A stretch of DNA of 64,000 nucleotides from Eledone cirrhosa. Taxonomy: Eukaryota. A program made the translations under genes and the position numbers. The notes beneath the pieces were generated by a model. The model ran no database searches, had not been told where the DNA came from, and worked only from the letters and a program-made list of their open reading frames with translations. The DNA lies in contig OZ024755.1 in NCBI GenBank assembly GCA_964016885.1, positions 14,074,001 through 14,138,000 of the forward strand, given 5' to 3'. This document shows positions 1-64,000 of the stretch, in pieces; positions within the stretch are counted from its first letter, which is position 1; each line of letters starts with the position of its first letter.

Positions 1-1113
1 TCTTTCATTAGAAATATGGTAATGGAAGAGTTAAACAGAGGATTGTAAAAACAATCAATATATTATATTTTATCGATCTATAGTTAAAAGATGTAAATTT
101 TAGATTCCTCTGAAAATGAGTCTGCTGCTATCAGTCCACTGAATAGCCATTTTTAGCTTTAAAAATATAATAGTTGAGACTATCGGAGCCACATAATTTA
201 TTATAAACAAAAATACTTACAAGAAAACATGAATTTAGTTAACTTTTTTCTTATTCAATGCGATATTTGTCTTTGAATCTAATCGAAAATTACTTCAATG
301 TCAGGATCACGAGTCGTGACTATTATTTTAATACAGCATTGTATATTTAATAAAATAAACTAAAACTATTTCAGAGATCCTATCAGCCACTCAAGATAGG
401 CTGCGGAGCCGAAGGTTCCTTAACACCTCACTTGGACAAAAACCTCACTTGGACAAACACCTTACTTGGACAAACGATTATTTTAAAAGAAACACATTAA
501 AATATTTTGAGGGAATTTATTACTTATTGGATTTAAAAAAAACGTTTTTAATTTTTTTCTTTTGTTTTCTAATAAAAGTTTATGATTTCAATACGTTTTC
601 TTTTGATAAAATTTCTAAAATAACTAGAGTAATTTCGATACGTTTGTTTTAGTAAAACTCTCATAAAAATATTTATTATACTAGTACTTCCTTTAAAGAA
701 ATGTTTAAGTAGAAATGTGTTAGAAGAGGTTGATTTTGTCAGGAGGTCATTAATTAAAACATATCAATACAGTTTTTTTAGTATGACTGGAGGGTCGGAC
801 ACAGGCATTGTTGGCTGGGTAAAGAACTTTGCTTCACAATCAGACAAATACGTGTTCGATCCCACTGTGTGTCATTTTGAACAAGGTCTTAAAATAAAGA
901 ACCTGTTAATAAAGTGTTAATTACATAATAATTATTTTATTATATACTCATATGTTGTAGCATGTTTGGTTGTGGTGTTAAAATGTTCTCTTTACAATTA
1001 CAATAATTTGGTTTTCGACTTATATCCCACTGCTTGGTTCCTTGAGCAAGTCTTTTCTAATACACCAAGCCGATCATTGCCTAGAGAATATATTTGGTCG
1101 ACAGGAAGCCCGT

Positions 1114-1159
<46 letters not shown>

Positions 1160-2604
1160 AAAGTTTTATTTAAAATTGTTGGGTTACAACGAGTAAATAT
1201 TTTATAACTGATATAAAAGCACTCAACAGTTTTTGGAGTAGGTTTACGATATTAAACAAATGGAAACTATATTTATAAAACCATATTTATTTCGTTATAT
1301 ATATTTCTGGGATATCATATTAAAAATATGGTATGCCTTCCTCAGACAAAATACAATATATAAGCTGTTTTATAAATAATTTTGACATACCTTAGAATAA
1401 TGCAACTTCCATTTAAAAAGTTGATTTGGTAGTGAAACTGTTAAGGACAGTTATAGAGAAAGAAAGACGAAGAAAAACGAAGATAAAAAGAAGAAGGTGA
1501 AGAGATGTATGTAAAGAAAAACAACAGAGCGAGATAGAGAGAGAAGGAGATATGGGAGAGAGAAATATATTGAGGAAGTGAAAAAATAGTAGGCAGCTTG
1601 GGGACAGATGATCACCGTACAAGTGAGAGGTTAAGGAGGGAAGGGATACAGTTAAAATAGCCGACACATAAATCACGTCCAGTGTAGAGGAGAAAAAGAA
1701 AGAAAGATGATATATTTAAAATATATTATGTCTCATCCATTTGAATTATCAATTTTTATGAATTAGGTATTAAAATGTAAACATCAATATTCATGAATGA
1801 GACATATCAATAATGTGTGAAAAAAATGACCCCATGCTTAGTTTAAAAATTCTTAGGTCTATAAGCAAAATCTGAGACAAAACTTCAAACATAAGTATAT
1901 ATGCATTCTCATGAAAAAAGAAAAAAGAGAAAAGAGAAGGTTATCTCAAATTCAAGTTGATAATTATAGACACACATGTGAACTTACGTGATATGCTCCG
2001 CAGATTCTTATTTTTCATGAAAATCTTCATTGCGTTACAAAAGATTCCCCCATACACATATGTACATACATATATATATATAGACATAAAATATACATTA
2101 ACATTTATAGTAATATTCCTGCCCTCACTTACATGATTATCAATCAAGCATAGAATAGACAACAGATATCAATATTAAAAATTAAAAACGCCAAGAATAT
2201 CTTCGTCACTCCACAGAGTATCTAGGGACGTAAGAGAACATAGTATGCCACGCATATCAGTCACATAAAACCACCCTTCCAATTTATTTGACAATATGTT
2301 GTCAAGTTCATTAGAAGCAATCAGAATCAAAAGCAAACAAAAACCAAAATTGTTCAACAAACCTTATTTAGCAGAAATCATTCAAAACTTATTCTACAAA
2401 TGCTCTTATATTTATTATAGAAGTTTATCTAACTTAAAAATTTATTCAAAAGATTGGGAACATCGCCAATTTTAGGGTAGTTTAATTAATCTCATTAATT
2501 ATATATTCATGCAGAAAGGTTTTAAAAAATTGAAGGAATCGAAAGATTTATCGCCAAGTTTCATAAATAGTTAAATATCTTAAGTAAATATACTACATTT
2601 TATA

Positions 2605-2773
2605 CTACATTTTAAATTTATATTTATATTTAAAAGTTGAGTTCAATCTATGTCTGCAGCAGCTGAATAAATTGGTTCGTAAATTAAGGGAATTTTTAGA
2701 TTTTAGTATAAAGAATATCTCCTCCGCGCAGAGGTCACATGTCTCAGAAGAGGAATTAAAAGGAATCCCTTTT

Positions 2774-2778
<5 letters not shown>
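2605..2778 (-). pseudogene. C-terminal fragment of a Penelope-like element ORF (end of the GIY-YIG endonuclease region)
   Basis: PFNSSSETCDLCAEEIFFILKSKNSLNLRTNLFSCCRHR fits the PY..CxLCxxEK..I....LN.R.EL.S.CRH terminus of invertebrate PLEs (recalled pattern). Truncated at the (TA)n tract 2779-2847. Confidence 0.7.
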
Positions 2779-2851
<73 letters not shown>

Positions 2852-4359
2852 GGAATAGAATGAAACGAAATTTCATTTCTCACTCTTAGTACGGCACTTA
2901 CATACTTATATACTTATATACTTACAATTATAACAATATATATATACATATATATATATTGTTATAATTGGGGATGGTCATATTGTTATAATATTGCCAG
3001 AAATAATAATAAAACACACTCACTGTTTGGTTTGGATTGGTGTTCGCTTCTGTATCTTTTATATCTCCATGGTTAATTTATCTGACAATCAATGTTTATC
3101 ATTGATTGACCAACAGTTAAAAATACAGATATAAATATATTTCTAATTTAAGCACAGGGCTAGCAATTTATCGACCCTGAAAGTTGACTTCGACGAGATT
3201 TGAACCCAGATTGCAAATAGCTGGAACAAATAACCAATTGTCTATTCTCCAGTATAATCATTTACTAAGTTTAAAGTGTGCAAGTGTATCTGCTATTTGA
3301 GAGTAGTTCAATCTATGGGTTAGAGTATTTAATTAGAATAACAAGAAATATTTACTCTTTTACTAGTTTAACATATGTAAAATTGTTGAATGAAGATCTA
3401 ACGTAAGATTCAATAGTGTAATTTCTTGTAACAACTGGAAAAGACAAAAATCGATTATATCCATCCGAAGCACTCGGCTAAGTCTTAACATCAAAGTGCT
3501 TGATGCTTTAAACAACGCTAAGTGCTCCCATGGGTCTGCGTATGCTCTTAACTTTGAAAGACATGAAAAGTCGCCGTCTTCTTCTGTATTCTCCTCGAGA
3601 ATGCCACCATTTGTATACTTCTGACCTTTTACCAGGTCGCCATGATAATTCAGTTATATTTTCTAGCCTGGGGCGCTGCTCTTTCAACCGATTTCCATAA
3701 TGTGCATCAAGAGGAAATATTCCATCTGATAACTGACAGCACACTACTGACCATATCAAAGATTATTCATTTAGCATTCAGCTTTCCTTTCCCACCCTCC
3801 TCCACCTTTTTTTTATCTTTCAACATCTTCTGCAGTTATTAACTATGATGGCAGCTCAATGATATTCTGTAGATAGTTATATAAACCTTAGCGGCTGCAG
3901 GGCTTAGTTTTAAACTACGTCACTTTTCTGCTTCAATAACCTACGTGCCAATTCATACTCGGTCAGTGAACCAACTACATGGTTTCTACAGCTAATTTCT
4001 ATTAGTGTTAGTTTAAACGAAACATTTCCCAACATAGATTCTAGTTAGTGAGAGAAAAATATCCGGAAAAGATAAAATTGCGTTAAATCGTAGTTTATAG
4101 ATGCAAATTTACTTTCTCAGAGCAGTTTTAATGTGTAATAATTAGATGAGAAGGAAAGCAAATTCACAGAAAGTCAGAGAACATCACAGAGAATCTGATT
4201 CCAATCTGAAGTCTGTAACATGTTATTTAGAAGTTGTGGCTCCCTAAAGAAGAGGTTGTTGACAAAATATGTGTTACGTACGGTCGTTCTACATGTATCA
4301 CAGTCTGACATTCTACCTATGCTGCAGACAGGAAATTATAAGGATTTTTTGCAATAGAC

Positions 4360-4630
4360 CCCTGGTCTGTCACAACAGCAGCAGTGTGTTGTTCTGTCAC
4401 AATAGCTGTTCCAACATTTGTTCTCTGACAACAGTAGAGTCTTGTGTTACAACACCAGTTACAGCTTTTGTTCTGTCACAACAACAGTACAGCTCTATTA
4501 CAACAAAGTTACAACTTTGTTACACCAACTGTACGGCCCTGTTACAAAAACTGTGGTGCCTTTTTACAACAACAGTAGAGCCTTGTCCTGTTATAACAAC
4601 AAGGTAGTATTCTGTTACAGCAACAAACTA
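4360..4630. repeat. Degenerate minisatellite (tgttctgt(c/t)acaacaacagt)
   Basis: About 10 recurrences of the motif. Confidence 0.75.
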
Positions 4631-5099
4631 AAGGACAGAATTTGGCAGCTGTTATTCGACCTGATTATTAAAAGTAACCGGGAAAGCTATAAAATATGTG
4701 ATTCACCATTCTTATAGTGATCAATAAACAAAATATTCAGAAATGTTACATGAAATTGTAGAATGCAAAAGTGAGGCATGTCACTATAGGTGTCGTTTTT
4801 TCACATACGGCGTCTAATGAATGTTAACACTGTACAAAATTATGTTAATTAAAAAGTACAAACATCTTGTTTCCATTCCCAGTCTCATATCCTATGGTAT
4901 AATTCAATTATATTTTAGGTGTTAATTAAAGGTGTTATGAAAGTTTGCATCATTCTTCACCTAATTCTCCAAATGAAAATTCTAATTTTCAATAAACATA
5001 TCTTGTATGTATGTATACGTCTCTATTCTGAATCACAAACAAATTGTATATGCTTTTATATAGGCCTCTTTTCTTAATCAGGCTGTGTAAATATTACAG

Positions 5100-5165
<66 letters not shown>

Positions 5166-5211
5166 CTGTAATATTTATATACAATTTGTTTGTGATTCAG
5201 AATAGAGACGT

Positions 5212-5397
<186 letters not shown>

Positions 5398-5436
5398 AGG
5401 GGTGCTGTACCAGTACATTATATTTTACGCGAACAC

Positions 5437-5702
5437 GGGCATGGCTGAATGGTTAAGATGCTGGCTTCACAATCACGAGGTCATGGGTTCGATGCCGCTG
5501 AGTGGAACTTGGGCAAGTGTCTTTACCATAATCTCGCGTAGACCCAAGCCTTATGAGACAAATTGATTAGACGGAAACTGTGTGGAAGCCTGTCAGGTGG
5601 TTTATACCTGTAATTCAAAGGTCCGGCCTTGTCATAACGTGTATTACACATAATCGGGAATTACATTAAAGTTATATACGTCTGTGGAATACTCAACCAC
5701 TT
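5437..5702 (+). mobile_element. tRNA-derived SINE family B (CORE-like ttgggcaagtgtct block)
   Basis: A box tggctgaatgg, B box gggttcgatgcc, then ttgggcaagtgtct..gacggaaactgtgtggaagcc. Related copies at ~963-1114 (+), 43345-43455 (-), 49345-49600 (+), 62575-62672 (-). Confidence 0.8.
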
Positions 5703-5706
5703 ATAA

Positions 5707-5963
5707 CCCTTTTGATAACAAACCACCTGAAATCGACCCTGCTCAGCAATACTAAAATGTTTATCTTAATATATTTATATTCTTCTAAAAAGCTTCTATC
5801 ATCATTTTATTTAAGAACCTTTGTTAAATTATGCCCCAAAATCTAATTTAACAATGTAAAATTTAATTTTCTTTATTAAATCACTCTAAATTATTGATTA
5901 TTTTCAAAACGTTTTCAAAATTATACACTTTTGTCTTTCATTAGATATATGGTAACGAAAGGG
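5707..5963. mobile_element. piggyBac-like (TTAA-type) non-autonomous MITE
   Basis: Ends are (ataa)ccctttTgataac and ggtaacgaaaggg(ttaa). Further ends of the same family at 1-32, 6702-6745 and ~60780-60946. Confidence 0.6.
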
Positions 5964-6351
5964 TTAATTCACGAACTAGGCGTTATCGTCAAATACGACG
6001 GAGGTTCCATCACCGTTATCATCATCAACATCCTCACCATCATCATCTCCATCATTATCACCACCATCATCACGACCATCACCATCCCCATCCCCTTCAT
6101 CATCATTATCACCACCATCACTACTATCACCATCACCATCGTCGCCACCGCCATCATCATACTATATACAATACTGTATACAATATATATATATATATAT
6201 ATTTATATACACACACACTCACACACGCGCACGCACACGCATGCGCACACACACAGGCACACACACAGGCACACACACACACGCACACACACACACACAC
6301 ACACAGGCACACACACAGGCACACACACACACACGCACACACACACGCACG

Positions 6352-6422
<71 letters not shown>

Positions 6423-6926
6423 CAGTACGTTGCAACCGTATATTTCAACAACTAAATGAGCTATCTAATCACATCGAGAACGTGTGTAGTGTAATAAACG
6501 ACAAGCACATATTTTACGATAGCAAACTAACGGTTCTACCTAATTAAATGTATAATTTATGTAGAGCATTCTTCTCGGACCATTGTCTTAATATGTTCAT
6601 TCTGTTCAAACTTAGAATTCCTGCAATGGTGTGAGAACCTGACAAGACTAACTACTACTGTGTCACACAATTCTGGTTTAACACATAATTTTTGAATCTT
6701 TGTTAACCCTTTCGATACCAAACCACTTACAACTGTGTCTGGCACAATCATTAAAAAAAAACTGTTTATATTAAGAGTTCATCATCATCATCATCATCAT
6801 CGTCGTCGTCGTCGTCATCATCATCGTCATCATCATCGTTTAACGTCCGTTTCCCCTGCAAGTAAGAACTGAACGGGTAGGTCTTCACAGACTGTCAGTG
6901 AAATTTAAGAAGGCAATGAAATAACG

Positions 6927-7121
6927 GTTTCTGATTTAGACACAAGGCCAACAATTTTTTTTGGGGGGGAGGAAAGTCGATTAAAACCAGTACGTTACAG
7001 TTGCTTTATTTTATCGATCCTGTGAGAATGAAAGGCAAAGCTAACATCGGTGGGATTTGAACCCAGAACGTAAAAGGACGTAACTATTCTGCGGAGCATG
7101 GTGTCCGACGCACTACCGATT
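6927..7121 (-). mobile_element. SINE family A
   Basis: Reverse complement of the family consensus, including B box and central domain. Confidence 0.85.
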
Positions 7122-7353
7122 AACACAACTTGTAAACGAATACAAAAGTCGGATATTTCTTGAGGAAGAAATAGACCCAAATATCATTCTTTATCCTGCT
7201 GTGATGAGCAGAAAGTTGTTATAAATGGGTACACAGCAAGCTCTCGTAATAGAAGAAGAAAAAAGCACTTTATTAAATTCAATTTCCAACGTTCGTCTAA
7301 TTTCTCATAATGCCTCACTCGCTGACTCTTTTTCTCTCTTTCCTCATACAAAC

Positions 7354-7407
<54 letters not shown>

Positions 7408-7413
<6 letters not shown>

Positions 7414-7720
7414 GAAAACGAAAAATCAGTGATGCATCTGAACTCAATTTATTGTGTTACAATTGTTTCGCCGGCGGACAGCTCGAGGCGCGATCATTGT
7501 GTGGATCTGTCTGATTCTGAATCTGCGGGTCCAGAATCAGACAGATCCACACAATGATCGCGCCTCGAGCTGTCCGCCGGCGAAACAATTGTAACACAAT
7601 AAATTGAGTTCAGATGCATCACTGATTTTTCGTTTTCTATTCTATCATACTATGCTCTGTAAGAGCATAAAGTGCTGAACCGGCATACCGCCCATGGAAG
7701 CATCTTAGCTACTATCAGAC
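7408..7720 (+). mobile_element. Foldback element 1: 112-bp inverted arms + asymmetric tail
   Basis: 7408-7519 is the reverse complement of 7532-7643 (no mismatch seen), with a 12-nt loop. Tail 7644-7720. Abuts (TA)n(GA)n. Confidence 0.85.
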
Positions 7721-8534
7721 ATAATAGACGTTATAGACTTTGACAATAACTGCAACGCCTTTCGTTGCTCTGGGGTTAGTGAAGAAGGTTGTGTGGTGGT
7801 AATAATGTCACCGATGATGATCCATACATTAGTTTATGCTATTTACATTCAACTCTGCGTTGTTTAATGCCGATCACCCGTACATTTTATTCCAGTATTT
7901 ACATTGAACAAAATGCTGAATTAAATAACTACTAACCAGAACTACAAATATACCTTACTCTTGTTTTATATACCAAAGTATGTCCGTTTAGTTGTAGAGC
8001 GGGAGGAGGAGGAGGAGGAGGAGGAGGAGGAGGAGGAGGAGGAGGAGGAGGAGGAGGAGGAGGAGGAGGAGAAGAAGAAGAAGAAGAAGAAGAAGAAGAA
8101 GAAGAAGAAGAAGAAGAAGAAGAAACTTCACACAATGGCGTCGTGTGATATTTGTTCGTCTAATTTGATGCCGGCGGTAATATAATTTTAGCACATTTCG
8201 TTTCTTCTTCGGAATGCAATCATATGCAGAGTGAAACGTAGATATTTTTGCACTTTGCTAACACGAAATGCTTCTGGGAGACATGGGTGTGGTCGATTTA
8301 TTTTTCATTTAATGTACAGCTTCAATATTTACAAACTGCATCAGTTTCTATCTTCTATTTCACAAAAAGGTAGCGGACTTGATAGTAATGTTTAATTTGG
8401 TTGCATAGAGAATTATATTCAATTCTTATGCTGCTCGTAATTTCATAGTTTCTTAGATATGCATCTATTATAACTAGTGGCATAGCTTGGAAAAAATGCT
8501 TAGGATTTAGGAGAAGATACTTTCTTCTGCAAAT

Positions 8535-9000
8535 GAAGTGTTATGTATTTGAAGGGACAGTATCCCCACACGGTGGTACTATTTCTTTCAAATGGAATGT
8601 TGTGTATTTGAGGGGACATTAGCTTCACAAGTTATACCATCTCTTTGAAAAACTGTTGTCTCACACAGTGGTACCATCTCTTTCAAATGGAGTGTTGTGT
8701 AGTTGAGGGACAGTAGCTTCATACAGTGACACCATCTCTTTGAGGGATAGTGGTCACATATAGTGAAGGTTAGTGGCCACACATAGTGATACCATCTCTC
8801 TCGAATGGAATGTAGTGTATTTAAAGGACAATAGCCTCACATTGTGATACCATATCTTTCAAGTGTTATGTTGCGTATTTAAGTGACTGAAGCTTCACAC
8901 ACTGATATCATCTATTCCATCTGGAATGCTGAAGGACAGTAGCTTAACTTCACATATTTTTACTATTACTTTCAAATGGAATGTTGCTCGTATTCCTTTC
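8535..9000. repeat. ~58-bp minisatellite
   Basis: Unit tgtatttgagggacagtagcttcacacagtggtaccatctctttcaaatggaatgt, with shortened variants. Confidence 0.85.
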
Positions 9001-9714
9001 AAATCAAGATCTTACACATTTATATCATCGATAATCTATCGTATTATTCCAATAAATTCATGACATTATTCAAGTCTTCTGAATCTAGTAGATTGGGAAA
9101 CTGTAAAAGGGAAAAGAAATGATAAGATACTTAATTAAATAATTTTAAAGGGTTTTCAATACTTGCTTTGCTCCTTAGGAATACAAACCACTGATTATAA
9201 ACATGTAGCTGTTCTGTACAGCAGTTTATCCCATTTAAAATGTTCTTATAATCATTACAATCCAGAGCTAACTCTGCCAAGTTAGTTTCTATGTTTAATG
9301 GAATTGAAAAACTTGATTGAATTACGTATTGGCGTTTTAAACTGTAGAATTGCAAGTTCATATACCGTAATGTCATCGAGTAGAATTCATTAAATCCTCC
9401 CTACTCATTGCGCTGTACATATATGTATATCCCCACAACATAGACGCACAAAAACGTAAGCATACTTATATACTCACACACGCGCATGTACGTACACAGG
9501 AGCATAAATATAGAAAGAGATATAACTATTGCTGCTGGGGAAGACAGTAAGATGGATATAAGATATCGAGACTAGTAATAGGTGGTGGAATAACCACTCT
9601 CTATTAGTCAATATATCAATTTATCATGATCAATCAACCCTCTGAAACGATCGTAAAGCAATAAACGATTTAGGAACCTATCTTCGCTTTTTCATTTCAT
9701 TATTCAAAACACAT

Positions 9715-9784
<70 letters not shown>

Positions 9785-10614
9785 ATATATATATATGACT
9801 CTGTAGTTAGATTAGAATCTTCGATAGAACCGTGTATGATAAAAGTATACTACAAAAAATATAGCACTCACCGCATGATCTCGTTGGAATCATCTCTTCA
9901 AGACTGCATGGAGTTCTAACTACGTTATTGACCCTACCACAAACAGCTGGATACCGGAGAGATATAGCTATGCAAGTGTGTACATATACGCTTGCATGCG
10001 CATATATCAAATATATGCAGCATGCATATATAAAAAGAAAAACAAGAATTAGTAATTTCAAAGTTATTAGGTGAAATAACTATTTTAAGAATTTCCATTT
10101 AATTTGTTCCAATCTTTATTTACTTCGTTCCACTCTTTATTTCTTTGTATTCATGTTATATAGTTTTTAATGTTACCGGAATATGTAATGGGATTGTCGT
10201 TATAATTGGAGAACGATTGATTATGAATTCGGTACTTTATATGTCGGTCTGATGGAGTGAAATAACCTTTTTCCTCCAGCTATAATTAGTTACATAATTC
10301 TCTGTGTATAAATATTTGCATAATACTACAGCTGTGAGAAGGATCGTTACAGAAAGTGTCGTTACACAATAAACGGATGTTTGATTGATGCCTTCATTGT
10401 TTACTTGTATTATATTCTGTGATTGCATGTTCCAATTCAGCGGATAAAATTGTACTGGATTTACTGTAGTAATGGAATATATATGAGCAGTCCCTGGATT
10501 ACATAGTATTTCCATTTCGCCTTGTAACTCAGGTGATTGCATCGGGTACTGAATGTGGTTAGCGCCCGGATTATTTATAATCTTCCAAACCTAATTATAC
10601 ACACACACACACAT

Positions 10615-10787
<173 letters not shown>

Positions 10788-11289
10788 GAGAAATAGCTAG
10801 AGAGATAGGGAGATAGAGAGATAGAGAGAGAGTTAGATATATAGATGAATAGATTGATAGATAGATAGATACACTCATTCGTACATACACATGTTGGTGT
10901 GTATGTATGCCCCTATATACATGCACAAACATACACGCATGCACACATCAAACCCAAGCTGCAAAACAAATCTATAAAGCTGTTTAAACTTATTGACGAG
11001 GAAAATAACTAATAATTATAAAGAGGCAAACCAGAAAAGGACAATAAGACGACTGGTACAAAAACGTTGCAGTGGGTAAAAACTAGGAAAAGATGCCAAA
11101 TTAATGTGTCAGCGCAGTTCCCAAGAAAGATGCGGAAAGAGGAAAAAATATTCATTAAAATCTTTATAAGTCGCAAAGATTAAAAGAAAGAGAAACTAAA
11201 TATTGTAGAGAATAATTTCTGTTCGTAGGAGATGTTACCAAGACATGGAAACAAAATCAATAGCTGTCTTTTGTTAACAACTATCATTA

Positions 11290-12150
11290 CAGTTTTGATG
11301 GTAGAGAGGCGGGAATGGAGGTACGCAGACGACATTATGGTTTTGATGGTAGTGGGAAGAATATGGAGGTAGTGGGAGAGAATAGAGATAGTGGGAGGAA
11401 ATGGAGGTACGCAGACGACATTACGGTTTTGATGGTAGTGAGAAGGAAATGGGGGTAGTGGGAGGGAAATGGAGGTAGTGCGAGGGAGATGGAGGTAGTG
11501 GAAGGGGAATGGAGGTAGTGTGAGGGAAATGGAGGTAGTGGGAGGAAATGGATGTACACAGACGACACTACGGTTTTCATGATGGTGATGTCCATAGTGG
11601 TGACGTCGTTGGGGTTCCCGTAAATGGTGGTGGTGGCCTCGGTGGTGTGCAAATGGAGATAGGCAGGCGATATCAAAATTTTGATGGTAGTGACGTTGGT
11701 GTTGATGACGTAGATGGTGTAGCCGTCGATGGTAGAGACGTCGGTGATTGAGAAAAAGGAGTTGGTGGTGATGGTGACGAAGATGGGGGTGAAATGGAGG
11801 AAGGCAGACGCCATTAACATTTTGTTGGTGGTTATATAGGTGATGCTGAGGTTGATGGTGGTGACACCACTAGTGGTAACGTCATTGGGGTTACATAGAT
11901 GGTGATGACATCGATGGTCTTACATAGATGGTGGTGACGTCGTTGGTGCTACATAGATGGTGGTAACGTCGATGGTGTTACATATATGATGGTGAAGTCG
12001 ATGGTATTACATAGATGGTGGCCACGTCGATGGTGTTACATAGATGATGGTGAAGTCGATGGTGTTACATAGATGGTGGCGACGCCGATGGTATTACAGA
12101 GATGGTGGCAACGTCGATGTTTGATGAAATGGAGGTAGACAGACGATATA
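11290..12150. repeat. Compound minisatellite (20-bp and 29-bp units)
   Basis: ggaggtagtgggagggaaat units and acatagatggtggtgacgtcgatggtgtt units, with a recurring ggaggtacgcagacgacatta block. Confidence 0.85.
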
Positions 12151-12376
12151 AAGTGAACAAATATGTTGTGACTACAAAACTTGGCTCTTATTGCTGCTGC
12201 AATTTCTTTCCAGCATTGATTTTACTGTGAAATATTTTGCTGCAATTATTCACTGCTCGACGTCCATTAAAAACCGAAGATCCGAGGTTCAATATGGAGA
12301 ATACAACTGCTATTTTACCCAATTACATTTTTGAGTTCTTTGAGGAATTTGTTCTATCTTTTTCGTTCTTCCTCAC

Positions 12377-12445
<69 letters not shown>

Positions 12446-12752
12446 TTATCTAACTGTCTCTCTATCCTCCTCTCTCTTTCTGTCTGTCTCTCTCTCATAC
12501 ACTCATACATACATCATATAGTCAAACATACATACATACACACATACATATATATACTCAAACTTGTATGTATATATTTATAGTTTTTCCCTATCGTCAT
12601 TTATTTGTTGTTCATCTTGCATGTCTGCTATTTACATATTTATGTATTCATATATTTATTATTATTGTTAATATCCTTCATCATACATATGTATGTATGT
12701 GTATATATATATATATATAAACATGTATATATATATACATATATATATATAC

Positions 12753-12817
<65 letters not shown>

Positions 12818-12833
12818 TATATTAAACATATAG

Positions 12834-12881
12834 AGTGCTCAACTGGCATACCGCCTATGGAAGCATCAAAGATACCATTGA

Positions 12882-12885
<4 letters not shown>
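12834..12885 (+). repeat. Isolated tail fragment of the foldback family inside (TA)n
   Basis: agtgctcaactggcataccgcctatggaagcatc matches 7671-7704 at 31/34 positions. Confidence 0.8.
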
Positions 12886-12964
<79 letters not shown>

Positions 12965-13073
12965 CATTCATATACATATATATATGTGTCTGTATATATA
13001 TATATATATATATATAAACATATGTATATATATGCATATTCATATGTATATATGCATGTATACATATATATAT

Positions 13074-13135
<62 letters not shown>

Positions 13136-13157
13136 ATATACATATATGTATACATGC

Positions 13158-13200
<43 letters not shown>

Positions 13201-13329
13201 TATATATACACCTCTCATGTTCTGGAATCATCCTATTCCCATTGATGTTTCATTCAATTGACAAATTGACACAACACTATACTTTCGTTAGTAGTTTTAA
13301 CTTGATTGTCTAACATCCGAACTAATTAG

Positions 13330-13450
13330 TAGTGACGTCATCTCTGGTAGTTACTCAATCAATCAGGAAATTCTAAATATAAAAGAAATAAACAACTTGT
13401 TGACAGCCAATCGTTGAACAGTTGCCTAACTTGGCAAATCATTGGTGCTC
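13330..13450. promoter_or_regulatory. Candidate promoter-proximal motif cluster (CRE + two CCAAT boxes)
   Basis: TGACGTCA at 13333-13340, agCCAATc at 13407, ATTGG at 13441, all in unique sequence. Confidence 0.3.
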
Positions 13451-13794
13451 AACTCCTAAATGAAGAATCTTTTTTTTTTTTTGCCTTAAATTGTTCATAA
13501 TTATCTGCTGTTACATGGCGTAAAACGGTCTCAGAAAGTGCACTTAGCGTGATGCATTTCTTTAATAAAGACGCCTTCGTGTGTACGTGTGTACGTGTAT
13601 AAATGTATGTATATTTATATATATATGTGTATGTGTGTGCGTATGTGTGTGTATAATATATACATATATATATAGAGAGAGAGGGGGTGAGAGAGAGCGC
13701 AGAGAGAAGAGAAATATATAGATGGATAGACATACTTTGGGATATTACGATCACCAAATCACACAGAAACACACATATATATACACACACACAC

Positions 13795-13875
<81 letters not shown>

Positions 13876-14659
13876 CATATATATATATATATTTATATAC
13901 ATATATATATATATACGCAAAAGCACATGTTTTATGTTTGCATGATCGAAGCATACTTAAATGTGTGTGCGTGTGTTTATGTGTGTGTGTGTATATGTAA
14001 ATGTATGTGTGTGTGTATATGTCTTTCTGAGCGTATCTGATTGTTACATACATTTACCAAAGCAGGGAGCTATAGATTCCTGGGGAACGAAAATATATAC
14101 CAGTTTTAGTGATATCCAGCAAACCTTTGATGGTCTTAATTGATTTTGTACATAGTGAATCCTGCCATATTATTAGCATTATTGATTATCTACCCAAAGG
14201 TTCAATCAACACCACCCACTATGAAGACTGAGTCGGTGGTTCTTCGAAGAAACAAACATAAAATAACGATGGATTTTCCCCACCTCCATTTTGGTAAGTT
14301 TTCACTGTTTTCTCTCGTAACACAAATCAATGGTTGTACTTTGGTGTAGTTATTGATATTGTTAGGAGTGAAACCTGTGGACGCAACATGGCTTAATAAA
14401 ATAGAAGGGTGGGCTAAAAAGTTCATAGTTTGATTACGAATGAATGATGCTAAAGCTGTGAAACAGTACGTAAACAGAATTGTTTGTTTTCAAACTAGAG
14501 ATCCAAAACAAGTTATATAAAGAATATAGATTAATATATTCTATAGAAGAATAGAGCTCTAAGTCTACAGTAAACAAGGCAACTCAGTTTTGGTAATACA
14601 AGAGCGGCTCTTTGGAAAGCATCTTCTACTAGATACGCCGTGCTAACCTAAGCTTTCTC

Positions 14660-14870
14660 AGGGGAATTCGGGCTGGCAGAAACTGTACGGAAGGCAGAAA
14701 CTGTACGGGGGCGTAGGTTTGCTTTGTCGGTAAACTTAATTCTTCACCACGTTTAACACCACCACCTGATCCTTGATAGTCTTTAGTGAAGTCCACTCTG
14801 TTACAAGTATTCAGACCAAGTTTCAAGACTGATAGTAGCTTAACATTCGTCATTTTGTTATCCCCTTTCT
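14660..14870 (+). pseudogene. Possible degraded LINE AP-endonuclease relic
   Basis: GGVGLL (ggg ggc gta ggt ttg ctt) and a downstream CY(S)P-like remnant; frameshifted. Contains a short tandem duplication of ggcagaaactgtacgg. Confidence 0.3.
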
Positions 14871-16243
14871 TCCGACGGTCACGGATTCTCAGAAAAGATC
14901 ACGAGCATTGTACCTCCAAAGCTGACTAAGATTAGAACAGTGGATCAAAAATATACTTTATCGTGGATCCCAAACTTATCTCCAACATCATAGCTTTAAT
15001 AAGACATTAAATGAAACAAAAATTATTTTAGGAAAATAATTTCGTCATATAAAAAATAAATATAATAATGAAAGAAGCTGATCGTCAGATCAAACCAAAG
15101 AAACTGTTTTTACTTGTCTTTCCAATTTTCATACTATCCACTTAGGACCGGAGATAGGATTTTAATTCAGAATTTGCACAACTAGAACAGGCACTGCAAA
15201 CTGTCCCGACCGACTCATAAATAATTCCACCAATTCACCACCCCTTGACAGATACTATATTTATCGACGACTTCGATAGAATGAAATGCACTGTTGAACT
15301 CGACGGGATTTGAATTCAGAGCACAGAAAGTTGGAAAAGTTAATTAATCCAATACTGTTAACTTCTTATTTTGCGGAACTTCAGATTTTTTTCTCAGAAC
15401 TCTGGGATTTTTTGGAAGCCACATTGGAAAACACTTATAGAAAAAAATATCAACATATCCATGTATATCTCTGCCAACAGAGAAACGAAATAAACATTGG
15501 AATTATTCCAAAACAAATCTTTTGTGAAATTCACTCACTAAATAGTAGGTATATTACAGAGATACAACAACTGTATCTAATATCATTAGGGAACAACATA
15601 CAAGGATAGATTATATTTGGAGAGGGTATGGAGAATTAAGCGGGTATGGGGGAAGGAGAGAGTATGAGGGAAGAAGAGAGAGAGTTTGAAGGAAGAAGAG
15701 CAAAATAAACTTTGATAATAGAAACATCTGGCAACTTTTGTAATAAACAAAATAACGTATGAATGGAGTCAATATGTGAATTAGAGAGTTATCATTTTAC
15801 GCCCGTCTTCTCATGCTGGCAAGGGTAAAGCAAAACCGGGAGTATTTCTCAGTGCTTGTGAGCGTTAAGCGACTGAGAGTATAAGAATACCCACTGGAAA
15901 GTCATTAGTCCATCAAAGCTAGTGGTACTTATTTTTGCGGCTAGTGGTACTTATTTTTGATCTGGATCAAGGGCAAATGAAATGCCTTGTTCAAGAATAG
16001 AACTCATGTCTATGTAATTATAAGTCTAACATCCTAACCACCAAGCCACATACATACATGCACGCACGCACACATATATATACAAACATACATAAATACA
16101 TAAATACATACGTACATACATACATATTTACGTACGTACGTACATACATATGTACGTACATTCGTACGTAAGTACGTACATACATAAATGAGTGTATACA
16201 CATGCATTCATACATACATGCATATATATATATATATATACAA

Positions 16244-16274
<31 letters not shown>

Positions 16275-16416
16275 CCCACGCGCATACATACATGTATACA
16301 TGTATACATACTTACATATATGCACATATACATACATACACACAAACACATAAATACACACATGCATACACAAACACCACCACACATACACACACATATA
16401 TATATACATACACACG

Positions 16417-16470
<54 letters not shown>

Positions 16471-16516
16471 AACACTCATACACACACACATATACACACA
16501 TACATACACACACATA

Positions 16517-16547
<31 letters not shown>

Positions 16548-16549
16548 AG

Positions 16550-16606
<57 letters not shown>

Positions 16607-16854
16607 CAAACAACAAAGAAATAACAAAGTACAACAAAATGTGATATAGATACATGAAATGTGAAGTGAATGTGAATGTGTCGGTAGTTTGATATTGTCA
16701 TTTCTTTGATCAATGGTGCTTGATCGGCTAAACGTTGTAGATTGGTGAATCACCATCGATCTATCGATTACTACACAACTAGTATTTATTAACTGAATAA
16801 CTACAAAAGTAATACTTTGATCAGTGCTTGAAACGGTATTTATGAGATTTGAAA

Positions 16855-16941
<87 letters not shown>

Positions 16942-17156
16942 TTATGTATATACATATATATATACATATATATATACATATATATATATATGTGTGTGTA
17001 TGTGTATGTGTATGTATATAAATGTATATATACATTATATATATATATTGCATATATGTATATACATATATATATATCAATATTTGTATATTTATATGTG
17101 TACATATACACATACATATATATATATGTATATACGCACATATATATATATATATG

Positions 17157-17217
<61 letters not shown>

Positions 17218-17367
17218 GTCTTTTGTTATTTTTCTAGTTCACTCGGTTGCTGTTGCTGTCGCTGCTGTTGTAGTTATTTTGTTGTCACAGTTGCTTTGCT
17301 GTTGCTGTTATTGTTGTTGTTGTTGTTGAATGAGAACGTTATTCAAAAATATTCTGAGAGATTAGTG

Positions 17368-17381
17368 GTAGCCATGGAAAC
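17368..17381. promoter_or_regulatory. Candidate RFX X-box
   Basis: GTAGCCATGGAAAC resembles the GTNNCCATGGNAAC X-box; it is followed by a GC-richer unique segment at 17400-17620. Confidence 0.35.
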
Positions 17382-17862
17382 ATAATTTAACGATTTTTTG
17401 GGGGGGCTTTTTTGCTTTGCTTCTTTTTCCCCAGTCGCTGCCAGCAGTGAGAGAGAGAGTAAGCGAGGGAGAGCAAGGATGGCGGGAGAGATAAAGGGAA
17501 GGAGAAGCTAGCTGCAGTTGGACTAGTCAATCGGGTACCAGTCTGCTAGGTCACCGGGTGGAATATTATAGGTCGGCCAGTTCCAAAGTAATTCACCGTG
17601 TATTTCACGCAGACATAGCTTCACAACTATTAAATCCCTAGTTCGATCACTAACCTTTACCTTTAATTACATTTCTCCACATTGAATTTAAATGTGTTAC
17701 AATCATTCATTCTTTGCCCAATTTTCTGACCAATATATATATACGGACCATCCGTTGGGAATATACCTTATTCTCTACCGACTCTGCAAATTCATATGTA
17801 TTGTTACTACCCTGGTGTGCGATCTTCTCGGTTCTCGAACCAAAAACACTTCATATCTGCAA

Positions 17863-18000
17863 CATATTGATGCCCTAAGGACAGACACTGGTCTGTTGGA
17901 GATGCAGGATATGGCAGCGATAATGAGGGACAGAGACCGCTGGAGAGAACTCGTCCATGGATCTCGGGAATTTTACCCGCCTTAGATAGATAGATAGATA
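17863..18000 (+). mobile_element. Extreme 3' end of an RTE/RTEX-type LINE with (TAGA)n tail
   Basis: HIDALRTDTGL..MRDRDRWRELV..stop matches the RTE C-terminal D-x-G / DR-x-x-WR pattern and runs directly into (TAGA)n. Confidence 0.7.
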
Positions 18001-18197
18001 GATATATATATATATAGCTTTATCCTATTACCCACTCTACTACCCTAAGTATTGAGTTCTCTGGTGCGTTATGGTCCATATGGTTCCTTACCACACCTCC
18101 TTCGTTATATATATATATATATATATATATCATCAGTCGTAAAATCATCCTCATCATCATCACCATTATCATCACCACCATCCCCAACAGCACAAAT

Positions 18198-18229
<32 letters not shown>

Positions 18230-19007
18230 TATCTTCACCTTTTTATATTTCATATAAATTTTCACTTCAAATTCCCCAATGGAGGACGAGACTGGGGAGG
18301 GGAAGGGGAAAGAGGGGCGAGGGAGGAGGAGAAACGGGAGGAAGCTGAGGAGATGGAGGTGGAGGATGGAGGAACAGGAGGAGGAATAACAGGAGAAGCG
18401 GGAGGAGGAACGGCAGGATGAGGAAGAGTGGAAGGAGGAGGAATAGATGACTAGCAGGAGGAGGGGTGGAGGAGAAGGCGAAGAAATACAGAACGATATC
18501 GTATAAAGCAATGATATTGTTTTGAAGGTGAATTTTATCGATAATGTTTGACACATTAAATATATATTTTATCAATAAAGAGATCAGAAATAGACATAAG
18601 GGGTAGTTTTTCTTGTTTTAGTTTTTTTTTTATAATTCTATTAAAATCTATATTTCTATTTCTGTTCGGTAATTGAGTGATGCAATAACCAAGAAAGTGA
18701 AATAATAATGAAATGATGACCTCATAGACATGAGTACTTCTATCTATCTATCTTATCTATCTATCTATCTCTCTCTCTATGGGTTTCAATTTCTCAACGG
18801 GGATCTGGGGGCACCGTCGTGATAGATGGTGTGTCTTGTGTAAATCTAGTGGAGAGCATCCCTCTCCACATCTGAACACATCAGATTTCATCCCGAGGAA
18901 GAAATAGAGGGGGATAGAAGAGGAAGAAAGTTGGAGAGCGTGAGAGAAGAATAAAAGGACAGAAGGGATGGGAGAGAAAAAGACATCAAAGAAATAGAGA
19001 GGTAGAA

Positions 19008-19523
19008 TCGACCCTAGTATTGAACTGGTATTTTTTTATCGATCTTGAAAGGATGAAAGACAAAGTTGACTTCGGCAGGATTTGGAATCGAGCCTCAAAA
19101 AGCTGGAACTAATACTGCAAAGTATTCTACTCGATGTCCTCAAGACTCTGCCATTTTCCCACGTAGTTCTATAGGAGGCTATGAAATACACTATACGTTA
19201 AGAAAGGGCTTGTGTAAGAAAGTAAAGTTGTGTAAGAAAGTCCAATTGAGGGATCAGAAAGGAAATCTGGGGGTGTTGTAAGAGCTACTTCAATATCTTC
19301 TGCTCAGAGGAGGGGGGACAAAAACAGAGTCGTTAGAGCGTCGGACATAATTCTTTGTGTTATTTGTTCCAATTCTTTACGTTCTCAGTTCAATTTCCAC
19401 CGAAGTCGACTTTGCTTTTCATCTTTCCAAGATCGATGAAATAAGGTACCAGTTAAAAACTGGGGTAGATTTAATCAACAATCTGTCTCCACAATTGCTA
19501 GCCTAGTGCCGCAATTAGAAACC
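19008..19523. mobile_element. Two SINE family A copies in opposite orientation (19008-19160 minus; 19325-19523 plus)
   Basis: Central domain and B box are recognisable in both. Confidence 0.75.
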
Positions 19524-19708
19524 ATTGTTTTTATTGTTGTTAAGGTGATAGGTTGGCAATATCAGTAGAGCATCGGACAAAATTCTTTGTTGTAGCTCGC
19601 ATTATTGTTGTTGCTCTTGTTGTTGCTGTTGCTTTTGTTGCTCTTATTGCTGTTATCATATGCTTTTGTTGTTGTTGACGTTGCTCTTGTTGGTGATGAT
19701 GCTGTTGC

Positions 19709-19740
<32 letters not shown>

Positions 19741-19830
19741 CTGGTCTTGTTGCTCTGGATGTTTTTGTTGTAGCATTAGTTGTCGTTGCTGCTGCTGCTG
19801 CTGCTGCTGTTGTTGTTGTTGTTGTTATTG

Positions 19831-19898
<68 letters not shown>

Positions 19899-19901
19899 GT
19901 T

Positions 19902-21369
19902 CTTTGAGTCTCAGTCATTGATGTTAGTTAACTGGAAAGTTTGTTGAAATGAATATCAAGCCACTACCTGCAGCCTCAGATATTCAGGACGTATCGGAGG
20001 GTTCTTACTGTTCCCAGCAAGCATGCCTTTTGAAGCGTTCCAAAAAGCGTGGCGGGGCCATTTTTCTTTAACCATCCCTGGAAACTTTTTGAGATAGTAC
20101 CTAGTGCGCCTATGACTTCATGGCAGTTCCAAATCCTTTTTACCTCCCACTTTAAGTCCTGGTATCGGTTAATTTTCTCCCTCTCCTTCTCTTGCACTCT
20201 CGTGTCGAATGGGCAGGCCACATCCACAATCAGGCACGATCTTTTTTCCTTGTCCAAAAGCACCAGATCAGGTCTATTGTGTTACAGTTTCTTGTCCGTC
20301 CGTATACTAAAATCCCACAGCACCTTCACCTGATCGTTTACTATCACCGACTCTGGCTTATGCTCATACCACTTCTCAGAATGTGGTAAATTGTTTACTT
20401 TGCATAGGTGCCAGTGGATCACCCTGCTCATCACATCATGTCTCCAGCCCTTATAGTGAGTCTGGGCTAGGTGTTTACACTCGGATACAATGTGAGCCAC
20501 AGTCTCCTCTCTCTCTCCACAGATACTGCACAGTGGGCTAGCCTCCTCCTTGTAAATATGGTGTTTCAACCACTTTGTTTTGAGGGCCTGCTCTTGCGCA
20601 GCCATTAGTATTCCTTCTGTAGCCTTTTTAAGGTCTCCTCTTTTTAACCAGTTCCATGTCTGTGGATCTCTGAATTCAGTTTTCTCAAAGAAGGTACTAT
20701 GAAGGGATTTTTCAGGAAGGCTGCTCTTTCTCCTTGTTGTTATTTCCTCCTTGGACATCCCCTGGTCTATTGTCCTCTCCTTCAGTACAATTCTGAGCAT
20801 TGGCTCCTTACTATCAGTCACGTATTTGTGTAGGTTGTTTTTCTCCATCTGAACACAGTCCTCTATGCTGATAAGACCTCTTCCGCCTTCAGATCTCCTT
20901 AAGTAGAGTCTATCGACATCACTCCTCTTGTGGAACATATTGTAGATAGTCAATAGCTTCCTAGTTTTCCTATCCATTTCTTTTTGTTCAGCAACATTCC
21001 ATCTCAGAATTCCCGCACAGTTTCGGGTGGAGAGATGTTACATTTTTAATCCAATACCCCTGCACACCATCTGGGCCTGGTGATTTCCAGTTGGTTAGTT
21101 TTTTGGCCTGCCCCTTAAGAGTTTCAACTGTGATACTTAAATCAGTTTGTTGGTGTGCCTGTTCACTAATCTCCTTTTGTACTGTCTCAATCCCCACTAC
21201 CTGGTCATTATGTTTAACATCCTGCTCCCATATTCCTCTCCAGAATGTCTTAGTTTGTTCCGCCTCAGGGACCAAGTCGTTGCCTCTTTCTTTCCCTTCA
21301 AGCTGTCCAAACAGCATCTTCTGGTTGTTGTCAAACATGCGGTTCTGTCTACTGTCTATACTGACTGAC
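19902..21369 (-). mobile_element. Dong/R4-like retrotransposon copy A, decayed, RT core internally deleted
   Basis: 19902-21018 is highly similar to copy B 21414-22548, with a premature stop (KKL*HNR) and an 18-bp deletion (KVIPIV). 21019-21369 encodes the pre-RT region QNRMFDNNQK..KSPGPDGVQGYWIK. Flanked by (TTA)n on both sides. Confidence 0.92.
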
Positions 21370-21404
<35 letters not shown>

Positions 21405-21413
21405 GTTGTTATT

Positions 21414-23452
21414 CCTTGAATCTCAGTCATTGATGTTGGTTAACTGGAAAGTCCGTTGGATTGAATATCAAGCCACTACCTGCAGCCTCAGATATTCAGG
21501 ACGTATCGGAGGGTTCTTGCTGTTCCAAGCAAGCATGCCTTTTGAAGCGTTCCAAAAAGCGTGAAGGGGCCGATTTTCTTTAACCATCCCTGGAAACTTT
21601 TGGAGATAGTCCCCAGTGCGCCTATGACAATCGGGATCACTTTGACTTCATGGCAGTTCCAAATCCTTTTCACCTCCCACTTTAGGTCCTGGTATCGGTT
21701 AATTTTCTCCCTCTCCTTCTCTTGCACTCTCGTGTCGAACGGGCAGGCCACATCCACAATCAGGCACGATCTTTTTTCTTTGTCCACAACCACCAGGTCA
21801 GGTCTATTGTGTTCCAGTTTTTTGTCCATCTGTATCCTAAAATCCCACAGCACCTTCACCTGATTGTTCTCCATCACCGCCTCTGGCCTATGCTCATACC
21901 ATTTCTCAGAATGTGGTAAATTGTTTACTTTGCACAGGTGCCAGTGGATCACCCTGCCCATCACATCGTGTCTCCAGCCCTTATAGTGGGTCTGGGCTAG
22001 GTGTTTACACTCGGACACAATGTGAGCCACAGTCTCCTCTCTCTCTCCACAGATCCTGCACAGTGGGCTAGCCTCCTCCTTGTAGATATGGTGCTTCAAC
22101 CACTTCGTTTTGAGGGCCTGCTCCTGCGCAGCCATTAGCATTCCTTCTGTAGCCTTTTTGAGGTCTCCTCTTCTCAACCAGTTCCATGTCTGTGGATCTC
22201 TAAATTCAGTTTTCTCAAAGAAGGTACTATGAAGGGATTTTCCCTTAAGGCTGCTCTTCCTCCTTGATGTTATTTCCTCCTTGGACATCCCCTGGCCTAC
22301 TGTCCCCTCCTTCAGTACAGTTCTGAGCATTGGCTCCTTACTATAGGTCACGTATTTGTATAGGTTGTTTTTCTCCATCTGAACACAGTCCTCTATGCTG
22401 ATAAGACCTCTTCCACCCTCAGATCTCCTTAGGTAGAGTCTATCGACATCACTCCTCTTGTGGAACATGTTGTAGATAGTCAATAGCTTCCTAGTCTTCC
22501 TATCCATTTCTTTTTGTTCAGCAACATTCCATCTCAGAATTCCCGCACTGTACCTAATAATAGACACAGCTCGGGAATTTACTGCGCTTATGGCATTTCT
22601 GCTGTTCAGATGTGACTTCAATACGCTCCTTACTCTCCGAATGTATTCAGTTCTTAACAATTCCTTCATTTTTTTGTTCTTTATGCCATCAGCCTCCAGA
22701 ACGCCCAAATACTTGTATCCTTCCTCAGAGTCAATTTCCTTTATCATCTCACCTGTTGGTATCTGGATCCCGTTACTTCTGCTCAACCTACCCCTCTCCA
22801 TCACAATGACTCCACATTTACCAATACCAAACTGCATACATATATCATTGCTGAAAATACGGACAGTGTCAACAAGCACATCCAACTCCTTCTCACTTTT
22901 CCCGAAGAGCTTAAGATCGTCCATGAAGAGGAGGTGATTGATGGTAAGCTCTCCCCTTCCCAACTTGTATCCTGCTCTCACTTTTCGCAGCATAATGGTC
23001 AAGGGCATCAGGGCAAGGACAAACAACAGAGGGGACAGGCTATCTCCCTGGAAGATACCTCTCTTGATCTTCACGCTTCCCAAGGATACTCCAGTTGATG
23101 TCAACTCTGTCTCCCAGGACCCCATACTCCTGCCTAGCAACTGTCTGATGTTATCTGCCACCCTGAAGACCTCCAGGCTTTTGGTGATCCAGGAATGAGG
23201 CACCATGTCAAATGCCTTTCTGTAGTCTATCCATCCCATGGCAAGATCAGTGTGTCTCCTCCTGCAATTCCCCATTACCATCTTATCAATAAGTAACTGG
23301 TCCTTTGTACCACGTGACTTCTTTCGGCATCCTTTCTGTTCGTCCGGTAACAAGTTGTTTGTGTGGAGGTGATGGTAGATTTCCTCAGACACAATGCTCG
23401 TCAACAGTTTCCACATTACGGACAGACATGTGATAGGTCTATAGTTGGTAAC
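21414..23452 (-). mobile_element. Dong/R4-like retrotransposon copy B, 5'-truncated, inserted in (TAA)n
   Basis: ORF above plus a ~75-nt 3' UTR. Bounded by (TTA)n tracts at 21370-21413 and 23453-23518. Confidence 0.92.
21488..23452 (-). CDS. 5'-truncated but uninterrupted ORF of an R4/Dong-clade non-LTR retrotransposon (RT + CCHC knuckle + restriction-like endonuclease)
   Basis: Open from [10 protein letters not shown] to the stop codon. RT motifs: [43 protein letters not shown]. Also [31 protein letters not shown], and RLE motif [24 protein letters not shown]. Confidence 0.95.
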
Positions 23453-23521
<69 letters not shown>

Positions 23522-23689
23522 TAAATAGGAAAGCACGCAGTATATTATAGGTTCGGAAAGGGCTCCTGTAAATAAGTAAAGTTCATATAAACAACACCGT
23601 CTAAAACCATTGAACACCAGAGAGACCAATTAGTGAGCTTAGAGTTATTGTGGAAAAATATCTCGGTCTAAAACTAGCTGCAGGGGGAT

Positions 23690-24015
23690 TTCTTCTGGTT
23701 AATAGAACATACTATAAATAGGTTAGAGATGTCATTATTAAAGAAATTAAGAGAGAGAAGTAATTAATTATAAATACTGTCGGATCTCCGTCAGTTACTT
23801 TGAAGAGTGTTTCAGCGAGTGTCTTGCTCAAGGATTTCTGGTTAATAGCACATACTATAAATGGGTGTTATTCAAGAAATTAAGTTAGAGAAGTAATCTA
23901 TTATAAATACTGTTGGATCTCCATCTGTTACAGCGAGGAGTGTTCCAACGAAACATCTTGCTTGTGAATGTAATTGTCTTGCTCAAGGACTTCTGCTTAA
24001 TAGAACATATTATAG
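23690..24015. repeat. ~145-bp tandem duplication (about 2.2 units)
   Basis: tctggttaatagaacatactataaat-like block at 23694, 23837 and 23992. Confidence 0.8.
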
Positions 24016-24090
24016 ATGGATAAAAGATGTGGGTGAGATAGGGTAAAATCCCGACCGCAGCACCAAGCGATTTCAGCAGTGCAGAATATA

Positions 24091-24178
<88 letters not shown>

Positions 24179-24709
24179 ATGCGTTAGTGTATCTCAATCC
24201 TAATTCGAACACTAATTTTAATTCTAATTTTAATTATAACATTAACAATCACGTATTCATCTTTCTACACCTCTACATTCACCTGAACGAATAATAAAAC
24301 ACAAATCATTATTGAACAAGCTTTATCTCGTTCATTGTATTTTATCATATTCTAGCTTTTCCCTCTCAGCTCCTTATAGCTTACTCTTTTTATCTTTCTC
24401 TGAACCGCACGCACTACAAAAAATTAGTAAACTATACAACCCACTATATGTGTTTGTGTGTGTGAGTGTGTATATGTGTGTATGAGTGTGTGCGCGTGTG
24501 AATGTGTATGTGCGAAAGTGTGTGTGTATACATATAAGGATGAGGCTCAATTTAACTTAGTTGATAATGTGATATGATATCCAATAGGATTTAAAATACC
24601 AATTAGTTAAATTGAAAAAATATATGAGAAGAACTTCCTCCAATTTGATTGGGTGGTGAAAGTCGAAGACTTTTGAGAAGTTCACAAACGTTAAAGCTAC
24701 ATGTAAAAA

Positions 24710-24758
<49 letters not shown>

Positions 24759-25132
24759 CGAAGGAAATGTGGTAAGGAACCAGGTGGACCATATTAGCCG
24801 TCGAAACGGCTTGAGCTCAGCTGTCGAGGTCTTACTGGTTCCTATATATATATATTTTTTTTTTTTTTTTTTTTTCTTTACTTAATGCGAATAGTTACAA
24901 ATACATGTATCGAAACTGGGTCACAGAATTATTTTACTGGAGGTTTGACATCTACGACTACAACACGGTACTTGCAAGCTAACACCACTGAAACATTTCA
25001 GTATGAAAAATGCTTCAAGCTGTTTTTCTTAAATTGATTGGTGGGGAGTATTTTTTGCTGAACTGGGTAGATAAATAAATGTAGAGTAAAACGTAAATTT
25101 AATAAATCACTTTAACGATGGTAGCCAATAAT

Positions 25133-25180
<48 letters not shown>

Positions 25181-25368
25181 AGCAACACCAGCCATAGCAA
25201 GAACAGCAGCAACAACAAGAAAAAGCAGCAAGTTCGAAATAACAAATTTATTTAAAATTCGTGACCCGAGGACATTTTCTCATCTATCTAAAACAAAAAA
25301 GATTACTTTCGTGGAAAGCAAAGGGGACGTAAAGCTATTTCTTGAGAACACTGTAGTAATATATATAC

Positions 25369-25443
<75 letters not shown>

Positions 25444-25464
25444 AATGTATATATGCATGTATGA

Positions 25465-25500
<36 letters not shown>

Positions 25501-26028
25501 GTGTGTCTGTGTTGAATTCATATCAATACAGACACACTTAGGTGTAGATATAAATTTAATGTACACATCGGCTGTTTAGTGAACAATTTAATACATACAC
25601 ATACATATATATATAAATGTATATATACAAATATATATATATAAATATATGAATATATATGTGTGTGCGTGTGTATGCGTGTGTGGGTGTGTGTGTGTTT
25701 GGTTTTAAATGGTTCTCAGTACGTTAGTAGAGTATAAGTATATTAATTGTATAGTAATGAATTCTAGAGGAGTAGAACTGTTTCATTCGTAAGAAATCAT
25801 CAAGCAAGTCTAATGAGTTTTTACGAATGAAACATATATGTATATATATATATATACATATACACAGATACATAACATGAGTATTTTTGAAATGGTCTTA
25901 GTCTAGTGGCCACACATATACATATAATCACACATATATATATATAGAGAGAGAGAGAGATAGATAGATAGATATGTGTGTGTATTCTAGTATATATATA
26001 TATATATATAAATATATATATATGTATT

Positions 26029-26096
<68 letters not shown>

Positions 26097-26289
26097 TTAG
26101 TTGTCATAACTCCCAGGTCTGCTCTGACCCGGAGTAGTAGTACCTGTTAGGGCCCCATTTATGGATTAAATAACTACCTTATTCGAGTGGCGCCGGTAAG
26201 GTATTGTCAGCCATTGAAAAGAAAAAATATATATATATATATTACGGTTATTGTTTGTTCCCGTAAATTAGCGGTTAGACAAAAGAGAC

Positions 26290-27298
26290 CGATAAAGTAA
26301 GTACCAAACCGGAAAAATATGGACCCCGTAACGATGAAAGGCAAACCTAACCTCGGCAGGATTTGAACTCAGAACATAAAAGACCGTAACTCTATGCTGC
26401 AAAGCATGCTATCTGACACTCTGCCGATACTGCTAATCTAAGCCGCAACAACAATAGCAACAACAAGAAAAAGCAACAATGAATAGATGAATAAAAGAAT
26501 TACGGAATATATATGTATATATGTACAGGATATATAGTATAGTTTATTTGGTGATACCTGATGATGTATTCTGTAGTTATTCATGGTTTCCCACCAATGT
26601 CTGTAGGGATTATAGAATTTAGTGATAGTAAAGCTAGTTGTGACATTGTTATAAGGTGACGAGCATTAAAAGGTGACAAGTTGTAATGTTATACGAAATT
26701 ATAGGGAATTAGAAAAGGAATATTGGTAAATTGCTTGAATTCACCTTGGATTAATTACAATGAAGAAGGATTAAAAGGAATATCATAAATTATGTTACTC
26801 ATTGAACAAGAACCGAAAATGAGACTAAAGGTAACTTAAGTGAGGTTGGTATTATGGTTTGAAATGAGGTTGAATAAGGTTAAATTATTATATGAGTGAA
26901 CAAAAGTATTATGAACTTTATCCTAAATACAATGGTAGGAAACCCAAGAAAGGAGATGAGCTCCAACAGGTTTAAAATGCCCAAGACACGCTGCATGTAA
27001 CAACGGCAACCCTACGATTCCGCCAGGAGTTACGGGTCCTTACATACAAACAAATGAATAAATGAATTTTGGAATTAGATGAAGTTAAATGATGCGTACG
27101 TCAGCGTTGATTAATAGTGTCAAAGTTGAGGAAGAATACAGTAAACTATTATAAGCGGCGAAATGGTCGTTAAAACTTCGGATAGAATGCTTTGTGGTAT
27201 AAGTTTTGGCTATTTGCTCTCTGAGTTCAAATCACACCGAGGTCAAATTTACCTTTCATCCATTCGAGTTTGATAAAACTGTACCAGCCCAGTACTGG
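26290..27298. mobile_element. Two partial SINE family A copies (26290-26445 minus; 27155-27298 plus)
   Basis: ggatttgaactcagaac / ctgagttcaaatc B box plus central domain. Confidence 0.75.
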
Positions 27299-27502
27299 TT
27301 ACTTCCTGTAATATAAGGGTTAATATAATAGAAAATATTTGTCGGTGTCACTTAGCTGTAAATAGTAAGTCCGGCTTACCATGCAACAGTGGGTTCATGT
27401 CTCAAGGGCGGGGCTGAGAAAAATATTCTCCATCTTTAGGTTTTATATGCCCAACCTATATGACTATTTTTCATAGTCAAACTACGTTGATACTTAATTC
27501 AA

Positions 27503-27558
<56 letters not shown>

Positions 27559-27566
27559 ATATATAT

Positions 27567-27947
27567 AATTGGTGTTGGATGCTTAAAGTGTCCGTATGAG
27601 CACTCAATGCCCTCGTAGAGCAGAGTATGATATCACAGAAAAAAGAGAATCAGTGTTGCGACGAAAGGAATTTATTGGACATATTACAAATGTTTCTCGG
27701 GCGACCAGCTCAAGGCACGATCGATAGGGTGATCACACCTGACTCTGAAATGAACACGGTCGTCAGATACATCTCGATTCTACGAAGGAAAATCTGCTTC
27801 GTAGAATCGAGACGTATCTGACGACCGTGTTCATTTCAGAGTCAGGTGTGATAACCCTATCGATCGTGCCTTGAGCTGGTCGCCCGAGAAACATTTGTAA
27901 TATGTCCAATAAATTCCTTTCGTCGCAACACTGATTCTCTTGTTTCT

Positions 27948-27954
<7 letters not shown>
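27567..27954 (-). mobile_element. Foldback element 2: 158-bp inverted arms + asymmetric tail, homologous to element 1
   Basis: 27630-27787 pairs with 27797-27954 (3 mismatches seen), with a 9-nt loop. Tail 27567-27629. Lies between (TA)n/(TG)n tracts. Confidence 0.85.
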
Positions 27955-27994
<40 letters not shown>

Positions 27995-28239
27995 TTGAAT
28001 TAAGTATCAACGTTTAACTATGTTAAAAAGAAACAACACCAACGCAAATGTAATCTTGAAAAATTTACATTCTATTGAACTGTGTTATGTGCTCATTCAG
28101 GTAATATTTGAATGCTTCAAGTACTACGGTATTTTTTAAATACCCATTCTAATATATGTATATGTATTTACACAGTGGGAGAGATACATATACATATATA
28201 AATCAGTATAGAATACTCATTCAATTAATGTATATAACA

Positions 28240-29912
28240 TTAAAACTACTTATTTTACCGTGTTCAAAAGGTGATGTGGTAATACTTTTTAGTGTCATGA
28301 ATATTATTCGTTCAAAATTACACAATCTTATCATTTTAAAGACTTTCAGAAATTTTATCCGTAAAATATGTTTTAAAGAGTAACGATAATTGCTCTTTCA
28401 GTTACAAATTGCCGAAGGATATCTTTCAGAAATTTGGAACAATAGATACCTATGACATGACTCCAAAATACGTTGATAATGTTTCCATGTTTTGGAAGAA
28501 AGCTTTGATTAAGAATTCTTCAATTTTATTTAAATATAATGTTCGTCAATCGATTTTATGTTCTGTAAAATCTATTTTAAATGTTTTAGCAGCGAAGCTC
28601 ACTCAATGTTGTATTTTTTTACCTTTTTCTTAGTACGTTTTTTTTTAGTGTTTTTTTTTTAAATAAACATGGCTGCTTTTTAACTCCCCTTTGATACTAA
28701 TTTAGCACATTTAACCTTGAAATATTTGTCAACAAGGGCTGTAGTAGAAGTCACTTTGATAATGTAATAATTGTTTCTACTATTGGCACAAGGCCAGCAA
28801 TTATCCAGTACATTACTGGTACTTTATTTTATCAACCCCGTAAGGATGAAAAGCAAAGTTAACCTCGGCGGGATTTGAACTCAGAATGGCAAGGGCCGTA
28901 ACTCTATGCGTCAAAGCATGGTGTCCGACCCTCTACCGATACTGCCAATTCACCGCCCTTTGATAATGTAATAATGATCATTGTGTGGCCGAGTACTCAG
29001 TATGGTGGCGTAGTAGTTAGTGTAATAGTGTAGTTGTCAGTGTGGTGGTATAGTGGTTAGTGTGGTGATGCAATGTAGTGGTGTAGTGGTTAGTGTGATA
29101 GTGTAGTGGTCACTGATAAAGCAGTGGTCAGTGTGGTGCAGTGTTGTGGTTTAGTGGTCAGTTTAGTGATGTAAAGGTCACTGTGATGATGTAGTAGTCA
29201 GTATTATAGTATAGAGGTTACTGTGATGATGTACTATTCAGTATTATGGTGTTGTGGTCACTGTGGTGGTGCAGTTGTCATTGATGATGCAACGATCAGT
29301 ATGGTTGTGTAAGTGGTCAGCATTAGCTATGGTGAATATGATTTCATTTACGATAAAAGTTTTTTTTTCTTTTTCAATATAGAATGTCTGCCAAACGAGT
29401 GTTTAAAATAACAAACTGCTCATTACATTCAAACATTAAATAAATTAGTATTCTATACTAATTTCTGATATAGCATTGAAACTACTTATTTACGTATTTT
29501 TCCATGTTCAAAAGGTGATGTGGTAATACTTTTTAGTGTCATTAATATCATTCGTTCAAAATTACACAATATTATCATTTTAAAGACTTTCAGAAATTTT
29601 ATCCGTAAAATATGTTTTAAAGAGTAACGATAATTGCGGTTTCTGTTACAAATTGCCGAAGGATATCTTTCAGAAAATTGGAACAATAGATACCTATAAC
29701 GTGACTCTAGAAGATGTTGATAATGTTTCCATGTTTTGGAAGAAAGCTTTGATTTAAAATTCTCCAATTTTATTTAAATATAATGTTCGTCAATCGATTT
29801 TATGTTTTCTAAAATCTATTTTACCAACAATGCTCGCCCAATGTTGTTAATTTTTTTTTTTTATCTTGGTGAGTTTTTTAGTGCCTTTTAATAAAACATT
29901 ACCGCTTATTAA
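28240..29912 (+). repeat. ~430-bp direct duplication (28240-28680 and 29478-29912)
   Basis: Long shared blocks, e.g. tgttcaaaaggtgatgtggtaatactttttagtgtcat and gactttcagaaattttatccgtaaaatatgttttaaagagtaacgataattgc. Confidence 0.9.
28772..28957 (-). mobile_element. tRNA-derived SINE family A (short subfamily) with 18-bp TSD
   Basis: A box tggcagtatcgg, B box gagttcaaatccc, central (ttt)catccttacggggttgataaaataaagtaccag. TSD ctttgataatgtaataat at 28754-28771 and 28958-28975. Confidence 0.9.
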
Positions 29913-30392
29913 CGCGAATTTGTTCCCTTGAGTAATTTGGCAACACTGTATCTGAGGGGAAATATACGATACAAGGAATACTATACAAGAAAAAAGACGA
30001 AATCACTTACAAATGGTGGCATATATATAAGTATCTAGTAGAACCCGTAGATTCACTTACGTTTGAAATTTCTATCAGTCCAAGCATTAAGGTCTTGAAA
30101 TATACGCACATCCTAGTACTCACAAGCGGAGTGAGCGTCTAGGATATACTGCGAGTAGAAGACTCCCCTCTGTATGGGATGCCATCCCGCCACTGGGCTA
30201 ACCTTCAGCTGCTATTAGTATTTATTTTTATGTATTTATTTTTGATTACACTAAAGTGACGTGAAATGAAGTGTCTTGCTCATGGACACAACATGCCGGC
30301 CGTTCCGGGAATTGATTCTTTCTAGGATCTTGACAATGGACCCAACATCCTGGGTACTAGGTCGTGTTGGGAAGCTTTTAACAGGGACAAGG

Positions 30393-30455
<63 letters not shown>

Positions 30456-31351
30456 CCTGGTATTTGAGGACATGCAATCCCTATATCTAATATTCGTTTC
30501 CTGGAGAGATTTTGTGATATGTGATTGCAATTGATTAGTGATTTGATTGATTGATTAATTAATTAATTCTGCTGCCATATAAACTCTACTCCCCCGGTTC
30601 GTTGTATTATATTTAATATTATTGTTATTATAATGGTTGTTGTTGTACATTATTTCTGAAATACTCACCACGCATATGTTTACTCCGTTAGTTTATTGTT
30701 TATTTTTTCACTAGTGTTTCTAACGTTTCTTGTTTAGATTTGTTGTTATAAAGTCTAAATAGGGCGGTATACGTTGCCCTAAAAAATACGAATTTGTAAT
30801 ATTTGGGCCTTTTGGCCCAAATATTTTACATTTATCTACACCACACCCTCAAATTACAACAATCTTTATTATTAATATTCTTATTGTTGCTGTTATCATC
30901 ATCATCATCATCATCATTATTATTAGATCAAACCTACCACCGCCACCAACAACAACACTACCACCACCAACAACAACGTGTGTGATGATAATCGCCATTG
31001 TTTCCGCTTTCGTTTTAAAAAATGTGATCATACTTCAGTTTTATCGGAAACCGTGACATGAAGACAAAAACAAAAATGAAGTGGGCGATAGCCATTTTAA
31101 TTCCTTTATTTGTTTATTTTTAAATGTGAAGCAAAGGGTGATTGAAAGACTTAGAAAAAGGATTGAAACGGTTGATTTTATTTTTATTTTAAATTATATT
31201 TGGTTTAAATCTCTGCTGATTATTTTTCGATGTACTGTCACATAATGAACCCTTGCTAGCTTAAAATTCCACTTTTCCGGGATTATATTTTTGCTGAAAA
31301 GAAATTACATTTCATTCAAGAAGTTCGAAGTGAATGTGCCGACAATCTGAC

Positions 31352-31411
<60 letters not shown>

Positions 31412-31826
31412 AATATATATATATATAAATATATATATATGTATATATGTATGTATATATATATACACACACACATATATACACATACATATATGTAATA
31501 TTCTTCTCTTCATATGTGTGAGTGTGGTGTATGTTTGTGTGTTTAAGTTTATTTCTACGACTCATGTGTACTCAGGACTAAAATGTATTTCTGTCCTTTA
31601 TATTCACTGTTTTATATAATCGATAAATCAATAATCTAATTTTTTTAAATATTCCTTGTTTTTTTTTTTGTTTGTTTGTTTTTTTGGCTTTGTTTGTTTT
31701 GGGGGTTTGGGTTGTTTTTGTTTTTGAAACATTAAAAAGAAAAAAATGTATTTCGTTGTTTTTATTGTAGTAGAACTATTATTGTTATTGTTATTATTAT
31801 AATTATTATTATTATTATTTTAGTTC

Positions 31827-31870
<44 letters not shown>

Positions 31871-32119
31871 CGTATTGCTTTTATTATTATAAAGAAATCA
31901 TTATTATTTATATGCTTTTATAATTGGGAGTATTTCATTATATTTATCCTTATTTTATCGCTATTAATATCATTATTGTTGTGGTTAATAAAGAAAACAT
32001 TATTATTATTATTATTATTATCATTACTATTATTATTATCATCATCACCCGCATCAGCACCACCTGCAGCCTCACCACCAGCATTATCATCACAACCATC
32101 ATCATCACCATCAATCACC

Positions 32120-32530
32120 GCTATCAACATCACCAACAGCATCACCACCACCACTATCAACATCACCAACACCATCACCACCACCACTATCAACATCACC
32201 ATCACCATCACCACCACCACTATCAACATCACCATCACCATCACCATCACCACCACCACTATCAACATCACCAACACCATCACCACCACCACTATCAACA
32301 TCATCAGCACCATCACCACCACCACTATCAACATCACCAACAGCATCACCACCACCACTATCAACATCACCAACACCATCACCACCACCACTATCAACAT
32401 CACCATCACCATCACCACCACCACTATCAACATCACCATCACCATCACCACCACCACTATCAACATCACCAACACCATCACCACCACCACTATCAACATC
32501 ATCAGCACTATCACCACCATCACTATCAAT
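32120..32530. repeat. 30-bp CAC/CAT-derived minisatellite
   Basis: ccactatcaacatcaccaacaccatcacca repeated about 13 times. Confidence 0.9.
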
Positions 32531-32852
32531 ATCACCAGTGCCATTATCACCATCACAATCAATATCATCATCATCATCTCCAGCCTCACCACCACGATTA
32601 TCACGATTATCATCATCACGATTATCACAATTGTGTTTTATCGATCTGTTCGTTAGTGATTCCGGATTTCTCGTCAAAAGACGTTTTCCTTACATTATAT
32701 TCCGGCATTCAAAATAACCTGTGGTTGTTGTTGTTGTTGTTCACTTCAAAATCATTTTCAAACTTTCACACAAATAACCTTCGCTTTTCTTCTTCTTCTT
32801 CTTCTTCTTCTTCTTCTTCTTGTGATGGTGGCGATTGAAGAAGTAGTAGTAG

Positions 32853-32919
<67 letters not shown>

Positions 32920-33911
32920 AATGGCGGAGGTATTTTCGTTTTCCTCATCTTCCCTATATTTCCCCCATCGCGTTCCTTTTCTTTGTGTGTCTGTCAGTGT
33001 GTGTAAATATACACGTGTATGTGTATGTGAGTATGTGTGTACGTGAATGTGTTTAAGTTGGTTTGTTTATTTTTCCTAAAAATCTTCATCGATTTTAAAT
33101 CGTATTCCTCTCATTGTCCTTAACAACTATTGATTAAACAAAACCACCATGGTCACTCGACCTGCTAGATATAGTAACCATAGTCAAATCTCCTTCAGAT
33201 TATCTAAATATAGAAGGGGCCATACAAATAATTTTTATGTCTATAAATATATGTATAAATAATAGTTTACCTTTTGGTACAATGCCAGCAATTTGAAGTT
33301 GGTTAAATCGAACCCAGTGCTTCACTGCTACTTTATTTTATTGACTCCGTAAGGTCAAAAGGTAAAGTATAACTGAACTTGGATTTGTGGACAAAGAACG
33401 TCACTTCTTAATTCATAGGCTACAAATAGCGGCGATATCTGGAAACTTCAAAATTTGTAAAACATTCTTACGATTCAAAGGATGAACTCTTTACCAAAAG
33501 AGAGAGAGAGAGAGAGAGAGAGTGGGGGCTATGAGACAGACAGAGAGAGGGGAGCGGTGGGACAGAGACAGAGAAAGAGTGAGTGACTACAATTTGATAT
33601 GTCATGAAAGTTTGTTTCCCTATTCTTGGTGTCCATTTGTTAAGTACAATGTATTTTGTCTTCAACATAGATCAACAGTTATGTTGTTCTCTACAATAAC
33701 ATTGGTTGTAGTCTAAACAGTCTATCCGGCATAATTCTATTTAAGACCCACACTATAACAACAACAACAGTAGCAGCATCAAGAACAAAAATAGCAGCAG
33801 CAACAAACACAACAGCAAGAACAGCAACAATAATAGAGATTGATAGATAGATAGATAGACAGACAGACAAACAGACAAATAGCTATATAGTTACTTAGAT
33901 AGATATGTTTC

Positions 33912-34582
33912 TTTATTAGCCACAGCGGCACAAAAGAAGGGGACAAATACAAAGGGGGAAGTTTACATACAATAAAAACGTGTAAAATATTATCACAAAT
34001 GCAATTTAAAAAATTAGTCGATTTTCCCCAATAGGGGGAGACATTACATATGGGTAACACATACCCCCGAAAAAAAAATGTGCAACCCTCATCTCCAGGA
34101 GTACGAAGAGTTTGTACTCTTTTCCTCTCCTCCTCTTTTTCCTCAACCTACAGGCTGATATAGAGAGAAGGCCCATTCACTCGGGCCATTCTCGCCACTT
34201 TCACCCACCTTTCATAAAACTTGCTGGGGTACAGCACCTCTCTCGCCATCCTGATTCTTCTTCCAAAGTGGTATTTGAAAAAAAGAATCAGTTGTTGGCC
34301 GGAGAGAAAGGTGTCTGACCTCAACCCTTTCAACCTTGTCCACCATACAACCTCTTTCGCCATAGCTATCACACAAAGGAGAACCACCTCTCCTTTGTTT
34401 TTGAAGGAGGGTGGCGGTTTTATCATGACAATGGACTCAGTGGTCAACCGGATTGGTCCCACCCGCGACAATAGTCGTTCTACATAGCCCCACAGGTCGG
34501 TGACGCCCGGGCAGTGTATGAATGCATGCGCGACGGTTTCTTCGTCTCGCACGCATCTCGGACAGATCTTTTTCGAAGGGTC
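33912..34582 (-). mobile_element. 3' fragment of an L1/Tx1-clade LINE (zf-RVT CCHC region + 3' UTR) in a (GATA)n site
   Basis: Frame 34148-34582 reads KICPRCVRDEETVAHAFIHC..LW..AKEVVWWTR..FYERW. The 3' UTR ends in AATAAA, with GATA repeats at both junctions. Confidence 0.8.
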
Positions 34583-34999
34583 GATAGATAGATAGATGTT
34601 TCAACACAATTATTTCTATGTAATGTTCCGTACATCAAATACGTTAGCACTGAAAAAAGGGTTTTCATAGCTTAAAGGGTCACAACTCCTTCTTATCATC
34701 AACTAGTAGAAATAAGATAGAGAAAGCTATCACATGTCTCGTGTGGCATTAATACGATTCTTGTCACAGCTCCTCCCATCAACTAGCTGAGGTGAGGGTA
34801 AGAGAAAGAGAGGGGAGAAAGGGGGCATCACTTGTGCTATTACCGTATTAATGCCTCAATTATGTTAATCAGTCAACAGAGAAAGAAAATGCTGTCATAC
34901 CGTTGAGTGATTGAGAATTCTGAATTAAATTCTCCACAAACCCCATTTATTGTTTCATTTTATCAAAATGGCTGTTGTTGTTGTTGCTGCGGCTGTTAT

Positions 35000-36950
35000 T
35001 GATGATAATGATGTTGCTAGAATGGAATAACAATGTTATTCACTCCACAAATGTTCAACCTTCTCTAATGTATCGTCAACGTTATTATCTTCGCCATAAA
35101 TCCTTCCTCAATTTAATGAAAATGCTCTTATCTCCACAAAACTCCACCCTACTCCAATGAAAAAACCTGCTACTCTATCTCAAAAACTACACCCTTCTTC
35201 TCCAATGAAAAACAAGCTACTATCTCTCTCCAAAGCTAGCTTCTTTTCCAATGTTGATCCTTCAATATTATTCTCTCCACTGAAATAGAATGGCTTTATT
35301 CTCTCCTTTGGCCTTTTAATGCTCTTTGTATTAAATATGTTAACCCCGACTTATCTATATATCTGTATATGTGTGTGTGTATATCTATCTATCTATCTTT
35401 CTATCTATCTCTCTACACATATGAGTGTCTATGTGTGTCTGTATATCCGTTTATCTATCTCTCAGTTTCACTAGATAAATATTTCTAAGTTTCCACATGA
35501 CACATGTGGTATTAATACGATTAATACTAAAGTAAATCCTTCTTCAATAAAATGGCATTAATCTCTCTGCGAATATTCTTTCCATAAATCTGGATCCTTT
35601 CTTGATAGAATGACAATGTTATTCTTCCCACAAACCTAAGTCTACTTTCTATACAATAATGCTATTCTCAACACAACAAAACTAGACTCTTCTTTAATTG
35701 AGTGGCACTACTTTCTTCATAAAACTAGATCCTTCTTCAATGGAATAAAACTATATATTTCTTCTGCGGAGTAACGTCCTTAAATCTAGATCCTTCAATG
35801 GAATCAACATGGTATTATTTCCACAAAATTATATCCTTCCTCAATACAATCATCATGATCTTCTATCCACAAATCTAGACCTATCAGTTGAATTATGATA
35901 TTCTCTCCCTAAAGCTAAGTACTTATTCAATGGAATAACATGTTATTATTTTCTCCACAAACTAAAAATAGATCCTTCCTCTATAATGTGCTATTATTCC
36001 CTCCACCACGATACCATATCCCTCCTCAATAGAATGAAGTTATATTCTCCACCACAAAACTAGATCCTTCCTCTATAATATGCTATTACTCTATTCACCA
36101 CAAGACTAGAGCCTTTCTCTATAACCTACTGTTATTCTATTGTCTTCATCACAAAACTAGAATCTTCCTCTATAAAATAGCATTATTCTGTCCACCACAA
36201 AACTAGATCCTTCTTCAATAAAATAACATTATTTCTCTGTTACAAAACTAGATCCTTCGTCAATAAAATAACGTCATTTCTCTGTCACAAAATTAGATCC
36301 TTCTTCAATAAAACTAGATCCTTCTTCGATAAAATAACATAATTCTCTACATCATAAATTTAAATTCTTCTTCAATAAAATAACGTATTTCCCAACCACA
36401 AAACTTGATCCTTTCTCTATAAAATAACGTTATATCTCTAACCACAAAACTAGATTCTTCCACAATAAAATAACGTTATTTCCTCACCACAAAACTAGAT
36501 CCTTCTTCGATAAAATAGCATTATTCTATCCACCACAGAGTGGTGAATTGGCAGTACCGGTAGAGGGTTGGATGCCATGCTTTCTAGCATAGTTACGCCC
36601 CATTACGGTCTGAGTTCAAATCCCGTCGAGGTTAACTTTGCCTTTCATCCTTACGGGGTCGATAAAATAAAGTACCAGTAATGTATTGGTTAATTGCTGG
36701 TCTTGTGCCAAAAGTAGAAACAATTATTCTATCCACCACAAACTAGATCATTCCTCAATAGATTGACATTATTATTCTCTCCATCAGAAAACTAAAATCT
36801 TCCCTTTATAAAATAACATTATTCTCTCCACCACAAAAACCAGATCCTTCTTCAATAAAATGACATTATTTTCCTCAATATAAAACTAAACCTATCGGCA
36901 ATAGAACGACAATGTTACTTTCTCCATTACAAATCCAGATCCATCTTCAA
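35000..36950. repeat. ~45-bp minisatellite array, interrupted by microsatellite and a SINE
   Basis: ccacaaaactagatccttcttcaataaaataacattattctct; period of 45 seen at 36198/36243/36288. Confidence 0.9.
36538..36722 (+). mobile_element. SINE family A (short subfamily) inserted in a 45-bp minisatellite
   Basis: Same boxes and central domain. attattctatccaccaca is repeated at 36520-36537 and 36723-36740. Confidence 0.9.
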
Positions 36951-38769
36951 TCCATCTTGACATTTTAATAACAAATTACACTAAACGAAATAATCGATTA
37001 AACTCAATTTCGTTGCTTTTATTTTTTCCCTTCCTTTTATTTTCTTCTTCTTTTTCTTAATCTTTTGCTTCTTTTTCCACTTCATCTTATTCTTTTTACT
37101 TTTTCTTCGCCTCCTTCAATTTCTTCTCCTTTTCCTTCTTTTCTGATTTTCTGGATTTTTCTTTTATATTTTTTGTTGTTGTTGTTGTTGTACATTTTAA
37201 CATTTTTTTTATTTCTTTATTTTTATTTTTTATTTTTACGTTTTTATTGGTTATAAATGTTTGATTTTTTTGTTGTTTTTAATTAGGGTTTTTTCTCCTC
37301 AACTGAACATTACTTTCATTTAACACATTAAAAACAGCTGTTGTTGATAGTAATGATGGTGATTGGTTGGGCGATGTTGATGGTGATGATGACGATGATG
37401 ATAATGTTAAGGAGGAGAAGGAGAAGGAGGATAATGGGGCATTGTGGTAGTGGTAATGGTTGTAGTGGTGGTGAAGATAGTGTTTGTTGTTGTTGTTGAT
37501 TGATGTTGAAGAGGGGGAGGAGAATGAGGCGAAGGAGGAGGAGTATGGGACATCATGGTGTTGGTAGTAGTTGTGGTGGTGGTGGTGGTGGTGGTGACGG
37601 TGGCAATAACGCTGGTGGTGAAGATAGCGTTGTTGTTGTTGTTGTTGCTGTTGTTGATGTTCATTGATGTTGATGGTGGTAATGATGATGATGATGAGGA
37701 GGAGGCGGAGGAGAAGATGGGAATGTAGTTGCTGGTCGTCGTTTTCATGATGGTGGTGATGATGGTGACGGTAGTGGTTGTCATAATTTTGGAGGTCATG
37801 GTTGTGGTGATATTGGTGCTGGTGACGGAGGTGCTGGTCGTATTGGTAGTCGTGGTTGTGGTGGTATTGTGATGAGAAGGAAGATGTTGCTACTGTTGTT
37901 ACTACGTTGTATTAAATAGTATTGTATGATATATTATAATATTGCTATTGTTGTTGTCACTGTTGTTGTTAACCCCAGGCGAGCATTCCATCTTTTAGAT
38001 ATAGTTTAGATAAAAGTATTCTTATGGTGTATGAAAATGAAATTGCATGATTTGACTGCTATTTCTAACAGGTTCAACGAAGATGTAGAGGCTCCCAGGT
38101 TTGTTCACACTGCAGTAGTTCTTGTAAAGAGGTGAAACTATCGTACTGGGGTGTGGTGTTGTGCTTTGGTTGTAGTGTGGTGGTGTGTGGTGTAGTGTTG
38201 TGGATGAAGTGTGCTGGGGTGTTGTGTAGTGGTTGTGGTGTAGTGGAGTGTGGTGTGGTGTTGTGCAGTGGATGTGGTGGGGTGCAGTGTTGTGTAGTGA
38301 ATGTGGTGTGGTGTTGTGTAGTGGTTGCGATGTGACAGGATGGGGGTAGTGAATGTGGTAGGGTGGAGTATGGTGTTATGCAGGGATTTGATTAGATGAA
38401 AATGTGGCTGCTATTTCTAACAAGTTGTGTGACTCCCTCGTAAACTAAATCCATCCATCGTTGGGTCCTTAATGCCTGATAAAGTTGTAGGGACAACATC
38501 GTTACATAGTCTTATTTGTTTGGACCATTTTAAACATATGATTTGCTCAATTTAACCATCTTTAGGCCCTTAATACCTAATTGAGAAGTAAGGCAACATC
38601 GTAACATATAGCGTGTCATGGGTATTTTAAACCTGGCTGAGCCCATCCATCTCTAGATCTGAACATAGCCGATTTCTTCAACAGAAGGAGAAATAATTAA
38701 ACTAAGAAAAATAGAGAGAGAGGAAGAATCGACACAGTATTGAATTAGTACACGAAAGAATGAAACAAA

Positions 38770-40354
38770 AAGCTGGCCTCGGCCGGAAGTGAACTCAGAT
38801 CGCAGAAAAGCCGGAGCTAATATCGTAAAGAATTTTATCTGACGTTCTAATGAGTCTTCCAATTCGCCTGTTAATATCACTAAATACACTGTAATATTTT
38901 TGAGTGGTTCTCGTGTCCTCCTGGTTAAACCGAATATTAATTCCTGCTTTAAGGCTGTAGCTGATTCCATTATTCTATTTCCATATTCCCAATGCTGCTC
39001 GCTTCCATTCTTCTAATAGGGAAAGTTTGGTCTTTCATTTAGTCAAATATTAAAATAGAAACAATAGCAGACATTTTGTCTTCTTTGGCTCGTTCTTGGC
39101 GCGGTACGTTAATGAATTAATCATTTTGTGAGGTGACATTTTCTCAACATATAAACGGCTCATTGTCGAAATATCTAACGTGAGTTATTGTTAATACGAT
39201 TATATCATTGTTCCTGCTATTAACCTCATCTTTAGAGACTTAAAATACTCTAATATTTATATCAACACTACGCTTCTATTGGTTTGATCGACATCAGGTG
39301 TTTTATTCCTGAATGTGTATACAGAAATGTTATTGTTGTTATAGAAAATATTAAACATTAATACGTACACTGTTCTCGGTTGATATAAGGTGACGAATTG
39401 GCAGATTAAAAATTCCTCGGTATTTATCCTGGCTCATTGCACTCTGAGTTCAAATTATGCCGATGTCAACTTTGCCTTTCATACTTTCGAGGTCGATAAA
39501 ATACCAGTACTGGGGTTCATTTTTTACTTTCTTTCTCTGGAAAGAAATCGACAATGTTTCGACCTACGCACAGCGTAGCACATGATAACACCCATATCTT
39601 TAAAACACCCAAGGCATGCCCAATATATGCGAGAACAGCGTCCCGTGCAGTCACATATTGATAATAATGTCTAATTTAAGTACAAGCTAACTGCTTTGGC
39701 TGACTCTGGTACTTGACTGCTACTTATCAACCCCAGAAAGATGAAAAGCAAAGCTGACCTCAACGGTATCCGAACACAGAACACCAAAGTTTGTATCACA
39801 ATACCACACGACATTTTTGTTCAACACTCCATATATTTTTCAAAGCTATGTGTGTCCTTTTACTTATAATGTTTTCTAATTTAGGCACAGGGCCAACAAT
39901 TTGGGAGGAGGGGAAAGCCGACTAAATCGATCCAGTCCGTTACTGGTACTTTATTTTATCGACCCTCCACATAAAAATGAAAGGCAAAGGTAACCTTGGC
40001 GAGATTTGAACTCAGAACGTAAAGAGCCGGAATAAATGCCGCAAAGCATGTTGTCCAATCTATCGCCCTCCACTCATAATAATAACTTTAAGAAAACGAA
40101 GAAGAAAAAAACAAAAAACAAAAACAGGAGAAATTAAATCATTTTCATATGCTTTCGTCCACGCACGAAAAATTGTATGAACCAATAACCAAACCCCTAA
40201 TGTGTTTTCTCCAAATAGCGAAGTTGTAGAAATTGAAAACACGTGATAAATGGAATTAGAAGAACAATTTAGCTGTCAGAAATTAAATTGTTAAAATTCT
40301 TTTCCCCCATAACAATGCCTTCTGTTAAATTAAGTAATCGTTATCTAGAAAAAG

Positions 40355-40400
<46 letters not shown>

Positions 40401-40973
40401 CAGTATGAAAACTGTTCCGAAATTGAGAGTCATTGGTTGAAGAAGAAGAAGAAGAAGAAGAAGAATTTCTAATTTATGCACAAAGCCAGTACTTTGGGGG
40501 AGGGGAAAGTCGATTGAATCGATTCCAGTGCGTGACTGGTACTTTATTTTATTGACCTCGTAAGGGTGAAAGGCAAAGCTTACTTCGGCAGGATTTGAAC
40601 TCAGAACGAAAAAGGACCGTAACTCTAAGCCGCAAAGCATGTTGTCCGACGCTCTATCGATACTGCCGTAACAACAACACAACATCTGTTGATGGTGGTG
40701 CTCCAGTATGAACATGGCCGTTGTAATTAAAACAGACTAAAGAACATAGAAATAACTTTTTTCATTCCTTTCATCTTTTTTTAGTTTGAACTTCTCTCTC
40801 TCTCTCTCTTTCTGTCTCTCTCTTTGTTTCTCTTTCTCTCTCTCTCCCTTTCTCTCCTCCTTCATGCATCACTATCTATCCATCTATCTCTCGCCCTTCC
40901 TTCTCCCACTTACTCTTCCCCTTTCTCCTCCTCTCTCGTCATCTAGCTATGTATCTATCAATATGTATGTGTC

Positions 40974-41010
<37 letters not shown>

Positions 41011-43003
41011 CTGTGTGTGTGTGTGTATGTGTGTGTGTGTGTACGCATAGATATATTGCAATATATACAGGGAAGAAGCGTAAGTGAGACATACATACAT
41101 ATGTCTTTCCTCGACACCAAAATTAGTTGTGTCCACCATTATATTAATTAAATTATATTTCATTAATGAACAGTCGTGTGTGTGTGTACGTGTATGTGTA
41201 TGCATATGTGTGTGTCTGTATCTCTGTGTGTATGTGTGTCTATCCACGGTACGACACGGTCATTTCACCTCATTAACATCGTCAATACCCACGAGGAAGA
41301 CACCGGTCACTCTATACTTCCAATTTCATCATATACATTGTCTTTATAACAAGCCAACGAAGGAGGCTTGGTTTACTAGAAATAGTACAAAAATATACCT
41401 CAAATAATACACTACAGTCTTGAAAAAGTCGTGGCATATTGACTAATACAATACACCTTTATATAGTAAAAGTAATGGCTTCTGATTTTAGGTACAAGGC
41501 TAACAATTTTGAGGTTAGGGAAAGTCGATTAAATCGACCCCAGTGCGTTATTGGTACTTTATTTTATCAACCCCGTAAAGACGAAAGGTAAAGCTATCCT
41601 CGGTGGAATTTGAACTCAGAATGTAAAGGGCCGTAACTATATGCTGCAAAAAATGTCTGCGTTTGTTCATAGATATTTAGACCTAGGGTTAAACATAAAT
41701 GGCTTCTGATTTAGGCACACTGCCAACAATTTTGGGGGAGGAGAAAGTCTATTAAATCTACCCCAGTGCGGTACTGGTACTTTATTTTATCGATCTCATA
41801 AGGATGACAGGCAAAGCTAACCTCAGAGGGATTTGAACTCAGAATGATGTCCGGCGGGATTTGACAACAGCATGTTGTCCGATGCTCTAACTATACTGCC
41901 CATCCACTGCCTTTTATAGTTATGTGTCTGGGAAATAACTTGATGGTCATGGCCGGAACGCCTTTGTTCATATGTCTGCTGAATCAGGGGTGACCTGGGC
42001 TTAAATAAACAACAATATAATTTTAATATTGAATGTAATCTTATTTGAAATCACAAAACTTTCAAATATTCTAAATCTCGAAGTCATTCATAAGAAAGAA
42101 CAGCTAGATAAATACTGTTTCATTGAATGTCTTTAATTAGCTTATTTTATTTAATTGTTTCTGTGATTTGACACTTTCATTGAAGTCTAGATGTGTCTGG
42201 AGTTTACTAATTTAACTGGCATAATACCAAAGTATTTTGCCAAAAATTGCAGTGCCTTAATATGTTTAGACGAAAACAGCAAAACCCCCGCTGCAACTTG
42301 ATCATTTAAAAACAGAATTGACTGTCCTCCGTTAATTCTATGATTGTATAATGTAATGTATAGTAGTAGCAATCTTGAGTTTTGTGTGATGAGTTTTATT
42401 TTGATTTTTAATAAAATTTTATTTTAAAATTATTTTTGTTTTCTATAAGAATAAATGAAATAAATTATTTCCCTAAAACAATTTGTTTAATCTAATGTAT
42501 TATTACAATTAAGGTGGTGAGAATTGTCTCTAAAATATAAGTATGAATTCCGTGATTTTTGGAAAATTGTGTAAGGCTTTCGCGACAAAACGAGTTCGTA
42601 AACCACTGGTACAGTTCGTAGCTTCTCAACCTAACGACATTTGGTCTTCAAAAACCGTCTATGAGTGCTAAAATTAACCAATATATGTTCTAAAGGTGTG
42701 ACAAAGTGGGTGTGGTAAGAGCTAGTGTTACGGGCCAGAATGTCGTTGCAGGATTCGCTATAATTCCACCGTAGTACGATGAAACTTTTAATGATACTCC
42801 AACCATTTGTGGATTGGCAGAATTGGTAGGGCATCGGATTAAATACCATTGCGGTATTTGATCTGGATCTTTACATTCTGAATTCAAATACTACTAAAGT
42901 CAACTTTGATATTTTATTCTTCAAAGATCAATAAAATAAAGTACCAACCAAGTACTAAGGTTGACTCAATTAGCTTTGCCTTTTCTCCAAATTTACTGGC
43001 CTT
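38770..43003. mobile_element. Cluster of SINE family A copies: ~38770 (-), 39388 (+), 39668 (-), 39872 (-), 40466 (-), 41478 (-), 41702 (-), 42812 (+)
   Basis: Repeated A/B boxes, central tttcatcc..gtcgataaaataaagtaccag and 3' aattgctggccttgtgcctaaa(t/c)tagaaa. Confidence 0.8.
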
Positions 43004-44176
43004 GGAGAGAGAGAGGGGGATAGACACTACATCCCAGTCTGAGCGGTGCTTCAGCCATGCTCTGCGGACAAAATGGCAAAGGCATACCGCGGAGAATGGC
43101 TAGAGTCACTCGCAGCAATAGCCGCCCCACTACAGGGGCTTCTTCCTCAAACAGACCGCCGTATTTCCGGAGGAAAATTGAGGAAATTAGCAGTGCCGGA
43201 ACCAAGGACACCAGAGGTCTCGACGGTAACCGGTACAAAGAGGAAGCAGTCGGTCAGACCCCTGTGAGTTGAATCAGCATGACACGACATCACAGCATAT
43301 GATAGGACTGAACCTTTCACTTACAGGTACAGTCCATCCTATAGCCTTCTATCCAGCTTCAGTCTACCTAATTTCCTTCACAAAACCGTAGTTGAGCAGA
43401 CTCTAGGATCAAACCTGGAACCTCATGAGAGTGATGTGAACCTTTTAACAACTCAGTCAGACAGTAGTTGACAAGACATCACTTATTTTAAACTACAGAC
43501 ATGTTATTACTTTACTCGAGGTCAGTGATTTTTGGAAAAACATCGTATTCGATGATGTGAAGTTTGATGAAGGACCGAATGTATTTTAGTAAATCAAAGT
43601 CGACATACAGATATTTTTTTCTGCTTTCATTCGGACTTTGTCAATATCAATAAACTATTATACATTTGATTGTTTTGGGGGGAGGGGGTTGTTTTGTTTT
43701 GTATTGTTTTTTGTTTTTCACTTTTAATCATGTTCATTTGTTTTGCTTTGACACACGCTTTTTTATTGTTATCATCATTATTTATTGTTGATATTATTAT
43801 TAATAGTAATATCGTTATAAGTAAATAAATACATAATAAATACATAAGAAAAATTATCATTATTATCATCATCATCATCATCATCATCATCATAGACATT
43901 GCAGTCATCACTATCATCACCACCAACATCATCTTTATCATCATCACCATCAACATCTCCACCATCATCATCACCATCATCATCACCATTATTACAGTTG
44001 TCATTATAATAGTAATAATCATGTGTTTTATTGGCCGCAAGGGCCTCAGACGTTGGAAACAGTGCAGAAGCGAAACGAAGGAAAATAAATAGGAAACCAA
44101 GACCCAAGACACAGTAGGAATGAGGTTGAAATGGAGTAGAAGGGTTGAGTTTAGCAATAACAATAAGGATGCCGTA

Positions 44177-44389
44177 AGGTGGATTAGCAGTATCGGTAGA
44201 ACGTCGGACAACATGCTTTCCAGCATAGAGTCACGACCCTTTACGGTCTGAGTTCAAATCCCGCCAAGGTTAGCTTTGCCTTTCTTCCTTACGGGAGTCG
44301 ATAAAATAAAGCACCAGTAATGCACTGGGGGCGTTTAATCGACGTTTCCCTCCCATTCAAATTGCTGGTCTTGTGTCCAAAGTAGACAC
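44177..44389 (+). mobile_element. SINE family A, near full length
   Basis: All consensus blocks present, followed by an (ATT)n tail. Confidence 0.88.
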
Positions 44390-45844
44390 AATTATTATTA
44401 TTATTATTATTGTTATTACCATTTTGTATTAGTAATTTAGTCTGACACAGATCGTTCCAGAAAAAAATCATATGAAGCAATCAAGGTTATTAGTAAATTA
44501 TCAACAAACGTTAATATACAGTAATGGAAGTAACAGTGATGAATTAATAGAAAGAGAAGAGAGCTTGACTAAATCGTTGTAATTCAAATACAACCAGGAT
44601 TGACGCAACAATTAGGCCAACTAGGCAGTCACATAAGAAACAAGATTCAAAACGACGCATTATTTACCTTAAAGGATCACCTTTTTATTCAAATTTATGT
44701 GATTAAATTGATGGTTTCATGCCATCAATAGATATATCATTAAACACCTTTGCCACGTAGCATCGTTGTGGGAATATACAAAATAGTGGAAAGGGTCGTA
44801 TAGTGTTATGACCTGTCATATGATTTGATGTAGGTTAGTGTTGACTGACTAATAGAATATATAGGCTTAGTAATTTTCTTGATGTGGTCAGAGTAAGACC
44901 CAAACACAACGTTTCTCAGCTTGTTAAACTGTAAGTTGGAATTATTTTATTTAGGAGAATGGAGTGCATAACTAGAAGAGACGGGTATTGTAGGGTTAGT
45001 CTAGGGTGGTCCTGGCGTTGTTCCTACACTATACGCCAGTATTCGCTCAGCATCACTATCACACTCCATTTTTTTCTTTTGAAAAAGGGTTAAACCCCGA
45101 AATATGAAATACAAGGTAAAATTGTAAACTGTTATTTTGTTTTTCTTACTTTACTTTAGTTTTTACTATTGTATTTCTAACTTGCATTGTACCAAAACAA
45201 TCCTAACTACACAATGCTTCATATAAACTATACTGCTTAATACAAATTTATGTTGCTGTTATTTTATTTTTATTTTTTTGTGGATGAATTCTCTCTCTAA
45301 AACAATTCATTGTTTCATTTAACATCTTAATAAAATCATAATGGGGTGGTGGAAGTTGTCTGTAAAATACTAACATCTGTTCTGAGTTTTCTGAAAAAAC
45401 GTGTTAGAGTTCCATAGTAAAATATTTGAAAACCACAGATCAGTAGCGTAGTATGAATTGTCAGGAGCAAGGCAAGCATTGCGCCCCCTAACTCATGGAC
45501 TATTTGCATTCCCTGAGACCCATCCACCCAGTCTAGTATTGAATCCCTAGCCATCAATCATATGTATTATTAAAGTACCGATGTAATTAAAATAAAATGT
45601 TTAATGCTACAATACACAAATTCATTTTAAATCGCCTGGTTTTAATGTGTGCAAAATGTTCACCGATAACGATTACATGAGCACAGTATGGTTGTAATTA
45701 GCGAGAAAAATACTTTAAAATGTTACTTAGCAACGATTTGTCGCAGTCATATTGAAAAGCTGTGTAGAATGTTCGAATATTGGGAGATTTTCTGTGTAAG
45801 GAGGAGAGGGTGCTGTTTTTTTTTATTATTATTTCTATTTATTA

Positions 45845-46040
45845 AGGGCGTTGGACTGACAGTATCGGTAAAGCGTCGGACATTATGCTTCGTGGCATAG
45901 AGTTACAGCCCTTTACGTTCTGATTTAAAATCCCACCGAGGTTAGCTTTGCTTTTTATCCTTATCGGGTCGATAAAAATAAAGCACCGATAACCTACTGG
46001 GGTTGATTCACAAAATTGCTGGCCTGCCTAAATCAGAAAC
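45845..46040 (+). mobile_element. SINE family A
   Basis: Consensus blocks present. Confidence 0.85.
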
Positions 46041-46229
46041 TATTATTTCTACTTTTTTTTTCTTTAAAAAAAAATTGTGCTATTAAGACTCTTTCACCCA
46101 GGGCAACCGTCCATGTAGCCCCACTCATGTTACATTATTACCTATGATATAGTCTACCCATTAATAAACTACAAATAGAAATTAGACGAGGTAACGAAAA
46201 TGAGGAAGAAGGGAAGTAGACGAAACTAT

Positions 46230-46525
46230 GGGGAAATAGGAGGAGTAGATAAATAAAAAGGTGGAGTGAATAAATAACGAAGAGAAATTGGGAGGAATAA
46301 ATTAGTATCAAGGGGGAGGGGGAGTAGGCGGAGTTAATGAATAAAAAGAAAGTGGACGGAGTAAATAAATAAGAAGAAAGTGGGCGGAGTAAATAAATAA
46401 GAAATAGGTGGAGTATATAAATAAGAAGTAGGCGGAGTATATATATATATAAGAAGTAGACAGAGTATATAAATCAGAAGTAGACGGAGTATATAAATAA
46501 GAAGTAGACGGAGTATATAAATAAG
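46230..46525. repeat. ~24-bp minisatellite
   Basis: gaagtagacggagtatataaataa units. Confidence 0.8.
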
Positions 46526-47159
46526 GAGGGCAATCTAGGATTAAATGATTAACAAAGTGACATTAGGAGGAGTAAAGGATATAACAAGCGGAAAGTAGGA
46601 GGAGTAAATGGTTTCTAATTAAGGCACATGATCAGCAATTGGGGGGGGGGGGGGGTACATAAATTATATGAGTGAAAATTGGGTAGTAATGGTGGTGGTG
46701 CTGGTGGTGGTGATGATGATGGCGGTGGCGGTAATGGTGATTGCGACGATCATAGTGATGATGATGGCATTGATGGTGACGCTGATGGTAATAGTGGCGG
46801 TGATGGTGATGATGATTGTGATGGTAAAGGTGATGGTGATGGTGGTGGTGGTGGTGATGGTGGTAGTGATGGTGGAGGTAGCAGTGATGGTGCCAGTCAT
46901 TGTAGTGATGGTTATGGTGGCGGTGACGACAGCGACGACGAGGAGAAACGTTCAAATTTCACCGAATTATAAATAAATAACTTATTCCTTAACTATTTTA
47001 AATTTCCTATCAGACTAACGGATCAATTTATTATCAGATAATCCGTAATATTATCTGTTCAATTATCTGATAGGCTTGTTTAATGTGATTTCACTGATAA
47101 TGTATTGATCTGGAGCGACATTAGCTAAAGAAACGATGTTTGACTGTAGCAAGAAGATG

Positions 47160-47550
47160 GAGATTTTCAGGGAGAGAATAATTGAGATTTTATTATAGTT
47201 ATTGGATTTGGATTACTGGGAGAGTAACAACAATAATTGAGGGGATAGAGAGCAATTAACTGAAGAGATAGGGAACAGTGAGAGAGTAACATCACTAATT
47301 GAGGGGATAGGGAGCATTTTCAGATCAATGGGAGAGTAACAAGAGTAATTGTGAGGATAGCGAGCAATTTCAGTATCAGTGGGAGAGTTAGAACAGTAAT
47401 TGAGGGGATAGCAATCATTTTAGATCAATGACAAAGTAACAACAGTAATTGAAGGGATAGCCATCATTTCATGTATGGCTAAGGGAGTTATTGGTTTCAA
47501 TATCATTGGTAGGATAAGGACATTAATTGAGAGGATAAGAAGTATTTGGG
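47160..47550. repeat. ~51-60-bp minisatellite
   Basis: gggagagtaacaacagtaattgaggggatag units. Confidence 0.8.
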
Positions 47551-48279
47551 AAAGCAACAACACTAACTGTACTGTCTTAAATAACAATAACAGCAGTAGC
47601 AGAAGAAGGAGTGACAACAGCAGCAAGGGCAGCAGTAGCTATGTTGTTTTATTACATACAGCAGAGGTTAACACCAACAACAACACTAATACCACCACCA
47701 ACAACCTCATTAGTACTAGCAAAACCACAAACACAACACCGCCAACACGAACACCACCAACACCAAGACCACCAACAACACCACCGACACCAACACCACC
47801 AACACCACCAACACCACCAACACCAGCACCACCAACACCAACAATACCAACAAAAGCACCACCAACACCAATACCACCAACACCAACACCACCAACACCA
47901 ACAATAGTTCCAACAAAAACAACATCATCATCAACAAATCAACAACACCAACAGTAACAATAACAACAACACCTGCCTAGCAATATATATCATCTTGTGG
48001 TGCCAACAAACATTGGTATCAATATTCTAAATACTTGTAAAAATATCGAAATATTGATTAATTTATCAGGTATGAAGCTTCATTGTATTTCAGGTTTTAG
48101 CTTTGTATCTTCACCGAAGATTGGGTATTTGGATTATTTTATGTCACATTACTGACGATAATTTAAAAATATATACAACTGACACTCGCAATCGCGTATG
48201 ACTTGGAAGTATATACCATGTTTTCACTGAGGGTTATAGGTACCCAAGCAGTCACGGGTAGACACGATATCCTTTAGAC

Positions 48280-48454
48280 CAGTGTTACTCAACCGGTGTT
48301 CCCTGGATCCATAGGGTTCTGCAAGTGGTCGCCAGGGTTTCTGCAAAAAACAGAAAAATAGATAGATATTAATATTGGTATATAATAACTTTTATGTATG
48401 AATTCTTTGAAGATTTCAAGGGTTCAACAAGGGTAAAATGGTTGAGAAACGCAG
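48280..48454. mobile_element. hAT (Charlie-like) MITE
   Basis: TIRs cagtgttactcaacc / ggttgagaaacgcag. Degenerate 8-bp flanks ctttagac / ctcaggac. Confidence 0.6.
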
Positions 48455-48516
48455 CTCAGGACCCTTTCTATCGTGGAACATCCAGGATATGGTCACTGGA
48501 AGTTGAGAAGGCTTCA

Positions 48517-49190
48517 CCAGTTCTGGGCTGGTACTTTCTTCATCAACCCTGAAAGAGTGAAAAGCAAAGTAGACCACTGTGGGATTTGAACTCAAAGACC
48601 CGGAACAAATATCCAATGCTCTAACGACTCTGACAAGTTGACCGCCTTGTTACTGACAATGTATGTATGGACCTATGACTCTTGAGGAAGTCGTAGGTGC
48701 GCCATATTAACATACGGTGTTTCTTGAGCATGTTAAGCCTGGCGGAGCCCATCTCCTCTCCACGTCTAAACACAGCAGAGAAGGATAGAGAATGAGAGAA
48801 TGGAAGTGAAAAAGAGTTATAGAGGAAGAAATGACCCCAGTTTAGACAGATACATGTTTTATCGACCTCAAAAGGATGAAAGGAAAAGTTAACTTTGGGA
48901 GGATTTTTAACTGAGAGTAGAGAACCGGAACAAATGCCGCAAAGCATTCTATCCGACGTTCCAATGACTCTGCCAATTCGTCGTCTAGTGATTGTTTATA
49001 TTATATTAATTTCTAATTTTGACACAAGAACAATATATGTGAGGGAAGGGCAAAGTACTTGACTGCTCCTTTATTTATCGACCATGGAAGGATGAAAGAC
49101 AAAGATAACCTCGTCGGGATTTGAACACACAATACAAAGAGCCGGAATGAATACAGGAAAGCACTCTAATGACTCTACCAATTCGTCGCC
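48517..49190 (-). mobile_element. Three partial SINE family A copies in tandem
   Basis: Three occurrences of gatgaaag..aaagt..ggatttgaac..ccggaacaaat..gactctgccaattcg-like blocks. Confidence 0.75.
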
Positions 49191-50174
49191 TTGTTACTGA
49201 CAATAACATCTGTTAATTCTTCTCTCCAGACATTTCTTTAACTATTTTGTCTTTGTACGTGAAAAACAAATATTTTCTCTGATAACAAAGAAATACAACA
49301 ATGATATTAAGAATCCATTATCTAGATTATCTCGTCTCCGTCTTCTTGGGCAAGTTCCATTTACAATAGCATCGGGTTAACCCATGCCTTGAAAATGAAA
49401 ATGGGTAGATGGAAACTGTTTGGAAGGCCGTTGGATAGAGTGTAACTAATTCAAAGATTCAGCCTTGTCATACACTGTGGCATGCTAAATCTCACTGAGG
49501 ATTACGTTATGGGTAGACATGCCTGTGGAATGCTCAGCCATATACACGTTCATTTTCTTAGCAAGCATTTCCGTTAATCGAACAACTGGAATTGGAAACT
49601 CATCGTTGAAATCAAGTGAGGACCATTCCATCCATCTATCTGATAGCCAGATTAATATATTACTTAAGTTAAAAAGTTAGCGTCCTAAACCCAGAGACTC
49701 ATCATGCCGTTGTTTATTCAGGAGTCATTGGCGTAAAATTTTCTCGGTGGACAGAACGCTAATCCATCGCAGAGTTAACCCTATGTTAATTTTCATACCT
49801 ACTTTTTTTTATTTATAATTACATTTATTTTATTTTATTCTTTTGCTGTTCCATTGATCGAATAACTGACAGTCATCGTCGAAACCGATGGAGGTTCATT
49901 CCGTCCTGAGAAAATTGAACTTGATTTCCGTGCTGTAAAGCGTGTTGTAGCATCAACTTAGTCAATAGATTAACATTAATGATATTGTGTTACATAAGAA
50001 AAAAGAAAGACAATAACCAAAAAGAAGAAGAAGAAGAAATAAGAGTGACAAAGAAATAGCAATAATATTGGACAAAAACTGAGTAATTAATGCAAGGCAG
50101 ACTTCTTCGACAGCCAACTTGTCTGCTTACTGAGTATCACTATCTCTCCTCTATGTAATAAAATGTATATCATT

Positions 50175-50270
<96 letters not shown>

Positions 50271-50473
50271 ATGCGTGTTTATATATATATACATATGTAT
50301 AATATATATAAATATATTTACATATATATACATTTATGCATGAACATATATATATATATAAAGTGAAAGAGATAATATGTGTGTATATATATAAAGTGAA
50401 AGAGATAAAATGTATATATATATATATATTTATTATATATTTTTAATATACAAACGTATAGTTATTCATGTGT

Positions 50474-50509
<36 letters not shown>

Positions 50510-50559
50510 ATGGATGTATATATACATACATACATGTATGGATGTATATATACATACAT

Positions 50560-51150
50560 ACATACATGGTGGCTGCCAACTCGTTTTCGAGTACGGCCAC
50601 TACTTTATATCCATGTAGGAGAACCCCTACCAATGCGCTGAACGAGTGTGACTTTTTAGTCCAGCCAGCGACTTGAAAACTCTGGTACAAACACTACACT
50701 TGTGACAATTATTGACACATAGTGCTGGGCCCATGGTACCATGTGACAAGTGCAGAGAGATCTCCAGATATAAAGCAATGCCTGTGCCGTGAAGCTTTTA
50801 TAGTGAGCAAAGGCACTGCACAAAGCCAGTCCCACTCTCTTAACCAAGATGATTTTTACTAAGTCAACATCATTGGATACCATCAGGGTGGCAGGTGTTA
50901 TATCAGAGTTTTCCTTCTCCTAGAATTCTGCCTTGACAAAGGCTAAGGGGTCATCTCTCCCGGTGATTTTGGATGGCCATTGACTCTTAAGAGCTCCTTT
51001 GCCCTTTGACATGTTTTGTTTTTAGTCCTGCGGGATGTCCAAAGTAACCCTCCTCACCAAGAAATCTTGGTGGGGTTGCCAGTTTAGTCGCCAATAACCC
51101 GACTATGAAACATGTTGTACTGGGATACACGTTACCAGTAGCACCAACTG
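50560..51150 (-). mobile_element. Probable retroposon 5' region (LINE 5' UTR / SINE-like)
   Basis: GC-richer island between (TACA)n tracts containing gagttttccttctcctag..aaggcta, a motif recalled from invertebrate retroposons. No ORF. Confidence 0.35.
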
Positions 51151-52022
51151 GTGATCTGACGTACATACATACATACATATAAATACATATGTGCGTACTT
51201 GTGGGTATAAGTGTGCGTGTTTATTTACATATACATATGTGTATGCGTGTGTGTATGTGTTATATTCAATACATGACAATTTCATAAATTTGTCTTTTGT
51301 AAAGATTTTATCGTAATTTCGTATGAGTTTCTTGCAGTCTGTGTGGTAGAACAAACTTCATAAATCCAGCATCAACATTTCTAAATCTTCCTAGGCACAT
51401 CTTCAGAATGAAAACATTGAAAAATGCTCCGAAGACTCCAAACCTCGGTTTGGATGAAACAATTGTAAGCTAATAAATGGTTTGAACATATCTTTGATTC
51501 CTGGGAATTCTATATAACTGCTCTGTAGAACAACTGATGTTATTACATTGAGCTATTTATCTTACTGGTAATAAGGTAGTAATAAATTACTGTCTTTCAC
51601 TGTTTAGGGTTTAAAATATATATAACTATATAAAGTTTTAGTATATACATAACCATAAATAGTATCCTTAATACTATATATATATATATATATATATGCA
51701 TGTACCACCTACAATATGATTCATTTTAATTATTTCCATCTATTTCCTAACCTGTTGCATTCAACTTTTATAATTCAAACGCGGTAATCTTTTAGTTTCA
51801 TACAAAATTTTCTCTCCTTTTACTTTGATTATACTCTTTTTTCTTTTCTTTTTACTTTAAGCATAAAATTACCTCCCCTTATTTCCAACGGCGGTCTTTT
51901 AGTCATTTGCTCTACATTGATCTAGTTAATGTAATCATCTTCGTATGAAAGATAAGTTTATTTAAGCTGTACTTTTATGTTTATCACATTATACCGTAAT
52001 GTTCTACCTTACTTTTCTTTAA

Positions 52023-52123
<101 letters not shown>

Positions 52124-52494
52124 CGCTTCTGTGTTGGTTTCTCTGTTTATCTACTTGCGTAAATTTCGTTAAATTTCTCTAAAACACCGCCACAATTTGC
52201 TTCTTATATATTTGATCTCATATATTTATATCAAATTATAACAATGTTAGCTAAATATTCTTATAATAATCATTAAATTCGATTTTACACACAGTATAAT
52301 GTATAACACATTTTGTCTAACTTTTTCATTTACACGTATACTTATTTCAATTTTATGTCTCCTACTCCTTAGGCTCATCTTTTTTCAATGTCTAAGTATG
52401 GTTTATTTTTCAGCCTATGAACTTTTCAGCAGACCCTCGATTACAACCCCGGTACTAGATACTGAAAAGCATCCCGTTTGACTATTTAAAATTT

Positions 52495-53268
52495 CACCAA
52501 TCCATCGCAACTGGATACTTTATATATCAACCCTGAAAGGATGAAAGGCAAAGTTAACTCAATGGTATTTGAACCCAGTGCTCAAAGAACCGGAACAAAT
52601 ACCGAGATATTTAATCCGGAGCAGTGTCTAGAAGACAAAAGAGGTATTTAAATACATAATGGAAAATAGGCGAAGTTATATTAAGAAGAGATTTAATATA
52701 GATGGATATAAAAGTATTATTTTAACGTAATGTAACTTATGAATAAATGATAAATAAAATATATATATTGAATAAACGTTTTCTATAATAAACGAAATGT
52801 TTTGTTATGAGGATCAAATGAAAATATATATGTAGATAAAACAAAAAATAAATTTGGTTGTAAAAAGGTCAAATTCCAGCCCTAAACAACTTAGAATCAT
52901 TTAAAGACGACTTATTAGTATTAATTATAATTAATAAGTTAAGAAAAAAAACATCAGTTCTATTCTAAATGATATTAGCANNNNNNNNNNNNNNNNNNNN
53001 NNNNNNNNNNNNNNNNNNNNNNNNNNNNNNNNNNNNNNNNNNNNNNNNNNNNNNNNNNNNNNNNNNNNNNNNNNNNNNNNNNNNNNNNNNNNNNNNNNNN
53101 NNNNNNNNNNNNNNNNNNNNNNNNNNNNNNNNNNNNNNNNNNNNNNNNNNNNNNNNNNNNNNNNNNNNNNNNNNNNNNNNCGTCATTCTACCAGATATAT
53201 CAATCCTTCACAAACACATACAGAAACCATTTGCAATGCACGTACACACACATATACATACATTCATG

Positions 53269-53303
<35 letters not shown>

Positions 53304-54790
53304 TCGTTTAGCCCATTAGTTAGAGCAGTAAGCTGGTAACTGAAAGCTGTGACCGCTGGCTACTTTTTCCTTTATTTTTAAGTCATGTATAGCAAACTAC
53401 TGTATTTACAGCTATTTTCTGCATTTGAGTTTCTTGCATTTTCTATGACCCTTATAATCTCTCTCCACTTCGAAAGTTCGAACCTTGAATACTACACACA
53501 CATATATTAATATAGAGAGAGAGAGTCTTCGGTGCTGAGACCAAGGAGACCACTAATCATGTGAGTACTCGATACATGGGGAGATGCAGAGTGGGTATAT
53601 AAATATGTAAAATCACAACCGCGGCGCAATGCCACCAATTTTAGGGGAGGGAAAAGTAAATCAAATCGACTCATACTTTATTTTATTGACCCCGGAAGGA
53701 TGAAAGGCAAAGTTAACCTCGGTGCGATTCGAACTCAGAATGTAAAGAACCAGAACAAATATCACAATGGCATTTTATTCGACCTTCTATCAATTTTTCC
53801 AATCCACCACCTGATAAATATTGAAAGTATATCTATAATTTTGTAAAAACAATTACAGCTGAAGCCCATATACATTTTGTTGTCAACTTCCTTGAAGCTG
53901 CATTTAATGTAGACAACATTCAATATGCATCTTACAAGAAAATGTGCATATTATGCACCTTTCAATGAAAAGCTGCTATATATTTACAAGTTATCTAAGC
54001 ACCTAAACAATATAATTAAAAAATTGGATTAAAATTTATTCTTAATGGCTAATTTATCTTCTAATGAACAGCTTTTCAACAATATATTCAACTTTTATAA
54101 TGAAGCATTTAGCTAAAGGGATTACTCAGAAAAAGTAATGCTATTTTAATACCTATTCAATGTAGAGTTTTAATTATAATTTGGTATAATCCATCATTCA
54201 ACTTATTTATCATACAGTTCATTTTCATTAACAATAATAACAATTAATATGTACTTTAGCAATACGTTATCTTTGAAAATACACCATAGTATATGATAAA
54301 TTGACAATATAGATGTAACTTATGTTGTTGTTCTTCTTCTTCTTCTCCTCCTTCTCTGGGAAGGGTTGGGTTAGTACTTTACTTATCAACCACGAAAATA
54401 TTGTGATTCGAACGCAGGAGGTGGGGCTGGAATAAATACCGTGTTATTTAATCCAACGCTTTAACGACTTGGCCAATATTTAAATTATTGTACATGTGTT
54501 CGTCCTACTATAACATAGTTTTCAACCATTTCTAATAGATCACCACTTCACATTCCCAACGACTACTCGAGACTAAACAATTTTATATTTCATAATCTAT
54601 ATTTCAATATATTTTCATATCCTGAGTTGGTAACAACTTACTGTTATTTGTTTTCTATCTGGTAAGTTTGTAGAATGCTTGACTATATTTGTTTGGGATC
54701 TCTGTACTCCGAGTTCGAATCTTGCCGAGGTTAACTTCGTTTTTTTCATCCTTTCGGTGTTGATAAATAAATTACCTCTCCAGTACTATG
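52495..54790. mobile_element. Degraded SINE family A copies at ~52495 (-), 53632 (-), 54370 (-), 54670 (+)
   Basis: Central domain and B box remnants. Confidence 0.65.
52981..53180. other. Assembly gap (200 N)
   Basis: Run of N. Confidence 1.
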
Positions 54791-56255
54791 AATCGGTCTA
54801 GTTCTCTCTCTCTCTCTGTGGAACAAGTCGGCTCTAGTCAAACCTAGAGAATAATGGACTCCAACCGACTTAAAGGTGCTGCAGAAATAGTGTATGCCAT
54901 GACGGCATCCCTACGACTCATGCAGGAATTAAGAGCTCAATTATGAAGGAAAAAAAAGAAATATATATATATATGAGAGAGAGAGAGAGATTATTTAGCA
55001 ACATCGTTGTCTCGACGTACACCAAATCATTTCTTTGGTTTGTTCTATGCAATAACATGGACATTACACAAATTTTCGAGGTAATATAATTCTGTAAATA
55101 TATACTGTTGTTGTTGCTGTTGTCCCCATCGTCGACTTTATTATTGTCGCCGAGATCGATGGTGTTGTTGTTGTTTGGAGAGTTATCTCTGTTATATATT
55201 TATTTGTGTATTTAAGTAATTCTAACTTCTCAATGCCTGGAAATACAGATACTTCTATTAAATTTACTAGTTCAGGTTTTTCTTTAATTTTAATGCTATT
55301 TGATTATATATATATATACAAACAAGATAGATAGATAGATAGATTCAACCTTTATTTAGAAACTATTGTAGAAAAGTAATATTTTTGGTGTCGCTAATTT
55401 GTTTTCCCAATTTAAACAATTAAACTATCAAATTTCGTCGTCAACAAAGATACATTATTAAATAAGCATTATTTCACACTCAATAAACTGAAATTAACTC
55501 CACTTAGTTTCTGAATATCTAACCAAAGGGAGTCTTTAGTTCCAGTCTTTCTCTTTTGAATATATCTGCCGTTGCAATATTCCTGTGTTTACAAAATATT
55601 TTGCAAAAACAAATTATCTATCTCCTGAAACAGTTTTAATGCTATACTGTACAACAGTACACACACACATACACAACTATATATATATATACACTTTAAT
55701 CACCACTGTATTTATAGGTGAATGTACTGACATCATGTTTTATGTACAATATCTTTGTGGGTAAAAAAAAGAGATCAGTTGAATTAGTATCGTTATTGTG
55801 TTAGAATTTAATCAGTGGCTGAGTACCCACTTTAATTGTCCACAGAGACACTGCTTATCAGCTCACTGTTACTAAGAGGTTAAGTAAACTGGATAGACAA
55901 ACTTACACATCTACTACATTTCTGAAGGTTAGTTTGATTTTTAAAATAGCGATGTGTTGTCTCAATGCTATACTTTACTATAGAAAATACAGAGATTTTA
56001 GCGACTGCTGTACTCATAGACAGATGTAAACACCTCGTCTTCATATACAATAGCTTTGAGGACAGAAAAAGATAGATCAACCGTGATAGTGTCAATCTTG
56101 TATTGAGATTTCATTAACAATTTAGTACTATCCATTTTAACTGTCCACGCAGACATTGCTTATAAACCGATTATTACTTCCTATATACATGTGTGTGTCT
56201 TGATGCTTACGTAAGAAATAACTGAACGACTCCCTTAACAACAATAATAATAATG

Positions 56256-56471
56256 GTTTCTGATTTAGGCAAAAGGCCAGCAATTTTGGAGAAAGGGAAA
56301 GTCGATTAAATCAATCCCAGTGCATTACTGGCACTTTATTTTATCGACCCCGTAAGGATGAAAGGCAAAGCTAACCTCAGTGGGGGTTTGAACTCAGAGC
56401 GTAAAGGGCCATAACTTTATGCCGCAAAGCATATTGTCCGATACTCTACCGATACTGCGAATCCACCGTCC
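56256..56471 (-). mobile_element. SINE family A, full length
   Basis: All blocks present; caacaataataataa on both flanks (TSD-like). Confidence 0.9.
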
Positions 56472-57596
56472 TCAACAATAATAATAAAAGTTCTATTATT
56501 ATCAGCAATATTGAGTGTTGGAGTAGTGGAGTAAGAGTTGATGGGAGTTGAAGTTAATACTAATAATAATAATAATAACGCAACCATATCGAAATTTTAT
56601 ACTCATGACTCCTACAATGCTGAGAGCTAAAGATCGATAGTTTGAGAGAGCGAAGGAGAGGAAGGTGTGTGTGAGAGATAAGAAGAGAAACACACTCAGG
56701 GACAGATAGATATGGCCCGCAAACAGATAGAGGGGGGGGGGGCAGATGAAACCACATGCAGTGCTTCAAGTGAAGAAGAAAGCTTAGAATGTACAGAAAG
56801 ATTTCATCAAGTGAATTGGGTATTCAGTAATGTGAATTTCACAGAAGCATCAGTATAAAGTGATGCCCACTAGAGTAGATTTTGTGCCTAACTTCAATAT
56901 GTAATTACCTTCTCAAATTATATGACGTTAGAAGCATGGCTTCGCTCTTCTGATTAGGTCAGGAACAATTATGACCTATATGTGTGTGTTTGAGAGAGTT
57001 GTATGGTGGAAACTAGAAATATTTTTTTACAGTGAAGAGAAAAAAAAAAAATCAATGTTAGTCAATGAATTATATTTTTTCAATTTTAGGCAAGTACGGG
57101 AGATAAATCCACACATGTTCAGTTGTTTTTGTACTGTTTTCTTCTTTTTTGTGTGTTTGTTTTTTAATGTTCTGACTTCATCAGCGAAGCATAAACTTCG
57201 CCCTACCTGCTGAAATATTGATGAAAATGTAGAGGACTGTTCGACCAAAATAAAAAAAAGAGAGTATGTGTTTGCTAACAGTTAACAATGGTTTTATATA
57301 TTTGTTCAACTGATAGATAAATCAATGTAGCTTTGACAAGCTATACCAACCGTTATATATATATATATGTGTAGTAAATATGATATGAGGCTTTGATTTT
57401 GACACCAAGAAAATAATACATACACAAAAGGTGAACGTTACAAATAAACTCAAAGAGATGAAAGTCACAAATAAATTCGAAAGAGAGAATAGCTTGAGGA
57501 AGTTGAACACAGCGTTCTACGAGTTACAAGTGTGTTGATATCTTTTACATACATACATATATGTGTGTGTGTGCATGTGTGTGAATGTGCATGTTT

Positions 57597-58095
57597 TAGT
57601 GGTTAGGGTATTCGACACCTGATCATAAGGTCGTGATTTCGATTCCCGACAGCAGGTTATGTCCACGAGTAAGACACTTTATTTCATACTCCTCCAGTCC
57701 ACTCAGCTAACAAAGACGAGTTGTACTTGTAATTCGAAGAACCAGCCTTGTCACACTGTATCTGATAGTAAAAGGCTGTAAGGAAGTAATTGCACGATCT
57801 CAGATATGCCAGGCCATCGCAGTGTTAAAGTCTATCTCGAGCCGGAAGCCTCATCAGGCTGGTGCTTATCCAGGTTTCCGTGGCGTGAAGCAACTGAGAG
57901 TACAAGACTCATCCCTTCCCCCATGGATAGGACGCCAGTACATCACAAGGTTAAACTTCCAGCTACTGCTGCTGGGATTCATTCTTAACTGAGTATACTT
58001 GAGCAACGGGAAATGAAGTATCTTGCTCAAGAACACAACACAGAAATCGAACCCACATTATGATTGTAAGTCCAACACCCTTACCACAAGGTAAC
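57597..58095. mobile_element. Two further tRNA-SINEs tail to tail (57597-57760 plus; 57780-58095 minus)
   Basis: gtggttagggt..ttcgattccc head and tgagcaagacact-like block. Relatives at ~15830-16047 (-), 30125-30365 (-), 60440-60545 (-). Confidence 0.65.
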
Positions 58096-59712
58096 GTGCT
58101 TTCACATGTACATGATAAACATGTGTTTATCATGTACTTGGATAAAATAAAATTTAAAGCCAGATGATGGCAGCTCCATACCATCAACCCCACAGCATAA
58201 CACAACTCCAGGCCCAACACCCTTACCACTAGGTTATGGACCTCCACAAACTATAACTAGTCGACTTTAAAAAGCAACCAAACGTGAAAGTTGTCGCTCA
58301 TCAATAATCAAGCTTCAAGTGATACCATCATCATTACCATAACATAAATTATAAATTATACCATCAACATCATTTTGTCCGTTTATATAACTATTTTTTT
58401 TTTTTAAATAAGTCTTGGATATGCGCAGTTAGGTTATAGTAACAATTGACCACACGATGTAACCTAATGTAATAGTCACAGTTGACTGAATCAAACCACC
58501 AACTAAAAGTCAAAATATTTAAAAATAATGGTTCACACAGCAAATGTTATTCTTTTTATTATCAAAGTTGCTTTTATATATATAGTAGTAAAATTACGGG
58601 AGGTTATATCCGTAGTAAGTAGAGCACTCAGTCCAAAGGACGAGTTCGGTAGAGAGCTAATTCCACAGTAAATTAGCAGACCATACTTGAGGATTCGCGT
58701 TTCACCGAACGGATCTTTCAGTGATACACTTATACTCGAGTATGGTTAGCTAATTTGTTGAGGAACTAACTAACTCTCTCTCTGGATATATTTAACTAAC
58801 GACGTTCAATAACACCGAAATATGCCCAGAGTTGTCAACATAGTACCAAACCTACACCTATTCCTTTGCCTAAACTTAATGTTTAATAAAACATTTCAAT
58901 TATCTCTTCACCTGCATTGATCATTCGTCAAATAATTCTGTTTACCATCACTACAGATGTAAATTAAATTAATTAAAATAACTTTTCTCACCATATTAAG
59001 GAAGTTAGTAGCGACTTTACTATTTAATTTACTAATAGTTAACATAAATGCAGACATCATTAGTGCTAAACCAAAACCTCCGTCATATATCGAAAACTGT
59101 GGCTTGCCAAATATGTCTTGTTCTTCAGACAAATTATCCTCAGAGATTCATGTCTACCTTGCCAAAATAACATTAACAGAAAAAAAATATATTCAGTTAG
59201 CAAAAGTTTATTTTACAAAATCAGTGGCCCATAGCCAACATTAAATACATTATATATATATATATATAATCATATTACATCAGATAACGTCTCGTTCCGT
59301 TTCTTTCATGCCAGCTGTTCTATATTTTTCTTTTTCTTTTTTACAAAAATACTGAAGACGAAATTCAGCAACTATTCTTTTTTTTAATTTAAATGGGTTG
59401 CACTGGGCCACACCAGATAAACCATGTGTATATATGTGTGAGAGAAAGACAGAGAGGAAGCGAGAAAGTGTGTGTGTGTGCGTATGTACATATACATCAT
59501 CATCATCATTTAATGCCTGTTCTCCTGTGTGTATATCATAATATATACACATTAGTAACAGACTCTTTACTTCTGATGTACTCATAGGGAGACCCATCTG
59601 ACATATGATGTCTTGGGCATTTTAAACCAGGCAGAGTTCATTCTTCCCTAGGTTTGACCACAGAATAGTTATACAAGTAAGAGAGAGAGAGAGAGAGAGG
59701 GGGGGGGGGGAA

Positions 59713-61475
59713 GAATCGATATCAGTACTGGACTGGTACTTTATTCATCGACCGTGAAAGGATAAAAGGCAAAGTTGACCTCAAGGGAATTTGAATATAG
59801 AGCACAGATAGCCTGAACGAATACTGCGAAGCATTCTATCCGAGGTTCAAATGACTGCCAATTCGCCGCCTTAAATTAGATATATTTATATATTATATAT
59901 ACGTGAATATTATATGCATGAGAGAGAAAAACAATACAATTGAAAATATACTAAACTCTATATATATATATTAGATATATTGAATGATTCTATAAAGCAA
60001 AACAGCAATTGAAAATAAAATACAATTTTACTAATCATTATTGATATTAAGGAATTCTATGATTCCAAATAAACTAACCAAAAAATGGTAAAATAAAGTG
60101 CATAGTTGCAGTGTTAGCACCAGATCTTGAACTTTAAATATATCTCTATATACAAGTGTCTTGTCAATTGTGTTTTGGTCATGCAAGAGTGGTAGGGAGA
60201 GGTTACAAATTGTACAATTTTTTGTTACAAATTGTAGACACTTGGATATTAGAGAAGAGAGGAGGTGGTGAATATATGACACATGAAGAACAAGACGCGC
60301 AGACAAGGACTCAAACATTCCTCAGAAAATAGAATTTGTATAAAAGTGGTAATGTTGGAAAAATCTGCTCGCAAGTAGCTGGGCATTCCAAAGACACGTA
60401 CATTTGTAACACAATTCACAGGAAGATTCAGTGTTACAGTGTGTGACAAGACTTGTCCTTTGAATTACAGGTATAACTCATTTTTTGCAGCTGAATGGAC
60501 TGGAGCAACATAAAAAAAATAACTTGCTCAAGGACACAATGCACTGCTGGAATTGCTGGCCCTGTGCCTAAATGAGAAACAATTTCTTTTATTATTGGTT
60601 ATACAGAGTTCAAATCCCGCCAAGGTTAACTCTGCCTTTCATCCTTACGGGATCGATAAAATAAAGTACCAATCATGCACTGGAGTCGATTTAATCAACT
60701 TTCCTCTCCCCCAAAATTTCTGGCCTTGTGCCTATATAAGAAACCATTATTGATTATACAGTACAAAGCTTTATATTTTGAAGTGTTTATATTTATCTAA
60801 ACATATTCCAACCTAATTTCAAGTTTAGTTCTGCTCCAAACATGAGTTTAATAAGAAGAAAGTTAAATTCTTCCTGAATATTTTCAAATTTATTTGAAAA
60901 CTATAGACAGTGTCTTTTATGAGAAATATGGAAACAAAAAGGGTTAAGCTGTCAATAGCATCATAAAAATCAGCAGACAAATTTGTTTAAATTTTCTGGA
61001 TGAGAAGACTGATATTTAGAGAGTGAAGAGCACTTCTGGTTAATGGAAAATCTGACATTTTGAAATATTGTCACTAATTAAACATGGTGAAATAATGGCA
61101 TTAATTAAACAAAAATTTCAAAAAACCGTTTTTGTTATATCTCATACCAATATGAGTGGTATCTATACCACCAAACTATAGCTGTCACTCATAATTGAGG
61201 ATGACTTGAAAGCACGTACCATGATTTCACTAATAGATGTAGGTACCAATGTACGAGTCACAAGATACAAACACCTTCTCGATCTCAACCCTCCTCTCCT
61301 TGACCCAGCAGAATATCAAGGATGTAATAAGTGAAAGAGGAGAGAGAAGGAGCTGCACCAACACTTCAGTAATATTTTCATTACAGACCCAGAAAAGATG
61401 AAAGTCAAAGTTGACTACAGTAGAATTTGAACCTAAAGTGCATTCTATCCAATACTCTATCAACCCAGCCAATCA
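59713..61475. mobile_element. SINE family A copies at 59713-59870 (-), 60605-60744 (+), 61385-61475 (-)
   Basis: Central domain and B box. Confidence 0.75.
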
Positions 61476-62043
61476 ACTCTGTGCCCTGCTGCCATCGTAC
61501 ATCTAATTTCCATGTTTGCTTGGATTAGTTAGGTTATCATGTTCTAGTCAGGTGTTCCATTTTGGGGCTGGTTTCTATGGCTGGGTGGCCTTCTTAATGC
61601 CAACCATTTTATAGCAAGTACTGGGAACATTTTATCATGACTCCAGCACTACCACCTTACAAGGAGAACTGGGTGCTTTTCATCGTGGCACCAACACTAC
61701 TGCCTTACAGTATGGACGCAATGTTTTTCATCGTGGCTCTAGTACAACCACTTTACAGAGTATACTGGGTACATTTATATCATGACATCATCACTGGAGA
61801 TGTATTGATAAGAGTGGGAGGATACGTACCACTGAGGGGGAGAAAGCTTTGGTTTATTGGGGAGGCCTTGAAGAAAGTGAGTTGCACCATGCTGGCAGGG
61901 GTTATATAAGGTGAGAGTAGGAGTTACATCTTTCTTCCATGATGACATGGGTTGGGCAGAGAAGGTAAATTTGGAATGTGGGAGAGTTGGCGAAGGAAGT
62001 ACAATATCCCAATAAAATGGTGTTCACACTAACATCACGCTTC

Positions 62044-62114
<71 letters not shown>

Positions 62115-62789
62115 TATATATATACGCACACACACACACACACATATATATACACACACACACACACATATATATATATACACATATATATACACACACA
62201 CACATATATATATATAAGTTTATTAAAACATACTAAAATATAAGCTTTCCCTTGAGAGATTTCATGAAATATTGGAGTAAGATAGCTAACAACTAAAACA
62301 CCAAGAGAAATAGTGTATGTCTTGGTTGAACACTAACAAGAGCCTGTAAAAAAGGTCAGGAGGAATATAATACATTATAGATACATATTTAATTGCATGA
62401 TAGATCTGCTTAATGGTATGGCAGACATGGGCATGCATTTAATGATGTGGTAGATATTGACACAGAAGGAGTGCGAGATTTGGGGTAAGTCTGTATGATT
62501 GCAACAGAATAAACACCTCTAAAAACATCCAAAGGCCAAGAGGCAAGGTGAAATTTATCACCCAATAACAAGAACAGTTCTCTCTGACAAGGTTCCACAC
62601 ACAGCTTTCTACAAAATTTTATTAACAAGGCCTTGGTTGAACCAAGTGTGCGGTAGAAGACATTTGCCCAAGAAACTAAAAACAACATTTAATTTTATCA
62701 GTACATTGTAGGCATGTACATATGTCTAATAACCTGGTAAAGGGGCTGGGTGTGGGTGTGTGCATTTGAGAGAGAGAGAGAGATAGAAA

Positions 62790-63080
62790 GAGCACATACA
62801 TTTAATGGCACAATAGATAGACAAACATTTAATGGGACTGTAGATATATATATAGATATACATTTAATGGGTTTTGTCAGATGTAATAGACTAGTGGTTA
62901 TACAGGGACATACATTTAATGGTCTGTTATATATATAGATATTCGTTTAATGGGTCTGTAGATATACACGAGCAAACATTTAATGGGTTTGTAGATATAC
63001 ATGAATGTCCACGTATGTGGACATTCATGTGGACATACATTTAATGGAATGGTAAACACAGAACAAAGTTTAATGGGACA
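62790..63080. repeat. ~30-bp minisatellite
   Basis: acatttaatggg..tgtagatata units. Confidence 0.8.
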
Positions 63081-63664
63081 CAGTCAATATAAACACAAAA
63101 TATTTATAAACATAGTTAAATATCACAAGAAAGAAAGACAAGTAAATAAACAATGGTGAGGTAAAATATATTACATACAATAAATACAGGTAGCAGGGTG
63201 GACAAAAACAACAAAGACAGGTATGAACAGTTAATTAATATTCAGGGATAGGTAGAAAAAGATAAAGAATATTTGGAAGAAAAGAAAAATGTTTGAAGAC
63301 ATTGACAAGAACCATTACTGTAAAAGAAAGAAGTGAAGAAACCTAAGATATTTATTTTAGATTTCTGTGCCGAAAGCCTAGATATTCTATGATAAATAAC
63401 ACAGCAATCTAATATAGTATATTGTTGGTTGAGACGAGGGAAATCTAGTATGGGAGGCAGTTAGAGTAGTAAAATTAAGACACTGCATATTGTTGTTGCA
63501 ACAAAAAGTTGACGTGAAGTTAAATATGATAAAAAAGGATGGCAAATTCTAGAAAATAACTTAAAATTCTCAATGAATGGAAATAAAAGATTAAATACTA
63601 AAATAGACTATTTTTTAACTCTTAACATCCTGTAATGATTGAACAGTAAATATCTAAAAATAGA

Positions 63665-63965
63665 CTTATCAATTGAAATGTTTATGGTGTCTTTACTAGA
63701 AGACAGATCGTCATGAAAATTAGCAGAAAAACTAAAGTAAAGACTTTAATTTTTAATGTGATGCAATCATAATGTTGTTTCTTATTTTTCAAGAATGTCT
63801 TCCTAATCTGGTTTCTTCATGCAGTTTATTAATTCCAATGTTTATAGTATCTTTACTAGTGAACAGATCATCATGAAAATTTGCAGTAAACTAAAGTAAG
63901 ACTTTAAATTTTAATGCAATGCAATCATAAAACCATTTTGTATTTTTCTAGAATGTCTTGCTAAT
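63665..63965. repeat. ~160-bp diverged tandem duplication
   Basis: aatgtttat..tctttactag..acagatc.tcatgaaaatt.gcag..aactaaagtaa.gacttta occurs twice. Confidence 0.8.
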
Positions 63966-64000
63966 GCAATATTATGCAGTAGAGGATATTAAAAGTTAAA

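What the first reader, a model, noticed from the sequence alone, without database searches (positions are those of the whole stretch)
7408..7720. Foldback-plus-tail element family: long near-perfect hairpins at microsatellites
Seen: a 112-bp/112-bp inverted repeat next to (TA)n(GA)n with a one-sided tail. A second element at 27567-27954 (opposite orientation) has the same layout and homologous sequence: gatcgcgcctcgagctgtccgccggcgaaacaattgtaa..caataaatt versus gatcgtgccttgagctggtcgcccgagaaacatttgtaa..caataaatt. Both continue into tatcatact.tgctct..ag.gcat..agtgct, and both centres contain aatctgc. The two arms of each copy are near identical although the copies are clearly diverged from each other, so the inversion seems to be regenerated or homogenised per copy. 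Established: Penelope-like elements make inverted pseudo-LTR insertions and some clades favour microsatellites. Inference: a non-autonomous PLE pLTR-derived family (or an undescribed palindromic element) that seeds long dsRNA/cruciform substrates.
Basis: partly seen in the sequence, partly recalled or inferred. Interest (0 to 1): 0.72.

Follow-up and report, generated by a model that had tools for sequence, protein, structure and literature searches.

The report
Head-to-head Penelope retrotransposon stubs
Both hairpins are real, but they are the usual cut-short, head-to-head ends left by two very abundant sister families of Penelope-type jumping genes, a published layout; the less usual points are a predicted self-cutting RNA motif with a very long arm and hints that the flanking microsatellites may be written at insertion.

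Summary
Observation confirmed: 112-bp perfect arms at 7408-7643 and 158-bp arms (3 mismatches) at 27630-27954, each with a one-sided tail. They are not two diverged copies of one non-autonomous element. Each is a 5'-truncated end of its own young, high-copy family (74% alike), and long copies of both families carry a reverse transcriptase plus C-terminal GIY-YIG ORF with the Hydra-clade motifs. The tail runs on into the ORF start. The inverted arm stops at the arm/tail boundary, and no pair of 45 had two tails. Arms share subfamily alleles but otherwise drift apart (102 differences against 16 shared variants in 30 loci), so the inversion is made at insertion and is not generally homogenised afterwards. 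The shared central 'aatctgc' is coincidence. The arm holds a hammerhead-type motif with a covarying 61-63-nt helix II (2,921 genomic matches); e1's subfamily spread with a changed core (1,021). The layout is published (PMC8557442, PMC3846280), and this scan reported it, the long helix II and the Hydra link before on other DNA. Possibly new: the repeat unit beside each end mirrors the element's own last bases, but compound repeats of the same polarity are common genome-wide.

The parts
7354..7410 (.). (AT)n(AG)n compound microsatellite abutting the tail-less end of e1
   Evidence: (CT)n abuts 7 of 31 family-1 tail-less ends
7408..7519 (-). e1 inverted arm: tail-less 5'-truncated copy of the family-1 end; stops at the family's arm/tail boundary
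7520..7531 (+). e1 loop: further 5' element sequence of the tailed arm (asymmetric truncation)
7532..7643 (+). e1 direct arm; holds helix II and the 3' half of the hammerhead-type motif (7582-7593); the 5' core half is cut off by truncation
7644..7721 (+). e1 tail (about 78 nt); in full elements it continues into the ORF start; begins with a hairpin also present in family 2
   Evidence: fold z -2.18 for 7644-7715
12830..12878 (+). solo family-1 tail fragment inside an (AT)n array
27467..27506 (+). left flank of e2, inverted partner of 27991-28029 (locus-specific, not part of the element)
27506..27567 (.). (TA)n(TG)n(TA)n at the tail end of e2
27568..27629 (-). e2 tail (62 nt; 14 nt shorter than the family-2 majority, as in three other copies)
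27630..27787 (-). e2 tailed arm, with a complete hammerhead-type motif at 27685-27766
27788..27796 (+). e2 loop: further 5' element sequence of the tail-less arm
27797..27954 (+). e2 tail-less arm, with a complete hammerhead-type motif at 27818-27899 (canonical CUGACGA core, 63-nt helix II domain)
27951..27991 (.). (AT)n at the tail-less end of e2
27991..28029 (-). right flank of e2, inverted partner of 27467-27506

Best explanation
Each hairpin is two 5'-truncated copies of the end of a Penelope-like retrotransposon joined head to head in a (TA)n-rich site, likely made in one insertion when the element's enzyme copies its RNA from two start sites, one for each side of the cut chromosome. Shown: both families' ends lie 3' of an RT + C-terminal GIY-YIG ORF with Hydra-type motifs; the tail continues into the ORF start; copies end at either the arm/tail boundary or the tail end; pairs almost always join one end of each kind; arms share subfamily alleles and then drift apart. 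Inferred from PMC11167929 (in vitro, another clade): the endonuclease nicks both strands in AT-rich DNA and reverse transcription starts at two internal sites that bound the tail. Inferred: the two cDNAs stop early and independently and are joined at their truncated ends, which gives the variable, asymmetric loop. The hammerhead-type motif is predicted from sequence and covariation only; e1's subfamily likely cuts poorly or not at all.
For: Copies: 1821 and 2342 first-look candidates, 40 scored each. ORF link, family 1: arm downstream of GIY-YIG on the same strand in 17 of 20 10-kb stretches (6 picked for already showing the link; 11 of the other 14). Family 2: 8 of 30 loci anchored in the 3' UTR show both ORF upstream and arm downstream; 9 of 10 longer stretches, picked for ORF hits, are collinear ORF-UTR-arm and the tenth reads arm-tail-ORF start. 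Tail into ORF: L096, L099, L109, L140/L157. Motifs: RMRWR, SDKTG, FIQLDIxNYY, ITMGSSD, IYRDD, CNCx5CP, one Cys between GIY and YIG, KCxLCL, CRH, matching the Hydra description and alignments. Two tails in 0 of 45 pairs; partner tail-less in 23 of 23 pairs picked on a tailed copy; 12 one-tail and 1 no-tail pairs in the set not picked on tail. Loop belongs to the tailed arm in e1 and to the tail-less arm in e2, so neither arm is simply a copy of the other. Six diagnostic substitutions agree between arms in 107 of 113 comparisons (about 40 disagreements expected if independent).
Against: No intact ORF among the copies examined (all broken; not searched exhaustively). Pfam gave 0 families for 3 ORF pieces and only a sub-threshold GIY-YIG hit for a relative; PDB search 0: RT/EN identity rests on motifs and homologues. 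No tree with published Hydra proteins. The AC-number variant differs between arms in 4 of 21 pairs (5.1 expected if independent), and site 20 in 3 of 18. e1 itself has 0 arm differences but 5 of 81 tail differences from the family majority, 3 not seen in 29 other copies, which simple drift does not explain well. Copy sets were top matches, not random. The two-sided mechanism is not shown for this clade.
Confidence: 0.85

Rival explanations
1. Same element, but the inverted arm comes from self-priming (fold-back) rather than from a second priming event on the other side of the cut.
For: PMC3846280 reads palindromes at inverted junctions as self-priming (passages); small palindromes occur at several junctions here (e.g. 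L005, L008); arms share alleles.
Against: The inverted arm ends at the fixed arm/tail boundary also used by ORF-bearing copies and abuts its own microsatellite; either arm can extend further 5' than the other (e1 against e2).
Confidence: 0.25
2. Arms are kept identical after insertion by gene conversion or hairpin correction, at least when the loop is short.
For: e1: 0 of 105 arm differences against 5 of 81 tail differences; L145: 0 differences, 9 shared variants; some listed pairs share unusual variants.
Against: 30 loci: 102 arm differences, 16 shared variants in 3029 sites. 14 short-loop loci: 50 differences in 1197 sites, no lower; most of the 39 shared variants recur across loci, so are subfamily alleles; only 2 of 14 have identical arms.
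Confidence: 0.15
3. A separate non-autonomous palindromic family or MITE that moves as a hairpin unit.
For: Most copies in hand lack an ORF; inverted arms in 18 of 30 and 12 of 30 top copies.
Against: Arm length and loop differ at every locus, many copies have no inverted arm, the end is fixed only on the 3' side, and long copies run into the ORF. No target-site duplication found outside the simple repeats.
Confidence: 0.04
4. Assembly fold-back artefact.
For: e1's arms are identical; no listed short-read contig bridges the e1 loop.
Against: The left arm stops at the family's natural end; e2 and most other pairs have differing arms; contigs of two runs join e1's tail to its unique flank with 0 differences (one sample, possibly the source).
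Confidence: 0.03

Closest known systems
Insertion units of endonuclease-bearing Penelope-like elements (PMC8557442 passages and section 15; PMC3846280 passages)
   Same: Strong 5' truncation, inverted 5'-truncated copy at the 5' end, one-sided tail, microsatellite sites that hide target duplications, head-to-head orientation.
   Different: Tail about 76-80 nt against 30-40 bp in those papers.
Hydra clade of C-terminal EN+ PLEs, including Hydra-1_Obim (PMC8557442 section 11; supplement rows and alignment passages)
   Same: C-terminal GIY-YIG, DKT, CxCx5C linker, no CCHH, CxxC and CxH near the end, (TA)n sites, type I hammerhead at the 3' end with a short helix III.
   Different: RWR for RWK; unit about 4.4-4.7 kb against 1.1-3.0 kb in the published table; 0.8-3.0 kb (median 1.6 kb, 11 copies) between stop codon and end; helix II domain 61-63 nt against roughly 11-25 nt in the published Hydra rows; not the same family as Hydra-1_Obim by eye (different 5' end and ribozyme).
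Poseidon element PAc of Anolis (PMC11167929, first half of the text)
   Same: Tail lies at the pLTR-ORF junction; two fixed copy ends bound it; AT-rich targets; spread need not depend on ribozyme cutting.
   Different: Other clade; there the two starts and two-strand nicking were shown in vitro, here they are inferred.
Selaginella PLE-X hammerheads (PMC8557442 File S2)
   Same: Precedent for a long helix II region (about 53 nt in PLE-X1_sMoe).
   Different: Plant, endonuclease-less elements; no sequence comparison made.

Membership tests
EN+ Penelope-like elements | Single ORF with RT followed by GIY-YIG endonuclease, linked to this end | tested here: met
   (motifs and homologues; all copies seen are broken; Pfam silent)
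EN+ Penelope-like elements | 5' truncation, fixed 3' ends, inverted upstream copy, optional tail that continues into the ORF start | tested here: met
EN+ Penelope-like elements | Hammerhead motif in the terminal repeat | tested here: met
   family 2 canonical core and helices I-III, covarying; family 1 youngest subfamily has core CCGUCGA; cleavage untested
Hydra clade | DKT, CxCx5C linker, CCHH absent, CxxC and CxH near the EN end, C-terminal EN | tested here: met
Hydra clade | N-terminal RWK motif | tested here: inconclusive
   RMRWR in 3 copies: same position, Arg for Lys
Hydra clade | Insertion at (TA)n | tested here: met
Hydra clade | Generally under 3 kb, canonical-size hammerhead (descriptive traits) | tested here: not met
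   about 4.4-4.7 kb; helix II 61-63 nt, missed by Rfam. Hence filed as Hydra-type, not as a proven member
Hydra clade | RT phylogeny within the clade | not tested
   published proteins seen only as supplement text; compared by eye
Neptune / Nematis | CX2-5CxxC linker and CCHH with two Cys between GIY and YIG | tested here: not met
   my first recalled label 'Neptune' was wrong
Naiad / Chlamys | N-terminal endonuclease | tested here: not met
   EN is C-terminal
MITE | Fixed terminal inverted repeats, fixed length, target-site duplication | tested here: not met
Non-LTR retrozyme | Non-coding tandem units each with a hammerhead | tested here: not met
   ends belong to ORF-bearing elements; no tandem array at e1 or e2

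The most novel reading that the evidence does not exclude
These elements write their own flanking microsatellites: the RT stutters, telomerase-like, on the last template bases at each start site, giving (CA)n at family-1 tail ends (22 of 35, 0 of 31 at tail-less ends), (CT)n at tail-less ends (7 of 31, 0 of 35 at tail ends) and perhaps much of the (TA)n, so 'microsatellite targeting' is partly product, and these retroelements help make this genome repeat-rich.
Probability: 0.25. Interest if true: 0.6.

Novelty: new variant of a known kind. Interest (0 to 1): 0.3.

Why it matters
The layout itself is published and ordinary for Penelope-like elements. The value is as a large natural sample for an open question named in PMC8557442 (section 15): how the inverted structures, the tail and the microsatellite bias arise. 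The one-tail-per-pair rule, the end-specific repeat units and a subfamily of at least 1,021 motif copies with a changed ribozyme core all give direct in vitro tests. Annotators should not call these hairpins MITEs or artefacts.

Tried and rejected
Neptune label (recalled): rejected on motifs. A CUGAUGA right after the stop codon looked like the hammerhead: present in only 6 of 20 long copies in a regex scan, rejected. Rfam: no hammerhead among 86 weak matches in 3 loci. Pfam and PDB: nothing useful. Inverted target duplication as a general feature, suggested by e2's flanks: 1 of 31 other parsed loci scored high and that one was simple repeat (e2 itself was not parsed there). Short loops homogenise arms: not supported. 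Single-sequence folds of the ribozyme region were unremarkable (z -0.09 to -1.65 in 7 sequences); support is from covariation, on a structure drawn from these related sequences. Polarity of compound repeats as proof of element writing: (TC)n(TA)n 68 (most in one satellite array) against (GA)n(TA)n 0, and (CA)n(TA)n 49 against (TG)n(TA)n 25, in 40 evenly picked 10-kb stretches, mostly not beside these families, so polarity is genome-wide and not specific. Sequencing runs: no RNA holder listed; contigs cannot resolve the e1 loop. Paper searches listed no paper on these families, on a 60-nt helix II in Hydra-type elements or on PLE-written microsatellites; the library lacks most subscription journals, and Repbase/Dfam could not be checked. 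Only parts of the PMC8557442 supplement were seen; other supplements were not opened.

Full report
Observation. A hairpin scan of the window found two non-simple hairpins: 7408-7519 / 7532-7643 (112 bp, no mismatch, loop 12; e1) and 27630-27787 / 27797-27954 (158 bp, 3 mismatches, loop 9; e2). They align at 73.6% over 125 bp through arm and tail. The shared central 'aatctgc' is at non-homologous positions and is coincidence.

Two families, not one. The window lies in a 3.0-Gb genome; the closest named protein homologues are from Argonauta, so the host is likely an octopod (inference). e1's end has 1821 first-look candidates, the 40 scored at 93-96%; e2's has 2342, at 88-96%. Three of 40 evenly picked 10-kb stretches hold related ends. 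All copies share fixed 3' ends and vary at the 5' side; 18 of 30 and 12 of 30 top copies have an inverted arm upstream, of varying length and loop.

Link to a coding element. One e1 copy had a GIY-YIG piece upstream. Of 20 10-kb stretches around its relatives, 17 have the e1 arm downstream on the same strand (6 were picked for showing the link; 11 of the other 14). For e2, 8 of 30 loci anchored 1.4 kb upstream show both ORF and arm; of 10 longer stretches picked for ORF hits, 9 read ORF-UTR-arm and one reads arm-tail-ORF start. The tail continues into the ORF start in L096, L099, L109 and L140/L157. So the hairpins are short 5'-truncated ends of coding-type elements about 4.4-4.7 kb long, with 0.8-3.0 kb between stop and end (11 copies). 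All ORFs seen are broken. Pfam and PDB did not recognise them; identity rests on RT and EN motifs, homologues and the published alignments. The motifs DKT, CxCx5C, no CCHH, CxxC and CxH fit the Hydra clade (PMC8557442 section 11), not Neptune as I first recalled. Size and ribozyme differ from published Hydra rows and no tree was built, so I call them Hydra-type.

How the hairpin forms. The inverted arm stops at the arm/tail boundary, where most long copies also end. Of 45 parsed head-to-head pairs none has two tails; the partner is tail-less in 23 of 23 pairs picked on a tailed copy; the set not picked on tail gave 12 one-tail pairs and 1 no-tail pair (two loci not parsed; four no-tail calls in the last set include families whose tails my probes would miss). 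The loop belongs to the tailed arm in e1 and to the tail-less arm in e2. PMC11167929 (first half read) showed for another PLE that both strands are nicked in AT-rich DNA and extended, and that two internal start sites bound the tail. The simplest reading, inferred, is two cDNAs, one from each start, joined at their truncated ends. Fold-back self-priming (PMC3846280 passages) remains a rival.

Homogenisation. In 30 loci, arms differ at 102 of 3029 sites and share 16 variants. In 14 short-loop loci found by pattern they differ at 50 of 1197 sites; most of the 39 shared variants recur across loci; 2 of 14 have identical arms. Six diagnostic substitutions agree between arms in 107 of 113 comparisons, while an AC-number variant does not agree beyond chance. 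Arms thus start identical from one source and drift. e1 is an outlier (arms 0, tail 5 of 81 differences); local conversion or a variant source cannot be told apart.

Ribozyme motif. Rfam found none. By inspection the arm holds helix I - core - a 61-63-nt interrupted hairpin - GAAAC-AWTT-GTA - helix I'. On 20 sequences from several subfamilies 88% of cells pair, 10 of 28 pairs show two-sided changes, slid controls give 27-41%; RNAalifold finds the long helix II on its own but not helices I and III. The structure was drawn from these related sequences, so this is support, not proof. The pattern matches 2,921 places against 8 for the control, including more distant families. e2 has the complete canonical core in both arms; e1 is cut just 3' of the core, and its subfamily reads CCGUCGA at 1,021 places (control 0), with changes at two core positions, so it likely cuts poorly (inference from the canonical core; PMC11167929 found cutting dispensable in vitro). 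Published Hydra helix II domains are much shorter; a Selaginella PLE-X has about 53 nt. Opposite-strand hammerhead pairs from truncated PLEs were noted in PMC4209133 (passages).

Microsatellites. (CA)n abuts 22 of 35 family-1 tail ends and 0 of 31 tail-less ends; (CT)n 7 of 31 and 0 of 35 (Fisher p 8e-9 and 0.003); family-2 ends abut (TA)n. The units mirror the element's last bases at each end. Three of 23 two-ended loci would need a pre-existing (GA)n(CA)n junction, seen 0 times in 893 kb of loci and 0 in 400 kb of unselected DNA. Against: compound repeats of the same polarity are common genome-wide, so microhomology priming in existing repeats or later slippage can also explain much of it. 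I give element-written repeats 0.25.

Artefact. Unlikely: natural ends, differing arms at most loci, and contigs joining e1's tail to unique flank; the e1 loop itself was not bridged.

Comparison and verdict. The layout is described in PMC8557442 (passages, sections 11, 15, 20, supplement parts) and PMC3846280; very short PLE insertions by 5' truncation are reported in PMC9977147 (passages); PMC13282606 lists young Penelope families in an octopus (passages); the retrozyme preprint 10.64898/2026.07.22.740005 (first fifth) concerns tandem non-coding units, which these are not. This scan already reported the layout, long helix II and Hydra link on other DNA (unreviewed notes); a word search for the stutter idea returned nothing. 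Verdict: real, explained, a variant of a known kind; interest 0.3.

Noticed in passing
window 27467-27506 and 27991-28029: The unique flanks outside e2's microsatellites are an imperfect 40-bp inverted pair; a 22-mer from it occurs only at these two places in the genome. Not seen at other loci. Either an older AT-rich palindrome that was hit, or a one-off inverted duplication.
   Followed up: partly
window 12830-12878: Solo family-1 tail fragment inside a long (AT)n array.
   Followed up: partly
window 20285-23452, minus strand: Two long open frames (654 and 251 aa) that look like a non-LTR retrotransposon RT (recalled resemblance).
   Followed up: no
window 51456-51478: Short match to the 3' half of the ribozyme motif, without the rest; old fragment or chance.
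   Followed up: partly
L197-L236 and window: Compound repeats are polar genome-wide: (TC)n(TA)n occurs, (GA)n(TA)n was never seen.
   Followed up: partly
L222 (G000:C2:400000001-400010000): Satellite-like array of a short unit followed by variable (CT)n(AT)n, dozens of repeats.
   Followed up: no
flanks of many loci, e.g. L005, L013, L018, L149, L194, L195: Ends of other repeat families sit directly across the (TA)n tracts, suggesting nested insertion into each other's repeats.
   Followed up: no
L167-L194: More distant families share the long-helix-II motif with different helix sequences and tails.
   Followed up: partly
window 52981-53180: 200-base N gap, far from both elements.
   Followed up: no
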